Source: an uncultured Methanosarcinales archaeon (GTDB taxonomy: Archaea > Nanobdellota > Nanobdellia > Woesearchaeales > CAZOXR01). Taken from it: 48,761 nucleotides of DNA. Below the pieces are notes generated by a model. The model had not been told where the DNA came from, ran no database searches, and was given only the letters and a program-made list of their open reading frames with translations. The translations under genes were made by a program, and so were the position numbers. This document shows positions 1 to 48,761 of this stretch, in pieces. Numbering within the stretch: the first letter of the stretch is position 1; each line of letters opens with the position of its first letter. The stretch is taken from positions 1 to 48,761 of the forward strand of contig CAZMIO010000008.1 of NCBI GenBank assembly GCA_964566535.1, written 5' to 3'.

Positions 1-139
1 TTTTGGAGTGTGCTCAGAAATGTCTATTTCTGACATTTGAGCATGCTCAGAATTCCACCGCACATCACCAATCACACATCAAGGATGGATATCTCTGAGT
101 ATCCTAGAAACCTACGATTTCCAATAAACTGGTGGAATT
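1..139. repeat. Imperfect palindromic/hairpin sequence at window start
   Basis: GAGTGTGCTCAGAAATGTC...GACATTTGAGCATGCTC (6-48); AATTCCACC (51-59) / GGTGGAATT (131-139); may be cut by the window edge. Confidence 0.4.
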
Positions 140-212
140 GCGACATTATAAACTACAATGGAAATATTTATATAGACGTATTCCATAAATATAGTAAAAA
201 GAGGGGGGATTA

Positions 213-1142
213 ATGGTAAATATAGAAAAATCGCACTTAGACATATTTGATAAGCTTACAGATCAAATTAACAGTTCAGCAAAAAAATTCACCCAGAACT
301 CATATAAAGTAGACCTAAACGGATATGAGCAGGCATTAGATAGAAGTGACTTATCTGCTGTTGAAAAAAAAGAGCTAGTAAGCAACAAATTAACCGAATT
401 AACAGTAAAAACATTTTCAATAGACATATCAAAGATAAGTTCAAAGAGCAAAATCATCACAACCTTAAAAAGTAACATAGGTGTCTTAAGAAAGCTGGTT
501 ACAATGTTAAGGGACATCAACCACTACCTAGAAGACTCATTATTAGAAGACTTAGACCTCACCAAACCAATATCGTTCGAAACATTAAAAATTAAAGATA
601 TCAAAAAAATCCTAAAAAAGGATGCGAGTCATTTCGGCAAAGAAGATGTCGAAAAACTCGAACTCACAGTATACAAACTGTTCAGCAAAATAATATTTTT
701 GGACCAAAGGTTACTAAAAAAATACCAAAGAAGAGAAGAAAAAATAATAAAGACGTCAAGTTTAAAGGCAAAAGATCTGAACAAAATCTTAAAAAAAGAA
801 TCTGAACTTTTAAGCCACCTGGAAGCAAAACTTCCTCCACCATCAAAGATCAACAACAAACTACTAGAAAAAAGCACATTCAGTGAATGGGTTTCAAGAA
901 TATTAGCATTAATCATTTCATTTAAGAGTGAACATAAGAAGGAAGAACTGATCTTCCAAAAACTAAAAAAGAATAAAAGAATAAAAAAGAAGGTCGATAT
1001 TAAAATAAACCATCTCTTAAAGGAGAAATGGGAGCTCTTAAAACTCAAAGAATCAAGAGTATTATCAACTGAGAATGTCAAAGGAATTGACTCAGAACAT
1101 CATAGAATAAGCAGGCATTACGCCTCAGTTTCAAAGTTATAG
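213..1142 (+). CDS. Hypothetical Lys/Leu-rich helical protein
   Basis: 309-aa ORF; TATA (TTTATATA ~167-174) and GAGGGGG SD upstream; no recognisable motif. Confidence 0.75.
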   Translation: MVNIEKSHLDIFDKLTDQINSSAKKFTQNSYKVDLNGYEQALDRSDLSAVEKKELVSNKLTELTVKTFSIDISKISSKSKIITTLKSNIGVLRKLVTMLRDINHYLEDSLLEDLDLTKPISFETLKIKDIKKILKKDASHFGKEDVEKLELTVYKLFSKIIFLDQRLLKKYQRREEKIIKTSSLKAKDLNKILKKESELLSHLEAKLPPPSKINNKLLEKSTFSEWVSRILALIISFKSEHKKEELIFQKLKKNKRIKKKVDIKINHLLKEKWELLKLKESRVLSTENVKGIDSEHHRISRHYASVSKL

Positions 1143-1148
1143 AACAAA

Positions 1149-1706
1149 ATGGAATCAGCAAAAGAAGAACAAGCAGTTGTATTGGACTTTTTGCCGCATG
1201 GCTACCCATTTGACAAACGTCCAGTACACGTAAAGACTCCAATAGTCCAAGCCATAGGGAAAAATCGTTTTGTCCTATTAGAATTAGCTCCAAAAAAGGA
1301 TGTCCATTTACAACCGCACCAAGAAGTGTACATCGGAGAGGGCAAAAGAGACCAAATCCATCACATTGTTGGAAAACTAACTATAGAAAAACTTACCAAT
1401 ACTGCTAGGAATGAACTTAATTTTATAATTGAAGATATCATAAAAAAAGACGAAAAAAGATTCATAGAGTTCTTCAATAATGCAAAGCCACTAAGTACAA
1501 GAATGCATCAGCTAGAGTTATTGCCAGGTGTCGGAAAGAAACACATGTGGGAGATAATAAACGCAAGAAAAGAAGACGATTTCAAATCGTTCGAAGACAT
1601 AAAGAAAAGAGTAAAACTAATCCCCTCACCAGAAAAAACAGTAATAAAGAGGATCATGGAAGAATTAAAAGGTGACGAGAAACACAGACTCTTTGTTGAT
1701 ATATGA
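1149..1706 (+). CDS. DUF655 family predicted nucleic-acid-binding protein
   Basis: VLDFLPHG, QAIG..F.LLEL, RMHQLELLPGVGKK (HhH) motifs typical of archaeal DUF655. Confidence 0.9.
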   Translation: MESAKEEQAVVLDFLPHGYPFDKRPVHVKTPIVQAIGKNRFVLLELAPKKDVHLQPHQEVYIGEGKRDQIHHIVGKLTIEKLTNTARNELNFIIEDIIKKDEKRFIEFFNNAKPLSTRMHQLELLPGVGKKHMWEIINARKEDDFKSFEDIKKRVKLIPSPEKTVIKRIMEELKGDEKHRLFVDI

Positions 1707-2353
1707 TGCCCCTCAAGCGACCAAAGCAAATTAAGATAGGCAAAATAAGTACTTCTGAGATTGAATTAAGGGACTTGTTAAAGGCATGGCTAGCAATCTC
1801 ATTAGCATTTACAATATTATTCACAGGAGGAATTTCATTCTCCGTAAATTTCTATTACTTTTTCATTGTAGCATCCTTAACAGTAGGAATAGGATTCCTA
1901 TTCCATGAGATGGGGCACAAATTGTCAGCACAACACTATGGTTGCTTTGCAGAGTTCAGATCTTTTGACAATATGCTTTTCCTAGCTATTGTAATGTCCT
2001 TCTTCGGTTTTATTTTCGCAGCTCCAGGTGCAGTCATGATCTCAGGACCAGTTGGGAAAAAAAGAAATGGAATAATCTCAATGTCAGGACCATTAGTAAA
2101 TATTTCCCTAGCAGTACTCTTCTTCGCATTAATGCTAATCCCCACTCCAGAATTATTAGCCCCAATTTTGTTCATAGGATTCTTCATAAACTCACTATTA
2201 GCATTGTTTAATATGCTCCCATTTTGGAATTTTGACGGAAAAAAGATATTAGCATGGAACAAAATAGTATACACAATAATGACCATCACTTCATTCACTT
2301 TATTTATGATAAGCCAAAGTTTTTATAGAAGCTTCCTTACAAATGGATTATAA
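1703..2353 (+). CDS. M50 family (site-2) membrane zinc metalloprotease
   Basis: HEMGH zinc motif, GPLVN, FNMLP..NFDG motif, multiple TM segments. Confidence 0.9.
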   Translation: MMPLKRPKQIKIGKISTSEIELRDLLKAWLAISLAFTILFTGGISFSVNFYYFFIVASLTVGIGFLFHEMGHKLSAQHYGCFAEFRSFDNMLFLAIVMSFFGFIFAAPGAVMISGPVGKKRNGIISMSGPLVNISLAVLFFALMLIPTPELLAPILFIGFFINSLLALFNMLPFWNFDGKKILAWNKIVYTIMTITSFTLFMISQSFYRSFLTNGL

Positions 2354-2457
2354 TGATGAAAAAATGTCCTCTATGCGGTAAGTTAGTAAGACCAGGAGAA
2401 AAATACTGCTGGAACTGTGAGCAAGATATAGCCGAGATTAGCGGTGAGGAAGAGTAA
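2353..2457 (+). CDS. Small CPxCG zinc-ribbon protein (34 aa, not in ORF track)
   Basis: Hand translation MMKKCPLCGKLVRPGEKYCWNCEQDIAEISGEEE; start overlaps upstream stop (TAATG). Confidence 0.65.
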   Translation: MMKKCPLCGKLVRPGEKYCWNCEQDIAEISGEEE

Positions 2458-2521
2458 CATATTTCCAAAATCCAAAAGAAAAACAAAAATATTATAAACA
2501 CTTTGACTACATTTATTGACT

Positions 2522-4186
2522 ATGGATATTAAGGAACAGTTAACTAAAATTCTAAAAAAAGAACTAAAGTTAGACTTCAATCTTGAGGTTCCATCAAACC
2601 CAGAATTCGGAGACTATGCCCTACCTTGTTTCACTTTCTCAAAGACTCTCAAAAAAAGCCCAAATGAAATAGCAAAAGACCTAGCCAAAAAAATAAAGTC
2701 AAACAAACTAATCAAAAAATTAGAGATTAAAGGCCCATACCTAAACATCTTCCTAAACAAAGAAAACATCATAAGCGATGTACTAAAGAAAATCGCTAAA
2801 GAGGCAGACAACTATGGCTCTTCAAACGCTAAAGGCAAAGTCCTAATAGAACATACAAGCATTAATCCAAATGCATCCCCTCACGTTGGCAGAGCAAGAA
2901 ACGCATTAATCGGAGACAGCGTTACAAGGATACTAAAATTCCAGGGCTATAAAGTAGAAACTCATTATTTTGTAAATGACATCGGAAAACAAATAGCAAT
3001 GTTAGTTCTCGGTGCAGAAAAAAAGAAGGACATTCAGTTCAAAGATCTACTAAAAACATATATAGGCATAAACAAGAAAGTGGAAAATAATCCTAAACTA
3101 GAAAAAGAAGTTTTCAATTTACTACACAAGCTAGAAGCCCATGATGATGAAACAGTTAAAAGATTCAGGGAAATTGTCGATATCTGCATCAAAGGTCAGT
3201 CAGAGATATTCTCTAAACTAAACATCGAATACGATGTTTTCGACTACGAGTCAGATTACCTTTGGAAACAAGAGACTAAAACCGTCCTTGAAAAACTCAA
3301 AGAAACTGGCAAACTATTCACAGATGAACATGGAAGACTTGTTCTAAACCAAGAAGGATATAATCTAGCAATGAAAAGTCCTGTCCTCGTCCTCACAAGA
3401 GCAGATAAAACATCATTATACCCATTAAGAGATATAGCATATACCCTCGATAAGATAAACAAAGGATTCGAAAGAAACATCTTAGTATTGGGAGAAGACC
3501 AAAAACTATACTTCCAGCAGCTATCATCAGCATTAGACTTACTAGGACATAAGTCCCAAGAAGTCATCCATTATTCATTCGTTCTATTAACAGAAGGAAA
3601 GATGTCAACAAGAAAAGGAACTGTTGTCCTCTTAGAAGACTTCATGAAAGAAGCAGTTGACAAAGCAAAAAAAGAACTAAAGAAGAGAGAAATAGGGGGA
3701 GAAGAGTTAGAAAACAGAGCAGGGGCAATTGCTTACTCTGCAATAAAATATTCAATACTAAAAGTTTCTCCAGAAAAAAACGTAACATTTGACTGGGAAC
3801 ATGCATTAGCTTTCGAAGGAGATACAGGACCATATCTGCAGTATGCTTATGCAAGAATATGTTCAATACTAAGTAAACACGGAGAAGAACTAGACAAAAA
3901 CATAGATTTTACACTTCTAAAAAAAACCGAAGAAACCAATTTAATAAAGAAACTTGAAGAATTCCCATCCATAGTAAAGAGTGCAGAAGAAGAATTACGC
4001 CCTCACTTAATTGCAACCTACATATATTCATTGTCAAGGCTCCTAAGCGAGTTCTACCACAAATGCAATGTTCTAAAAGAAAAAGATAAACTAAAAAAAG
4101 CAAGATTGGTACTAATCGATTCAGTAAGACAAGTTCTTAAGAATGGTCTAAATTTGTTAGGCATTGACGTGTTAGAAAGAATGTGA
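2522..4186 (+). CDS. argS: Arginine--tRNA ligase
   Basis: FGDY, EHTSINPNASPHVGRARN (HIGH-like), KMSTRKG, GDTGPYLQYAYAR, C-terminal ERM. Confidence 0.97.
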   Translation: MDIKEQLTKILKKELKLDFNLEVPSNPEFGDYALPCFTFSKTLKKSPNEIAKDLAKKIKSNKLIKKLEIKGPYLNIFLNKENIISDVLKKIAKEADNYGSSNAKGKVLIEHTSINPNASPHVGRARNALIGDSVTRILKFQGYKVETHYFVNDIGKQIAMLVLGAEKKKDIQFKDLLKTYIGINKKVENNPKLEKEVFNLLHKLEAHDDETVKRFREIVDICIKGQSEIFSKLNIEYDVFDYESDYLWKQETKTVLEKLKETGKLFTDEHGRLVLNQEGYNLAMKSPVLVLTRADKTSLYPLRDIAYTLDKINKGFERNILVLGEDQKLYFQQLSSALDLLGHKSQEVIHYSFVLLTEGKMSTRKGTVVLLEDFMKEAVDKAKKELKKREIGGEELENRAGAIAYSAIKYSILKVSPEKNVTFDWEHALAFEGDTGPYLQYAYARICSILSKHGEELDKNIDFTLLKKTEETNLIKKLEEFPSIVKSAEEELRPHLIATYIYSLSRLLSEFYHKCNVLKEKDKLKKARLVLIDSVRQVLKNGLNLLGIDVLERM

Positions 4187-4235
4187 TTATCACAACATAA
4201 ACTATTTATAACAACAACCAAAAACTAATTCTACC

Positions 4236-5489
4236 ATGAAACTAGTCTGTATAGAATGTAAAAAGTCATACCTGGCAGAAGAAATCCGATATAGATGCGA
4301 CTGCGGAAACCTACTTGAAATAATCTCAGATCTAAAAAAATTCAACAGATCACCAAAACAGTGGAAACAACACTTCGAAAATAACAACTCAAAACCCCCT
4401 TTCCTAAGATACAAAGACATACTTCTACCTGACCTCCCAGACAATCAAGTTATCTTACTAAATGAAGGAGACACTCCCCTCTACCCTGCAACAAAAGAGA
4501 TGCAGGAATACTTCAAAATAACCAATTTAAAATTAAAACACGAAGGAATGAACCCCACACTCAGCTTCAAAGACAGAGGTATGGTTGCAGCAGTATCATG
4601 GGCAAAACATCTAAAAGTAAAATTAGTTGCCTGCGCATCAACTGGAGATACATCTGCCTCAATGGCAGCTTACGCAGCCTATGCTAGAATCAAAAGAGTA
4701 GTCTTATTACCAGAAGGAAAGGTCTCAATAGAACAATTATCCCAACCAATCTCATCAGGCGCAATAACATTAGAACTGGACACCGATTTCGATGGTTGTA
4801 TGAAACTAGTTCAAGAATTAACCAAAAAATACCCAATCTACTTATTAAATTCTATGAACTCAATAAGAATTGAAGGTCAAAAAGCAATTGGTATCGAAAC
4901 ACTACACCAATTAAATTGGGAAGTTCCTGATTGGTTCATCGTTCCAGTAGGAAACGCCGGAAACATTTCAGCCTTAGGTAAAGGATTAAGAGAACTTCAT
5001 GAATTAGGAATAATCAACAAACTCCCAAGACTCGCAGGAATTGAAGTAAAAGCCGCAAACCCTCTGTACATAAGCTACAAAAACAACTGGGCACCATTAG
5101 AGCCAGTCCAAGCAAAAGAAACAGTAGCATCAGCAATCCAAATTGGCAATCCAGTCTCATTCAAAAAAGCAGTTAGAGAACTTAAACATTTCAAAGGAGT
5201 CATGGAACAAGTAAGTGAACAAGAAGTCAAAGACGCAAAAGCAGTTGTAGACGCATCTGGAATCCCAATCTGTCCAAATTCAGCAGCAGCAATGGCTGGA
5301 CTAAAAAAACTAATAGATAACAACATAATAAAACAAGAAGAAAGTGTAGTTGCAATCATGACTGCACATGGCGGAAAGTTCTCAAAAGCTGTAATTGATT
5401 ATCATAAAGGCAACAACAAATTCTCAAACAAGCCAAAGTCTCTAAAAGCAAATTTAGAAACGATTGAAGAGACTTTAGGATTGAAATGA
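4236..5489 (+). CDS. thrC: Threonine synthase
   Basis: EGDTPL, NPTLSFKDRG (PLP lysine), ASTGDTSAS, PVGNAGN; N-terminal Cys ribbon. Confidence 0.95.
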   Translation: MKLVCIECKKSYLAEEIRYRCDCGNLLEIISDLKKFNRSPKQWKQHFENNNSKPPFLRYKDILLPDLPDNQVILLNEGDTPLYPATKEMQEYFKITNLKLKHEGMNPTLSFKDRGMVAAVSWAKHLKVKLVACASTGDTSASMAAYAAYARIKRVVLLPEGKVSIEQLSQPISSGAITLELDTDFDGCMKLVQELTKKYPIYLLNSMNSIRIEGQKAIGIETLHQLNWEVPDWFIVPVGNAGNISALGKGLRELHELGIINKLPRLAGIEVKAANPLYISYKNNWAPLEPVQAKETVASAIQIGNPVSFKKAVRELKHFKGVMEQVSEQEVKDAKAVVDASGIPICPNSAAAMAGLKKLIDNNIIKQEESVVAIMTAHGGKFSKAVIDYHKGNNKFSNKPKSLKANLETIEETLGLK

Positions 5490-6703
5490 AATACATAATC
5501 TTCGTTGGAGATGGGATGGGCGACTACCCAGTTAAAGAACTAGATAACAAAACACCTTTACAAGTAGCCGATACCCCAAATATGGACTTCTTAGTAAAGA
5601 AAGCAAATTGCGGAAAATTAATCACAATACCAGAAGGTCTCCAGCCAGGCTCAGCAGTAGCAAACATGTCAATCCTAGGTTATGATCCAAAAATCTACTT
5701 CACAGGTAGAGGAGCACTAGAAGCCCCAAGCGTGGGAGTAAAATTAACAGAAAACGACATAGTGTTTAGATGCAATCTGATAACAGAAAAAGATGGAAAA
5801 GTAATAGACTATTCATCAGGCCACATCACTACAGAAGAATCTAAAGAATTAATGCTTTTCGTAAACAAAAAACTAGGAAACGAAGACATAAAGTTCTTTC
5901 CAGGTATCTCCTACCGCCATATACTGACAATAGATAAGAACAGATTCTCAGAAGAATTAGTCTGTAATGCACCTCACGATTTCATTGGAGAAAAAGTAAC
6001 AGAGTTACTAACAAAACCAAGAAATGAGAAAGCAAAAGAAACAGCTAACATGATAAACAAAATAATCCTAGACTCAAAAGATATCCTAGAACAACATCCA
6101 ATAAACATTAAGAGAAAACAAGAAGGGAAAAATATGGGAAACATGGTCTGGCCTTGGTCACCAGGAACTATTCCAAAGATGAAAACCTTCAAAGAACTCT
6201 ACAACATCAACGGAGCAGTAATCAGTGCAGTTGATTTAATCTTTGGTATAGGCCATTACGCAGGTTTAGACCCAATCCATGTCAAAGGCGCAACTGGACT
6301 TTATGATACAAACTATGAAGGAAAGGCAGATGCAACAATAAAAGCATTAGAAAAATATGATTTCGTATTCGTCCACGTAGAAGCAATCGACGAAGCATCC
6401 CATGCAGCTGACCTAAAGCTAAAGATAAAAACAATTGAAGACTTTGACAAAAGACTTATTGGAAACGTACTAAAAAAAGTAGACCTAACAAATACAGTGA
6501 TAGCTGTAACTCCAGACCACGCTACTCCAATTGAAGTAAAAACTCATACTAGAGATCCCGTACCTTTCTTAATTTACAAACCAAATGTAAATCCTGACTC
6601 AGTAAAAGAATTCAATGAGTACTCTACAGAAAACGGAAACTTCGGAATTGTTAAAACAATTGAGTTTATTAAAATAGTTTTAGAAAATCCAATTAATCAA
6701 TAA
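5486..6703 (+). CDS. apgM: Cofactor-independent phosphoglycerate mutase family (ApgM-like; possibly homoserine-kinase-type)
   Basis: GDGMGD, KTPLQ.A.TPNMD, PGSAVAN, DEASH, PDHATP...H; ATGA overlap with thrC. Confidence 0.85.
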   Translation: MKYIIFVGDGMGDYPVKELDNKTPLQVADTPNMDFLVKKANCGKLITIPEGLQPGSAVANMSILGYDPKIYFTGRGALEAPSVGVKLTENDIVFRCNLITEKDGKVIDYSSGHITTEESKELMLFVNKKLGNEDIKFFPGISYRHILTIDKNRFSEELVCNAPHDFIGEKVTELLTKPRNEKAKETANMINKIILDSKDILEQHPINIKRKQEGKNMGNMVWPWSPGTIPKMKTFKELYNINGAVISAVDLIFGIGHYAGLDPIHVKGATGLYDTNYEGKADATIKALEKYDFVFVHVEAIDEASHAADLKLKIKTIEDFDKRLIGNVLKKVDLTNTVIAVTPDHATPIEVKTHTRDPVPFLIYKPNVNPDSVKEFNEYSTENGNFGIVKTIEFIKIVLENPINQ

Positions 6704-6788
6704 TTTAATTACAATAAATCCCATCCTCCATAATTATTAATGTAATTTCCATAAACATTTAAATATAAGTTAAGTTATTACAATCAAA

Positions 6789-7004
6789 ATGGAAAACTGG
6801 ATAACAATTGCTCTCGGATTCACCATGGGATACTTTCTGATTAGATTCATAAATAGAAAACAGAAGAGTCCAAGTGATATCTACACCGCTACATCAACAA
6901 CTGTAAGTAATAAACAAACAGACACTGAACAAGAAAAGAAATATTCAGCTTCTAACATACTAACAGATGAGAAGTACAAAGTTAAAGGTCAGTGGGATAA
7001 ATAA
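6789..7004 (+). CDS. Small single-TM hypothetical protein
   Basis: 71-aa ORF with N-terminal hydrophobic helix; TATA-like TTTAAATA upstream. Confidence 0.7.
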   Translation: MENWITIALGFTMGYFLIRFINRKQKSPSDIYTATSTTVSNKQTDTEQEKKYSASNILTDEKYKVKGQWDK

Positions 7005-7017
7005 AAGAAAAAATAAA

Positions 7018-8181
7018 CTAAATCCCAGCTTCTTTCTTAAGAATCTCAGCCTTATCAGTCTGCTCCCATGTAAAGTCAGGATCAGTCCTTCCAAAATGTC
7101 CATAAGCTGCTGTCTTTCTGTAGATTGGTCTCCTCAACTTCAAACCATCAATAATTCCCTTAGGTTTTAAGTCAAAGTTCTTTGAAACCAATTCAGAAAT
7201 CTTCCCTTCATCTATCTTATTGGTTCCAAAACAATCAACATTTACAGATGTCGGTTCACTTACTCCAATACAATAGCTAAGAGCAACCTCACACTTATCA
7301 GCAAGTCCTGCTGCAACAATATTCTTTGCAACATACCTAGCAGCATATGCTGCTGATCTATCAACTTTTGAAGGATCCTTTCCAGAGAATGCTCCGCCAC
7401 CATGTCTTCCAACTCCGCCATAAGTATCCACAATAATCTTCCTTCCTGTAAGTCCAGTATCCCCTTCAGGACCGCCAACTACAAATAGTCCTGTTGCGTT
7501 AATCAATATTTTAGTTTTTTCATCAATGTAATCTTTGCAGATTGGAGTTATTACATGCTCAACAATCTTCTCTTTAAGTTCCTGCTCAGAAATCTCTTCC
7601 TTGTGCTGCTGTGCAATAACAATTGCAGTTGCTTTTTTTGGAGTTGCGCCATCATACTCAATGCTTACTTGACTCTTTCCATCAGGACCTAAGTGAGGAA
7701 TAATTCCTTCTTTTCTGACATAAGCTAACCTTCTTGTCAATTTATGTGCTAAAGTTATCGGTAAAGGCATTAGCTCTTCTGTTTCATTACAAGCAAAGCC
7801 ATACATCATTCCCTGGTCTCCTGCTCCCTGCTCTTTATCCTCCCCCTCGCCTTCTGAAACTCCCTGACTAATATCTGGACTCTGTTCGTGTATAGCAACC
7901 CATACACCTGCATCATCACAGTCAATTCCAAACTTAGGATCAGTATATCCAATTTCCTTCAATACCCCTCTAACTACCTTCTGAACGTCAACATATCCTT
8001 TCGTAGTCACTTCACCAGAAACATGCACAGAACCAGTTGTTGTTAATGTCTCAACAGCCACTCTTGATTGAGGGTCTTGTTTAAATAATTCATCTAAAAT
8101 ACCATCAGATATCTGGTCACACACTTTGTCCGGATGACCTTCGGTCACACTCTCACTCGTTATATAAGTTATTTTACCCAT
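7018..8181 (-). CDS. metK: S-adenosylmethionine synthetase, bacterial/eukaryotic type
   Basis: [33 protein letters not shown] signatures; AGGAGG SD. Confidence 0.97.
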
Positions 8182-8309
8182 ATTAAACTACCTCCTTGGT
8201 TTTTAAGTACCTAAAGAAGCAGTTTATTTATAAAATTGATTGACTAGAATATTCTGATTGGAATAATAAGGATTTCTAGATGTTTGTGCAAAGATGATTC
8301 TAAAGAGAA

Positions 8310-9155
8310 TTAACTCCTCCTCTCCCTATCCTGAACTACCCTTTTCAATCTAGCCATAGCCTCAAGTTCAATCTGCCTTGCTCCTTCTTTCGTAACACTC
8401 ATTACCAATCCCACCTCCTTCAAAGTTCGCTCTTCCCCAGTATCAAAACCATACCTTAACCTTAACATACGAGCATGTCTTTCAGGAAGGCACCTAAGTA
8501 ACCCTTCAACATTATCATCCCTTACAAATCCGTCTATATACCCATCACCCTCATCAGGGATTGTTTCTCGATATGTAGCTCCACCATCATCTCCGACCTC
8601 TGCATCCAAACTCAAATTAGGTTGCGCAACCCCATAATCCGTATATAGTTGTCTAACAGCAGCAACCGACATTTCCATCTTTTCTGCAAGTTCACCAACT
8701 GTTGGCTCACGATCCAGCTCTTGGATTAGCTCTCCCTCTGCACTATTTAACCTTTTCATATCAGCTATCCTATACCCAGGTATACGAATTGTCCGACATT
8801 GTTCATCCAGAGCCCTAAGAACTTCTCGCCTTATCCACCACACAACATAAGTTGAAACATTAACTTCTCTATTAAGATCAAATTTCTCAATACCTTGCAT
8901 TAACCCATCGACACCTTCCTGCATCAAGTCATCAAAAGGAACTACATCTTCACCCCTATAATATCTTCCCACAATACTACCGACCAATCTTAGATTATGC
9001 AGAACTAGTTTATCCCTCGCTCCAACATCTCCACAAATCCTATAATCCCGAAGAAGTAGTTTTTGTGTTGGATTATCAAGGACTTTATACCTAGCAACCA
9101 GTCCACTATGATGATCTGAAGTAGCACCCCCTCCAGTAGGTCCATTATACGCCAT
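8310..9155 (-). CDS. Sigma-70 family factor (regions 2-4, RpoD/RpoS-like)
   Basis: HNLRLV, DLMQEG..GL..GIEKFD, STYVVWWIR, RTIRIP, REPT..ELA, SLD, LRYG..ERTLKEVG..TKEGARQIE. Confidence 0.9.
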   Translation of the reverse strand: MAYNGPTGGGATSDHHSGLVARYKVLDNPTQKLLLRDYRICGDVGARDKLVLHNLRLVGSIVGRYYRGEDVVPFDDLMQEGVDGLMQGIEKFDLNREVNVSTYVVWWIRREVLRALDEQCRTIRIPGYRIADMKRLNSAEGELIQELDREPTVGELAEKMEMSVAAVRQLYTDYGVAQPNLSLDAEVGDDGGATYRETIPDEGDGYIDGFVRDDNVEGLLRCLPERHARMLRLRYGFDTGEERTLKEVGLVMSVTKEGARQIELEAMARLKRVVQDRERRS

Positions 9156-9265
9156 AAACTAAGAGTTTTAGAATCAGTTATAAAGTTTACTCAAAGAAAA
9201 TCAGAACTTCATTAAAGGTATTATTGGTACCAATCTAAATATTCTAAAAATTTTAAAATCCCTTA

Positions 9266-10291
9266 TCAGTATTGTATTGTCTGTTTATAAGATATTGAAA
9301 CTGGAACAAATCCCTCAGAACCAGTTCCCAATAGCTGCGATGAAGGATCAGCTAACAAAGGATTAGATTTATGAAAATGCCACTCGTTCTGACCCTTATT
9401 AAAAGTAAACTTTCCATCCTCATAAGTTGCTATATGAAAATCAGTTCCAACAAGATCTGCTGACATGAACACCTTTCCATTAGGAAATAATAAGATTCTT
9501 TGCCCATCATCACTATGATACGATCTAGACTGGAATGGAACGTATCCCTCCCCCTGAGCTGCCTCGTGCTCATCCTGTGTTAAGTACATAAAAGGAACCC
9601 TAAGCCTTACGCCTTGGACATCCTCTAAAGAAAGCAACCGCTCCCTCGTTTCAATCCACCTTTCTGGAGCAACATAAAGTTCTGGGTGATGGTTAGCATT
9701 TCCAGTGATTGAAACAAGATGGAAATTGATTTCTTCAACACCCAACTCTCTAAAATATCTAACAGCATCTTCTACTGAATCTATATTCAAACCATTGACT
9801 GTATAGTTAACATAAGCGTTGAATCCCCTTGCATTTAACAATTCAAGAGTAGGTATGACCTTCTCAAAAGTTCCAGTCCCCCTAACAGAATCATTAGTTT
9901 CAGGGGTATGACCGTCAAGACTAACAGAAATGTGATGCAAAGCTGAGGTAGGCACTGCATCAATATCAAAAAAACCAAGCCCTCTACCATTTGTAGTCAT
10001 TCTTCTCTCTTTTATATCAAATTCTGCTCCCTTCAACACAAAATCAGAAATATCAGGATGAAGTGTAGGTTCTCCTCCTAAAAAAGTAAGCCTGTCTAAC
10101 CCTTGGCTTCCAAAGTGGTCAATAATTGCCAATCCCTCCTCCCTGCCGAATCCCCCGTAACCATTTAACCAATCATTACCTACATAACAAGATTTACATC
10201 TAAGGTTGCACTCCAAAGTAACGTAAAACATCAGGTCTCTGACTGATATGCCTTCAGCCCTTAATTCATCATCATCAATCGTTATTGTCAT
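9266..10291 (-). CDS. Radical SAM protein
   Basis: CNLRCKSC (CxxxCxxC), GGEPTLH, TTNG, VSLDG; start placed at MTITIDDD just downstream of a TATA box. Confidence 0.9.
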   Translation of the reverse strand: MTITIDDDELRAEGISVRDLMFYVTLECNLRCKSCYVGNDWLNGYGGFGREEGLAIIDHFGSQGLDRLTFLGGEPTLHPDISDFVLKGAEFDIKERRMTTNGRGLGFFDIDAVPTSALHHISVSLDGHTPETNDSVRGTGTFEKVIPTLELLNARGFNAYVNYTVNGLNIDSVEDAVRYFRELGVEEINFHLVSITGNANHHPELYVAPERWIETRERLLSLEDVQGVRLRVPFMYLTQDEHEAAQGEGYVPFQSRSYHSDDGQRILLFPNGKVFMSADLVGTDFHIATYEDGKFTFNKGQNEWHFHKSNPLLADPSSQLLGTGSEGFVPVSISYKQTIQY

Positions 10292-10382
10292 TTTAATCTG
10301 AATGATACAAAACTCCTTATAAATTATCCTGCCCGAAAAATTCCAAAAAGAATAAATACTAGTAGTCATTATTCCTCTTAAA

Positions 10383-10928
10383 ATGATCACTGAATTAGCA
10401 GAAATCAAAGGATTGAGAAACAAGCTAGGTTTAACTCAGTCGCAGCTGGCTAAAATCTCAGGAGTATCTCAAAGCTTAATAGCTAAGATTGAAGCAGATA
10501 GAATTGACCCTACTTATACTAAAGTAAAAAAAATATTCACAGCATTAAATGACTACGGCAAAAAACAAGAGCTAAAAGCAAAGGACATAATGAATAAAAA
10601 GGTAGTCTCAGTAAAACCAAATGAAAAAATCTCAGAAGCTATCAAAAAGATGAGGTCTTTCAAGATCTCCCAATTACCAGTAGTTGAAGAACACAAATCA
10701 ATAGGTTTAGTATCAGAAGCAATCATTCTAGACTCAATGCTAAATAAAAAAGGAGATAAGATCAAAGATATCATGAGAGACTCACCACCAGTCATATCAG
10801 AAAAAACAGCAGTCAATGTAATCTCAAACCTACTACATTCATGTCAACTAGTCCTAGTCTCAGAAAGCGGTAGATTAAATGGCGTTGTAACAAGAGCTGA
10901 TATTCTAACTAAAGCTTATAGTAAGTGA
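10383..10928 (+). CDS. XRE-HTH plus CBS-pair transcriptional regulator
   Basis: LTQSQLAKISGVSQSLIAKIE..RIDP followed by two CBS domains. Confidence 0.9.
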   Translation: MITELAEIKGLRNKLGLTQSQLAKISGVSQSLIAKIEADRIDPTYTKVKKIFTALNDYGKKQELKAKDIMNKKVVSVKPNEKISEAIKKMRSFKISQLPVVEEHKSIGLVSEAIILDSMLNKKGDKIKDIMRDSPPVISEKTAVNVISNLLHSCQLVLVSESGRLNGVVTRADILTKAYSK

Positions 10929-11080
10929 AATGGATGATTAAATTAAATCAAATTTGAGTTCTAGAAAAAAATAGAAATGTTCGTGCTAACACATAGATAT
11001 TCTCGACCAAAATCTCAAAAATTTTTGCAAATAAGAAAATAAAAATAGGATATAATTTGTAGAAAAAACAAATATTTATC

Positions 11081-12085
11081 TTAAAAATTTTCTAGATCCG
11101 ATTCGCTAATACCCATATTTGAAGGAATATAAAACACTACTCCTAACCCTTTTTCTTCTAACAGACCCCTTAAATGTTTTCCGTGAGCAGCTCCAACCCT
11201 AATTTCAATTATATTTTGTTCACTATTTGCTAATAATGATTCAATGTACTCTGCCATTTTAACACTTCTATCATAAGCAAGACCACGTGATTCGCGAACT
11301 ATTTCCCATAATTTATTTTCAATTGCACCATCCTCATCGCCATTTCTTTCTCTTTCTTCAATCAAAGCATCGCCTTTCTCATATAGTCTTAGCTGTTTGG
11401 CCTTCAATTCACTATCATCAATTCCCCTAGTCTCTACATCAGGACCATGCAATCCTTCATATAAAACTACTACACTCTGTCCTTGTTCCAGTATTGTCCT
11501 TAATCGAGCTTCATATTTGTCTGCAAGTTCTTGTCTCTCAGCCTCAGATGTTGCAGGATCTGTCATAGCAGTATACGCTCCTTGAAGGAAACTAATATGC
11601 TCATCAGAAAAAGGCAACTTAGTTGTAAATTCCGTTCCATCGATCCATCCTTCCAATCCAATTAGCCGGATACCATTTTCCTTATAATGTCTCTCAAGAT
11701 CTAAATACGCTGCCACCCTACCCTCAATAGAATTATGATCTTCACCTTGAATAACAACTACCTTATTTCCTATCAAATTTTTATGTAAAACTTCACCGTT
11801 CACCCTTAGTGGATTTTCAATACCATACTCTGATAAATCAATTCCTTGTAATTCGCCCCCATATTCCAATTCAAGCAGAGATGAACCATATGTTGGTTCA
11901 AGAATAGTCTCAATTGTATTTTGGTTTGATTGTGCCGGGCTGTTCATAGATATGCCTGCAGCTACTAAACTTAAAGCTATGCCCCCACGAACTCTTCGTG
12001 ATAAGTCATCCTGATTTCCATTCAATAATTCATATTTAGAGTGCAAATAATCCAAAACTTTATTGACACCATTTACTAATCTCAT
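11081..12085 (-). CDS. Membrane-anchored/secreted protein, probable TIKI/TraB/EreA/ChaN superfamily
   Basis: N-terminal hydrophobic stretch; GEDH, IGLEG, DRSVKM, VGAAH motifs in the expected order; start moved to MRLVNG after a TATA box. Confidence 0.6.
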   Translation of the reverse strand: MRLVNGVNKVLDYLHSKYELLNGNQDDLSRRVRGGIALSLVAAGISMNSPAQSNQNTIETILEPTYGSSLLELEYGGELQGIDLSEYGIENPLRVNGEVLHKNLIGNKVVVIQGEDHNSIEGRVAAYLDLERHYKENGIRLIGLEGWIDGTEFTTKLPFSDEHISFLQGAYTAMTDPATSEAERQELADKYEARLRTILEQGQSVVVLYEGLHGPDVETRGIDDSELKAKQLRLYEKGDALIEERERNGDEDGAIENKLWEIVRESRGLAYDRSVKMAEYIESLLANSEQNIIEIRVGAAHGKHLRGLLEEKGLGVVFYIPSNMGISESDLENF

Positions 12086-12239
12086 ATAAAATAGGAAATT
12101 TTTGCCATTTATAAACATTTCCATATTATTACTACTTATCAATGACTAATCAAATAATACCTCATATTTAAATTAAACATAAAAAACACCACGTGCCATA
12201 ATTCATTGATATAAAGAAATAATGAGAGAACCAAGAGCA

Positions 12240-12944
12240 TCACCTCAACTTTCTTAACTCACCAAACCTATAAACCTTATCTGCAACAATATACACTTCA
12301 AACTCGTCTAGGTTCTGCTTCAACAAAGGACTCAACACCTTCTCCTTAAGAACATCCGTACCTTCCTGAACTAAATTAAAAGATGGCATAACTATTAACC
12401 CCTTACCCTTAAACTTACCCTTCAAAAAGCACTTAAATGTCTCGACCCTAGAACCCTCACGAAGCGATATAGCAGGATGTTCATGCCCAATAACCACCGT
12501 CTTAACACCATCCAAATCGGCCTTACTAGGCATCTTATCCCCATGCACAACCAAAACGTCACCAATAACTATCTTATCAACAACCCTAACGCCCCTTTTC
12601 TGCGCAATAGGGCCCAATATCTTATCATGATTGCCCCGAACCAGCACAACCTCTGAACAATACTTCTTCAAAAAATCAAGCAATTTTAGAGTATGTCTCC
12701 ATTCTGTCTCAGAGATAGTTCCAAATTCATGCTTCACATCACCATTCACCACAATCTTATCAAACCGATTACCCTCTAAAATCCCCTTTAACCTATCAAT
12801 AAGCTCCTTAAACTGAAATCTAGGTATCAATACGCCTTGTTTATTTAGTGCTTCCTCATATCCTACATGAGTATCAGCAATAACTAAATTACCATCAACC
12901 ACTAAACCAAGATCCTTAACCCTAATGCCCTTCATAATTTCCAT
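12240..12944 (-). CDS. Calcineurin-like metallophosphoesterase (SbcD/Mre11-related archaeal family)
   Basis: DTHVG, NGDVKH, GNHD, HGD, GHEHP. Confidence 0.9.
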   Translation of the reverse strand: MEIMKGIRVKDLGLVVDGNLVIADTHVGYEEALNKQGVLIPRFQFKELIDRLKGILEGNRFDKIVVNGDVKHEFGTISETEWRHTLKLLDFLKKYCSEVVLVRGNHDKILGPIAQKRGVRVVDKIVIGDVLVVHGDKMPSKADLDGVKTVVIGHEHPAISLREGSRVETFKCFLKGKFKGKGLIVMPSFNLVQEGTDVLKEKVLSPLLKQNLDEFEVYIVADKVYRFGELRKLR

Positions 12945-13018
12945 AGAAATAGTCCATCTTCTAAGTTATATAAAGATTATTAAAAGAAAAAGAAAAAAAA
13001 GAAAAAAATTTATTTTAT

Positions 13019-13378
13019 TTATTCTATTTTCGATAGAGCAATAACATCCTTAAGTGCCACAACAACAGTTGCAGGTACTACGAATGTCAATATACCATTC
13101 AAGATGCCCATTATATATGTACCAACTAATTGGACAGCTCCTAGACTTTGGTATGCGTTACCTCCAGCGAATGCAACAATAACTAATATGGTTGCTACTG
13201 TTAAGAACTCAGTTGTTTCCTTTCCTGTAACGTTAAGGAATCCTACTACCAATCCTAGAACTACTAAAATTGATGTAAGCCACTGAGTCAGAACATCTCC
13301 TAAAGGTAATGCTAAGCCCAATAATACAGCTATAATCACTCCAATCACAAAGGAGTAATGACCGACTTTCTTTTCCAT
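13019..13378 (-). CDS. Small 4-TM membrane protein
   Basis: Hydrophobic 119-aa ORF; GAGGTGA SD. Confidence 0.8.
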   Translation of the reverse strand: MEKKVGHYSFVIGVIIAVLLGLALPLGDVLTQWLTSILVVLGLVVGFLNVTGKETTEFLTVATILVIVAFAGGNAYQSLGAVQLVGTYIMGILNGILTFVVPATVVVALKDVIALSKIE

Positions 13379-13573
13379 TTGTTTTCACCTCGCGCGTTTC
13401 GTTTATATTTTTTTATTTTTATCCGACTCTTTTTTCCCATTGACTATTCTTATTGATAATCAATAGAGTTATACATCTATATAAATCTTTCTATTATAGA
13501 TAAACCCAGATAGTAAGCTTTATATATAAGCAATACTTTTAACATCGTTGTTAATCAATAGGGGGTTAACTGT

Positions 13574-14248
13574 ATGTTTAAGGGAGATATAGAGAAGAAG
13601 ATAGTTGAATTTGTCAAAAAAAGCCCCATTGGAGCTACATCTACTGAAATATCTAAATATCTGAATATAAATCGGATAACTCTAGCTAAATACCTGTCCG
13701 TTATCAAAGAAAAGACCTTAATCGACTTTAAACAGCTAGGTATGTCCAAATTGTGGTACATTCCAGTAAATATCAACGATAAAGAGTTCTTAAGGTCTAT
13801 GCTTCTAGGCACAATTTCAAGTTTAGACGAGAATACTTCAAAAGAAGCAATAAGAAAGAGCGCATTAAAGATTGCCAAAAATATTGAAGAGCTATACAAA
13901 CGCTTCTATGATGTAGAAAAACTCAACTTAGATCAATTCTGTGAAGCCGTTGTTGATGTAGAAAAGAAAATAGGTGGAGAATTCAAAGTAGTTGAAAAAA
14001 GCAATAATAGAGTAATCTTTAGAGTTCTAGCGTGTCCATTTGGCCCAGAAGTAACCAAATGCCCCGGTATGTGCACAGTAACATCAACAATTTTAGGCAC
14101 ACTAGCAGCAAAAAGCTTTGGTTATAGCAAAGTAATCCTTAAAAAAACAATAGCCAGGGGCTCAGATAACTGTTATATCATAGTTCACCTCAAAAAATCA
14201 GAGGAAAGCGAGAAAGAAAAAACAACTGAATACTTCCCTGGAGATTAA
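13574..14248 (+). CDS. wHTH plus V4R/MetOD1-like sensor domain regulator
   Basis: N-terminal HTH (STEISKYLNINRITLAKYL); C-terminal CPFG...C..C...TIARG...C. Confidence 0.75.
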   Translation: MFKGDIEKKIVEFVKKSPIGATSTEISKYLNINRITLAKYLSVIKEKTLIDFKQLGMSKLWYIPVNINDKEFLRSMLLGTISSLDENTSKEAIRKSALKIAKNIEELYKRFYDVEKLNLDQFCEAVVDVEKKIGGEFKVVEKSNNRVIFRVLACPFGPEVTKCPGMCTVTSTILGTLAAKSFGYSKVILKKTIARGSDNCYIIVHLKKSEESEKEKTTEYFPGD

Positions 14249-14249
14249 A

Positions 14250-14340
14250 TATAGCAAAAGACACAAGTTTTTGTACACAATATGTCTTTTACTTATTACG
14301 AACGGACAACTATTGTCAATTATTTTTGTCAGTAAGTATA
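14250..14340. repeat. Conserved two-hairpin non-coding element, copy 1
   Basis: Shares TATAGCAAA, an identical 19-mer CTTATTACGAACGGACAAC and TTGTC(A/C)GTAAGTATA with 21633-21727. Confidence 0.8.
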
Positions 14341-14420
14341 GTCCAATTTTAGACATTCCCACCTCCCTTTTTCTGTAATAAGACATTAAATTTAAAAACA
14401 CATCAATAAAGTAAACAAAT

Positions 14421-15593
14421 ATGAACTCAAAAGAAATAATAAACTCAGAAAAGAAGCATATAATGCCAACTTATGGTAGATTCCCAATCGTAATCGACCA
14501 TGGCAAAGGCAGCTACATCTTCGACAAAGAAGGAAATAAATACCTTGATCTAATAGGGGGCCTAGCAACAGTACCTATTGGACATGGAAACGAAGAACTT
14601 CAAAAAACTCTATCAGAACAATCAAAGAAACTAATTAACATTACAAACTTATTCTACTCCGAACAACAAGTTATCTTAGCAGAAAAATTAGCAAAACTTT
14701 CAAACCTAGAAAAATCATTCTTCTCAAACTCAGGCTCAGAAGCAAACGAAGTAGCAATAAAGTTAGCAAGAAAAGTAAAAAACAAACCAGAGATAATCTC
14801 AACAGAAAAAGCATTCCACGGAAGAACAATGGGGGCCCTTTCAGCAACGCATAAAAAAAAGTACAAAGAATACTGCGAGCCACTAGTGCCTCACTTCAAA
14901 CACATTCCCTACAACAATGTAGAAGCACTAAAAAAAGCAATAACCAAAAACACTGCAGCTTTCATAGTTGAACCAATACAAGGAGAAGCAGGAATAGTAA
15001 TCCCAAACAAAGACTACTTAGCAAATGTAGCAAAGGTCTGCAAAGAAAACAATATCCTACTCATCATTGACGAAGTCCAAACCAGCCTAAGAACAGGAAA
15101 ATTCTTAGCTTACCAACACAACAACATAAAACCAGACATATTAACGCTAGCAAAAGGAATAGCAAATGGAGTTCCAATAGGAATAACATTAGCAAAAAAA
15201 GAAATAGCAGACAAGTTCGAGCCAGGAGACCAAGGAACTACCTTCGGAGGCAACTCATTAAGCTGTGCAGCTGCAAATTGCGTTATTAATTTTGTTGAAA
15301 AGAACAAGTTAATCGATAAAGGGAAGGAATTAGGAAACTATTTTATAGAAAAGTTAACTGTCTTAAAAGATAAACACAATTCCATAAAAGAAATAAGGGG
15401 AGTAGGATTAATGATTGCAGTAGAAACAAACAAAAGCTCAAAAGATATTGTAAACAAATGTCTAGGAAAGGGCCTACTTGTAAATCCAGTAACAGAAACT
15501 GCATTAAGATTCCTTCCACCATTGATAATCTCAAAAAAAGAGATAGACGAAGCAATAAATATACTAGATAGCGTCTTCTCCCAAAACATTTAA
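14421..15593 (+). CDS. argD: Acetylornithine aminotransferase (class III)
   Basis: NSGSEANE, FHGRT, EPIQGEAG, DEVQT, LAKG, GTTFGGN. Confidence 0.88.
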   Translation: MNSKEIINSEKKHIMPTYGRFPIVIDHGKGSYIFDKEGNKYLDLIGGLATVPIGHGNEELQKTLSEQSKKLINITNLFYSEQQVILAEKLAKLSNLEKSFFSNSGSEANEVAIKLARKVKNKPEIISTEKAFHGRTMGALSATHKKKYKEYCEPLVPHFKHIPYNNVEALKKAITKNTAAFIVEPIQGEAGIVIPNKDYLANVAKVCKENNILLIIDEVQTSLRTGKFLAYQHNNIKPDILTLAKGIANGVPIGITLAKKEIADKFEPGDQGTTFGGNSLSCAAANCVINFVEKNKLIDKGKELGNYFIEKLTVLKDKHNSIKEIRGVGLMIAVETNKSSKDIVNKCLGKGLLVNPVTETALRFLPPLIISKKEIDEAINILDSVFSQNI

Positions 15594-15618
15594 ATAATCT
15601 GCTCCTTAGAATCAATTT

Positions 15619-16281
15619 ATGCCTGATATTATTGACACTTTAAACAAAAGAGAAATCACTATATTCTACAAAGACCTTGACCAAGTATTAAGAGTGACAA
15701 CTGGAATCAACAAAGATTATGGGAGATTAGACAAAAACTTAGATAATTATATGAAAGATTATAAGAAATTAATAAACTTGTTCAACAAGAAATATCCTAA
15801 CCTCAATCTAAAGTTCAAAACAACTCTGGAAGAATTAAAGCTAGACATCCTCTTCAAAACTGAAAAGAACGTCAAAGACATTTTTATCAACGCAGCATCA
15901 AAAATTATAGGTTTAAAATCAGTTGGAGCAAAAAATATAGGCACAGCAGATGTTGCAGACCCTGAAAGGTTTTCAAATGAGGTAGAAAGAATAGACGATA
16001 AAGTCAATATATCATATTACGATGAAAATATAGGTGCTTCCACAATATTGTTAGAATTTAACAAAAAACAAAAGAAGGTCGAAATACATTATAATCTAGA
16101 TACAGTCATTGAAAAAACCTCACCTGAATTCAAACTAATTGCATACTATGCATTAAAGGATGGATTCAAGAAAAAGATTGATGTCTTCCAAGAAGGCGCA
16201 AAATTTGGATTTTTAGATTTACTAAACCAAGAAGAAAAAAAAGAGTGGGTCGATAAATTTGATCCACATATGGGAGAATAA
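15619..16281 (+). CDS. Hypothetical protein
   Basis: 220-aa ORF with host-like codon style. Confidence 0.75.
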   Translation: MPDIIDTLNKREITIFYKDLDQVLRVTTGINKDYGRLDKNLDNYMKDYKKLINLFNKKYPNLNLKFKTTLEELKLDILFKTEKNVKDIFINAASKIIGLKSVGAKNIGTADVADPERFSNEVERIDDKVNISYYDENIGASTILLEFNKKQKKVEIHYNLDTVIEKTSPEFKLIAYYALKDGFKKKIDVFQEGAKFGFLDLLNQEEKKEWVDKFDPHMGE

Positions 16282-16306
16282 AATCCCCCAAAGAGAGGTG
16301 TAAGTT

Positions 16307-17482
16307 TTGAACACAATAGTACTAATTGCATTCTGCTTAGGAGTATCCTTACTTTTCTCAGAAATATTTCGTAAAGCAAAGTATCCTAGAGTAATTGGCC
16401 AGATTATAGCCGGTATCATACTGGGTTTTCCTTTTGTAAAACTTCTTTTTACTACCCAAAATATATCAGACATAGGTTTCCTTTCTGAACTGGGAATTGT
16501 CTTCCTATTACTCCTAGTTGGATTGGAAATAAATATACCTAAACTCAGAAGATCATCAAAAGATGCATTACTAATCGCAGTTTCAAGCGCAATTATCCCA
16601 TTCATTTTAGGTTTCGGATTAATGAGATGGTTAGGATATTCTAACTTAGTTGCAGCAGTTCTTGGAAGTTCTTTGGCACTGACAGCAGAAGGAAGTAAAT
16701 TAGCCGTTCTTATAGAAACAAAAGTTCTAAACACTAGAGTGGGTTCTATCATGTTAGGCGCAGGAATATTAGATGACATCTTTGAAGTTATTTTCTTAGC
16801 ACTTTTGTTAGCATACCTCAAAAGAACTCATTTCTATCTACAACTCGTACCAATTACATTGATTGGAATAATCATAGTGATTTATTTATCGTTAAAGTTA
16901 GTGCCCAAGTTGTTCAAAGCAATGGAAGACGAAAAATCAAAAATCTCAATCCTATCAACAGTGATAGTAATTGGATTCGGAGCTGCTGCCATCTCCCACA
17001 TCATTGGTTTTGGACCAGTCATTGGAGCTTTCCTTGGAGGATTATTTATCCAAAGGATGAATAAAGGAAGGAAATTGGAACGTTTAGGTATCGATAGACT
17101 AAAAGTACTAACTTTTGCACTAATAATCCCTTTCTTTTTCATAAATATTGGAATGCATTTTAATTTTGAGAGTATCATCTCACATCCATCATTACTTCTA
17201 TACGTTTTAGCAGTAGCAGTGGCAGGAAAAATGATCGGAACAATTATCGTAACACCTCTAACCACATTAAATCTAAAACAAACAACATTAATTGGCTGGG
17301 GAATGAACTCAAGAGGGGCAATTGAATTAATCATCGCAGAAATCGCAAGAGTAAATAACATAATCCCCATTGAAATATATTCAGCAATCGTAGTAATGGC
17401 AGTAGTTACAACATTAATGTTCCCATTCGCACTAAAATACTACTTAAGAAGATATCCTGGCATAATGGATGAGAGAGCTTGA
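16307..17482 (+). CDS. Cation:proton antiporter (CPA2/NapA-like)
   Basis: Multi-TM; LLLLVGLE, GILDD, GWGMNSRG. Confidence 0.9.
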   Translation: MNTIVLIAFCLGVSLLFSEIFRKAKYPRVIGQIIAGIILGFPFVKLLFTTQNISDIGFLSELGIVFLLLLVGLEINIPKLRRSSKDALLIAVSSAIIPFILGFGLMRWLGYSNLVAAVLGSSLALTAEGSKLAVLIETKVLNTRVGSIMLGAGILDDIFEVIFLALLLAYLKRTHFYLQLVPITLIGIIIVIYLSLKLVPKLFKAMEDEKSKISILSTVIVIGFGAAAISHIIGFGPVIGAFLGGLFIQRMNKGRKLERLGIDRLKVLTFALIIPFFFINIGMHFNFESIISHPSLLLYVLAVAVAGKMIGTIIVTPLTTLNLKQTTLIGWGMNSRGAIELIIAEIARVNNIIPIEIYSAIVVMAVVTTLMFPFALKYYLRRYPGIMDERA

Positions 17483-18458
17483 AAAAATGTTATTCTTATT
17501 TACATTAGCATTGGGATTAACGGGACTGTGGTTTGGAGCTACATTAATCGTAGAGTCCGCAAAGAAGATAGCCAAGAAATTAAATGTTTCTCACGCTTTA
17601 ATTGGATTAACAATAGTCTCCATAGGAACTTCTCTACCAGAAATCGCAACAAACATTAAGTCAGGGATGATAGGCGCATCAGGAATTGCAGTTGGAACAA
17701 ATATTGGTTCTTGTCTAACTCAAATAACAATTATTCTAGGATTAACTGCCTTACTCGGAACAATGAAAGCTACAAAAAAATTAATTCGAAGAGATTTCCC
17801 AATGCTTTTGTTCGCTATAATTGCAATGTTCTTAGTTGGAATAACTGGAAACAAAATAATGTGGTTTGAAGGCCTAGCATTAATCATAATTTATCTTATC
17901 TATCTCTATGTATTAGCCAAAGATGAAAAAGTAGGATTAAAAGTAAAAGGAGAATTCAAAGAACATAAAAATGGAAACGGACATAATGGAATATACTCAA
18001 AAAATTTAACCATCATGGCCTTCGGAGTTCTGATCCTAATCTACACATCAGAAATGGTTGTAAGCAGCGCACTTGACCTAGCAGAATATTGGGGAGTCGC
18101 ACAATCTTTTGTAGGAGTAATGATAATTGGTGTTGGGACTGGCCTCCCAGAACTATCGACTGCAATTACTGGAATTCTAAGAAAAGCCTCAGGAGTTTCA
18201 ATCGGAACTTTAATTGGTTCAAACGTTACAGACCCAATGTTCTCTCTAGGTGCAGGAGCAATAGCATCAGGATCGTTTTTAGTTTTTGAAAACAACTTAT
18301 TATTCTTCGACATGCCATTCTGGATAATAGCATCAATAATTGCATTCTTCCTTTTCAGCAGAAACATGAAGATAGGAAAAGCCGACAAGAAAGAAGGTCT
18401 GACTTTGATTGCACTTTATGTTTTGTTTGTTTTCTTAAAAATTAAGTTTTTTCTTTAA
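17469..18458 (+). CDS. Ca2+/Na+ antiporter (YrbG/CaCA family)
   Basis: Two alpha repeats GTSLPE..GTNIGS and GTGLPE..GTLIGS. Confidence 0.9.
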   Translation: MRELEKMLFLFTLALGLTGLWFGATLIVESAKKIAKKLNVSHALIGLTIVSIGTSLPEIATNIKSGMIGASGIAVGTNIGSCLTQITIILGLTALLGTMKATKKLIRRDFPMLLFAIIAMFLVGITGNKIMWFEGLALIIIYLIYLYVLAKDEKVGLKVKGEFKEHKNGNGHNGIYSKNLTIMAFGVLILIYTSEMVVSSALDLAEYWGVAQSFVGVMIIGVGTGLPELSTAITGILRKASGVSIGTLIGSNVTDPMFSLGAGAIASGSFLVFENNLLFFDMPFWIIASIIAFFLFSRNMKIGKADKKEGLTLIALYVLFVFLKIKFFL

Positions 18459-18466
18459 AAAAATTC

Positions 18467-19198
18467 TTATCTTACAAGTTCAAATAAACTTTCACTTCTA
18501 ACTTCAAACGTTGGAACATCCACTGTTCTCCTTTGAAGATCATCATGAATTTGTTCAGAATCTAATTGAGATTGTGTTCTATGATAAAATTCAGGAACCG
18601 CAGCAAAAACATCACCCTCACTTTTTTCTTTATTCTACACCATCATAACAAACTCTCTCTTTACTTTTGCGTCCAAAAACAAAAGTAGCAGCCCCTTCAA
18701 TTAATGGTTCTAGTTCTCCAACCTCAAGCATAGCATCGTGCAATACATCTGCAATAGATTCCGGTCCCCGTTCTTTAACTTCTTGAGTTAACCCATCTTT
18801 AAATCTATTATGATGGGGATTAAGACCATCCTCATTAAATCTCAAACCATAACAAAAAAATCACCAGGATAAAGTCTTCTTGGCGTTATATCGATGCTCC
18901 CATGATGAAAAATTGCCCTTTCCCCGTCAGTAAATGTAACAACTGCATCACCTCTTAATCCAAGTGATCCTAAATAAGTTCGGAGAGGATTTACAATATT
19001 GTCCCTAAATGATCTATGTAAAATTCTACCAATTGCTGCTGTATCCATAGTGCCAGCATATGTAAAATAAAAATTTCCACTGTAAAACTCCCAAAGTTTT
19101 TCTTCGTAACCCACACTAGCCGAAGAAGTATGGAACACTCGAAGATCAGTAGACAACACACAATACCCTCTTCCTTGATAACCAGCAATTAAAGTCAT
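18467..19198 (-). pseudogene. Frameshifted gene with Ntn-hydrolase/proteasome-beta-like N-terminus
   Basis: MTLIAG...STDLR start; coding-like sequence continues in the -1 frame past a T7 run (18854-18860), then in the original frame from ~18633 to 18467. Confidence 0.45.
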
Positions 19199-19340
19199 AA
19201 TAAACTAGGAATTTAATTTCATTTTTAAAACATTACCTTACTTATAATTTATTTGAGATAGATATAAAAGTTTCCTTATATCCCATACGTTTTAACTAAA
19301 ATAAAAAAGTTACCAATTAGTTACTCTTAACAAGTAGTAT

Positions 19341-19360
19341 AAAATAGAAAGATTTATAAA
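19341..19360 (+). promoter_or_regulatory. BRE-TATA promoter
   Basis: AAAATAGAAAGATTTATAAA, 22 nt before ATG 19383; identical 20-mer at 48024-48043. Confidence 0.75.
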
Positions 19361-19382
19361 CTACCAAAACAGGTGAATTACT

Positions 19383-20051
19383 ATGGCAGAAGACTATAAA
19401 CCTCAAGTTAGAAGTTTAATTGATAGTGATAACCCTGATATTGTTGGATGGCATAGCACCTCAGTAGAATCAATTCTAGAAGCTGCTAAAACAGGTAAAC
19501 TGCCCGGTTACGACGAGAAACATACAGATGATCCAGACTCATCGATTAAGGGCCTTCTATTATTCACACCCTTAAGAGAACAGTTTGAAGGAACAGAATT
19601 TTATGCTAAACTCGTAGAAGTTGATGAAGATGATATGTTCAGCGCTCAAGAAATGTATGCTCAAACAAAAGCATTTGTACATTATTTAGTTAAGGAGTTA
19701 GGATTTATGCCCCAACAAACAGATTTAGTCAACCTATCATGTTATGACACCCCTATCGAGAATGAAACAGTTGCTGATGACATAGATGCTCTTATTCAAG
19801 AATCTGCAGGATACGATATCAAAGAAGAAAGAGTAAGGCAAATTATTGATGAAGCAACAAAAAGAAAAGGAGTCCACATTGGATTAACTAAGGAAGTCAA
19901 AGAACTTCCATTGGTTCCAGACCCTGATCAAAAAGGATACGCACTAGCAATCCCTACTGAAGATTTAGATATAAAATACATCGCAACAATTACGCCACTT
20001 TCTAAGATAGACAGAAAAACATTAGAAGAACAATTAACTACATCCCTTTAG
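19383..20051 (+). CDS. Acidic orphan protein, possible ADP-ribosyltransferase fold
   Basis: WHSTSVESILEAAKTGKLP resembles the YHGT...I...GL.P start of HYE-type ARTs. Confidence 0.6.
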   Translation: MAEDYKPQVRSLIDSDNPDIVGWHSTSVESILEAAKTGKLPGYDEKHTDDPDSSIKGLLLFTPLREQFEGTEFYAKLVEVDEDDMFSAQEMYAQTKAFVHYLVKELGFMPQQTDLVNLSCYDTPIENETVADDIDALIQESAGYDIKEERVRQIIDEATKRKGVHIGLTKEVKELPLVPDPDQKGYALAIPTEDLDIKYIATITPLSKIDRKTLEEQLTTSL

Positions 20052-21387
20052 GAACCTGGCCTGAAAACTTCTGCATCATCTTATTAACATCACCAGAACC
20101 TTTCATCATCTTAACCATCTTCTTACTCTGTCTATACTGTTTAATCAATTCCCGAACTTCTTTAGCGCCAATACCAGAACCAGAAGCAATCCTATCAATC
20201 CTACCTGTACTAATAACTTCATCAGGTCTCTCTAACTCATCCTTTGTCATTGACTGCATTATGAACTTCCACTTCTCAAGCTTGCCTTGCTGCACATTCA
20301 AAGCCTCTTTAGGCAACTTAAACTGACTAAAACCAGGAACCATCTCAACCAATTTATTAAGTGGCCCCATCTTCTTCATAGCTTCCATTTGCTCATAAAG
20401 ATCAATTAAATTAAAGTCCCCCTTCAAAAACTTCTTTCCCATATCCTCAGCTTCTTCTTCAGATATAGCACCTTTTGCTTTCTCAAGCAATGCCTCCAAG
20501 TCCCCCATACCCAATAACCGTGAAACAAAACCAGGCGGATTAAAGGTTTCTAAATCATCAATCCGCTCCCCTACACCAATAAACTTAATTGGAGCTCCAG
20601 TAACAGCACAAGCAGAAAGTGCACCACCAGCTTTTGCAGTACCATCCATTTTTGTAGCAACTACTCCAGTTATCGCACATGACTTATGAAACTGCTCAGC
20701 TTGCGTCTGAGCTGTCTGTCCAATATCAGCAGAAATAACAAGCAACTTCTCATCAGGCTTAATCTCATCTGTAACATTCTCAATCTCTTCAATCAATTCA
20801 GAAGACAAAGCATCCCTTCCAGCAGTATCAATCAGTAAAACATCAAAATTATCATACTCATCCTTAGATTTTCTCCAAATCTTAATAGGGTCTTTTTCCT
20901 TTTTGTCAATAAAGTAAGGAACCTTAGCATTATTTGCAACCTGCTCTAACTGGTCCATAGCAGCCGGTCTGTGAACATCAAGCCCAACTAACGCAACTTT
21001 ATTCCCTCTTTTAGTAAAAAATCGAGCTAATTTACCAGTGGTAGTAGTTTTACCAGAACCAAACAGCCCAACTAACATAATCTTAAATGGTTTTTGCGTA
21101 ACTTCAATCTTATGTCCTTCTTTTCCCAAGAAACTAACTAATTCATCATAAACAATATTGATTAAATGTTCCTTTTTTGTCAATCCGCCAGGCGTTTCCT
21201 CATTCTTTATCCTATCCTTAATCCCTTTAGTAAGATCAAACACTAGGCTAACATTAACATCTGCTTGTAATAAAGCCCTTTGAATATCCTTAACAAGCTC
21301 ATTTATCAGTTTTTCATCCACAAAAACAGAGCTTGCTATCTTCTGCAATGTATTTTTCAGTGAATCTGACAGCTTTTCTAGTACCAT
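20038..21387 (-). CDS. srp54: Signal recognition particle protein SRP54
   Basis: LLQADVN, GLFGSGKTTT, DTAGR, TKMDGTAKAGGAL, Met-rich M domain. Confidence 0.97.
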   Translation of the reverse strand: MVLEKLSDSLKNTLQKIASSVFVDEKLINELVKDIQRALLQADVNVSLVFDLTKGIKDRIKNEETPGGLTKKEHLINIVYDELVSFLGKEGHKIEVTQKPFKIMLVGLFGSGKTTTTGKLARFFTKRGNKVALVGLDVHRPAAMDQLEQVANNAKVPYFIDKKEKDPIKIWRKSKDEYDNFDVLLIDTAGRDALSSELIEEIENVTDEIKPDEKLLVISADIGQTAQTQAEQFHKSCAITGVVATKMDGTAKAGGALSACAVTGAPIKFIGVGERIDDLETFNPPGFVSRLLGMGDLEALLEKAKGAISEEEAEDMGKKFLKGDFNLIDLYEQMEAMKKMGPLNKLVEMVPGFSQFKLPKEALNVQQGKLEKWKFIMQSMTKDELERPDEVISTGRIDRIASGSGIGAKEVRELIKQYRQSKKMVKMMKGSGDVNKMMQKFSGQVPKGM

Positions 21388-21632
21388 ACAGCTAAGATAA
21401 GAAAAACTCTATATAAATATTTGGAAATTAGTTACTTAAAGGCATGATTTTTAATTAAATTATATTCCATAACGCTCACTTTTATATATCTATTTCGTCA
21501 CTAAATCTAATTGTCACTTGCGAGTACGTAAAACCGAAACCTTTAAATAGTAGTTTACCCAAAAGTAGCTATATAGCCGTTAGAATATATTCCTTCTAGG
21601 GGTATTTTAAAACAAGATACCTTAGAAGATGT

Positions 21633-21727
21633 TATAGCAAAGGACACAACAAGTATTTGAACATAAATGTGCCTTTGCTTATTACGAACGGACAACAAAT
21701 GTTCAAAAATTATTGTCCGTAAGTATA
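21633..21727. repeat. Conserved two-hairpin non-coding element, copy 2 (in long leader upstream of tfe)
   Basis: AGCAAAGG/CCTTTGCT and ACGGACAA/TTGTCCGT stems; homologous to 14250-14340. Confidence 0.8.
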
Positions 21728-21799
21728 TCTAAACCGGGGGGTGTTGGAGAAGTAATTCTCCGATTCGGTTAAAAGAGGTAGAGATACCAGTCTACAAAA

Positions 21800-22303
21800 A
21801 TGGCAATAACTCAGAAGAAAATAACTGAAGTGGTAAAGGAAATCGCAGGAGATACCGGAGTTAAGATAATTGATTTTCTAAAAAACAAGAAGAATATCTC
21901 TGAATTCATTATTGCCGAAAAGACAAAATTAGATATGCAGACTACAAGACATATCCTTTACAGACTTAATAATAACAATATCACAACTTATATCAGAAAA
22001 AAAGATAGAAAAAAGGGCTGGTACATCAGTTATTGGACATTTAACAGGAAAATGATTAAAGACGTCATACTAAAACTAAAAAATGAGAGGATTGATAGGC
22101 TGCAAGAACAGCTAAAAAAAGAAGAAGCAAACAAGAACAACTTCTATATCTGTTCAAAAGCATGCGCAAGGCTCGATTTCGACCAAGCAACCGAATTTAG
22201 CTTCAAATGCCCTGAATGTGGCTCATTACTTAATCTTCAGGAAAACGCCAAAACAATCGAAAACATTAGAGAGAAGATCAAAGAGCTTGAATCTGCTTCT
22301 TAA
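21800..22303 (+). CDS. tfe: Transcription factor E (TFIIE-alpha homolog)
   Basis: wHTH with R..LY.L and GWYISYW; Zn ribbon F.CPECG. Confidence 0.9.
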   Translation: MAITQKKITEVVKEIAGDTGVKIIDFLKNKKNISEFIIAEKTKLDMQTTRHILYRLNNNNITTYIRKKDRKKGWYISYWTFNRKMIKDVILKLKNERIDRLQEQLKKEEANKNNFYICSKACARLDFDQATEFSFKCPECGSLLNLQENAKTIENIREKIKELESAS

Positions 22304-22311
22304 AAATTAAA

Positions 22312-22911
22312 ATGAATCCTACACTTAACACAATCAAGAATAGAAGGAGCATTAGGAAATACATAGATAAGAAAATAAGCGAAAAAACAATAAAAGAGTT
22401 AGTTGAAGCTGCAAAATTAGCTCCATCCTCACACAATGCTCAGCCTTGGAACTTCACAATAATCAATAATAAAAAGGGAGTAAAAGAATTATCAGACAAC
22501 ATCAAAGCGTGGTTCTCAAACAAAATTAAACTAGGCAAACTAATTGCTTGGGCGGTTCCTCCAGTTAAAAAACAAATAGATGCCGTAAGCAACAGAATCC
22601 TCACGGACAAAGACCTTATCTTCTATGAAGCACCACTAGTTGTCCTAATACATGCGAAAAAAGGAAAGTTTACTCTTCAAGACTGTTCATGTGCAGCCCA
22701 GAACATGATGTTAGCTGCAAGGTCATTAGAAATAGGTTCGTGCTGGATAGGATATTCAGATATGGCATTAAATTCAAGCAATAAAATAAAAGAAAGTCTA
22801 AATATTCCAAAAGAAAACGTGGTTATGGCATCATTAGTTTTCGGTTACCCCTTAAAGTTCCCAGATAACGCATTACCTAGGAAAGATAATTCTGTTGAGT
22901 TTGTTAAGTAG
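22312..22911 (+). CDS. Nitroreductase family protein
   Basis: RRSIRKY, APSSHNAQPW, QNMMLAARSLEIGSCWIG. Confidence 0.92.
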   Translation: MNPTLNTIKNRRSIRKYIDKKISEKTIKELVEAAKLAPSSHNAQPWNFTIINNKKGVKELSDNIKAWFSNKIKLGKLIAWAVPPVKKQIDAVSNRILTDKDLIFYEAPLVVLIHAKKGKFTLQDCSCAAQNMMLAARSLEIGSCWIGYSDMALNSSNKIKESLNIPKENVVMASLVFGYPLKFPDNALPRKDNSVEFVK

Positions 22912-23068
22912 ATTTCTCCCTCAACCAAGGAATCACTTTGTAAGCAATCAGACCAATAACTATAGTTATAACCCAAAAAGTAGTCTGCTCAACCCGTTTC
23001 AACACAAACAAAGTCAAGTTTGCAACTAAAATAACAACCAGAACTATAGAGATAACCTTTATCTTCAT
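22904..23068 (-). CDS. Small 2-TM membrane protein
   Basis: MKIKVISIVLVVILVANL...FWVITIVIGLIAY. Confidence 0.6.
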   Translation of the reverse strand: MKIKVISIVLVVILVANLTLFVLKRVEQTTFWVITIVIGLIAYKVIPWLREKST

Positions 23069-23239
23069 TTTAATGTGTAAAAAAAATAAACTCAACCACC
23101 CCCGTGGTTGACTTCAACAACTTCTCAACCACCCCCGCTGAGAATACCATTTTAATTGATTTAGTCATATATAAGGCTTTGGTTGGAGAATGTTGACATT
23201 TGTATACTGGTAGAATAAAAGATTTCTGAAAGCTTAATT

Positions 23240-23605
23240 TTAACCCGATTTTTCCTTATTTTCTAAGTATTTTATGTGCAAATAATTGAACAAATTAGAT
23301 AATAAGTAAATAAACAAAACAGATTGAGTAAATTCATTCAAATTAATTATTTTCAATATAGAAAATAAAGAATGAAACACCGGAAACACCAAAACAACCA
23401 CAACAATCACAGTTGAATAAAGATAATATATCAACAGATTCCTATCATTAATGTCTTTTTTAATAAAAACTACAGCCAATACAATCAGAATCCCATTAAC
23501 TATCAATCCTAAAACAGTATTAAACAATAGCGATAACGATCCCAAACTCAATACCAGAATTATCAAAACAATCCATTCGTACATCTTTATTAACATTAGA
23601 ATCAA
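23240..23605 (-). CDS. Hypothetical membrane protein
   Basis: Hydrophobic ORF, very AT-rich; start uncertain. Confidence 0.55.
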   Translation of the reverse strand: MILMLIKMYEWIVLIILVLSLGSLSLLFNTVLGLIVNGILIVLAVVFIKKDINDRNLLIYYLYSTVIVVVVLVFPVFHSLFSILKIINLNEFTQSVLFIYLLSNLFNYLHIKYLENKEKSG

Positions 23606-23663
23606 TTGTATTTTAATAATTTTTGATTAAAATTGACAATATTTTTATAATTATCTCAATAGA

Positions 23664-24437
23664 ATGTACTACAACGGACCTTCTTTAGAAGCTGTGAGTT
23701 TTTTGGCAGAGAGTAGAGTAGCTGCTAATCTAGCAAGTGCAGTACTTAAAGATGGCCATTGGCTACCTAATGGCGAAGTTACTGATGGAGAATGGAAAGA
23801 TAATCCCAACCAATGGGTACACAGATCAGGAGTATATGAACCTGGTACCGCATTCGACCATATTGTCACCATAAGAAGAGCAGGTGATTCCTTAGTTGAC
23901 GCAGGAGTTCTCCAAGAAGTTGATGCAAGTGATATGCCAGAACACGGCTCTCAAGGTAGATCAGGTTATGCTATTGTTGGAGATTGGACCGCCATGGGAG
24001 GAGTAAGTGAAGGCAAAGCCGACCTTTCAACAGCACTAGCAATATCAAAGCTTAGAGATAGAGCATACCTTACCGCCAACATTGGTAGAGCAGTTTCTCT
24101 TGAAGATAGTCAAGGAGATTACATAGAAAGAGGTGCATTAGGGCATGATAGTGAAGATTTAATCCATATTAGTCTCTGTCCCTATGAAGGTTCTGATGTT
24201 GAGCATCTTCAAATTCAAGAAGTTAGATTCAGGCCCGAGCATGTTATAGGATCAGAATATGGAGTTGTCTCTTTGTTTGGTGAATCATCAAGGGGGACTA
24301 TTTCTGAAGGCACCGAATTTGGTGATCGTATTAACAGATTAGTTGAACTAGAATTAGTTACAGAAGCATTATTGGGTGTAGACTGTGTTGTTAGAGGATT
24401 GACCGACCGTCTTCGTAGAGCTGGTAAATTAGAATAA
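23664..24437 (+). CDS. Hypothetical (orphan) protein
   Basis: 257-aa ORF with TATA upstream; ends 3 nt from the tRNA 3' end. Confidence 0.75.
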   Translation: MYYNGPSLEAVSFLAESRVAANLASAVLKDGHWLPNGEVTDGEWKDNPNQWVHRSGVYEPGTAFDHIVTIRRAGDSLVDAGVLQEVDASDMPEHGSQGRSGYAIVGDWTAMGGVSEGKADLSTALAISKLRDRAYLTANIGRAVSLEDSQGDYIERGALGHDSEDLIHISLCPYEGSDVEHLQIQEVRFRPEHVIGSEYGVVSLFGESSRGTISEGTEFGDRINRLVELELVTEALLGVDCVVRGLTDRLRRAGKLE

Positions 24438-24440
24438 AAA

Positions 24441-24541
24441 TGCGGAGAGGAGGGTTCGAACCCCCGTAGGCACTAAGCCAATAGGTTTCTAAGCAAAACT
24501 GCCCCTAAGCCTATCCCGTTTGGCCGCTCCGGCATCTCCGC
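24441..24541 (-). tRNA. tRNA-Leu(TAG) with 17-nt intron at 37/38 (24487-24503)
   Basis: GCGGAGA/TCTCCGC acceptor stem, ATAGG/CCTAT anticodon stem, long variable arm, GGTTCGAACCC T-arm, BHB-like junction; CCA not encoded. Confidence 0.92.
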
Positions 24542-24589
24542 ATATAAAGAATTAAATCTAAAATGTTTTAAAAATCTATCGGAAAAGAA

Positions 24590-24754
24590 TTACTTCTTCT
24601 GCCAAGCATAACTTCTCAACTTAGAACTCTTACCATAACCACAAGACGAACAAACCTTTTTCCTAGCATGGTATGTCCGCTTCCCGCACCGTCTGCAAAA
24701 TATCATATTCTTCTTGCCAGACTTTTTACCCATAGAAGCAGTTCCTTTTGACAT
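24590..24754 (-). CDS. rpl37e: 50S ribosomal protein L37e (not in ORF track)
   Basis: [54 protein letters not shown]; conserved Lsm-L37e linkage. Confidence 0.95.
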
Positions 24755-24764
24755 TTTTTCAACC

Positions 24765-24989
24765 TTAAGCCGGAGAAATAATGGTTATTGTATCTCCTCT
24801 GATAAATACAACTCCTAACTTCCGCTTAACTTCTCCATCAACCCTCTCTTCGGCCTCTTCGAGAACTACATTAATGTGAATATCAAATGCTTTTAGCTTT
24901 CCTAAGTATTGTCTACCGTTCTTCAACTCTACAATTACTCTCTTGTCTCTTGCTTTGTTTAATGCGTCTAATGGTCTTGAAACTTCCAT
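24765..24989 (-). CDS. Sm-like archaeal protein (Lsm/SmAP1)
   Basis: RPLDAL, G.L.AFD.H.N.VL, IRGD. Confidence 0.95.
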
Positions 24990-25181
24990 GTTAAATTCAC
25001 CAATAAATTAAAACCTAAGACCTTATATAAATCTTTTGGAATTACGAAGCAATTCAATAAAGAGTAAATCTTTTCTTTCGCCTAATAGAATTGTTGTCAT
25101 ATCCAAAATCAAATCAAAAAATTTTCAATCAAAACCTTTATATACTTTACAGACTTGCTATATGAAGTGGGTGGTAACATT

Positions 25182-27011
25182 ATGACAAAGAAAACTAATA
25201 ATCCGATTCCTCAAACAGACAACACATTACCTCAACCAGTTCAAAAACTTCCTAAAGATGTTCAAGCTAAACTAAAAGCAATCAAACAAAAGTTAGATAA
25301 ATTACAAAAAAAAATTCTAGAAAAGTTCGATGAATACATTGTAGGTATTTCACTCCTCCCACCACCAAAACCAGTTGAAGGAAAAAAAATAGACAAAGAC
25401 AAAATAGAAGTCTTAATTCTTGTTGACGATTCAGACAGCAAAAAGATGGCAAAGTTTGAATTAAAGAAGAAACTCTCAGCAATAATAGAAAGCTTAGCTC
25501 AAGAAATTGACAAAAACATTTTCCCAAAAGTTATCATCTTATCGGAACTTTGGCAGAACTGCTACGACGCAAAGTATGACCTCCTACAACTTGTTGCTTT
25601 GTCAGCACCAATCTACGACAAAGGAATGCTTCAAGCAATCAAAATCGCAGAACTCCATAAAAACATGGTTCTGAAAAAATTCGAAAGATACATTGTTTCA
25701 TACGTTCTAGCAGGTTCATTAACCCAAGGTAGGGCAACAAAAACTTCTGACATCGATGTATGGATCGTTATTGATGACACTGATGTAAAGAAGATGACTC
25801 GTGCAGAGTTAAAAGACAAACTAAGAGCAATAATCATAGGCATGGGTATTGAAGCTGGAGAGATGACAAAAGTAAAGAACAAACTAAACATCCAAGTATA
25901 CATCCTAACCGATTTCTGGGACAGCCTAAAAGAAGCAAATCCAATTATATTCACACTACTAAGAGATGGAGTTCCATTCTACGACAGAGGAATGTTCATG
26001 CCTTGGAAACAACTTCTAAGAATCGGAAAGATCAAACCATCACCAGAAGCAATTGACATGTTCATGAACTCTGGAGAGCAGATGTTAAAGAGAGTTGAAT
26101 TAAAACTAAAAGATATTGGTATGGAAGATATCTATTATGCTCTTCTTACACCTTCACAAGCAGCTTTGATGATGCACGGAATTCCGCCGCCAGCACCAAG
26201 TGAAACAGCTGAATTGATGAGGGACATTTTCGTAAAGAAAGAAAAACTTTTAGAAGAAAAGTTTGTGAAGATCCTAGAAGACAACATCGTCCTAAGGAAA
26301 GAAATTGAACACGGAACAAAGAAAGGAATAACCGGAAAGGATGTCGATGAATTATTAAGAGATGCTAAAAAATACTTAAAAAGAGTCAACAGATTGTTCT
26401 CCCAAATTGAAAAGATGAGAGGAGAAAAAGACATGATCAATATCTATGATACTGTTATCACAATAATAAGAGATGTTCTTAAGATGGAAGGCATTGAAAA
26501 AGTCTCAGATATTGAAATAATCAAAATCTTTGAAGACGAACTAATCTCACAAGGAAAAGTTCCAGCAAAATTCCTAAGAATACTAAACGACATAATAAAA
26601 GCAAAGAAAGACTATGATGAAAAGAAACTTACCAAACCAGAGGTAGATAAAGTAAAGAAAGACTCAAGTATATTAATCAAATTCTTAGTAGAATACATGC
26701 AAAGAAAGAGAGGAAGAGAACTCGAAAGGGCCAAAATCAGAATAAAACATGGCAATAGATACGGAGAAGTGATCCTATTAGATGATGAAGCCTACATAAT
26801 CCATGATATAGACCATGAAGAAAAAGAACTATCAAAAGCAAAGATAAAACCAGACGGCTCATTAGGCACCGTACAAACAGCAAATTTAGAAGAACTTGAA
26901 AAAGCAATAGCAAAGACTGACATTCCAGCAAAATCATTTATCAAAGAACCAATTTTCGAGGATCTTAAAAGAGTATTTGGTAAAGATGTGGAAATTCTAA
27001 TAAACAAATAA
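25182..27011 (+). CDS. Multidomain nucleotidyltransferase-HEPN protein
   Basis: GSLTQG...SDIDV pol-beta NTase motif preceded by a degenerate copy; HEPN-like YYA...RKEIEH (Rx4H). Confidence 0.8.
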   Translation: MTKKTNNPIPQTDNTLPQPVQKLPKDVQAKLKAIKQKLDKLQKKILEKFDEYIVGISLLPPPKPVEGKKIDKDKIEVLILVDDSDSKKMAKFELKKKLSAIIESLAQEIDKNIFPKVIILSELWQNCYDAKYDLLQLVALSAPIYDKGMLQAIKIAELHKNMVLKKFERYIVSYVLAGSLTQGRATKTSDIDVWIVIDDTDVKKMTRAELKDKLRAIIIGMGIEAGEMTKVKNKLNIQVYILTDFWDSLKEANPIIFTLLRDGVPFYDRGMFMPWKQLLRIGKIKPSPEAIDMFMNSGEQMLKRVELKLKDIGMEDIYYALLTPSQAALMMHGIPPPAPSETAELMRDIFVKKEKLLEEKFVKILEDNIVLRKEIEHGTKKGITGKDVDELLRDAKKYLKRVNRLFSQIEKMRGEKDMINIYDTVITIIRDVLKMEGIEKVSDIEIIKIFEDELISQGKVPAKFLRILNDIIKAKKDYDEKKLTKPEVDKVKKDSSILIKFLVEYMQRKRGRELERAKIRIKHGNRYGEVILLDDEAYIIHDIDHEEKELSKAKIKPDGSLGTVQTANLEELEKAIAKTDIPAKSFIKEPIFEDLKRVFGKDVEILINK

Positions 27012-27012
27012 A

Positions 27013-27567
27013 ATGAAAACTGGGATAAAAGTCGCGGACGCAATGACCGTAAACCCAATTTATGTTGACTCTACAACTAACTTAGAAGAATGCTCAAAAA
27101 TAATGTCCAACAATCACGTTGGTTCTCTATTAGTTAAGGATAACTCCATCCTAACCGGGGTCATAACAGAACAAGACATAGTAAGAAAGGTAGTTGCAGT
27201 AGGCCAAGACGCAAGAGAAACAATCGTATCTAATATTATGATAAAAGAGATGACTACCATCTCACCAGAAAAAGACATCTACGACGCATTAGTCTTGATG
27301 AAAAAACTAAACATCAGACAGATTCCAGTAATGGATAAGGATAAATTATCAGGATTACTAACTCTAAAAGATATTCTAAAGATCGAACCACAGTTATTTG
27401 AAGTCATTGTAGAAAAATTCGAACTAAGAGAAGAATCAAGAAAACCAATCAACAGACATATTCCATCTGAGGGTGTCTGTCAGGCTTGCGGAGAATACGC
27501 TCAAAAAGTATTCCAAATAGATGATTCTTTATTATGTAAAAGCTGCAAAACAGAACAGGAAGATTAG
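27013..27567 (+). CDS. CBS-pair protein with C-terminal Zn ribbon
   Basis: Two CBS domains; GVCQACG...LCKSC. Confidence 0.9.
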   Translation: MKTGIKVADAMTVNPIYVDSTTNLEECSKIMSNNHVGSLLVKDNSILTGVITEQDIVRKVVAVGQDARETIVSNIMIKEMTTISPEKDIYDALVLMKKLNIRQIPVMDKDKLSGLLTLKDILKIEPQLFEVIVEKFELREESRKPINRHIPSEGVCQACGEYAQKVFQIDDSLLCKSCKTEQED

Positions 27568-27745
27568 ATTCCCATAATCAACCAGTAACCACCCATTAGT
27601 CAATAATAATAGAAAGGTTTATAAACTAATCCATATCATCAAAACTTAAAGATATAAACTGTTCATAAGAAAAAGCACTGTATCATAATCAAAAAGTACA
27701 TCTGACTTTTTCTTAAGTTGTATATTAACTACGAGGTAGAAAATC

Positions 27746-29482
27746 ATGAAAGAATTTGAAAAACTAGGTATTATAGGACCTATACTAAAATCATTAGAAG
27801 AACAAAAATTTGAAAAGCCAAGCGAGATTCAGGAAAAAGCTATTCCAGTAATCCTAAAAGGTAAGGACGTAATAGCAGGCTCTGCAACAGGATCTGGAAA
27901 GACATTAGCTTTCGGTTCAGGGATTATTCAGAATACAAAAAAGGGAGATGGAATTAAAGCTCTAATCCTAACACCAACAAGAGAACTAGCAGAACAAGTT
28001 GCAAATGCATTAAAGAAATTCTCAAAATACAATCCATTAAACATAACTCCTATTTACGGCGGAGTTTCAATTAGTCCGCAGATGGACGATTTAAGGAAAG
28101 CAGATATTGTTGTAGGAACACCAGGAAGAATCCTAGACCACCTAGAGCGAAGAACACTTAATCTAAAAAAAGTCAACACATTAGTACTAGACGAAGCAGA
28201 TAGAATGCTTGACATGGGATTTATTGAAGATGTTGAAAGAATCATAAGTCAATGTGGTAAAGAACGTCAAACACTTTTGTTCTCAGCAACAATCTCAAAC
28301 GATATTACTTATCTTGCAAAAAGATATATGAAAAATCCAGTTAAGATTTCAGTAGAATCAAATGTTGATCCAAAAAAATTAAAACAGATCTACTACGATA
28401 CTCCTGACAATATGAAATTCTCATTATTAGTTCATCTAATAAAGAATGAAGATTCAGGATTAGTGATGGTCTTTTGCAATACTCAAAGAAATACCGACTT
28501 TGTTGCAAAGAACCTAAAATACAATAAAATAGATGCACTAGCAATCCATGGTGGATTTACACAGGCAAAAAGAAACCGAACGTTGGAACAGTTCCATTCA
28601 AAAAACACCCACGTTATGGTCTGTACTGATGTTGCTGCTCGTGGTCTTGATATACCACATGTTTCACATGTATACAATTATGACAGTCCTAAGGAAAGCA
28701 AACAATATGTCCACAGGATAGGAAGAACAGCACGAGCTGGAAAAGAAGGTATAGCAATTAACATCATATCAAGTAGAGACCATGAAAACTTCTCAAGAGT
28801 ATTAAGCGAACAGGATGTAAATATTGAGAAAGTAGAAGTGCCTCAAGTTGAAAGAATTATGATAAAAAGGATGGACTCTAACAGAGGCGGCGGATTTAGA
28901 GGTAGGTCAGAAGGGGGTTACCAGGGCGGTGGCAGAAGAGAAAGGGGTAATTTCGGAAATGACCGAAGACCATCTAGGGGAGGAGATAGCCGAGGAGGCC
29001 AAGATAGCGGTCCAAGACAAAGATCTTCACGAAGAGGAAAAAGTTGGTCACAATCCAGCAGAGGAGACAGCAGAAGTGGTCCAAAAAGGTTTGGAGAAGG
29101 TTCTAGTAATACTAGCAGAGAAGGGAGTAGCAGTCCAAGAAGGTTTAGTGGAAGTTCAAGTCATTCTAGCAGAGGGCAAGGCAGAGGCAGTCCAAGAAGA
29201 TTCGGAGACAGCTCAAGTCGTCCTAGTAGAGAAGGAAGTAGCAGTCCAAGAAGGTTTAGTGGAAGTTCAAGTCGGCCTAACAGAGAAGGAAGTAGCAGTC
29301 CAAGGAGATTCGGAGACAGTTCAAGTCGTTCTAGTAGAGAAGGAAGTAGCAGTCCAAGAAGGTTTAGTGGAAGTTCAAGTCGGCCTAACAGAGAAGGAAG
29401 TAGCAGTCCAAGGAAATCTGGAGGAAGTTTCGGAAAATCCAGGGAAAAACCTAAAAAGAAATTCTACGAAAAAAGACAATAA
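27746..29482 (+). CDS. DEAD-box RNA helicase with repetitive S/R/G-rich tail
   Basis: Q motif, TGSGKT, PTRELA, TPGR, DEAD, SAT, ARGLD, HRIGRTAR. Confidence 0.96.
   Translation: MKEFEKLGIIGPILKSLEEQKFEKPSEIQEKAIPVILKGKDVIAGSATGSGKTLAFGSGIIQNTKKGDGIKALILTPTRELAEQVANALKKFSKYNPLNITPIYGGVSISPQMDDLRKADIVVGTPGRILDHLERRTLNLKKVNTLVLDEADRMLDMGFIEDVERIISQCGKERQTLLFSATISNDITYLAKRYMKNPVKISVESNVDPKKLKQIYYDTPDNMKFSLLVHLIKNEDSGLVMVFCNTQRNTDFVAKNLKYNKIDALAIHGGFTQAKRNRTLEQFHSKNTHVMVCTDVAARGLDIPHVSHVYNYDSPKESKQYVHRIGRTARAGKEGIAINIISSRDHENFSRVLSEQDVNIEKVEVPQVERIMIKRMDSNRGGGFRGRSEGGYQGGGRRERGNFGNDRRPSRGGDSRGGQDSGPRQRSSRRGKSWSQSSRGDSRSGPKRFGEGSSNTSREGSSSPRRFSGSSSHSSRGQGRGSPRRFGDSSSRPSREGSSSPRRFSGSSSRPNREGSSSPRRFGDSSSRSSREGSSSPRRFSGSSSRPNREGSSSPRKSGGSFGKSREKPKKKFYEKRQ
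29078..29412 (+). repeat. 54-bp coding tandem repeat (about 6 units, alternating A/B)
   Basis: AGTCCAAG anchors at 29132, 29189, 29243, 29297, 29351, 29405. Confidence 0.9.
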
Positions 29483-29557
29483 ATTTTTTCTTAATTTTAG
29501 TTATCTTATCACAAAGTTTATATTACCCCATAAAGTCCCACAATATAATAAAACTAA

Positions 29558-30139
29558 ATGGTGATATCTATGAAAAAATTAATAATCTATGCGCATCCAA
29601 AAGAAGAAGGCCATTGTGCAACTGTTCTTAATGAAGTGAGAGACACATTAGTCAAAAAAAATAAAGAATTTGAACTTCTTGACTTGTACAGGATTAATTT
29701 TGACCCAATTCTGACAAAAGAAGAATTCACAACAGAAGGCCACACTAAAGCCACTGAACAAAACAAACTAATTCAAGATAAGATAAACGCATCAGACGAA
29801 TTAATATTCATTTACCCCGCTTGGTGGGCTGGGATGCCGGCAATCTTAAAAGGTTTCTTCGACCGACTATTCACCGAAGGCTTCGCACTAAGTTTTGAAG
29901 GAAAGATGCCAAAAGGACTGCTCAAAAACAAAAAAGCAACAGTATATATGACCACAGGCGGACCAAAATTCATACACTTCATAATGGGAAACAGATACAA
30001 AAAACTGATCAAAAAAGACATTCTAGAATTCAGTGGAATCAAAACTAATTTTATCCACATAGACAACTGTAGACAACTCGACGACAAGAAAAAACAAGAA
30101 ATAAAAAATATTGTTTCTGAAGTGATGGAAGAAGAATAA
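29558..30139 (+). CDS. NAD(P)H:quinone oxidoreductase (flavodoxin-2 family)
   Basis: YAHP, YPAWWAGMPAILKGFFDR, TTGG; start may be 29570. Confidence 0.9.
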   Translation: MVISMKKLIIYAHPKEEGHCATVLNEVRDTLVKKNKEFELLDLYRINFDPILTKEEFTTEGHTKATEQNKLIQDKINASDELIFIYPAWWAGMPAILKGFFDRLFTEGFALSFEGKMPKGLLKNKKATVYMTTGGPKFIHFIMGNRYKKLIKKDILEFSGIKTNFIHIDNCRQLDDKKKQEIKNIVSEVMEEE

Positions 30140-30151
30140 TGAATTCTGTAA

Positions 30152-30343
30152 CTAATCAAAAATAAACAATTCTTCTATAGTCGTCTTTAACTCCTTAGCT
30201 ATATCATGAGCCAACTGCAAAGAAGGATTATATTTCCCTTTCTCCAAAAAAACTATAGTCTCTCTTCTAACTCCAACTATCTTTGCCAACTCTTCCTGCG
30301 TAAAATTATGCCTTGCCCTAAATTCTTTTATCCTAGTCTTCAT
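30152..30343 (-). CDS. Cro/XRE-family HTH regulator
   Basis: [28 protein letters not shown]. Confidence 0.93.
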
Positions 30344-30347
30344 CGTA

Positions 30348-30770
30348 CTAAAACTTAACAGCTATATCTAAGTCCTCTTGTTTATTTGCCCAAAGCCATG
30401 TTATCCCAAATATAACTGCCATTCCAACAATTCCCAATCCAAGAGCCATTTCTGAATTCAAAGTAATAATCTCAAAAACACTAGATACCCACATCAAAAC
30501 AAGTAGATACCACATTGAAATCTTAAATGATTTAGCTCCAGTAAGTAATAATACTTTTCTTGAACGTTCATCTTCCACTGCCAGTCCCTTTTTTGTATCC
30601 TTTGCATCTTTCCAGTGTTTAGCAAGAAAAATAACTGCTAAGATTGCAACGATTGCTGCTATAGAAATAAATTCCATCTTTGGGACCTTTTTCATGGAAA
30701 CCAATAATCCCACAATAACTAGTGCAACTAAAAGAATAGTCACGAGCAATACTTTGTATGATTTTTTCAT
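30348..30770 (-). CDS. DUF2178-like membrane protein
   Basis: DERS motif between TM helices; adjacent to XRE gene. Confidence 0.75.
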
Positions 30771-30934
30771 TTTTTACTCACTAATGGACGATATTTTGAA
30801 GCACCCATGAATATTATTCCTAGCAATCCCATAAAGGTCCATCCTCCTAAATCTCCTTTTACTGTCAATAATAGAATTCCAGTTATTACTATCATCGTTA
30901 TTCCAATCCAAAACATTGATTTATTTTCTTTCAT
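30767..30934 (-). CDS. Small 2-TM protein (55 aa, not in ORF track)
   Basis: [67 protein letters not shown] overlap with next gene. Confidence 0.75.
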   Translation of the reverse strand: MKENKSMFWIGITMIVITGILLLTVKGDLGGWTFMGLLGIIFMGASKYRPLVSKK

Positions 30935-30988
30935 TTTAATTCACCTTTTAGTTGTTTATTTCCATCATTTTGTTATATTTAGTTAACT

Positions 30989-31012
30989 TTATGTTAGATA
31001 TATATAACATAA
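30989..31012. promoter_or_regulatory. Palindromic operator, probably for the XRE regulator
   Basis: TTATGTTA-N8-TAACATAA just downstream of the minus-strand TATA (~31017-31024). Confidence 0.6.
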
Positions 31013-31044
31013 CTAGTATATAAACTTTGCTATTAGAACAAATT

Positions 31045-31626
31045 TCACATTAAACCAGGAACCAACCTATTAGTCTTCTTCATATAATCCTTATATCCCT
31101 TACCAAACTGCTTAATCATCAACTTCTCTTCATCACCAACCCTCACAAAATAAAGCAAAGCAAAACTAGCAATCCCTCCAACCCCCACTAACCAATTAGA
31201 GAGAAATACTCCTTGACTAAGTACCCACAAGAAAAAAGCACTATACATTGGATGTCTTACATACTTATATGGCCCCTTAGTAATCAACTTCTGATTCTTC
31301 TTTATCTGCAGCGTAGGCGACCAATTCACATCCAAAGCATTATGACTCCAATTATGCAGATAAACTGCAAACGCAAAGGCAATTCCACCAATAATCCTAA
31401 CAAACATAGGCAATCCCATATTGTAGCTGTCCAACAAATCAGAAAAAACATAAAACAAAGGAAGCACCATCATAATTGAACCAAAGAACAGTAGAACATA
31501 CTCTCTTTTCTGCTTAACAGAAATAATTGCCTTCATCTTCTTCACTTTCTGAGCAATCGGAGCTCTACCAGCAGCAGCAATAACATAAAGAACCATATAC
31601 ACTATCTTAATTATCAATTCTGACAT
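31045..31626 (-). CDS. Isoprenylcysteine carboxyl methyltransferase (ICMT/PEMT) family
   Basis: LITKGPYKYVRHPMY, EE..M..FG..Y..Y. Confidence 0.9.
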   Translation of the reverse strand: MSELIIKIVYMVLYVIAAAGRAPIAQKVKKMKAIISVKQKREYVLLFFGSIMMVLPLFYVFSDLLDSYNMGLPMFVRIIGGIAFAFAVYLHNWSHNALDVNWSPTLQIKKNQKLITKGPYKYVRHPMYSAFFLWVLSQGVFLSNWLVGVGGIASFALLYFVRVGDEEKLMIKQFGKGYKDYMKKTNRLVPGLM

Positions 31627-31669
31627 AGATCAAATAAAGAAATAAAAGTTAATAAACCTTTCGAAAGAT

Positions 31670-32029
31670 TTATTCATTTGCATAAGGTTTATCCTGCTCG
31701 GCAACATTTCTATAATTTCCATTCTCAAGATGTTCAACTAACCTACCCACGTCATCATGAACTTCCCTAAGAAGATCTACATGTCTTTTCAAATTAGTAG
31801 GCTCTCCACAAACAGCTTCATAACCATGCCTTGGATTATCATCTGCTGCAGCTTGTACTAGTAAACTTGGCAGTCCAACATAATCCCAAGTAAGTGTCTC
31901 CATTGTCATATCGCCTTTTTTGGCAGCATTACCAGATTCCCATTCTAGAGTTACTTCTCCTCGACTTCTAAATGCACTTAACTGACCATTATCTACTACA
32001 TACGGTTCATTTAAAGTCATTCCTGTCAT
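31670..32029 (-). CDS. Hypothetical protein
   Basis: 119-aa ORF with GAGGGG SD. Confidence 0.65.
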   Translation of the reverse strand: MTGMTLNEPYVVDNGQLSAFRSRGEVTLEWESGNAAKKGDMTMETLTWDYVGLPSLLVQAAADDNPRHGYEAVCGEPTNLKRHVDLLREVHDDVGRLVEHLENGNYRNVAEQDKPYANE

Positions 32030-32140
32030 TTTATTCCCCTCAAATCCATATAAAAAACCGGAAGAAAAAAGAGTTAATAAACCTTACCATTCACAACCCT
32101 AATAGAAGCATTTATATAGGCTCAAAATATCCTTATTGCT

Positions 32141-32269
32141 ATGGTAGATTATAACATAGTGAAGTTTTGCAGGTGGTGCGGAGTAAGATTTGTAGTCAAC
32201 AAAAAAGAAGCAAAGAAGAACTATTGTGATAAATGCCAAAAGAAAATGAAAACTTTGAAGAAGGATTAG
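32141..32269 (+). CDS. Small CxxC-x15-CxxC zinc-ribbon protein (42 aa, not in ORF track)
   Basis: [54 protein letters not shown] at 32111-32118. Confidence 0.75.
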
Positions 32270-32286
32270 TTGGGAGGAACAATAAA

Positions 32287-32526
32287 ATGAAAGGAACAGT
32301 AAAATTTTTTAATGAAATGAAAGGATTTGGATTTATAGCAGCTGAAGACGGAAAAGAATATTTCGTTCATCAATCAGCTCTACCAGAAGGCGTTAAGTTA
32401 AACGAGAACGACGCTGTTGAATTCGATGTAGAAGAAGGCGATAGAGGACCTAAAGCAGTTAATGTGAAACAAGAAGGTTCAGAAGCAAGTTCAGAAGAGA
32501 GTTCTGAAGAAACTACAGAAGAATAA
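32287..32526 (+). CDS. Cold-shock domain protein (CspA family) with acidic tail
   Basis: [36 protein letters not shown] places the start at 32287. Confidence 0.95.
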
Positions 32527-32599
32527 TTTTGAATCACATTCAAAAAGAATTTCTTTATTTTTTTATTATTTTTATTAAACAATTATAGTTTTAAATCCA

Positions 32600-33010
32600 A
32601 TGAGAATACCAAAAAGATACGGACAATCAAGGATAGATAACTGCCCTTTCTGCGAAAAAGTTAGCACAACTAAGAACAAACAAGGAGTGCCAGTCTGTCA
32701 AAACCACAAAGAGAACGTATTAAAAGACTTAAAGTGTGTTTGTGGTGAATGGCTTGATCTTTTAGAGGGAAAATGGGGCCCTTACTTTAAGTGTATTAAT
32801 TGTGGAAATATCAACTTCAATAAAGGACTTGAATTAAACCCTCAAATTAAAGATGAAGAAAGTTCTGATGAAGATGATGATTCAAATGAAACTCCAACAA
32901 CTGATGAAACCTCCACAGAACGTGAAACAACTAATTCTTCCCAAAAACAAACACAGTACGAACACAAACCAACAGAAACAACAGTAAGATCAGATGAGTT
33001 AGATTTCTAG
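32600..33010 (+). CDS. Cys-rich zinc-finger protein with acidic tail
   Basis: CPFC, C..H, CVCG, CINCG. Confidence 0.75.
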   Translation: MRIPKRYGQSRIDNCPFCEKVSTTKNKQGVPVCQNHKENVLKDLKCVCGEWLDLLEGKWGPYFKCINCGNINFNKGLELNPQIKDEESSDEDDDSNETPTTDETSTERETTNSSQKQTQYEHKPTETTVRSDELDF

Positions 33011-33049
33011 ACAGAAAGTATTTTATACCTTCCTTCTTAATCGATTACC

Positions 33050-33727
33050 ATGCAACGTGTACAAAAATTACTATCCAACTACGGCTATTGTTCTAGAAGA
33101 AAAGCTGAAAAGCTAATTGAAGAAGGAAGAGTTAAAGTAAACGACAAAACAATAACAATAGGAGACAAAGCAACAGAAAAAGATAAAATCTACGTTGACA
33201 ACAAACTAATTAACAAAGAAAAAAAGCTCTACTTAATCTTCAACAAACCAATTAACTGCGTAACTGCATTAACAGATGATAAATATCAAACAGTAATGCA
33301 CTACATAAAGATAAAAGAAAGAGTTTTTCCAATTGGAAGGCTAGACTACAAAACTTCCGGATTACTCCTACTAACAAACGATGGAGACTTCGCAAACAAA
33401 ATAATGCATCCCAGTTATGAAATAAAAAAAACATACAAAGTAGAAGTTGACAAATTCGTTTCCATAAACTCAATAAAAAAGATAGAACAAGGCATGCACC
33501 TAGAAGACGGAAAGACAGCCCCAGCAGAAGTAAACCAACTAAAAGATAGAGTCCTAGAAATAACAATACATGAAGGTAAAAATAGAATTATTAGAAGAAT
33601 GATGAAATCCCTAGGCTACCAAATAAAAACACTAAAGAGAACAAAGATAAGCAATTTAGAATTAGGAAGCTTAAAGCTAGGAACATTCAGAGAGCTAACT
33701 GAAAAGGAGAAGAATAAGATATTCTAA
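33050..33727 (+). CDS. RsuA/RluB family pseudouridine synthase
   Basis: S4 domain (SRRKAE), GRLD, GLLLLTNDG, EGKNR. Confidence 0.93.
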   Translation: MQRVQKLLSNYGYCSRRKAEKLIEEGRVKVNDKTITIGDKATEKDKIYVDNKLINKEKKLYLIFNKPINCVTALTDDKYQTVMHYIKIKERVFPIGRLDYKTSGLLLLTNDGDFANKIMHPSYEIKKTYKVEVDKFVSINSIKKIEQGMHLEDGKTAPAEVNQLKDRVLEITIHEGKNRIIRRMMKSLGYQIKTLKRTKISNLELGSLKLGTFRELTEKEKNKIF

Positions 33728-33734
33728 TAAAACC

Positions 33735-34817
33735 TCAAAGATCTCCTTCAACCAAAATATCCTTACCTATCTTCTTAGAACTAATATTCTTTAATTTAAT
33801 GCTCTTATCAACTTCAGTAATTCCCAAATCACCAATAGCACCTATTCCAGAACCAATAACAGATGGAGCAATAAATATCATTATCTTATCAACTATACCA
33901 GCACTCAGTGCAGACGAATTCAAAGTAGCTCCACCTTCCAACATTATAGAAGTAATCTCTAACCTCCCTAATTTCTTCATAAGATTCTGCAAGTCAACTC
34001 TTCCTTTTAACGTATCAATAACTAAAACATTTGCACCCATTTGATGCAATTTTTTCATCTTCTGCTTATTTGCTTTCTTAGTCGTTGCAATTATCAGTTT
34101 AGTTGGATCCTTCAAAACCTTAGCTTTCAAAGGAATCTTCAATTTACTATCAACAACAATCCTAATTGGATCCTTCCCCTTAACTAATCTAACGGTCAGC
34201 TGAGGATCATCTTTAAGTATTGTATTAATCCCAACCATAATTCCATCTAACTCTGCCCTTAATTGATGAACGTACTTCCTAGCTTCCCTACCAGTTATAT
34301 ACTTAGAATCGCCAGTTTTTGTTGCAATCTTACCATCCAAGGAAGTAGCAGCCTTCACAACAACAAATGGTTTCTTCGTTTTAATATACTTAATATAAGC
34401 CTCATTTAATTTCCTGCATTCCTTATCTAAGAAACCCATCTTTGTCTTAAGGCCCCTAAATTTCAATTCTTGGCAACCTTCAACCTTAGAGTTAGGATCC
34501 TTCATACCAATAATAACTTCCCTTACACCAGCCTCAACTATCCTTTCAGTACATGGTGGAGTTTTCCCCCAATGAGAACAAGGCTCTAAAGTAACATACA
34601 TCGTAGAATCCTTAGCCTTACTGCCAGCTTCATTTAAAGCAAGAATTTCAGCATGTGGCTCTCCAGCCTTCTTATGGTAACCTTTACCGATTATCTGATT
34701 CCTCTTGGTAATTATACAACCAACCATTGGATTAGGACTAGTAGTCCCCTTTCCCTTTTCAGCCAGTTTTAGCGCTAATTCTATGAATTTCTTGTGTGAA
34801 ATCATTCTGTAAACCAC
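33735..34817 (-). CDS. ribD: Bifunctional riboflavin deaminase/reductase
   Basis: PNPMVG, HAE, TLEPCSH..TPPC, SLDGKIA, EGG; start may be 34805. Confidence 0.95.
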   Translation of the reverse strand: MVYRMISHKKFIELALKLAEKGKGTTSPNPMVGCIITKRNQIIGKGYHKKAGEPHAEILALNEAGSKAKDSTMYVTLEPCSHWGKTPPCTERIVEAGVREVIIGMKDPNSKVEGCQELKFRGLKTKMGFLDKECRKLNEAYIKYIKTKKPFVVVKAATSLDGKIATKTGDSKYITGREARKYVHQLRAELDGIMVGINTILKDDPQLTVRLVKGKDPIRIVVDSKLKIPLKAKVLKDPTKLIIATTKKANKQKMKKLHQMGANVLVIDTLKGRVDLQNLMKKLGRLEITSIMLEGGATLNSSALSAGIVDKIMIFIAPSVIGSGIGAIGDLGITEVDKSIKLKNISSKKIGKDILVEGDL

Positions 34818-34954
34818 CCAATATACTATTCATGAACTCGGTAATATATAAAGTTAAGGGTTTATTCCAGTCATTCTTCTTCATTACCTTTAGGTAGTAA
34901 AAATAGAAAGCTTTATATACTACTAATAATTCTTATTAACTACTTAGTAGTAAA

Positions 34955-35086
34955 ATGAAACAAGTATTTACAATATCAATAGATGAGAAATTAGTGGATA
35001 AGATTAGATCCACCTATAGAAAAAAAAGATTCCGTAACAAATCTCACCTAGTTGAAGAAGCAATTGAGGAGTTCTTAAGAAAATGA
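34955..35086 (+). CDS. Ribbon-helix-helix (CopG-like) protein (43 aa, not in ORF track)
   Basis: MKQVFTISIDEKLVDKIRSTYRKKRFRNKSHLVEEAIEEFLRK; ATGA overlap with 35083. Confidence 0.85.
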   Translation: MKQVFTISIDEKLVDKIRSTYRKKRFRNKSHLVEEAIEEFLRK

Positions 35087-36636
35087 GCATAGAAACCTTA
35101 GTAGCAGAAATAGAAAGAAATCCAGACTTTGAAGTATCTTCAAAAGCGCTGCTTCCACATATCGATAGTCCAGAATTCTTTGATGGATTCATAAGAGCAC
35201 GGGGCCATAGTTCCCCTCTTGGTAAATACAAAAAAAGGCAGTATGAAGAAGGGGGAGATTTTCTAGATGCAATCAGAGAAAAAAGAGACTTATTTAGAGA
35301 GTATCTGCAAAATCTATATCCTACACTTGATGATTTTAAACAAGACATAGCACTTGCAAGGACACTAGGTGTAGCAAAAACAACCGCTACAGGAACAAGT
35401 AAGGGTAATCCAAGTACAAATAAAGCAGATGTTATTGCAAAATGTGTTAGTGAAAAATTAGTTGACCCAATAATGCCAAGTGACTATGCCATAAGCGGAC
35501 AAGGGCATACAAGTTGGTATGTAGCTCCAGAGGTAGTCGGAACTAAAAACGCGTTTTGGAATCTAGGAGTATATGTAAAAAATGAAATTGGAAACCTAGA
35601 TGATTTAAAAGGAAATAAAGCAGTCGGAAAGATTAATGCAGTAGTTAATGGATTAAGGGGTCATCTAAAAGAAGAGTATCCTTTCTTAGAAGAATACCAA
35701 CATTTTGGTTCAAGAGATGTAAATCTAGCTGCTAGAGCTTGTGTAGAATTTGGTTTTATTGACCCAGTTATTCCTATGGGTCACAACCTCAGCAGAGGTA
35801 GAGGAACTACTCTTAGTGCGTATGTTCATCCAGTGGCTGTAGGTCCGAAAAGAGCACTAAAAAATATATCAATATTTTTTGAAGAAAACTTCCAAACATT
35901 AGATGATATAAGCTTTAAAAATCCAAGAACTAATTCATTAGACACAGGGATTAGGAATTTAACTGAAGCATTAGGAGAGGAGTATCCATATTTAAGAGAA
36001 CTAGAAGAGTATTCACTTATGAATACCCAAGCAATATCTAAAGCATGCATTGAACTTGGGTTAATCTCAGCTGAGATACCAGACAATTATGAACTTGAAG
36101 ATAGATCAAGAAGAGATTTATCACATTATTGTAATCCAAAGATTGTTGGAACTGATATAGCAGAAGCAAACTTAAGGAAATATATCGGTCAAAGATATGG
36201 CACCTTAGACAGTTTGTCAAGCAGGGATAGATCAATAAACACTCACTTATCTAAACTATTAGAAGTTGATCCTCGTCTGTCTGAAATTGCAAGAGAATGT
36301 GTTAACAGAGGTATACTTGATCCTGAACTTCCAGATGGCTACGAAATTATCCGAGGTCGGAACAGGAATAGTTTTTACATTGATCCAGAAGTTATAGGTA
36401 GGGAACAAGCGGAAGAAAACCTAAGAAGATATATCCAATCTAGGTACAGCCATATAGATGAACTAGATAGAACTCCAGCAATAATATCTGCCTTGGAAAG
36501 GGTTGGACATCCAATTGCAAGAAAACAATCAGTAACAGACTTAAAGGCTAAAATAGCAGAACTAGGATGGTTAGATACAACTAACTTCAGACCTTATACT
36601 GACCAGTTCCATCTCTCTCCCCCGGACCATACCTAA
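35083..36636 (+). CDS. Orphan protein with ~4 internal repeats of 84-102 aa
   Basis: Repeated C.e.g..dp..P..y......Y..P..vG...A..Nl..y......ld.l. Confidence 0.8.
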   Translation: MSIETLVAEIERNPDFEVSSKALLPHIDSPEFFDGFIRARGHSSPLGKYKKRQYEEGGDFLDAIREKRDLFREYLQNLYPTLDDFKQDIALARTLGVAKTTATGTSKGNPSTNKADVIAKCVSEKLVDPIMPSDYAISGQGHTSWYVAPEVVGTKNAFWNLGVYVKNEIGNLDDLKGNKAVGKINAVVNGLRGHLKEEYPFLEEYQHFGSRDVNLAARACVEFGFIDPVIPMGHNLSRGRGTTLSAYVHPVAVGPKRALKNISIFFEENFQTLDDISFKNPRTNSLDTGIRNLTEALGEEYPYLRELEEYSLMNTQAISKACIELGLISAEIPDNYELEDRSRRDLSHYCNPKIVGTDIAEANLRKYIGQRYGTLDSLSSRDRSINTHLSKLLEVDPRLSEIARECVNRGILDPELPDGYEIIRGRNRNSFYIDPEVIGREQAEENLRRYIQSRYSHIDELDRTPAIISALERVGHPIARKQSVTDLKAKIAELGWLDTTNFRPYTDQFHLSPPDHT

Positions 36637-37315
36637 CATGAAATTTAAGAACTCTCTCCCCTCCAAAAAAGAAATTACCCTTACCATAAGGAGTATCAAG
36701 TGTAAAGTTAAGTGCAGCAACATCTTCTCCCTCTGGATGAATATGCCACTTCTCCTTTCTTTCATTTCTGCCCTCAATTCTCTCACCAGGAACCTCAGGA
36801 GTTGGTATGAAACCAACCCCTACATCCCCCAATAATTCATAAGATGGATGGTATGATGAAAAACCATCACCATAATTCAAACCTACTCTCACTTTCTGCC
36901 CATGTTCCCTCCCACTTCTAAACTTAATCTCAGGAACAAATAGATCATACTGGGGTAACTTAACATTTCTCTCACCAACCATGTACCCTCCTGGATTCAA
37001 ATACCTTAAACTCGGCATTCCAGCTGTTTCATGAGTAGCATTTAACTCCTCAACCTTAGCTTGAAGCTCCAATTCCCTCTCAATCAGTTCTGGAAGACTG
37101 CCTCTTTTAATTACATCATCAAAATCAACTTGATGCCAGTATGGAAACCCTGTTCGTGATCCAGCCTTACCTCGTTCAATTGGTTCAATAATAATATCTT
37201 TATGTGTTTCCCCATCCGGATCACGTAGATCAACACCCTTCACATCTTGCAAAAAGGGCCCATACCATTCTAAGAATTCAGCCAAAAACCCCTCCACGCC
37301 TTGTATATTATCCAT
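36587..37315 (-). CDS. Hypothetical protein
   Basis: 242-aa ORF with TATA upstream; 3' overlap with convergent gene. Confidence 0.7.
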   Translation of the reverse strand: MDNIQGVEGFLAEFLEWYGPFLQDVKGVDLRDPDGETHKDIIIEPIERGKAGSRTGFPYWHQVDFDDVIKRGSLPELIERELELQAKVEELNATHETAGMPSLRYLNPGGYMVGERNVKLPQYDLFVPEIKFRSGREHGQKVRVGLNYGDGFSSYHPSYELLGDVGVGFIPTPEVPGERIEGRNERKEKWHIHPEGEDVAALNFTLDTPYGKGNFFFGGERVLKFHVRYGPGERDGTGQYKV

Positions 37316-37362
37316 TTTTATTCAGGAAGTTCAAGTTTAATATAAATAGTTTTTCTCCAATG

Positions 37363-38451
37363 TCATCTTCTAACCAACACTTCATCCCTTCTCTCCTTAA
37401 TCTTCTCAACAGTCTCATGAAAATCAGATGGTTCTGGATCAAACAATATATAAGCCATAGTTCTAAGAGGATACAAATCCAAAGAATCTAAATTCAAACG
37501 AGCAAACCTTCCCTTCTCACCAAAAGCCATTCTAGCTTCCCTAATAACTGCCTTATTCGTCCCATACACTCCACCCAATAACGTTCTTCTTGAACCATCC
37601 GACCCAACAACATCCTGTAATCCAAGAATTGATGGTTCACCTGACATCGACATCGAACCAACTAAATTCCCTCCAACATATAACAATGTAGCTAATCCCT
37701 CACTACTTTCATGACAAGGCCCCCCTAAAAATGTCCTTTCATGTTCTTCAAAAAGACAATCATCTATACCAAAAAACCTATCCACAGTTCTTACAGTCCT
37801 AACGCTATCTAATTCAATTGGTTCTTCAGAAGCCTCTAACCAAGGCAAGATTTGTTCCTGATAAGCTAAAGGAATCATATCCATACGCGTAGTTGATATC
37901 AATGCAAGAAGTTCCCTTGATTCAGCAATACCTTCAAAGACCAAATTTAGAACATCATCATCCACCTCTTCAGAACCCAATAATTTATCACCATAAAGCG
38001 CAAATGCCCTTACACCATAGCAGCAATCATTAGCCCTCATCCCCTTCAACACATCAGCCCTCTCTGACTTATCTAATTCATCCCCCCATAATTCATAATA
38101 CCTCATTGCTTTAGCAGCAACATGTATTTTCCTTCTATGATGCAGGCCCATGAATTTCAAACAACCAAAAGGTTCTGCAACAGCTTGCATCCATGAAGAC
38201 ATTGAAAAAGCATAACCTTCATCTCTTGCCATCATTAAGCCTGGAAGAATCTCAATAGCCATTCCTAAATAGGGTGGATTTGCACTAACTCTTGGATCCC
38301 GATTTATACCTTGCTCTAACTGCTCTTGAGTACCATACACCCCAAGAACAGTTTGAGTCACTTCACAAATAGAATCTAACCTACTCGTTGCCTTAGCAAC
38401 TGGCATACCATCATCTAAGAAAGGCCGTAAGTATTCTTGTTGATATGCCAT
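37363..38451 (-). CDS. Hypothetical protein
   Basis: 362-aa ORF with TATA ~22 nt upstream. Confidence 0.75.
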   Translation of the reverse strand: MAYQQEYLRPFLDDGMPVAKATSRLDSICEVTQTVLGVYGTQEQLEQGINRDPRVSANPPYLGMAIEILPGLMMARDEGYAFSMSSWMQAVAEPFGCLKFMGLHHRRKIHVAAKAMRYYELWGDELDKSERADVLKGMRANDCCYGVRAFALYGDKLLGSEEVDDDVLNLVFEGIAESRELLALISTTRMDMIPLAYQEQILPWLEASEEPIELDSVRTVRTVDRFFGIDDCLFEEHERTFLGGPCHESSEGLATLLYVGGNLVGSMSMSGEPSILGLQDVVGSDGSRRTLLGGVYGTNKAVIREARMAFGEKGRFARLNLDSLDLYPLRTMAYILFDPEPSDFHETVEKIKERRDEVLVRR

Positions 38452-38500
38452 TAGAAAACAGAATCAATAAGCATTTAAATATTTAATTACACAGAACTAA

Positions 38501-39094
38501 TCACAAAACATAAGCTATATTCCGACTTCTATATGCCTCATCTCTAGATTTATTCAAACCTATTTCTTCAACTAAACCTAATTGAAAATGATGCCTTACT
38601 TCAAATTCAACCATAACTAAATCACGGTGTGTAAAAACATCCCAATCAACCTTAATACCTTTATAGGGCACAGAAAGTCTCCATTTCTCTAATCTTGGAA
38701 CGTTAGAATTTTTCCAAAAACAATAGAACAGTTCTCGACTAATTGCTGCTTCCTGCTCAGGCACTTCTTTATAGCCCCCATCAAGGTTCAAGTATCCCGA
38801 ATCATCAGGATGTTCTATTTCATCTTCCCCTTTTAGTGTGAGTATATATTTCCTTTCATCAACTTCCCTAAATCTAGGCATAAAAGAATCATTCCATTCC
38901 AAATCAAACCTATCAGCTAACATTCTACCAGTATCTTTGGAAGGGTAGCACTGCCTTATATAACTACCATTCAACATAGCCTGCTCTATCAAATGTTCAA
39001 CGGTAGGATAATAATTTTTAAAGGCAGATGTAGTATAATCTATATCATCTTCCCACAACAACTGTTTAACTTCAATTTCATTCTTAACTACCAT
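38501..39094 (-). CDS. CYTH (triphosphate tunnel metalloenzyme) domain protein
   Basis: N-terminal EIEVK (ExExK), R.R, LTLKG, K.R, D, MVEFE. Confidence 0.7.
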   Translation of the reverse strand: MVVKNEIEVKQLLWEDDIDYTTSAFKNYYPTVEHLIEQAMLNGSYIRQCYPSKDTGRMLADRFDLEWNDSFMPRFREVDERKYILTLKGEDEIEHPDDSGYLNLDGGYKEVPEQEAAISRELFYCFWKNSNVPRLEKWRLSVPYKGIKVDWDVFTHRDLVMVEFEVRHHFQLGLVEEIGLNKSRDEAYRSRNIAYVL

Positions 39095-39195
39095 CAGACA
39101 AGGAGTTTATACACTATTTTTAAATCATTCACTATATTCTAAAGCCTAACTCAGAAAAGAAGTGGAAATAAATTATAAGGAATAAATGTCTACAC

Positions 39196-40419
39196 CTACT
39201 TCTTCAACCTATCAGCACTAGCCTTCAACCTAAGCGCATTCAGCTTGATAAAGCCAACAGCATCTGTCTGGTCATATCCACCATGCACATCCATTGAAGC
39301 AATCTTCTCATCATAAAGAGAGTCTTTAGAAGTTCTACCCTTAACAGTAATATTCCCCTTATACAAACCAATTTTAACCTTACCGTTAACATACTTCTGC
39401 GTATAATCAAAAGCTGACATCAAAAACTCCATCTCAGGACTAAACCAAAATCCATTATAAACTAGCTGAGCAAACTTAGGAATTAATCCATCTCTAATTA
39501 ACATTACCTCTCTATCCATTGTCAAACATTCAATATCTCTGTGAGCATCATAAAGAATTGTTCCAGCAGGAGTTTCATACACCCCTCGCGATTTCATCCC
39601 AACAAATCTATTTTCAACTAAGTCAGTTCTTCCAACCCCATTCTTTCCAGCAACCTCATTAAGGTAACCATAAAGCTCAAGTGCACCAGTTACTTCCTTA
39701 CCATCACTCAAATTCTTAACCTTAACCGGATTCCCAGACTTAAACTCAACCTCAATAACAGTCTCCTTATCAGGAGCATTCATAGGACTAACAGTTTTCT
39801 TAAACATATCCTCAGTCGGCTCATATGCCGGATCTTCAAGTATCCCAGCCTCATAACTAATATGCATTAAATTATCATCAGATGAGTAAGGCTTCTTCTT
39901 TGTAGCCTCAACAGGAATACTATTCTCACTACAATACTCCAACATATCATTTCTTCCCTCAAACTTATCTAAGAACTCTTGCTCTTTCCATGGCGCATAG
40001 ATCTTAACACCAGGCATAAGAGTAAGATAAGCTAACTCAAACCTTACTTGATCATTCCCTTTCCCAGTTGCTCCGTGCGAAACAACCGTTGCTCCTTCTT
40101 TCTTAGCTACCTCAATCTGCTTCTTAGCAATAAGAGGTCTTGCAAGAGAAGTCCCAAGTAGATACCTTCCCTCATACTTTGCATTAGCCCTAATAGCCGG
40201 AAAAACATAATCAATAATAAACTCTTTCTTAGCATCAATAATATAAACCTTAGAAGCACCAATCTTCTCTGCCTTCTTCTTAGCAGCATCAAAATCATCA
40301 TCCTGCCCAACATCAATTATACAAGCAACAACATCATAATTCTTATCTATCAACCATTTCAAAATAACAGAAGTATCAAGTCCGCCAGAATACGCAAGTA
40401 CAACCTTTTCATTAGCCAT
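39196..40419 (-). CDS. argG: Argininosuccinate synthase
   Basis: [31 protein letters not shown]. Confidence 0.98.
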
Positions 40420-40704
40420 TTTTCATTCACCCATTGTTTATTATTTTTTCCATTACAATTAGTTTTATTAATTATTTTTATATTTTATTTATTGGAATTT
40501 TTTAATGATTAGTTCTTTATTGGTTTCTATTTATTTTAATTTCATTAGTTATTTTATTAATAAGTTTTTCATTCACCTTAATTATTGATTAATCCCTTAT
40601 CTTTTAAAGTTATTGCTTGATATCAGATAGAATTAAACTTTTCTGTCCAATATAAGACATTTACAAGCAGAATATTTATAACAACATACAACTCACTATC
40701 TTTA

Positions 40705-41040
40705 ATGTCACTAAACGAAATATTCTTATCGACATATTGCTGCGTAGAAGGTGTTGATGATATTGAACCCCTAGAGGAAACAAGAGCACGAGTTGAAGAA
40801 TTTCTAGGAAAACAATACGGTGAACCTACAAGATTGGAATCTGTAAACAGCAAATCATACCAAGACGAAGATACAACAGTTTTTCTCCTATACAGCTCAC
40901 CTCAAGAAAAAAAGATGGGTGTTTTAACAGTCACCATAGCACCAAATGAAGGAAAATCCCCAAACCTAGAAGAAATCGCAGAACAAATAATCATAGCATC
41001 AAAAAACAAATTAGTCAAACAAAGATTTTCAGACTGCTAA
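40705..41040 (+). CDS. Hypothetical protein
   Basis: 111-aa ORF with TATA ~22 nt upstream. Confidence 0.6.
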   Translation: MSLNEIFLSTYCCVEGVDDIEPLEETRARVEEFLGKQYGEPTRLESVNSKSYQDEDTTVFLLYSSPQEKKMGVLTVTIAPNEGKSPNLEEIAEQIIIASKNKLVKQRFSDC

Positions 41041-44000
41041 TTAAATCTTTTATAATAATCCTCTAAATTATCAACAGAAATATCTCCTTTAATAAAACTT
41101 TTAATCGCACTAACATAAGCCAAAGTTCCAGGTTTAGTCGTAACATAAGGAATTCCCATCTCAACACATCCTCTTCTGATCTTATACCCATCAGAACCAA
41201 CTCCGGAACCACTAGGAATAATTATTATCATATCCAACTTCTTACCCTTCATCATATCAATAATCTTAGGGTCTTCATGCACCTTCGGAACAGCCTTAGC
41301 ATTTATCCCCTTAGAAGAAAGAAACTCCTGAGTTCCTTCAGTACAATAAACATCAAAACCTAACTTAACCAAATCCTTAGCAATCGGAACAAAGAAATCC
41401 TTATTCCTATCGCGCCCTATACTCAAAAGAACATTCCCTTTCTTTGGTAAGTTCATATAAGAAGCAGCCTGTGCCTTGTAGTAAGCCTTGCCAAAATCAG
41501 AATCAATTCCCATAACTTCCCCAGTCGATTTCATCTCAGGACCAAGCACTGGATCAACACCGGACAATTTAATGAAAGGAAATACTGCTTCTTTAACCGA
41601 AACAAAATTAGGCTCTTTATAATCCTTAAGCCCAAATTCAGATAATTTCTTTCCCATCATTAATTTAGTAGCAATCTTAGCAAGCGGAATCCCAATTGTC
41701 TTAGAAACATAAGGAACAGTCCGCGAAGCACGAGGATTAGCCTCAAGTATATACACTACACCATCCTTAATTGCATACTGTATGTTCATAAGCCCAATAA
41801 CCTTAAGCTCCTTAGCAAGCTTAGTAGTATACTCAATAACTGTTCGTTTAACTTCAGCAGAAATTGTCTGTGGAGGTATAACACAAGCAGAGTCTCCAGA
41901 GTGAACTCCTGCCTCTTCAATATGTTCCATTATTGCAGCAACATAAACCTCCTTACCATCACAAAGCGCATCAACATCAAGTTCAATCGCATTTCCTAAA
42001 AACTTATCAACCAAAACTGGCTTATCAGGACTAACGGAGGCAGCTTCCTTCATATACTTCTTAAGCTCTTCATCAGAATCAACAACCTTCATGGCCCTAC
42101 CACCTAAAACAAAACTAGGCCTAACTAAAACTGGATAACCAATCCTAGCAGAGATCTCAAGCGCCTCAGAAATAGACAGAGCAGTTCCCCATTCAGCAGA
42201 AGGAATCTTCAACTTATCCAAAATCCCACCAAACCGTTTCCTATCTTCAGCCATATCAATACTCTCAGGAGATGTTCCCAAAATATTCACACCAGCTTCA
42301 TGTAATCTCATAGCCATATTTATCGGAGTCTGTCCACCAAACTGAACAATAACTCCATATGGCTTTTCTCGTTCAATAACATTCATAACATCCTCAAAAG
42401 TCAAAGGCTCAAAATACAATTTATCGGAAGTGTCAAAATCAGTTGAAACTGTTTCTGGATTATTATTAATTATCTGAGCCTCAATTCCCATCTCACGCAA
42501 TGAGAAAACAGAGTGCACACAACAATAATCGAACTCAATTCCCTGCCCAATCCGAATAGGCCCACCACCAATCAAAATAACCTTCTTTTTATCAGAAATA
42601 TTAGACTCATCCTCTTCCTCATATGTAGAATACATATAAGGAGTATATGCCTTAAACTCAGCAGCACAAGTATCAACCATCTTATACGTAGGAATAATTC
42701 CCTCACCAATCCTAAACTTCCGAACTTCATCCTCACTCTTACCAACAATAGTTGCAATCTGAACATCAGAAAATCCGTTCCTCTTAGCATCTAAAATAGA
42801 ATCCTTATCAAACTTAATCTTCTTCCCCATATCATAAACATTTTTAACTTTAGTCAGGAACCATTTATTTATCCCAGTCAAATGATGTATCTCATCTATA
42901 CTGATCCCAATATGCATTGCATCTCTAATATACATCATCCTTTTGTGCGTTGCAACTTTTAAGTTCTGAACTATCTCTTTCTTATCTTTGCATATCTTAT
43001 CCTTAGGATCATGACCAAGCCCAAATCTTCCAACCTCAAGAGACCTAATTGCTTTCTGAAGAGCTTCCTCAAAAGTCCGTCCAATAGCCATAGTCTCCCC
43101 AGTTGATTTCATCTGAGTTCCAATCCGCTTATCAGCCGTATCAAACTTATCAAAAGGCCATCTCGGGATCTTCACAACAACATAATCAATTGTCGGCTCA
43201 AAACAAGCCTTAGTCTCCTTAGTAACATCATTTGGAATCTCATCAAGTGTCATCCCAATTGCAATCTTAGCAGCAATCCTAGCAATAGGGTAACCAGTGG
43301 CCTTTGAAGCTAAAGCAGAACTTCGACTAACTCGAGGATTAACTTCAACAATCATATAATCTCCAGTCTTATAATTCATTGCAAACTGAATATTACATCC
43401 GCCCTCAACCTTTAGCGCTCTTATGATCTTAATAGCAGAAGTACGTAAAACCTGAAAATCATGATCATTCAATGTCTGAGTTGGAGCAACAACAATTGAC
43501 TCCCCAGTATGTATCCCCATCGGATCAAAGTTCTCCATCGGACAAATAATTATGCAGTTATCATTCTTGTCCCTCATTACTTCCATCTCAAACTCTCCCC
43601 AATCCTGAGTCCCCATAATAGCCTGTTCTAGCAAAACCTGATCAATCATACTCTGAGTTAACCCAGAATTAACAAACTGCTTCAACTCAGAATCATTGTA
43701 AGCAATTCCACCACCAGCCCCACCAAGCGTATAAGCAGGACGAATAATAACGGGATAGCCATACTCAGAAACAAACTCCTTAGCAGAATCATATGAATTT
43801 ATAATCGCACTCTCAGGAATTGGTTCCTCAATCTCCTTCATCAAATTCTTAAACTTCTCCCGATCTTCACCATCCTCAATAGCTTTTATAGAAGTCCCAA
43901 GTACCTCAACCTTACACTCATCCAAAATCCCAGATTTTGCCAACTGTTGAGCCAAGTTCAACCCAGTCTGCCCACCCATAGTAGGAAGTAACCCATCAGG

Positions 44001-44246
44001 CTTCTCTTTCCTAATAATCTTAGAAAGAATCTCAACATTCAGAGGCTCAATATAGATCTTATCCGCAACATCAGTATCAGTCATAATCGTAGCCGGATTA
44101 GAATTCACGAGTATAACCTTATACCCTTCCTCTCGAAGTGCTTTACAGGCTTGCGTACCTGAATAGTCGAATTCTGCGGCTTGGCCTATTACAATCGGGC
44201 CCGACCCAATTACCATAATTTTCTTCAAATCTTTTCGCTTCGGCAT
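41037..44246 (-). CDS. carB: Carbamoyl-phosphate synthase large subunit
   Basis: MPKR..GSGPIVIGQAAEFDYSG; duplicated ATP-grasp; MGS tail. Confidence 0.98.
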   Translation of the reverse strand: MPKRKDLKKIMVIGSGPIVIGQAAEFDYSGTQACKALREEGYKVILVNSNPATIMTDTDVADKIYIEPLNVEILSKIIRKEKPDGLLPTMGGQTGLNLAQQLAKSGILDECKVEVLGTSIKAIEDGEDREKFKNLMKEIEEPIPESAIINSYDSAKEFVSEYGYPVIIRPAYTLGGAGGGIAYNDSELKQFVNSGLTQSMIDQVLLEQAIMGTQDWGEFEMEVMRDKNDNCIIICPMENFDPMGIHTGESIVVAPTQTLNDHDFQVLRTSAIKIIRALKVEGGCNIQFAMNYKTGDYMIVEVNPRVSRSSALASKATGYPIARIAAKIAIGMTLDEIPNDVTKETKACFEPTIDYVVVKIPRWPFDKFDTADKRIGTQMKSTGETMAIGRTFEEALQKAIRSLEVGRFGLGHDPKDKICKDKKEIVQNLKVATHKRMMYIRDAMHIGISIDEIHHLTGINKWFLTKVKNVYDMGKKIKFDKDSILDAKRNGFSDVQIATIVGKSEDEVRKFRIGEGIIPTYKMVDTCAAEFKAYTPYMYSTYEEEDESNISDKKKVILIGGGPIRIGQGIEFDYCCVHSVFSLREMGIEAQIINNNPETVSTDFDTSDKLYFEPLTFEDVMNVIEREKPYGVIVQFGGQTPINMAMRLHEAGVNILGTSPESIDMAEDRKRFGGILDKLKIPSAEWGTALSISEALEISARIGYPVLVRPSFVLGGRAMKVVDSDEELKKYMKEAASVSPDKPVLVDKFLGNAIELDVDALCDGKEVYVAAIMEHIEEAGVHSGDSACVIPPQTISAEVKRTVIEYTTKLAKELKVIGLMNIQYAIKDGVVYILEANPRASRTVPYVSKTIGIPLAKIATKLMMGKKLSEFGLKDYKEPNFVSVKEAVFPFIKLSGVDPVLGPEMKSTGEVMGIDSDFGKAYYKAQAASYMNLPKKGNVLLSIGRDRNKDFFVPIAKDLVKLGFDVYCTEGTQEFLSSKGINAKAVPKVHEDPKIIDMMKGKKLDMIIIIPSGSGVGSDGYKIRRGCVEMGIPYVTTKPGTLAYVSAIKSFIKGDISVDNLEDYYKRFN

Positions 44247-44305
44247 TTTATTAGTGGTTTTTTCCGTTTTTAATTTATTTTAATTTTTTAATTATTGATT
44301 AGTTT

Positions 44306-44824
44306 TTATTGGTTTTCCATTTTTATTTTATTTTTATATTCTAAATAATCATCAAAAACTTTCTTAGCAGTCGGACTCAATTTACCCTCTTTCTCAAACC
44401 CCCTTATCTCATCAAAAGTCATAAACCTCCCTTGCTCAACTTCTTCCTCTTGTAATTTCATCGGACCATTAGATTTACACAAAAAGATCTTTTTATTTGC
44501 ATTATGACCCTCTGATCGAAATCTCTGATTAAATAAAAATTCTAACTCAACATCTTTTATCCCAATCTCTTCCCCTAATTCCCTTTTAGCAGTCTCTTCA
44601 TAGCTTTCCCCAGCACTAACAGCCCCACCAACCTTCGTATCCCACATTCCAGGATACAAGAACCTAGTAATAGTTCTCTGATGAACAAAAAGTTCACCTT
44701 TATCATTCTCAACAATAATATTAGCAGACCTATGAATTAAATTATTTTCTTCAACTTCCTTCCTAGGCTTTTCACCTATAATATTGTCATTTTCATCAAC
44801 AACAGATAGTATTTCTTCTTTCAT
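44306..44824 (-). CDS. NUDIX hydrolase (IDI/YfcD-like)
   Basis: GGAVSAGESYEETAKRELGEEIG Nudix box. Confidence 0.9.
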   Translation of the reverse strand: MKEEILSVVDENDNIIGEKPRKEVEENNLIHRSANIIVENDKGELFVHQRTITRFLYPGMWDTKVGGAVSAGESYEETAKRELGEEIGIKDVELEFLFNQRFRSEGHNANKKIFLCKSNGPMKLQEEEVEQGRFMTFDEIRGFEKEGKLSPTAKKVFDDYLEYKNKIKMENQ

Positions 44825-45897
44825 TTTAAATCCTTAACAAACCTATCAAATATATTCTCAATATCCCACGGCCCAGGGTTAGCCTCTGGATGCATCTGTA
44901 TAGTTTGAATAGGCAATTTATCATGCTTTACCCCCTCAACAGACTCATCATTCAAATTCACATGCGAAACGAAAAGCCCAGTTCCATCCAAACTCTCAGC
45001 ATCAACTGCAAAACCATGATTTTGAGAAGTAATATACACCTTATTCTCAGCAATATCCTTAACAGGCTGATTAGTACCCCTATGTCCAAACTTTAACTTG
45101 TAAGTCTTACCACCCAAAGCCAAACTAACAATCTGATTCCCAAAACAAATTCCAGTAATAGGAAGTTCAGACTGCAATTCCCTAACACAATTAATAGCAT
45201 CAACAGCCTTCTCAGGATCCCCTGGACCGTTAGCAACAAACAACCCATTAGCCTTCAAATCAATAATCTCCTGAGCACTAACATTGTAAGGTAATTGCAC
45301 AACATTAACCTTCCTCTTCAAAAAATTCCTAATAATAGAATGCTTCACACCAGTATCAATCATAGCAATTGTTTTCTTACCGGAACAATCATGCCTAACT
45401 GCTTCCTTAACAGAAACTTTCTCTAAAAAATTAAACGAAGAATAATCCTCCATCTTCTTAACCTTATCAACTATTTCCTTAACATCAATCTCTCCCTTAG
45501 AAACAACTAACGCCCCATTCATAACTCCATGAACCCTTATCTTCTTAACCAACATACGAGTATCAATACCATAAATCCCAGGAATCTCATATTCAGAAAG
45601 AAATTCACCAAGCGACTTAACGGCACCTCTGTGCTGGTAAAAATCACTATAATCCCTCACAACAAAACCCTCAACCTGTACCTTGTCAGACTCAAACTTT
45701 CCCTCCCTAACCCCATAATTCCCAACTAAAGGATAAGTAGCAGTTAAAATCTGACCCTTATACGAAGGATCAGTCAAACTTTCCTCATAACCAACCATTG
45801 AAGTGTTAAACACAACCTCTCCAACCGTCTCTTTCTCAGCCCCAAAACCATGACCGCAAAGCACAGTCCCATCACTAAGAACTAAAACTGCTTTCAT
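44821..45897 (-). CDS. carA: Carbamoyl-phosphate synthase small subunit
   Basis: GEVVFNT, NGPGDP, GICFG, SQNHGF, HPEA. Confidence 0.98.
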   Translation of the reverse strand: MKAVLVLSDGTVLCGHGFGAEKETVGEVVFNTSMVGYEESLTDPSYKGQILTATYPLVGNYGVREGKFESDKVQVEGFVVRDYSDFYQHRGAVKSLGEFLSEYEIPGIYGIDTRMLVKKIRVHGVMNGALVVSKGEIDVKEIVDKVKKMEDYSSFNFLEKVSVKEAVRHDCSGKKTIAMIDTGVKHSIIRNFLKRKVNVVQLPYNVSAQEIIDLKANGLFVANGPGDPEKAVDAINCVRELQSELPITGICFGNQIVSLALGGKTYKLKFGHRGTNQPVKDIAENKVYITSQNHGFAVDAESLDGTGLFVSHVNLNDESVEGVKHDKLPIQTIQMHPEANPGPWDIENIFDRFVKDLK

Positions 45898-46021
45898 ACA
45901 AAATCACCACGAATAGATATACTTAGAGAAATAAAGACCTCATCATTTAATGAACAATTTTTCATTAAAAATATGAATGATGTTACTTGATATAAAAATA
46001 TTGTGGTTGTTTAGTTAGAAT

Positions 46022-46813
46022 TCAATATTAACACTTAATTTGGTTGATGAAATCACTCAAACTCGTGGTCAAAGTAATAAAGAATGTGTTGGCCAAGGAA
46101 TTGGTAACGTCGTTACTGGTTTTTTTGGAGGAATGGGTGGTTGTGCTATGATTGGTCAAAGTATGATCAATGTTGAAGCTGGTGGTAGAACCAGACTATC
46201 AAGTTTTAGTGCTTCAATATTCCTATTAATTTCAATCCTGTTTGCAGCACCACTAATAGAGATGATACCTGTAGCTGCATTAGTTGGGGTTATGTTTATG
46301 GTAGTTATAGGCACTTTTGAATGGTCCAGTCTTAGAGTTATTAATAAAATTCCAAGATCTGATGCTTTTGTATTAATGTTAGTTAGTATAGTAACAGTTC
46401 TTACTGACCTTGCAACTGCAGTAGTTATAGGTGTTATAATTAGTGCACTTGTTTTTGCATGGAAGAAAAGTGCAGTTATACAAGCTAAGGTTGTTTTGGG
46501 TAAAGGCAAGAAAACATATAAGTTAAGCGGACCGTTATTTTTTGGTTCAATTAGAACTTTTACAGATTTATTTGATATTAAAAAAGATCCAGAAAACGTA
46601 TATGTTGATTTTAAATATTCAAGAGTTCATGACCATAGCGCGCTCGAAGCAATTGATAATCTTACTGAAAAGTACGCAAAGGCTGGAAAAGAACTCCACG
46701 TCTTAAATGTAAGTCATGAATGCAAGGAACTATTAACAAAAGCCAAAGACATCACTGAAATTAACCTCATTGAAGATGAATGGATGCACATAGCTAGTAA
46801 TAAATTGGGTTAG
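46022..46813 (+). pseudogene. 5'-truncated SulP/STAS anion transporter
   Basis: Begins mid-protein (SILTLNLVDEIT..NKECVGQG..GGCAMIGQS); in-frame TAG at 46016-46018; STAS domain intact. Confidence 0.8.
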
Positions 46814-46825
46814 TATATTGCGCTT

Positions 46826-47803
46826 GTTATACGTTTTTTCTGCAAGAAAAAAAGCCGAAGGCGGAATGGAGTCCGGAAAAATTTCGTCCGAAAAGTTGAG
46901 AAAAAGACCGTCCCCTTAAAGCACGGAGTGCCTTAAAGGGAAAGAAGTTTAGGCGGGGCGTTATCAATATATTTTTAAATCAAATTTGATTTCTATTGTA
47001 ATTATGCATCCTAAATTAGCAGTAATATTAAATGGAGCTAAATCTATTGTTTTATTGAAATATCAAGTTCCAGGATATGAAGAGAGGGCAGAAGAATACA
47101 AACATAATGCATATATGTATGCACTTAGAAGAGCTCAAATTGATGAAAACCCATATCCTGATGATATTGGAACAGTTATTGACTCAGTAATTTTAAGGTT
47201 TTATCAGGGTAGGAGAGTTGAGATTATAAAAAATGAAGAAGGTGCACACTTTATTAGAACACCAAATGGTAATTACCATTATATTGATATGCAAATTTCC
47301 GAAGCACAATTAAGAAAGGGAAGACATTATGAAGCTTTATCAAAAAGTGCTGTTAGAAGATATTTGATTCAAATAAATCCATTATCTAAGGTAACGTCAG
47401 CAGTTGAAGATTTAGGGAATACTGTTAGGTGGGAATTAGATTCATTAAATTATATATTATATAGATTAAATGATACATTAGCGATTGGTTCAGAAGGTAC
47501 TAAAGGAAGTTTATCATCTCCTCAAGATCCCTTAGAATTAATATTAGGATTAGATACTCCAAAATCTTTGCCTGCTCCTTCAACAGATAAAACAGATTAA
47601 ATTACTAAAAGCCCCGCCCCTACAAGTTAAAGGTCTTTTTCTCAATTGTAACTAACATATGCGATTAACCGCAGTTCCGAAGCCCTCGAAAATTCCGACC
47701 CATATGGATGGAGGAATTTTCAGAGTTGGCTGAGGAATTGGGGAGAGGAACGAATTTTGCTTGGCAAAATAGCGGAGCGGTCGTTCCGAACCGGTTAATC
47801 GCT
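46826..47803 (+). mobile_element. Putative gene cassette unit 1
   Basis: GTTATAC start; conserved 29-mer (46868-46896); nested inverted repeats around the gene; attC-like hairpin at the 3' end. Confidence 0.55.
47004..47600 (+). CDS. Cassette cargo, hypothetical protein
   Basis: ATG 47004 lies ~23 nt after TTTTAAAT; no recognisable motif. Confidence 0.7.
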   Translation: MHPKLAVILNGAKSIVLLKYQVPGYEERAEEYKHNAYMYALRRAQIDENPYPDDIGTVIDSVILRFYQGRRVEIIKNEEGAHFIRTPNGNYHYIDMQISEAQLRKGRHYEALSKSAVRRYLIQINPLSKVTSAVEDLGNTVRWELDSLNYILYRLNDTLAIGSEGTKGSLSSPQDPLELILGLDTPKSLPAPSTDKTD

Positions 47804-47810
47804 GTTAAAT
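47650..47810 (+). repeat. attC-like recombination hairpin
   Basis: AACTAAC...GCGATTAACCG [branched stem-loops] CGGTTAATCGC-T-GTTAAAT (GTTRRRY). Confidence 0.6.
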
Positions 47811-48761
47811 ACCTTTTCCGTTACGAGCGACTGAAAGGAGCGGAGTTCGGAAAAGTTGCGTCCGCAAAGTAAAATTTCCATTTTCCAATAAATCTTGAGT
47901 AGCAGACAGTATTTTAAAAATCGGGGGCCTTCTATCAATGGAGCGAATAGCGACAATCAAGAATAAGAATCGGGGGGCTCTAGAGTTTATTAAAGTTAAT
48001 TTTATTCTCTATATAGTAGTTACAAAATAGAAAGATTTATAAAGGGTATTATATTCTATTAAAATATGAAACGAAGACGTTTTTTCCAAAGTATTCCTTA
48101 TATTGGAAGTGTAGCTTTAGCTGGAAATGCTTTAGCTCAAGATAGAGAAGTTGAACCTGGATCCAAAATAGTAACACCTACTTCTGAAAGATATCCCAAT
48201 TGGGATAGCGCGGGTAACTTTATTAGAAGAACATCGGATGAAATAATTGAAGGCCCGTTAGAATATATTGCGGATAGTGTAGGCAATCAAGATGGAACAG
48301 TTGAACCAATGGAAGCAGATTATATGAATATGAAGTTTGAGAGAGCTGATAGATTATATGTTTGTTCGATGAATGGTACTGAGTTTTATCTATATGGTAT
48401 GCGAGAAATATTTACATCACTTGATGATGCAATAAAATATTGGAATGATAACCCAAATAGAGGTCCTACAAGTGTGATCGAGTTTGATAAAACTGGGATT
48501 ACTCGAGCTTTTGCGGTCGGAGAAGTAGTTGTGGAACTTGATAATGTTTCTACTGCAGATTATAATGCTAAAATGCAAGAAAGGCGGGATAGAACCCGAC
48601 AAGAAAGATCAAATAGATAATCATTTCACTTAATTTTCTGTTTAGACAAAGACCCCCTTATATTTTTAGCCCCCGATTTATTTATAGAATGGAAATTTTA
48701 TTGTATTTAACATCGCGATTATCCGAAGTGCTTTAAGTCCGAAGGACATTAAAGCATTTGG
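47804..48761 (+). mobile_element. Putative gene cassette unit 2 (runs off window)
   Basis: Starts GTTAAATAC; complementary GTATTTAAC (RYYYAAC) at 48703-48711; same architecture as unit 1. Confidence 0.6.
48066..48620 (+). CDS. Cassette cargo, secreted protein with twin-arginine-like signal peptide
   Basis: MKRRRFF + h-region + ALA cleavage motif; own BRE-TATA at 48024-48043. Confidence 0.75.
   Translation: MKRRRFFQSIPYIGSVALAGNALAQDREVEPGSKIVTPTSERYPNWDSAGNFIRRTSDEIIEGPLEYIADSVGNQDGTVEPMEADYMNMKFERADRLYVCSMNGTEFYLYGMREIFTSLDDAIKYWNDNPNRGPTSVIEFDKTGITRAFAVGEVVVELDNVSTADYNAKMQERRDRTRQERSNR

Follow-up and report, generated by a model that had tools for sequence, protein, structure and literature searches.

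What kind of system is the row of single-gene units, separated by hairpins, that closes a contig of a small marine archaeon, and which recombinase serves it? The window analysed here is the whole stretch of 48,761 nt, which is the entire contig C8 of the organism's own genome (G000). The row is an array of swappable single-gene cassettes with folded recombination-type sites between them, in an integron-like layout at the contig end. The array pattern in the window is confirmed as real and lies well above chance. Most probably (roughly 0.7 for the whole explanation, including the Xer-type recombinase), the window holds the recombinase-distal section of an integron-like cassette array, belonging to an Xer-linked cassette system with a dedicated Xer-type tyrosine recombinase and folded sites.

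Layout of the array at the contig end

Positions 46825-48761 comprise two single-gene cassettes and three recombination-type sites, the third of which is cut by the contig end. The features of the array and its left flank are as follows.

45977-46813, +: SulP-family transporter gene remnant (C-terminal third and STAS domain; 5'-truncated; one in-frame TAG); left flank of the array, not a cassette part
46825-46833, +: site 0, 3' core only, TGTTA (46825-46829) and variable TACG; left array boundary
46834-46896, +: cassette 1 5' extension; hairpin 46834-46852, GCCGAAGGC 46854-46862, conserved 34-mer/29-mer 46863-46896
46896-46909, +: cassette 1 left closing repeat, TTGAGAAAAAGACC; 14 nt, 100% complementary to 47632-47645
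46910-47003, +: cassette 1 leader; small hairpin, GGCGGGGC 46952-46959 pairing with 47611-47618, TATA-like TTTTTAAAT 46972-46980 (read from the sequence)
47004-47600, +: cassette 1 gene; 198 aa, orphan
47601-47645, +: cassette 1 trailer; GCCCCGCC 47611-47618, right closing repeat 47632-47645
47646-47657, +: site 1 R'' box, TTG TAAC TAACA; part of cassette 1 (alignment A3)
47658-47802, +: site 1 bulge (TAT) and inner hairpin; Y-shaped, with L'' 47661-47671, two branches and L' 47792-47802 (folding and covariation)
47803-47812, +: site 1 R' box, TGTTA AATA C; part of cassette 2, complementary to 48703-48712
47813-47882, +: cassette 2 5' extension and left closing repeat; hairpin 47814-47855, 29-mer 47842-47870, repeat 47870-47882
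47883-48065, +: cassette 2 leader; two ATCGGGGG repeats (47920-47927, 47969-47976) pairing with the trailer CCCCCGAT, TATA-like TTTATAAA 48036-48043
48066-48620, +: cassette 2 gene; 184 aa, orphan; signal-like N-terminal start (KRRRFF)
48621-48700, +: cassette 2 trailer; GACCCCC 48651-48657, CCCCCGAT 48670-48677, right closing repeat 48688-48700
48701-48761, +: site 2, 5' part; R'' TTG TATT TAACA (48701-48712), bulge TC, L'' GCGATTATCCG (48715-48725), first part of the inner hairpin; truncated at the contig end

Upstream of the site 0 core there is no R''/L'' arm. The SulP remnant matches positions 243-379 of the 380 positions of Pfam Sulfate_transp, with one TAG within the match, and the ORF 46040-46813 inside it has Pfam and NCBIfam matches. 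A tie between this remnant and the array was considered and dropped, because the G000 assembly holds no N-terminal part of the gene elsewhere and an R''-like motif at 46018-46040 pairs with nothing.

A first-pass annotation of this DNA had described a conserved 29-mer in both units (46868-46896 versus 47842-47870); the copies are indeed identical at 25 of 29 positions, and a repeat search lengthens the match to 34 nt at 82%. Site halves of the form TTGTA..TAACAT.GCGATTA.CCG.AGT start where it had placed them, at 47646 and 48701, and the branched hairpin that it had proposed between the genes is a Y-shaped structure (47653-47807) with an 11-bp perfect stem, GCGATTAACCG/CGGTTAATCGC. The complementarity that it had noted between the start of unit 2 and that unit's own 3' site is recovered over 13 nt at 92% (47800-47812 versus 48703-48715). 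The ends of unit 1 had been said to match each other poorly, which is true of the R boxes (TACG versus TAAC); yet the closing repeat of unit 1 is perfect. The closing repeats themselves, two perfect inverted repeats that bracket each gene and abut conserved site parts, were absent from the earlier annotation (46896-46909/47632-47645, 14 nt; 47870-47882/48688-48700, 13 nt).

Neither cassette protein belongs to a Pfam or NCBIfam family. That of cassette 1 has no relative in 400 same-order genomes; that of cassette 2 has one weak relative among these (37% identity), and identical copies of its gene are present on two metagenome contigs. Across the system, the cassette genes are orphan accessory, toxin-antitoxin or surface-protein genes. 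TATA-like boxes stand 24-32 nt upstream of both cassette ATGs in the window, and expression of the cassette genes seems to start at promoters of their own. One gene has opposite orientations relative to its sites in two genomes (L022 versus L035).

Folding of the sites and complementarity of the cassette ends

As DNA, positions 47628-47886 (259 nt) fold at -49.3 kcal/mol on the top strand (z -4.9) and at -48.5 kcal/mol on the bottom strand (z -6.0), and none of 200 shuffles folds equally well. The top (sense) strand folds better in 84 of 91 sites, by a mean of 2.0 kcal/mol. In the covariation analysis (94 distinct rows), 93.0% of the cells are paired versus 72.4% after shuffling, slid controls give 34-48%, and 46 of the 52 pairs carry double changes; since alignment A3 was fitted to covariance model R1, which was built from three sequences, the pairing and G-T counts are inflated. 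The partial site 2 matches R1 with 22.7 bits, its 3' end being cut.

The inverse cores of attC sites follow the consensus RYYYAAC (R'') and GTTRRRY (R'). Cores of this kind are found here, with TAAC at 92-100% and GTTA at 93-98% in 90 aligned sites. A canonical attC consists of an R box, an unpaired central spacer, an L box with extrahelical bases and a variable tip, and measures about 57-141 nt. Compared with this geometry, the sites depart from the attC fold in the way that the first-pass annotation had called non-canonical: a bulge of 2-3 nt, confined to one arm and to the same arm in all sites, takes the place of the central spacer, the L stem runs over at least 10 bp without an extrahelical base, the tip is branched and conserved in sequence, and the sites measure 97-228 nt. 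Only about 4 nt lie between the arms of the 3' core. Together, R stem, bulge and L stem make up an attC-like site, a portable hairpin between cassettes. In a search of 45900-48761 against Rfam, only four matches were returned, all at chance level (E 4.5-8.8) and far below gathering scores.

The cassettes share one plan, TGTTA-NNNN, leader, gene with its own TATA box, trailer and NNNN-TAACA, and their two ends are mutually complementary. In integrons, crossover takes place inside the site, which leaves the 5' end of a cassette complementary to its own 3' site. Here, the variable tetranucleotide next to TGTTA is complementary to its counterpart next to TAACA at the other end of the cassette; thus, following the same logic, the sites of the array are hybrids of neighbouring cassettes. 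Perfect complementarity of the tetranucleotides is seen within 30 of 49 cassette intervals; within one site it is found in 8 of 88 cases, and among random pairs in 242 of 5000. Closing repeats of at least 10 nt occur in 28 of 43 inter-site intervals versus 30 of 1806 non-cognate pairings. As the relatives share descent, counts across genomes, here and below, are not independent. The closing stems are cassette-specific and are kept over 0.5-7 kb. Parts of the window recur in relatives: the 5'-extension module of cassette 1 also follows 9 of 88 sites, and leaders homologous to that of cassette 2 occur in G066, G060 and G089.

Further units, for which a scan of the genome and its relatives had been suggested, are present in relatives and on contig C19 of the same genome, where two more full sites and their cassettes of 4.2 kb and 4.7 kb follow the same logic. 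In G000, R1 finds no sites beyond the three from which it was built, and a scan for the pattern TAACA..stem..TGTT was unspecific (17 matches versus 2-11 in shuffles).

The unit boundary had originally been placed at the GTT side. That side is not the only boundary: metagenome contig L089 equals window positions 47608-48712 at 100% and breaks right after TAACA, continuing with ACTA instead of TCGC, a divergence of 4 nt only, at the contig end. Where near-identical hairpins occur in different genomes, both TAACA and TGTTA mark their limits; among 21 near-identical hairpin pairs, none shares the upstream flank and two share the downstream flank. The break in L089 and the recombinase-proximal terminal sites suggest that the TAACA side is an exchange point, perhaps the main one. 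In four metagenome runs, other contigs carry an ordinary L' arm (...AATCTCTAAATC) before 46823, as loose ends. The search for circular junctions that had been proposed gave neither a circular junction nor a clean excision joint in the contigs of four runs, in which uncovered parts are not evidence. Three apparent skips were rejected as excision joints, their sides being only 20-26 nt long, and 'joints' from 47810 to 46879 were rejected as other site copies with a different hairpin.

Xer-like genes beside the arrays of relatives

R1 has matches in 52 of 151 same-order genomes, a count that includes G000, and these frequently form arrays; the site family is widespread in this order of archaea. 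In 14 genomes, 12 of which belong to one searched set of 30, a Xer-like gene in the same orientation follows shortly after the end of the array; all 14 linked arrays have the recombinase gene on their downstream side and in the orientation of the cassette genes. In integrons, by contrast, intI and attI lie upstream of the array, and a common promoter serves cassettes without promoters. Of the 37 Xer-like genes in our tree, another 12 have their 5' end at most 620 nt from a contig edge. The array-linked genes form three supported clades (100/100, 98/96 and 98/90) apart from the grade of dif-linked housekeeping xerA, and the Xer-like gene of G000 groups with the array-adjacent L042 and L040. At least seven genomes that carry a housekeeping-type gene also have a separate Xer paralogue.

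As had been noted, the window encodes no integrase; the only two PF00589 matches in the genome are on C10 and C15. The proposed search for a tyrosine recombinase gene led to C10, which terminates exactly in the mini-site TAACA/ACT-ATTAGAC-GCA-GTCTAAT-TGTT, 170 nt upstream of the only XerA-like gene of the genome. The C10 protein scores 228.4 on the XerA model NF040815 (cut-off 220) and 163.9 on the IntI model TIGR02249 (cut-off 265). On the XerA model, the proteins of ten array-linked relatives reach 185.5-236.6 bits, four of them attaining the cut-off and six staying below it, and three dif-linked proteins reach 256-261 bits. A hallmark of IntI is an additional, IntI-specific domain near patch III. 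This insert is absent from all 14 Xer-like proteins scanned; the 13 proteins from relatives all fall below the IntI cut-off and align to the model in two stretches, leaving out about positions 186-234. From these protein features we infer that the recombinase is probably Xer-type rather than IntI. Since the array (C8), C19 and the Xer gene (C10) are on three contigs without overlap, the 3' end of C8 overlapping no other contig of the assembly, the link between array and Xer gene in G000 is drawn from the relatives. With an assembly completeness of 91%, an IntI or a second Xer may have escaped assembly.

No convincing dif palindrome was found in G000, where one weak candidate lies on C1. The L'' consensus of the sites, ATT-AAgCGAAGTT, agrees at 10 of 13 positions with the right arm of AACTTCGTATAA-TATATC-TTATACGAAGTT, a palindrome upstream of a housekeeping xerA in G060. 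In the accessible part of the source, archaeal XerA is described with a single dif site of two 11-bp arms and a 6-bp spacer (PMC2958812).

Known systems, rival readings and meaning

Integrons and CALINs, the archaeal ones of Ghaly et al. (2022; PMC9668308) included, resemble the array in their tandem, mostly single-gene, co-oriented cassettes and in their orphan, toxin-antitoxin and secreted or membrane genes. Both have imperfect-palindrome sites with inverse cores (...TAAC / GTTA...), hybrid sites, complementary cassette ends and sites that are alike within a lineage; integrons also share a tyrosine recombinase gene and a simple primary site at one array end. A CALIN is an attC cluster without integrase in which at least two sites lie less than 4 kb apart (PMC9668308); the sites of the window are 1055 nt apart (47646 and 48701). 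The array differs from integrons in its XerA-like recombinase without the IntI-specific insert and the downstream, co-oriented position of its gene, in cassettes with their own TATA boxes, in the site geometry given above, in a palindrome that runs past the R box as a cassette-specific closing stem, in the sense strand of the genes being the better-folding strand, and in mosaic boundaries on both sides of the hairpin. The suggestion of a CALIN-like or new cassette-shuffling system gains support from the hybrid-site signature in 43-49 cassettes, the lack of any IntI among the genomes searched and the adjoining Xer-like genes.

With Xer/dif dimer resolution (Cortez et al., 2010; PMC2958812, seen in part) the array shares a protein that passes the NCBIfam XerA equivalog model, site arms that resemble dif-like palindromes upstream of relatives' housekeeping xerA, and the 11-6/7-11 spacing of the 5' half-site. 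However, the array-linked proteins form separate clades with lower XerA scores (185-237 versus 256-261 bits), many tandem sites have cargo between them, and the sites are folded and branched. Recombinase-less DNA units that are inserted (in the array, putatively) by Xer-type enzymes are a trait shared with IMEX of the CTXphi type, in which a single strand exchange with single-stranded phage DNA is completed by replication (PMC3442271, in part), and with Acinetobacter modules, in which genes are bracketed by Xer sites (PMC7399989, in part). According to the same portions of these sources, such elements rely on the housekeeping XerCD of the host, acting at or near dif, whereas the array has a separate adjoining Xer paralogue and integron-style cassettes in long arrays. 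Clusters of attC that lack an IntI are already known from archaea (PMC9668308). In the literature searched, we found no archaeal report of Xer-exploiting elements like the IMEX or Acinetobacter modules and no paper on Xer-linked cassette arrays in archaea, and the accessible part of a review of archaeal tyrosine recombinases makes no mention of DPANN, Woesearchaeota or cassettes.

In the reading that we prefer, the recombinase gene would close the array downstream, encoded on its strand and preceded by a short terminal half-site. With a site folded from the sense (top) strand, the putative recombinase would bind its R and L arms and would exchange strands at the invariant pentamers. A circular cassette would be inserted by exchange at the TAACA adjoining the terminal site, and exchange between two array sites would excise one cassette. 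The cassette-specific closing stems would meet only in the circle, where they may aid the folding or extrusion of the site.

The same Xer-type recombinase and cassettes could also work with double-stranded dif-like cores (R''-spacer-L'' and an inverted copy) and no folded strand, a reaction resembling the proposal for Xer-site-flanked modules on Acinetobacter plasmids (PMC7399989, in part). We regard this as possible and rather unlikely: the compensatory changes fall in branch helices and not in the expected binding arms, with helices 4, 5 and 8-11 all showing double changes, even though the R''-6/7 nt-L'' arrangement equals the 11-6-11 layout of dif and the two arms and spacer reported for archaeal dif (PMC2958812, in part). 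The maintenance of closing stems over kilobases, a bulge that always sits in the same arm, the better folding of one strand and the short distance between the arms of the 3' core likewise speak against a duplex reaction; the L'' match to the G060 palindrome arm, the inverted cores that flank cassettes and the gene inverted between L022 and L035 speak for it. A further reading takes the hairpins for passive intergenic palindromes (terminators, REP- or MITE-like repeats) or structured read-through RNA, not recombination sites. Their placement after genes and before T-rich runs would suit this reading, the better-folding sense strand would also fit an RNA structure, and in four marine metagenomes the conserved site parts reach 41-186x depth versus 2-12x for genes, 5-25 times deeper than flanking genes, as for a dispersed repeat. 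We consider it highly improbable, since it leaves unexplained why tetranucleotides and closing repeats correspond between the two ends of a cassette instead of within a site, why junctions vary at 100% identity, and why the arrays keep a constant position and orientation beside Xer-like genes; no Rfam family matches either.

The layout and the TAAC/GTTA cores fit attC, and the array might be the remnant of an ordinary archaeal integron, a CALIN moved by a classical IntI encoded elsewhere, unassembled or supplied by other cells. The available sections of PMC9668308 list, among the matches given, attC clusters with no IntI in at least six Woesearchaeales MAGs and in other Nanoarchaeota MAGs, and state that bacterial IntI1 recombines archaeal attCs; the incompleteness of the G000 assembly leaves room for such a gene. 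We nevertheless hold this origin to be improbable. None of the 151 same-order genomes passes the IntI model, in a search without a positive control, as 0 of 14 control genomes pass either. In addition, the Xer-like proteins lack the IntI insert, arrays in 14 genomes end beside Xer-like genes of distinct clades, and the R-L spacing is a small bulge without unpaired central spacer in sites of up to 228 nt.

Returning to the Xer-linked cassette system with folded sites, it is tempting to speculate that it is a gene-capture system parallel to integrons, or near their ancestral state, built on plain Xer-type recombinases, a proposal for which we see even odds. It would combine dif-mimicking folded sites, cassettes self-closed by long stems, a hairpin acting as a portable module of its own, flanked on either side by an exchange point, and cassette ends reused for unrelated cargo; the IntI-less attC clusters of DPANN archaea would belong here and not to integrons proper. 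The integrases of integrons are believed to have descended from recombinases of the Xer kind (PMC4792948, in part). If the proposal is true, a cassette system on an unmodified Xer fold would mean that gene capture can do without the IntI insert, and would offer a testable intermediate for the origin of integrons. Many archaeal "integrase-less integrons" would then be reassigned. That different cargo shares one pair of cassette ends also touches on how cassettes are made. The site family is present in about one third of the same-order genomes searched, and the system would be a major route of accessory-gene flux in these tiny, host-dependent archaea.

Anatomy of the cassette array

The window is contig C8 in full, part of a genome of 1.45 Mb (37 contigs, 91% complete), and in a metagenome run search this stretch was found in 20 marine/seawater runs from 14 studies. 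The array lies at its end. To the left of the array lie carA and a sulP remnant (45977-46813), which is 5'-truncated and decayed with one in-frame TAG (Pfam/NCBIfam family searches). The N-terminal half of a SulP-family gene is absent from the whole assembly, thus the left border of the array is decayed DNA. Two like-organised units follow. Each starts with TGTTA and four variable bases, followed by a small hairpin, a conserved 29/34-mer and a cassette-specific repeat; then come a leader, an orphan gene, a trailer, the complement of the cassette-specific repeat and TTG-NNNN-TAACA. All window elements listed in the first-pass annotation were recovered, including the two units of the same layout, the conserved 29-mer (25/29 identical; 28/34 for the 34-mer) and the TATA-like boxes of the orphan genes (24-32 nt upstream of ATG in both leaders). 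The perfect inverted repeats bracketing each gene were absent from that annotation.

Features of the array (forward-strand coordinates of the window unless a locus is named)
46896-46909 / 47632-47645: perfect 14-nt inverted repeat bracketing cassette 1
47870-47882 / 48688-48700: perfect 13-nt inverted repeat bracketing cassette 2
46825-46975, 47803-47950: shared cassette ends; also in loci L048 (4738-4890, 6070-6220), L044 (5734-5885) and L055 (reverse strand)
46854-46862, 47676-47684, 48736-48746: C-GAAG-G/C-GGAG-G hairpin tips, also in many leaders of relatives

The cassette genes (198 aa and 184 aa) match no Pfam or NCBIfam family. By eye, the start of the cassette 2 protein (48066-48140; MKRRRFFQS..ALAQ) looks like a twin-arginine export signal. 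The branched hairpin noted between the genes proved to be Y-shaped, with a perfect closing stem of 11 bp. As DNA, the surrounding 259 nt fold with -49.3 kcal/mol on the top strand (z -4.9) and -48.5 kcal/mol on the bottom strand (z -6.0), and none of 200 shuffles folded as well. The contig ends 47 nt inside the next hairpin. The closing repeats differ in sequence from cassette 1 to cassette 2, and between the two copies of each lie further complementary GC-rich words (GGCGGGGC/GCCCCGCC in cassette 1, ATCGGGGG (twice)/CCCCCGAT in cassette 2). Because the repeats adjoin the conserved halves of the sites, a circular cassette would fold into a single long hairpin with these repeats as its closing stem. 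Many small hairpins carry C-GAAG-G or C-GGAG-G tips (GCCGAAGGC, GTCCGAAGGAC, GTGCGAAGCAC), noted without a control count. DNA mini-hairpins of the sequence d(GCGAAGC) are exceptionally stable; if that is correct, the C-GAAG-G tips would fit folding of the DNA.

The site family and evidence for cassette mobility

Contig C19 of the same genome has two further full sites. The 4.2-kb cassette between them, closed by TTCGAAAACCCGCC and its complement, carries two large orphan genes as well as a PIN_2 toxin gene with its small upstream partner (locus L001 on C19, 598-1229). The next cassette (4.7 kb, multi-gene) is closed by TTTTTTATTTGCC/GGCAAATAAAAAA and includes three consecutive paralogous zinc-ribbon membrane proteins and a small winged-helix gene (L001, 6176-8624). 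A covariance model (R1; 191 positions, 52 pairs), an approach proposed in the first-pass annotation, was built from the three full sites. It matched 52 of 151 same-order genomes (own genome included, E <= 0.01) and 44 of the 115 high-quality ones, often in same-strand rows, such as ten matches in 9.4 kb in G073. G132 and G112, both unpublished, are counted in the 151-genome tallies for R1 and IntI; their sequences enter no further claim. The site consensus is TTG-NNNN-TAACA-T(C)-GGAATT-TAACGAAGTT ... CCGTTAAATTCC-TGTTA-NNNN-C. Across an alignment of 94 distinct rows, the paired fraction of cells was 93.0%, versus 72.4% in shuffles and 34-48% with slid partners, and both-side changes were seen in 46 of 52 pairs, figures that are inflated as the alignment was fitted to R1.

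Comparison of the first 140 nt after one site with the last 30 nt before the next revealed a perfect inverted repeat of at least 10 nt across the cassette in 28 of 43 intervals, versus 30 of 1806 non-cognate pairings; the right copy mostly adjoins the next site. In 30 of 49 intervals the NNNN after TGTTA was perfectly complementary to the NNNN before TAACA of the same cassette, versus 8/88 within one site and 242/5000 random pairs. Since these bases match across the cassette and rarely within a site, the array sites are hybrids of two neighbours, as in integrons.

Among 400 same-order genomes gene 1 has no relative and gene 2 a single one (37% identity). The first 150 nt of cassette 1 are common to two G073 cassettes (103/129 and 101/135 identical), and those of cassette 2 to a 6.8-kb G066 cassette (118/137) and a 6.1-kb G089 cassette (115/137); between these and the window cassettes no cargo similarity was found. 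These shared ends (extension, 29-mer, closing repeat, leader, trailer) enclose cargo that is unrelated and 0.5 to 6.8 kb long. Judged by sequence, the cassette ends behave as if they were a reusable vehicle.

Four marine metagenome runs, each of a different study, had a depth of 41-186 in the conserved site parts versus 2-12 in the genes, and contigs break at the sites with loose ends that show different neighbours. The metagenome contig L089 equals window 47608-48712 (100% over 1105 nt) and continues directly after TAACA with ACTA, where the window has TCGC. In all four runs an ordinary L' arm (a 3' arm of a site) stands before 46823 on another contig, where the window has the sulP end. A further metagenome contig (L090) equals window 46387-48588 at 100%, but at 46387 it is joined to the reverse complement of carA 45646-45737 (L090:1-92); the joint, at which 6 nt are common to both sides, immediately precedes TAACA at 46392. 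Either another population is rearranged here, or this joint is a chimera of the assembly. One cassette gene occurs in two genomes (L022:435-1402 and L035:379-1344; 71% over 971 nt), and relative to its flanking sites it points one way in the first and the other way in the second, so that cassettes may also invert.

Xer-like recombinases beside the arrays

The search for a tyrosine recombinase, also suggested in the first pass, yielded two genes in the source genome. The one on contig C10 scores over the XerA equivalog cut-off and under the cut-offs of the IntI models. The end of C10, 170 nt upstream of this gene, falls exactly in a miniature site of 29 nt, TAACA-ACT-ATTAGAC-GCA-GTCTAAT-TGTT, in which TAACA continues with the same ACTA as in L089. 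Contig-end overlaps joining C8, C19 and C10 were not found. In the assembly (91% complete), neither a xerA of housekeeping type nor a dif palindrome like those of the relatives is seen, the only dif candidate being a weak one (C1:267112-267137). Possibly the array-type Xer fulfils both functions; alternatively, the housekeeping locus may be missing from the assembly.

Among 30 site-bearing relatives (PF00589 search), 12 have an R1 site at most 10 kb upstream of a same-strand Xer-like gene, and other loci added two cases; the gene stands at the downstream end of the array in 14 of 14. As a rough expectation, not a computed one, chance adjacency would give less than one case in 30 genomes. In G066 the gap between site and gene is one 6.8-kb cassette, whose closing repeat and R'' (a 5' arm) are identical over 25 nt to window cassette 2 and adjoin the terminal hairpin. 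The tree contains 37 Xer-like genes; for 12 of these, the 5' end is at most 620 nt from a contig edge, as unassembled arrays would cause. In L074 (G028:C3, 340-950) a site and the following 169 nt are tandemly duplicated (96% over 313 nt), and the 'cassette' nearest the Xer-like gene is empty, with about 230 nt and no gene.

Three kinds of element occur upstream of these genes: dif-like palindromes (in G060 AACTTCGTATAA-TATATC-TTATACGAAGTT), terminal mini-sites (TAACA-NN-TATTAAGCG...CGCTTAATA) and a CACTGGACACTGGACA motif about 25 nt before the TATA box, conserved for the genes of two clades (L084, L079, L042, L040, L046, L075, L052, L045). The gene on C10 (L084) has TGTCCAGTGG and CCACTGGACA in inverted orientation. 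This motif might act as an operator or else belong to the primary site as an accessory binding site. In a maximum-likelihood tree, dif-linked genes form a basal grade and array-linked ones three supported clades (100/100, 98/96, 98/90); the C10 gene clusters with two array-adjacent genes. At least seven genomes have one gene of each type. Among scanned proteins, array-linked ones score 185-237 bits with the XerA model and dif-linked ones 256-261. All of them match the IntI model in two stretches, skip approximately 186-234 and stay below the cut-off, and none of the 151 same-order genomes exceeded it in a search run without a positive control.

Proposed exchange reaction and relation to known systems

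The Xer-like protein probably binds the R and L arms of the folded site, with strand exchange at the invariant pentamers. A circle would then be inserted at the terminal half-site beside the recombinase gene, and the closing stems would aid folding of the circle's site. We favour folding over a purely duplex reaction because of compensatory changes in the branch helices, because cassette-specific stems are kept over 0.5-7 kb and because the bulge is always on the same arm and the top (sense) strand folds better (84 of 91 sites, mean 2.0 kcal/mol). As the exchange point, TAACA is favoured by L089, by the conserved terminal hairpins and by homology that runs unbroken from hairpin into leader (G066, G060, G089). 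The loose ends before 46823 show that TGTTA is also a boundary, as do hairpins about 99% identical across genomes of different families, which are bounded exactly by TAACA and TGTTA, and the near absence of shared flanks (near-identical pairs share the upstream flank in 0/21 and the downstream flank in 2/21). Exchange may use both pentamers; alternatively, a different process may swap or add hairpins.

With the recombinase gene as reference, the layout corresponds to that of an integron: the gene is directed away from the array and has a simple site next to it. As in integrons, each cassette has its hairpin after it, exchange would take place at the hairpin's far side, and what folds is, relative to the recombinase gene, the 'bottom' strand. 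Unlike in integrons, the cassette genes point towards the recombinase and have their own promoters. In its 5' half (R'', 6-7 nt, L''), the site follows the 11-6-11 arrangement given for archaeal dif (PMC2958812), and L'' agrees with a dif-like arm from a relative at 10 of 13 positions; this likeness is a lead. Across 75 archaeal MAGs, integrons and integrase-less attC clusters were reported together with a total of six IntIs, and among the matches listed in data S1, Woesearchaeales, Pacearchaeales and a seawater 'Woesearchaeota' order have no IntI (Ghaly et al., 2022; PMC9668308). Some of these integrase-less clusters may belong to the present site family. Xer-dependent mobile units include CTXphi, in which single-stranded DNA undergoes a single strand exchange (PMC3442271), and Acinetobacter modules flanked by Xer sites (PMC7399989). 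No account of archaeal cassette arrays linked to Xer turned up in the literature searched. The first-pass annotation had proposed a CALIN-like or new cassette-shuffling system, and the hybrid sites, the junction polymorphisms and the linkage to Xer-like genes in relatives, observed together with the anatomy, bear this out. In summary, it is well supported that the window contains a real integron-like cassette array of an Xer-linked family.

Follow-up and report, generated by a model that had tools for sequence, protein, structure and literature searches.

Integrons hold arrays of mostly single, unrelated genes set between recombination sites of the R''/L''/L'/R' type with an AAC/GTT core, as laid out in the available text of PMC9668308 and PMC5027507. 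Each cassette includes the R' arm that adjoins it, and ORFan, toxin-antitoxin and ORF-less cassettes are all encountered in the available parts of this literature. The substrate is folded single-stranded DNA, and cassettes are mostly promoterless, a common Pc lying next to intI/attI. The arrays reported from Archaea are for the most part CALINs (Ghaly et al., 2022, PMC9668308, available text). Still open for integrons are the origin of cassettes and the choice of the right pair of sites for excision.

Other systems make use of Xer recombinases. In IMEX and CTXphi, a housekeeping-type Xer acts on a site made by the folding of single-stranded DNA, with the single-stranded genome of CTXphi folding into a dif-like hairpin (PMC3442271; PMC3089051; both in their available text). 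A dif-like core comprises two inverted arms of ~11 nt and a 6-nt spacer, according to the available part of PMC8371274. In the pdif/Xer modules of Acinetobacter plasmids, single genes lie between Xer-type sites, these being double-stranded and 28 bp long, and are thought to be mobile as modules (PMC7399989, available text). In XerS/difSL-type systems, a single Xer gene stands beside its recombination site and serves chromosome dimer resolution, with no cassette array being described in the available text of PMC2731167. Finally, in the PeSL cassettes of T4-type phages, modules of promoter and stem-loop bracket ORFans, with modular shuffling by recombination between repeated modules and with mini-circles (Arbiol et al., 2010, PMC2839356, available text).

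The 3' end of the 48,761-nucleotide stretch of DNA analyzed here (the window) is, on balance, probably where an integron-like array begins, made up of mobile gene cassettes and belonging to a DPANN (Woesearchaeota-type) archaeon. The array shares with integrons the run of mostly single, unrelated genes between R''/L''/L'/R' sites with an AAC/GTT core, the assignment of R' to the adjoining cassette, the ORFan, toxin-antitoxin and ORF-less cassettes and, presumably, the folded single-stranded substrate. By contrast, no IntI was found, the linked recombinase being of the XerA type without the IntI insert, with its gene following the array in the same orientation; the R boxes have a length of 9 bp; cassettes have their own TATA-like box; and three extra covarying hairpins and two cassette-specific stems surround the cargo. 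Long enclosing stems form no part of canonical attC anatomy in the available text of PMC5027507, in line with what a reading of the sequence alone (the sequence-only reading) had held, and cassette-specific stems of this sort are, as far as the available sources go, a feature undescribed for classical bacterial integrons.

The likeness to IMEX and CTXphi lies in a housekeeping-type Xer that probably acts on folded single-stranded DNA, with tandem build-up beside a chromosomal site being plausible, yet here the cassettes are small and recombinase-less, carry unrelated cargo, form long arrays and have their own end-to-end stems and side hairpins. With pdif modules, the array shares single genes between Xer-type sites; we know of no folded long sites, side hairpins or cassette-specific enclosing stems in such modules. 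An Xer gene beside its site is common to the XerS/difSL-type systems as well. ORFans bracketed by promoter-like boxes and stems, and modular shuffling, recall the PeSL cassettes, which, in the available description, lack attC-like sites, cassette-specific long-range stems and a linked tyrosine recombinase. In the literature searched, no published description of XerA-linked cassette arrays or of enclosing stems in DPANN was found, and the available part of a 2021 review (PMC8371274) mentions neither cassettes, DPANN nor single-stranded DNA.

Organization of the cassette units

The features of the two units found in the window are listed in Table 1. The order of elements is R', hairpin A, hairpin B, AG, the left arm of the outer stem (S1), hairpin C, the left arm of the inner stem (S2), a TATA-like box and the cargo, followed by the right arm of S2, the right arm of S1, TT and R''.

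Table 1. Features of the array at the 3' end of the window.
Feature	Position	Strand	Remark
5'-truncated SulP/STAS gene fragment, adjoining the first array site	46040..46813	+	context
R' arm of first site, GTTATACGT	46826..46834	+	no match to unit 1 R''; 5/9 positions differ
Hairpin-A region, unit 1, variant form	46835..46881	+	arms 46835-46842 / 46874-46881, one T.G
Left foot, unit 1: hairpin B (TTTC-GTCC-GAAA) + linker AG	46882..46895	+	covariation
S1 left arm, unit 1, TTGAGAAAAAGACC	46896..46909	+	14 bp with GGTCTTTTTCTCAA
Hairpin C, unit 1, GNA-triloop mini-hairpin (GCAC-GGA-GTGC)	46921..46931	+	homologous position covaries in relatives
S2 left arm, unit 1, GGCGGGGC	46952..46959	+	pairs with GCCCCGCC
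Putative TATA-like box, TTTTTAAAT	46972..46980	+	~28 nt before cargo 1 ATG
Cargo gene 1, ORFan, no Pfam match	47004..47600	+	ORF list: 46986-47600 from TTG start
S2 right arm, unit 1, GCCCCGCC	47611..47618	+	pairs with GGCGGGGC
S1 right arm, unit 1, GGTCTTTTTCTCAA	47632..47645	+	pairs with TTGAGAAAAAGACC
Right foot, unit 1: TT + R'' arm GTAACTAAC	47646..47656	+	motif position
Long attC-like site, inner part	47657..47803	+	L'' 47661-47671 pairs with L' 47792-47802
R' arm, GTTAAATAC	47804..47812	+	exact reverse complement of unit 2 R'' 48703-48711
Hairpin A, unit 2, long-loop variant	47813..47855	+	arms CTTTTCCG 47813-47820 / CGGAAAAG 47848-47855
Left foot, unit 2: hairpin B (TTGC-GTCC-GCAA) + AG	47856..47869	+	covariation
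S1 left arm, unit 2	47870..47884	+	13 bp perfect, 15 with one T.G
S2 left arm, unit 2, AAATCGGGGGC	47918..47928	+	similar second copy at ~47968
Putative TATA-like box, TTTATAAA	48036..48043	+	~26 nt before cargo 2 ATG
Cargo gene 2, ORFan, no Pfam match	48066..48620	+	ORF list, profile search
S2 right arm, unit 2, GCCCCCGATTT	48669..48679	+	pairs with AAATCGGGGGC
S1 right arm, unit 2	48686..48700	+	pairs with 47870..47884
Right foot, unit 2: TT + R'' GTATTTAAC (48703-48711), then next attC-like site, cut by contig end	48701..48761	+	

Judged from the units compared, cassettes share this conserved non-coding frame, with its three side hairpins, two cassette-specific long-range stems and own promoter-like box, around unrelated cargo, a single similar cross-unit pair being found among 94 cargo ORFs from 36 units. 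A TTTAWAWA-like box, which we take to represent the archaeal TATA consensus and thus a putative promoter, was recognized by eye some 26-34 nt before the ATG in ~14 of 26 sense-oriented units, with the left arms of S1 and S2 both lying upstream of the box. Cargo is mostly in the sense orientation in 26 of the 36 stemmed units; the other 10 contain reverse-oriented cargo or no cargo ORF of at least 50 codons. ORF-less or mini units are represented by L023 and L027, of 211 and 234 nt, respectively, and by L038, which is 43 nt long and has a stem of 6 bp.

Complementary stems enclosing the cargo

The gene-enclosing stems lie exactly where the sequence-only reading had placed them, at 46896-46909/47632-47645 in unit 1 and, in unit 2, as a 13-bp core in which TAAAATTTCCATT (47870-47882) pairs with AATGGAAATTTTA (48688-48700); the inner pairs that it had proposed likewise begin at 46952/47611 (unit 1) and 47918/48669 (unit 2). 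When the window modules were used as BLAST queries against the source genome, the sole other match was contig C19, which holds a third unit (TTCGAAAACCCGCC, 278-291, with GGCGGGTTTTCGAA, 4448-4461) that encloses 4.2 kb and has the feet AAAG and TTGA.

An anchored stem was defined as one that starts directly after AAAG and ends directly before TT and R'', and that comprises at least 10 bp with no more than one mismatch. An anchored complement of at least 10 was present at 30 of 55 strict feet of relatives, as compared to 4 of 275 shuffled decoys. These stems were 10-18 bp long and, in 29 of the 30 stemmed units, were followed by TTN and an R''-like ...TAAC sequence. In a replicate set with up to 2.5 kb of downstream sequence, a stem was found at 25 of 80 feet and in 2 of 240 decoys. 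Of the 21 units for which 4 kb or more of sequence was available downstream, 12 have an anchored stem that reaches the threshold of 10 and nine do not, one of the nine being degenerate and one having a 6-bp mini stem. As such, the earlier proposal that each cargo gene sits inside such a stem holds in many relatives but is not universal.

Variability was considered in 36 units that had been picked for having a stem. Here, S1 positions 2-13 contain 0.1-0.5 bits each, with three or four types of Watson-Crick pair per position, as compared to ~2 bits in the flanks, and 31 distinct S1 12-mers occur among the 36 units. Together with the counts of anchored stems, these values bear out the earlier description of stems that are near-unrelated in sequence yet fixed to conserved flanks. 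S1 is mostly 13-14 bp long and S2 8-16 bp, with the S1 helices being uninterrupted Watson-Crick duplexes of 11-18 bp. Inside stem families, compensatory changes are seen (...AAGACC/GGTCTT, ...AAGGC/GCCTT and ...AACGGC/GCCGTT). In 26 of the 36 units, the second, inner stem scored higher than 95% of non-cognate controls; in the relative L035, the S2 equivalent GGCGGGAC is paired with GTCCCGCC. S1 and S2 are cassette-specific yet complementary. Because compensatory changes occur and pairing is near-perfect at nearly random sequence, continuing selection on pairing seems likely. In three units, S1 is identical while the enclosed lengths are 831, 4274 and 6772 nt.

Other readings of the stems were discarded. 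Diversifying selection on S1 was dropped, given that the three units with the same S1 have differing leaders. A role as terminator was rejected in view of a loop of 0.2-6.8 kb, as was a bulge-helix-bulge or circular-RNA reading, where, in addition, S1 was seen by eye to lack two 3-nt bulges around a 4-bp helix.

Side hairpins and predicted folding

The left foot, CGTCCGnAAAG, is a small covarying hairpin, hairpin B (TTKC-GTCC-GMAA), followed by AG, while the TTG of the right foot is TT plus the first base of the attC-like R'' arm. Covariation of the hairpin preceding the foot, to which the sequence-only reading had pointed, was confirmed in an alignment of 31 sequences, with 96.3% of cells being paired as compared to 85.9% in shuffles, none of 500 shuffles reaching as high a value and two-sided changes being seen in nine of 15 pairs. 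Hairpin B (helix 2) is 98.4% paired, with covariation in two of its four pairs. In its general form, hairpin A has 11 bp, a GNA triloop and a conserved T.G. The hairpin read earlier before the foot of unit 1 contains a T.G, and the minimum-energy fold favors a neighboring local hairpin, TTTTTTCT-GCA-AGAAAAAA. Homologues of hairpin C covary in relatives (GCTC-GAA-GAGC and GTGC-GAA-GCAC), and C-GNA-G triloops are typical of stable DNA hairpins. Sites adjoining xerA lack hairpins A and B.

Constructs representing the junction of an excised circle are predicted to fold into an outer stem, attC, hairpin A and hairpin B. In a 994-nt array context, S1, S2 and hairpin C are kept in both the minimum-energy and centroid structures (z = -4.78). 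These predicted folds and the covariation agree with the earlier view that the units resemble single-stranded nucleic acid in folded form, where one arm of a multi-way junction contains the gene. The use of G-T asymmetry as a guide to the active strand, likewise suggested earlier, favors the cargo-sense strand, since 31 G.T versus 4 A.C cells were counted on the top strand in the helices of hairpins A and B, although the sequences are related and one conserved T.G drives most of this difference. By eye, no clear G.T versus A.C asymmetry was present in S1 and S2. When folds of related sequences were predicted, greater stability was found for the cargo-sense strand in 47 and for the complement in 15 of 63 long sites; for segments comprising hairpins A and B, also 63 in number, the respective values were 54 and 4. 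The cargo-sense (top) strand is therefore predicted to fold better than its complement, the opposite of integrons, where the bottom strand is used (PMC5027507, available text).

attC-like sites and the position of crossover

The sites are imperfect R''/L''/L'/R' palindromes with an AAC/GTT core, in which R'' reads ...TAAC and R' reads GTTA...., the R boxes being 9 bp and L''/L' 11 bp long. Site length ranges from ~25 nt to more than 150 nt; the short site TTGAAACTAA-TCACTG-TTAGTTTCTT of L020 has an 11-6-11 layout that is symmetric at 8 of 11 positions, while in most sites the arms are ~150 nt apart.

In 19 of 32 units, R' and the R'' of the same cassette are perfect reverse complements, as compared to 2 of 31 when R' is set against the neighboring R'' upstream of it; for the replicate set, the former comparison gave exact matches in 8 of 21. 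By this measure, the R' before a cassette belongs to that cassette, as in integrons, an arrangement compatible with crossover at G|TT or at R''-AAC alike. Because the repeats are attC-like sites and R' matches its own R'', two points that the sequence-only reading had not made explicit, the enclosing stem is an outward extension of integron-type logic.

Less firmly, crossover may take place within the R'' AAC of the cargo-sense strand, in mirror image to integrons. This is suggested because sites adjacent to xerA are without hairpins A and B, and because contigs of four sequencing runs match cassette 1 with 100% identity and depart from the window immediately 3' of 47657, breaks that could be assembly effects at repeats, L058 being a metagenome contig identical to the window. 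L058 was the one contig returned by a metagenome scan with a cassette-1-specific 29-mer and, being identical over 46387-48588, confirms the order of cassettes without adding new context. In the four-run contigs aligned to the region, no cassette circle or excision joint of acceptable quality was found; three 'skip' joints with sides of only 20-26 letters were set aside and not used. The same contigs cover 47658-47735 thinly.

A candidate recombinase

Co-occurrence with Y1/HUH, reverse transcriptase or IntI-like genes, which the sequence-only reading had wished to see checked, was not observed in the source genome, which is 91% complete. PF01797 (Y1 HUH transposase) gave no match there, with control genomes being matched; PF00078 (reverse transcriptase) gave no match in the same genome; and the best match to TIGR02249 (IntI) reached 109.9 bits, the cut-off being 265, with an unassembled intI being possible. 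By contrast, the genome encodes one full-length XerA that passes the XerA model (228.4 bits versus 220) and that matches the IntI model only at positions 5-181 and 231-313, meaning that it is without the IntI insert. Between this xerA and the end of its contig are 185 nt, and the contig begins there within a site of the R'' type. Where foot and xerA were found on one contig, an XerA-type gene was directly downstream on the same strand in five of seven cases; in the other two genomes, xerA was 100 kb off (G267) or 13 kb off on the opposite strand (G172). Since no IntI scored above the cut-off and xerA lies downstream in five of the seven same-contig cases, we infer that recombination is carried out by the XerA-type tyrosine recombinase whose gene closely follows such arrays.

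How the stems may act

The explanation that we favor, and that we judge somewhat more probable than not as a whole, is that the stems fold each cassette of the attC-like array and bring its two crossover sites together for the XerA-type recombinase. Once the cargo-sense strand becomes single-stranded, the ends of a cassette would zip together, with the R box, AG/TT, S1 and S2 providing ~35-45 paired bp, hairpins A, B and C protruding at the junctions and the cargo looping out. Such a fold would juxtapose the crossover sites on either side of one cassette and, in the excised circle, would close the attC-like site into a four-way junction, with the outcome that exactly one cassette is excised or inserted by an XerA-type tyrosine recombinase without the IntI insert. 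With 0.7-6.8 kb of single-stranded DNA in between, a pairing of 13 bp is physically weak unless assisted.

More tentatively, and with appreciably less confidence, the system could be a mirror-image integron without an integron integrase, in which XerA acts on the cargo-sense strand, S1 and S2 serve as private address stems that choose partners, and new cassettes may arise by the capture of genes into empty frames. Such capture into the loops of empty frames is conceivable because the frames are shared by unrelated cargo and are also met without any.

Alternatively, the stems may be historical by-products of genes having been captured in the apical loop of hairpin-like empty frames, or may have some other DNA role in the circle, such as complementary-strand priming, with recombination not being guided. 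The existence of ORF-less and mini units, the homologous frames with unrelated cargo and the identical S1 around three very different lengths all speak for this view, as does the resemblance of GNA-triloop hairpins to single-strand origin signals. By contrast, by-products would not be expected to show compensatory changes and near-perfect pairing at nearly random sequence, a tightly set stem length or stems fixed on both sides to the base beside the R box, such that we consider this account unlikely.

Still less probable is a function at the RNA level, be it as an mRNA chassis with paired 5' and 3' ends (for stability, processing or circularization) or through cassette formation via an RNA intermediate, as the sequence-only reading had also entertained. 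The hairpins and G.U-type wobbles are all on the cargo-sense strand and cargo is mostly sense, as RNA would have it. However, the left arms of S1 and S2 lie upstream of the putative TATA-like box, so that the cassette mRNA would be without them, and stems also surround reverse-oriented and ORF-less cargo; for these two reasons, action on DNA rather than RNA is preferred. Also at odds with an RNA function are the failure to detect a reverse transcriptase in the 91%-complete genome, the absence of any match in an Rfam scan of 44000-48761 at E values up to 1, the lack, by eye, of a bulge-helix-bulge motif in the perfect helices, the C-GNA-G triloops of the type found in stable DNA hairpins, and the R'/R'' logic of the cassettes, a signature of DNA recombination.

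That the arms are double-stranded terminal inverted repeats bound by a protein, as at transposon ends, would account for inverted repeats at both ends of a mobile unit, but a repeat recognized by protein is expected to keep its sequence, whereas here the arms are near-random with complementarity retained, and no cargo protein is common to the units; this reading is accordingly held to be very improbable. Finally, HUH transposition of the IS200/IS605 type, the remaining proposal of the sequence-only reading, is scarcely credible, since, despite the shared single-stranded logic, the one-strand hairpins beside an invariant AAAG and the use by IS608 of AAAG as the 4-nt guide at a hairpin foot, no Y1_Tnp was matched in the 91%-complete genome, AAAG here is the end of GMAA of covarying hairpin B plus AG, and the units are arrayed between attC-like sites beside xerA with ends that pair with each other and hairpins on the left side only, the right end running into the R'' arm, whereas each IS200/IS605 end has its own subterminal hairpin and guide.

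Should the favored explanation be correct, the array would offer a natural variant of the integron theme, with an apparently ordinary Xer-type enzyme, a reversed favored strand and a cassette-specific pairing that could perform synapsis. A frame that is conserved around unrelated cargo, and that is also found empty, provides a handle on cassette genesis and, if genes are indeed captured in empty frames, a testable route to the unsolved origin of cassettes. The sequence rules defined here are short and portable and can be tested in vitro. Moreover, some of the archaeal MAG arrays that are listed as attC clusters without an integrase may represent another system.

Boundaries and distribution of the array

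At the left boundary of the array in the window, no recognizable R'' is present. The adjoining SulP/STAS fragment matches positions 265-379 of the 380-position Sulfate_transp profile with its residues 1-114, contains a STAS domain as well and has its stop codon 13 nt 5' of R'. An all-against-all blastn comparison of the loci, in which the same cargo in two contexts was sought for crossover mapping, matched only modules and duplicate loci. The foot motif had no matches in a scan of viral contigs. The system is nonetheless widespread among archaea of this type, its foot motif being present in 80 of the 401 genomes that were sampled from the order and in 93 stretches of a species-representative collection, the labels of these stretches being nearly all Woesearchaeota, Pacearchaeota, Nanoarchaeota or generic archaeal MAGs, several of them 'uncultured Methanosarcinales'.

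Enclosing stems at the right end of the window

The source genome (G000; 1.45 Mb, 37 contigs, 91% complete) contributes the window as its full contig C8. The final 2 kb holds two ORFan genes, each without a Pfam match, preceded by carA and then by a 5'-truncated SulP/STAS gene, a truncation that may reflect an off-target crossover or a deletion at the array edge. The stem brackets that a sequence-only reading had placed around both cargo genes were recovered exactly, the outer stem (S1) and the inner pair (S2) alike, as listed in the table. A third unit with identical feet (left CGTCCGnAAAG, right TTG(T/A)) lies on contig C19 of the same genome, where it encloses 4.2 kb and several genes.

Features of the cassette region and its relatives
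Feature	Position or sequence	Strand	Remark
S1 of unit 1	46896-46909 / 47632-47645	+	
S1 of unit 2	47870-47882 / 48688-48700	+	
Inner pair, unit 1	46952 / 47611	+	
Inner pair, unit 2	47918 / 48669	+	
SulP/STAS gene	window 46040-46813	+	lacks first ~265 profile positions; stop codon 13 nt before first R'
Hairpin A	TTTTCCCATAC-GNA-GTGTGGGAAAA	cargo-sense	31-copy alignment
Hairpin B	TTKC-GTCC-GMAA	cargo-sense	31-copy alignment
Inverted motif before xerA	L002 reverse complement (G000 C10 end); L105 ~1190-1300; L044 ~15205-15230		

Within the 4.2-kb cassette, a PIN_2 toxin gene and a small upstream partner lie on the reverse strand (locus L001, from C19; 598-1229, minus), a pair that resembles toxin-antitoxin cassettes of the type frequent in chromosomal integrons. 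Elsewhere on L001, a 17-bp stem with one G.T (4921-4937 / 9198-9214) encloses a 4.3-kb unit of seven genes, encoding zinc-ribbon membrane proteins and others. Because this unit has a stem but different feet, and its neighbours are other site types (e.g., GTTAGGC directly followed by AAAG at ~4845), end-pairing extends beyond the CGTCCG foot family. In four marine/seawater runs, summed contig depth was ~55-190 over the module bins of the window (46764-46859, 47724-47819 and 48684-48761), as compared to ~6-10 for cargo; many related cassettes in the community therefore share these modules.

Variability and distribution of the stems

The variability of S1 was considered in 36 non-redundant units. 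Information content was 2.0 bits at ...AAAGT, fell to 0.1-0.5 bits within the stem and returned to 2.0 bits at A-TTG. At stem positions 2-13, 33-36 of 36 cells were paired and each position drew on three or four Watson-Crick pair types; the pairing rate is inflated because units were picked by having a stem, a choice that does not affect variability or fixed anchoring. S1 was mostly 13-14 bp long (range 11-18), 31 distinct 12-mers were found, and compensatory changes occurred within stem families. As such, the claim that unlike stems hold fixed positions relative to their flanks was borne out, with a near-random interior anchored at both ends. S2 comprises a G-rich left arm at ~+45 to +60 and a C-rich right arm at ~-20 to -30, and exceeded the 95th percentile of non-cognate pairs in 26/36 units.

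A search with a 21-nt foot pattern (≤2 mismatches; the reversed-pattern control mostly gave 0 per genome) revealed the foot in 80 of the 401 genomes sampled from the order, a tally including the unpublished G315 and G209, and in at least three of 47 genomes of other orders in the class (G420, G421 and G469). Record titles of motif-bearing relatives read Woesearchaeota, Nanoarchaeota or Pacearchaeota. The exact motif was also seen on short contigs of MAGs labelled Atribacteria and Actinomycetota (L065 and L082; 5.1 and 3.9 kb), which could reflect binning contamination or cross-domain spread; the S1 of L065, TTGAGAAAAAGACC, is identical to that of window unit 1.

Gene-enclosing complementarity held in part for the additional units. 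An anchored complement (≥10, ≤1 mismatch) accompanied 30/55 strictly defined feet, as opposed to 4/275 shuffled decoys, and TTN plus ...TAAC or similar directly followed the right arm in 29 of the 30. By available downstream sequence, stems were found for 0/4 feet (<0.7 kb), 9/20 (0.7-1.6 kb), 9/10 (1.6-4 kb) and 12/21 (≥4 kb). The nine misses in the last class are real exceptions: a degenerate stem with a bulge (L034); an ORF-less 43-nt mini-cassette with a 6-bp stem, TTCTAC/GTAGAA, skipped by the search window (L038; G020:C4); left frames for which the available sequence contains no right partner (L036, L039, L051 and L052); two units of L041, each with the next module ~1.8 kb downstream and no matching right arm before it; and L042, for which another foot occurs 4.6 kb downstream, again without a right arm that matches. 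In a second, partly overlapping set, drawn by exact foot match from a species-representative collection, 25/80 feet were stemmed versus 2/240 decoys (downstream limit 2.5 kb).

Feet and side hairpins

Of 48 module copies collected from relatives, the 31 canonical 52-nt copies were aligned; since exact columns were wanted, 17 variants of other lengths, including both window copies, were left out. The alignment revealed the order R' (GTTAnnnnC), hairpin A, hairpin B, AG and an invariant T opening the stem. In hairpins A and B, 96.3% of cells were paired versus 85.9% in shuffles (0/500 equalled that score) and 30-60% in slid controls, with changes on both sides in 9/15 pairs. Thus, not only the preceding hairpin for which covariation had been claimed (A) but also hairpin B covaries. 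A further small hairpin, C, which has a GNA triloop, lies between the left arms of S1 and S2; its stem covaries as well. Several genomes carry a form of hairpin A with a long loop, TTTTCCG-TTACGAGCGAAGCGGAGTT-CGGAAAA (window 47813-47855; L035, L046 and L022), in which a GCGAAGC-type mini-hairpin is nested.

At its right end, S1 closes with an invariant A; next come TT and the R'' of an attC-like site, a 9-nt arm exemplified by GAAACTAAC. Because the left flank is hairpin B plus AG and the right is TT plus R'', CGTCCGnAAAG is a structural element with linker, and TTG the start of a recombinase-type arm. The suggestion that AAAG is a 4-nt HUH guide is not supported, as AAAG comprises the 3' part of hairpin B and the AG linker, and no Y1 HUH transposase was detected in the 91%-complete G000.

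Cassette organization

The sites between genes contain R''/L''/L'/R' boxes. R' was the exact reverse complement of its own cassette's R'' across the cargo in 19/32 units (22/32 with ≤1 mismatch; in a second set, 8/21 and 13/21) and equalled the physically adjoining R'' in only 2/31, which makes R', both hairpins (A and B) and the left arms part of the same mobile unit as the downstream cargo. Judged from this sequence organization, the region is an integron-type cassette system, with the enclosing stem as an outward extension of R-box complementarity, which spans 6-7 bases in integron cassettes (PMC5027507).

Cargo was unrelated among units, with one similar cross-unit pair among 94 ORFs from 36 units, although frames are homologous; units with identical S1 enclose 831, 4,274 and 6,772 nt. 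ORF-less units with full stems were also seen (L023 and L027; 211 and 234 nt) and, together with L038, imply that a frame can exist without cargo. The occurrence of frames that are empty or reused suggests that genes are taken up into frames already present.

Strand preference and nature of the folded form

All three hairpins and the GNA loops lie on the cargo-sense strand, and hairpins A and B contain 31 G.T cells versus 4 A.C (one conserved T.G gives 24). With DNA parameters, the cargo-sense strand was more stable in 47 of 63 distinct long sites and the complement in 15 (mean -1.48 kcal/mol), while for hairpin A+B segments the cargo-sense strand folded better in 54/63 and the complement in 4, p-values being overstated as the sequences are related. 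Both-strand folding and G.T asymmetry, proposed earlier as means of finding the active strand, hence favour the cargo-sense (top) strand. By contrast, integrons favour the bottom strand, which carries more G:T mispairs (PMC5027507).

The earlier proposal of folded single-stranded DNA or RNA intermediates is supported by the predicted folds and covariation as to folding, whereas several observations argue against an RNA role for the stems. Many units, including both in the window, contain a TTTAWAWA-like box, resembling the archaeal TATA consensus, ~26-34 nt before the start codon and downstream of S1 and S2. Moreover, in 10/36 stemmed units the ORFs run mainly in reverse orientation or none reaches 50 codons, no Rfam match was obtained for 44000-48761 at E ≤ 1, and no reverse transcriptase was detected in G000.

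Recombinase genes

Co-occurrence with Y1/HUH, reverse transcriptase or IntI genes, as had been envisaged, was not seen: profile searches of G000 (91% complete) detected neither of the first two, nor IntI above cut-off. G000 instead encodes one full XerA (228.4 bits; cut-off 220), considered to lack the IntI insert because the IntI-model match falls only outside positions 182-230, and, elsewhere, a 221-aa tyrosine recombinase. Its xerA is 185 nt away from one end of contig C10, and the sequence at that end starts within an R''-type site that has a GCA-loop hairpin. In G360, G256, G066, G243 and G150, the last cassette is followed by a XerA-type gene on the same strand; locus L105 and the G150 contig are probably one record, and the XerA of L105 is 55.6% identical to that of G000. 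Among the matches listed, xerA was directly downstream on the same strand in 5/7 cases of foot and xerA on one contig, the exceptions being G267 (100 kb away) and G172 (13 kb away, opposite strand). XerA was found in 306/401 genomes at E ≤ 1e-30, including 14 unpublished genomes. Again among the matches listed, many xerA genes appear to be no more than ~1 kb from where their contig starts, which fits a repeat array upstream. In three genomes, the stretch from the terminal site to the xerA start contains a conserved inverted motif, TGTCCAGTGG ... CCACTGGACA, a possible xerA operator.

Nanoarchaeota attachment-site arrays have been catalogued as mostly integrase-less clusters, with 6 IntI and 539 attC sites in 75 genomes; XerA has 0 occurrences in the available text (PMC9668308). 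In the literature consulted, including a review (PMC8371274), no description of XerA-linked arrays, side hairpins or enclosing stems was found.

Crossover position and proposed mechanism

Strand asymmetry, loss of contig match after 47657 and bare xerA-proximal ends lead us to lean towards a crossover in the top-strand AAC of R'', the position at which integron integrases would be expected to cleave a top strand (PMC5027507). Cassette 1 was recovered at 100% identity on contigs of four runs, drawn from at least three studies (two of the runs may share a data set), and the match of these contigs to the window ends directly after 47657. None of the five xerA-proximal ends examined has a long site or hairpins A and B ahead of xerA. 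Against this position, repeats can break contigs, one metagenome contig (L058) has the exact window order, and no clear R'' is seen at the window's left boundary. The start of L058 (as reverse complement, 1-92) matches carA 45646-45737 inverted, probably an assembly artefact.

In the proposed mechanism, when the cargo-sense strand is single-stranded, the cassette ends would zip through the R box (9 bp), AG/TT, S1 and then S2. The strand comprising the right arm of S1, TT and R'' would be continuous through the junction, with hairpins A and B protruding from the other strand, resulting in a four-way junction adjoining the cleavage site. In an array, the fold would set both sites flanking one cassette side by side, and in a circle it would close the attC-like site. 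With private stems, a cassette would pair only with itself, favouring clean single-cassette events by a recombinase without an integron-specific domain. Circle-junction constructs of three cassettes were predicted to fold as expected into the outer stem, the attC-like hairpin and hairpins A and B, the top strand being 2.6-5.3 kcal/mol more stable than the bottom. For the 994-nt top strand spanning the window's first and second R' arms (46822-47815), the minimum-energy and centroid structures alike contained S1, S2, hairpin C and the local attC hairpin (z = -4.78; 0/20 shuffles as good).
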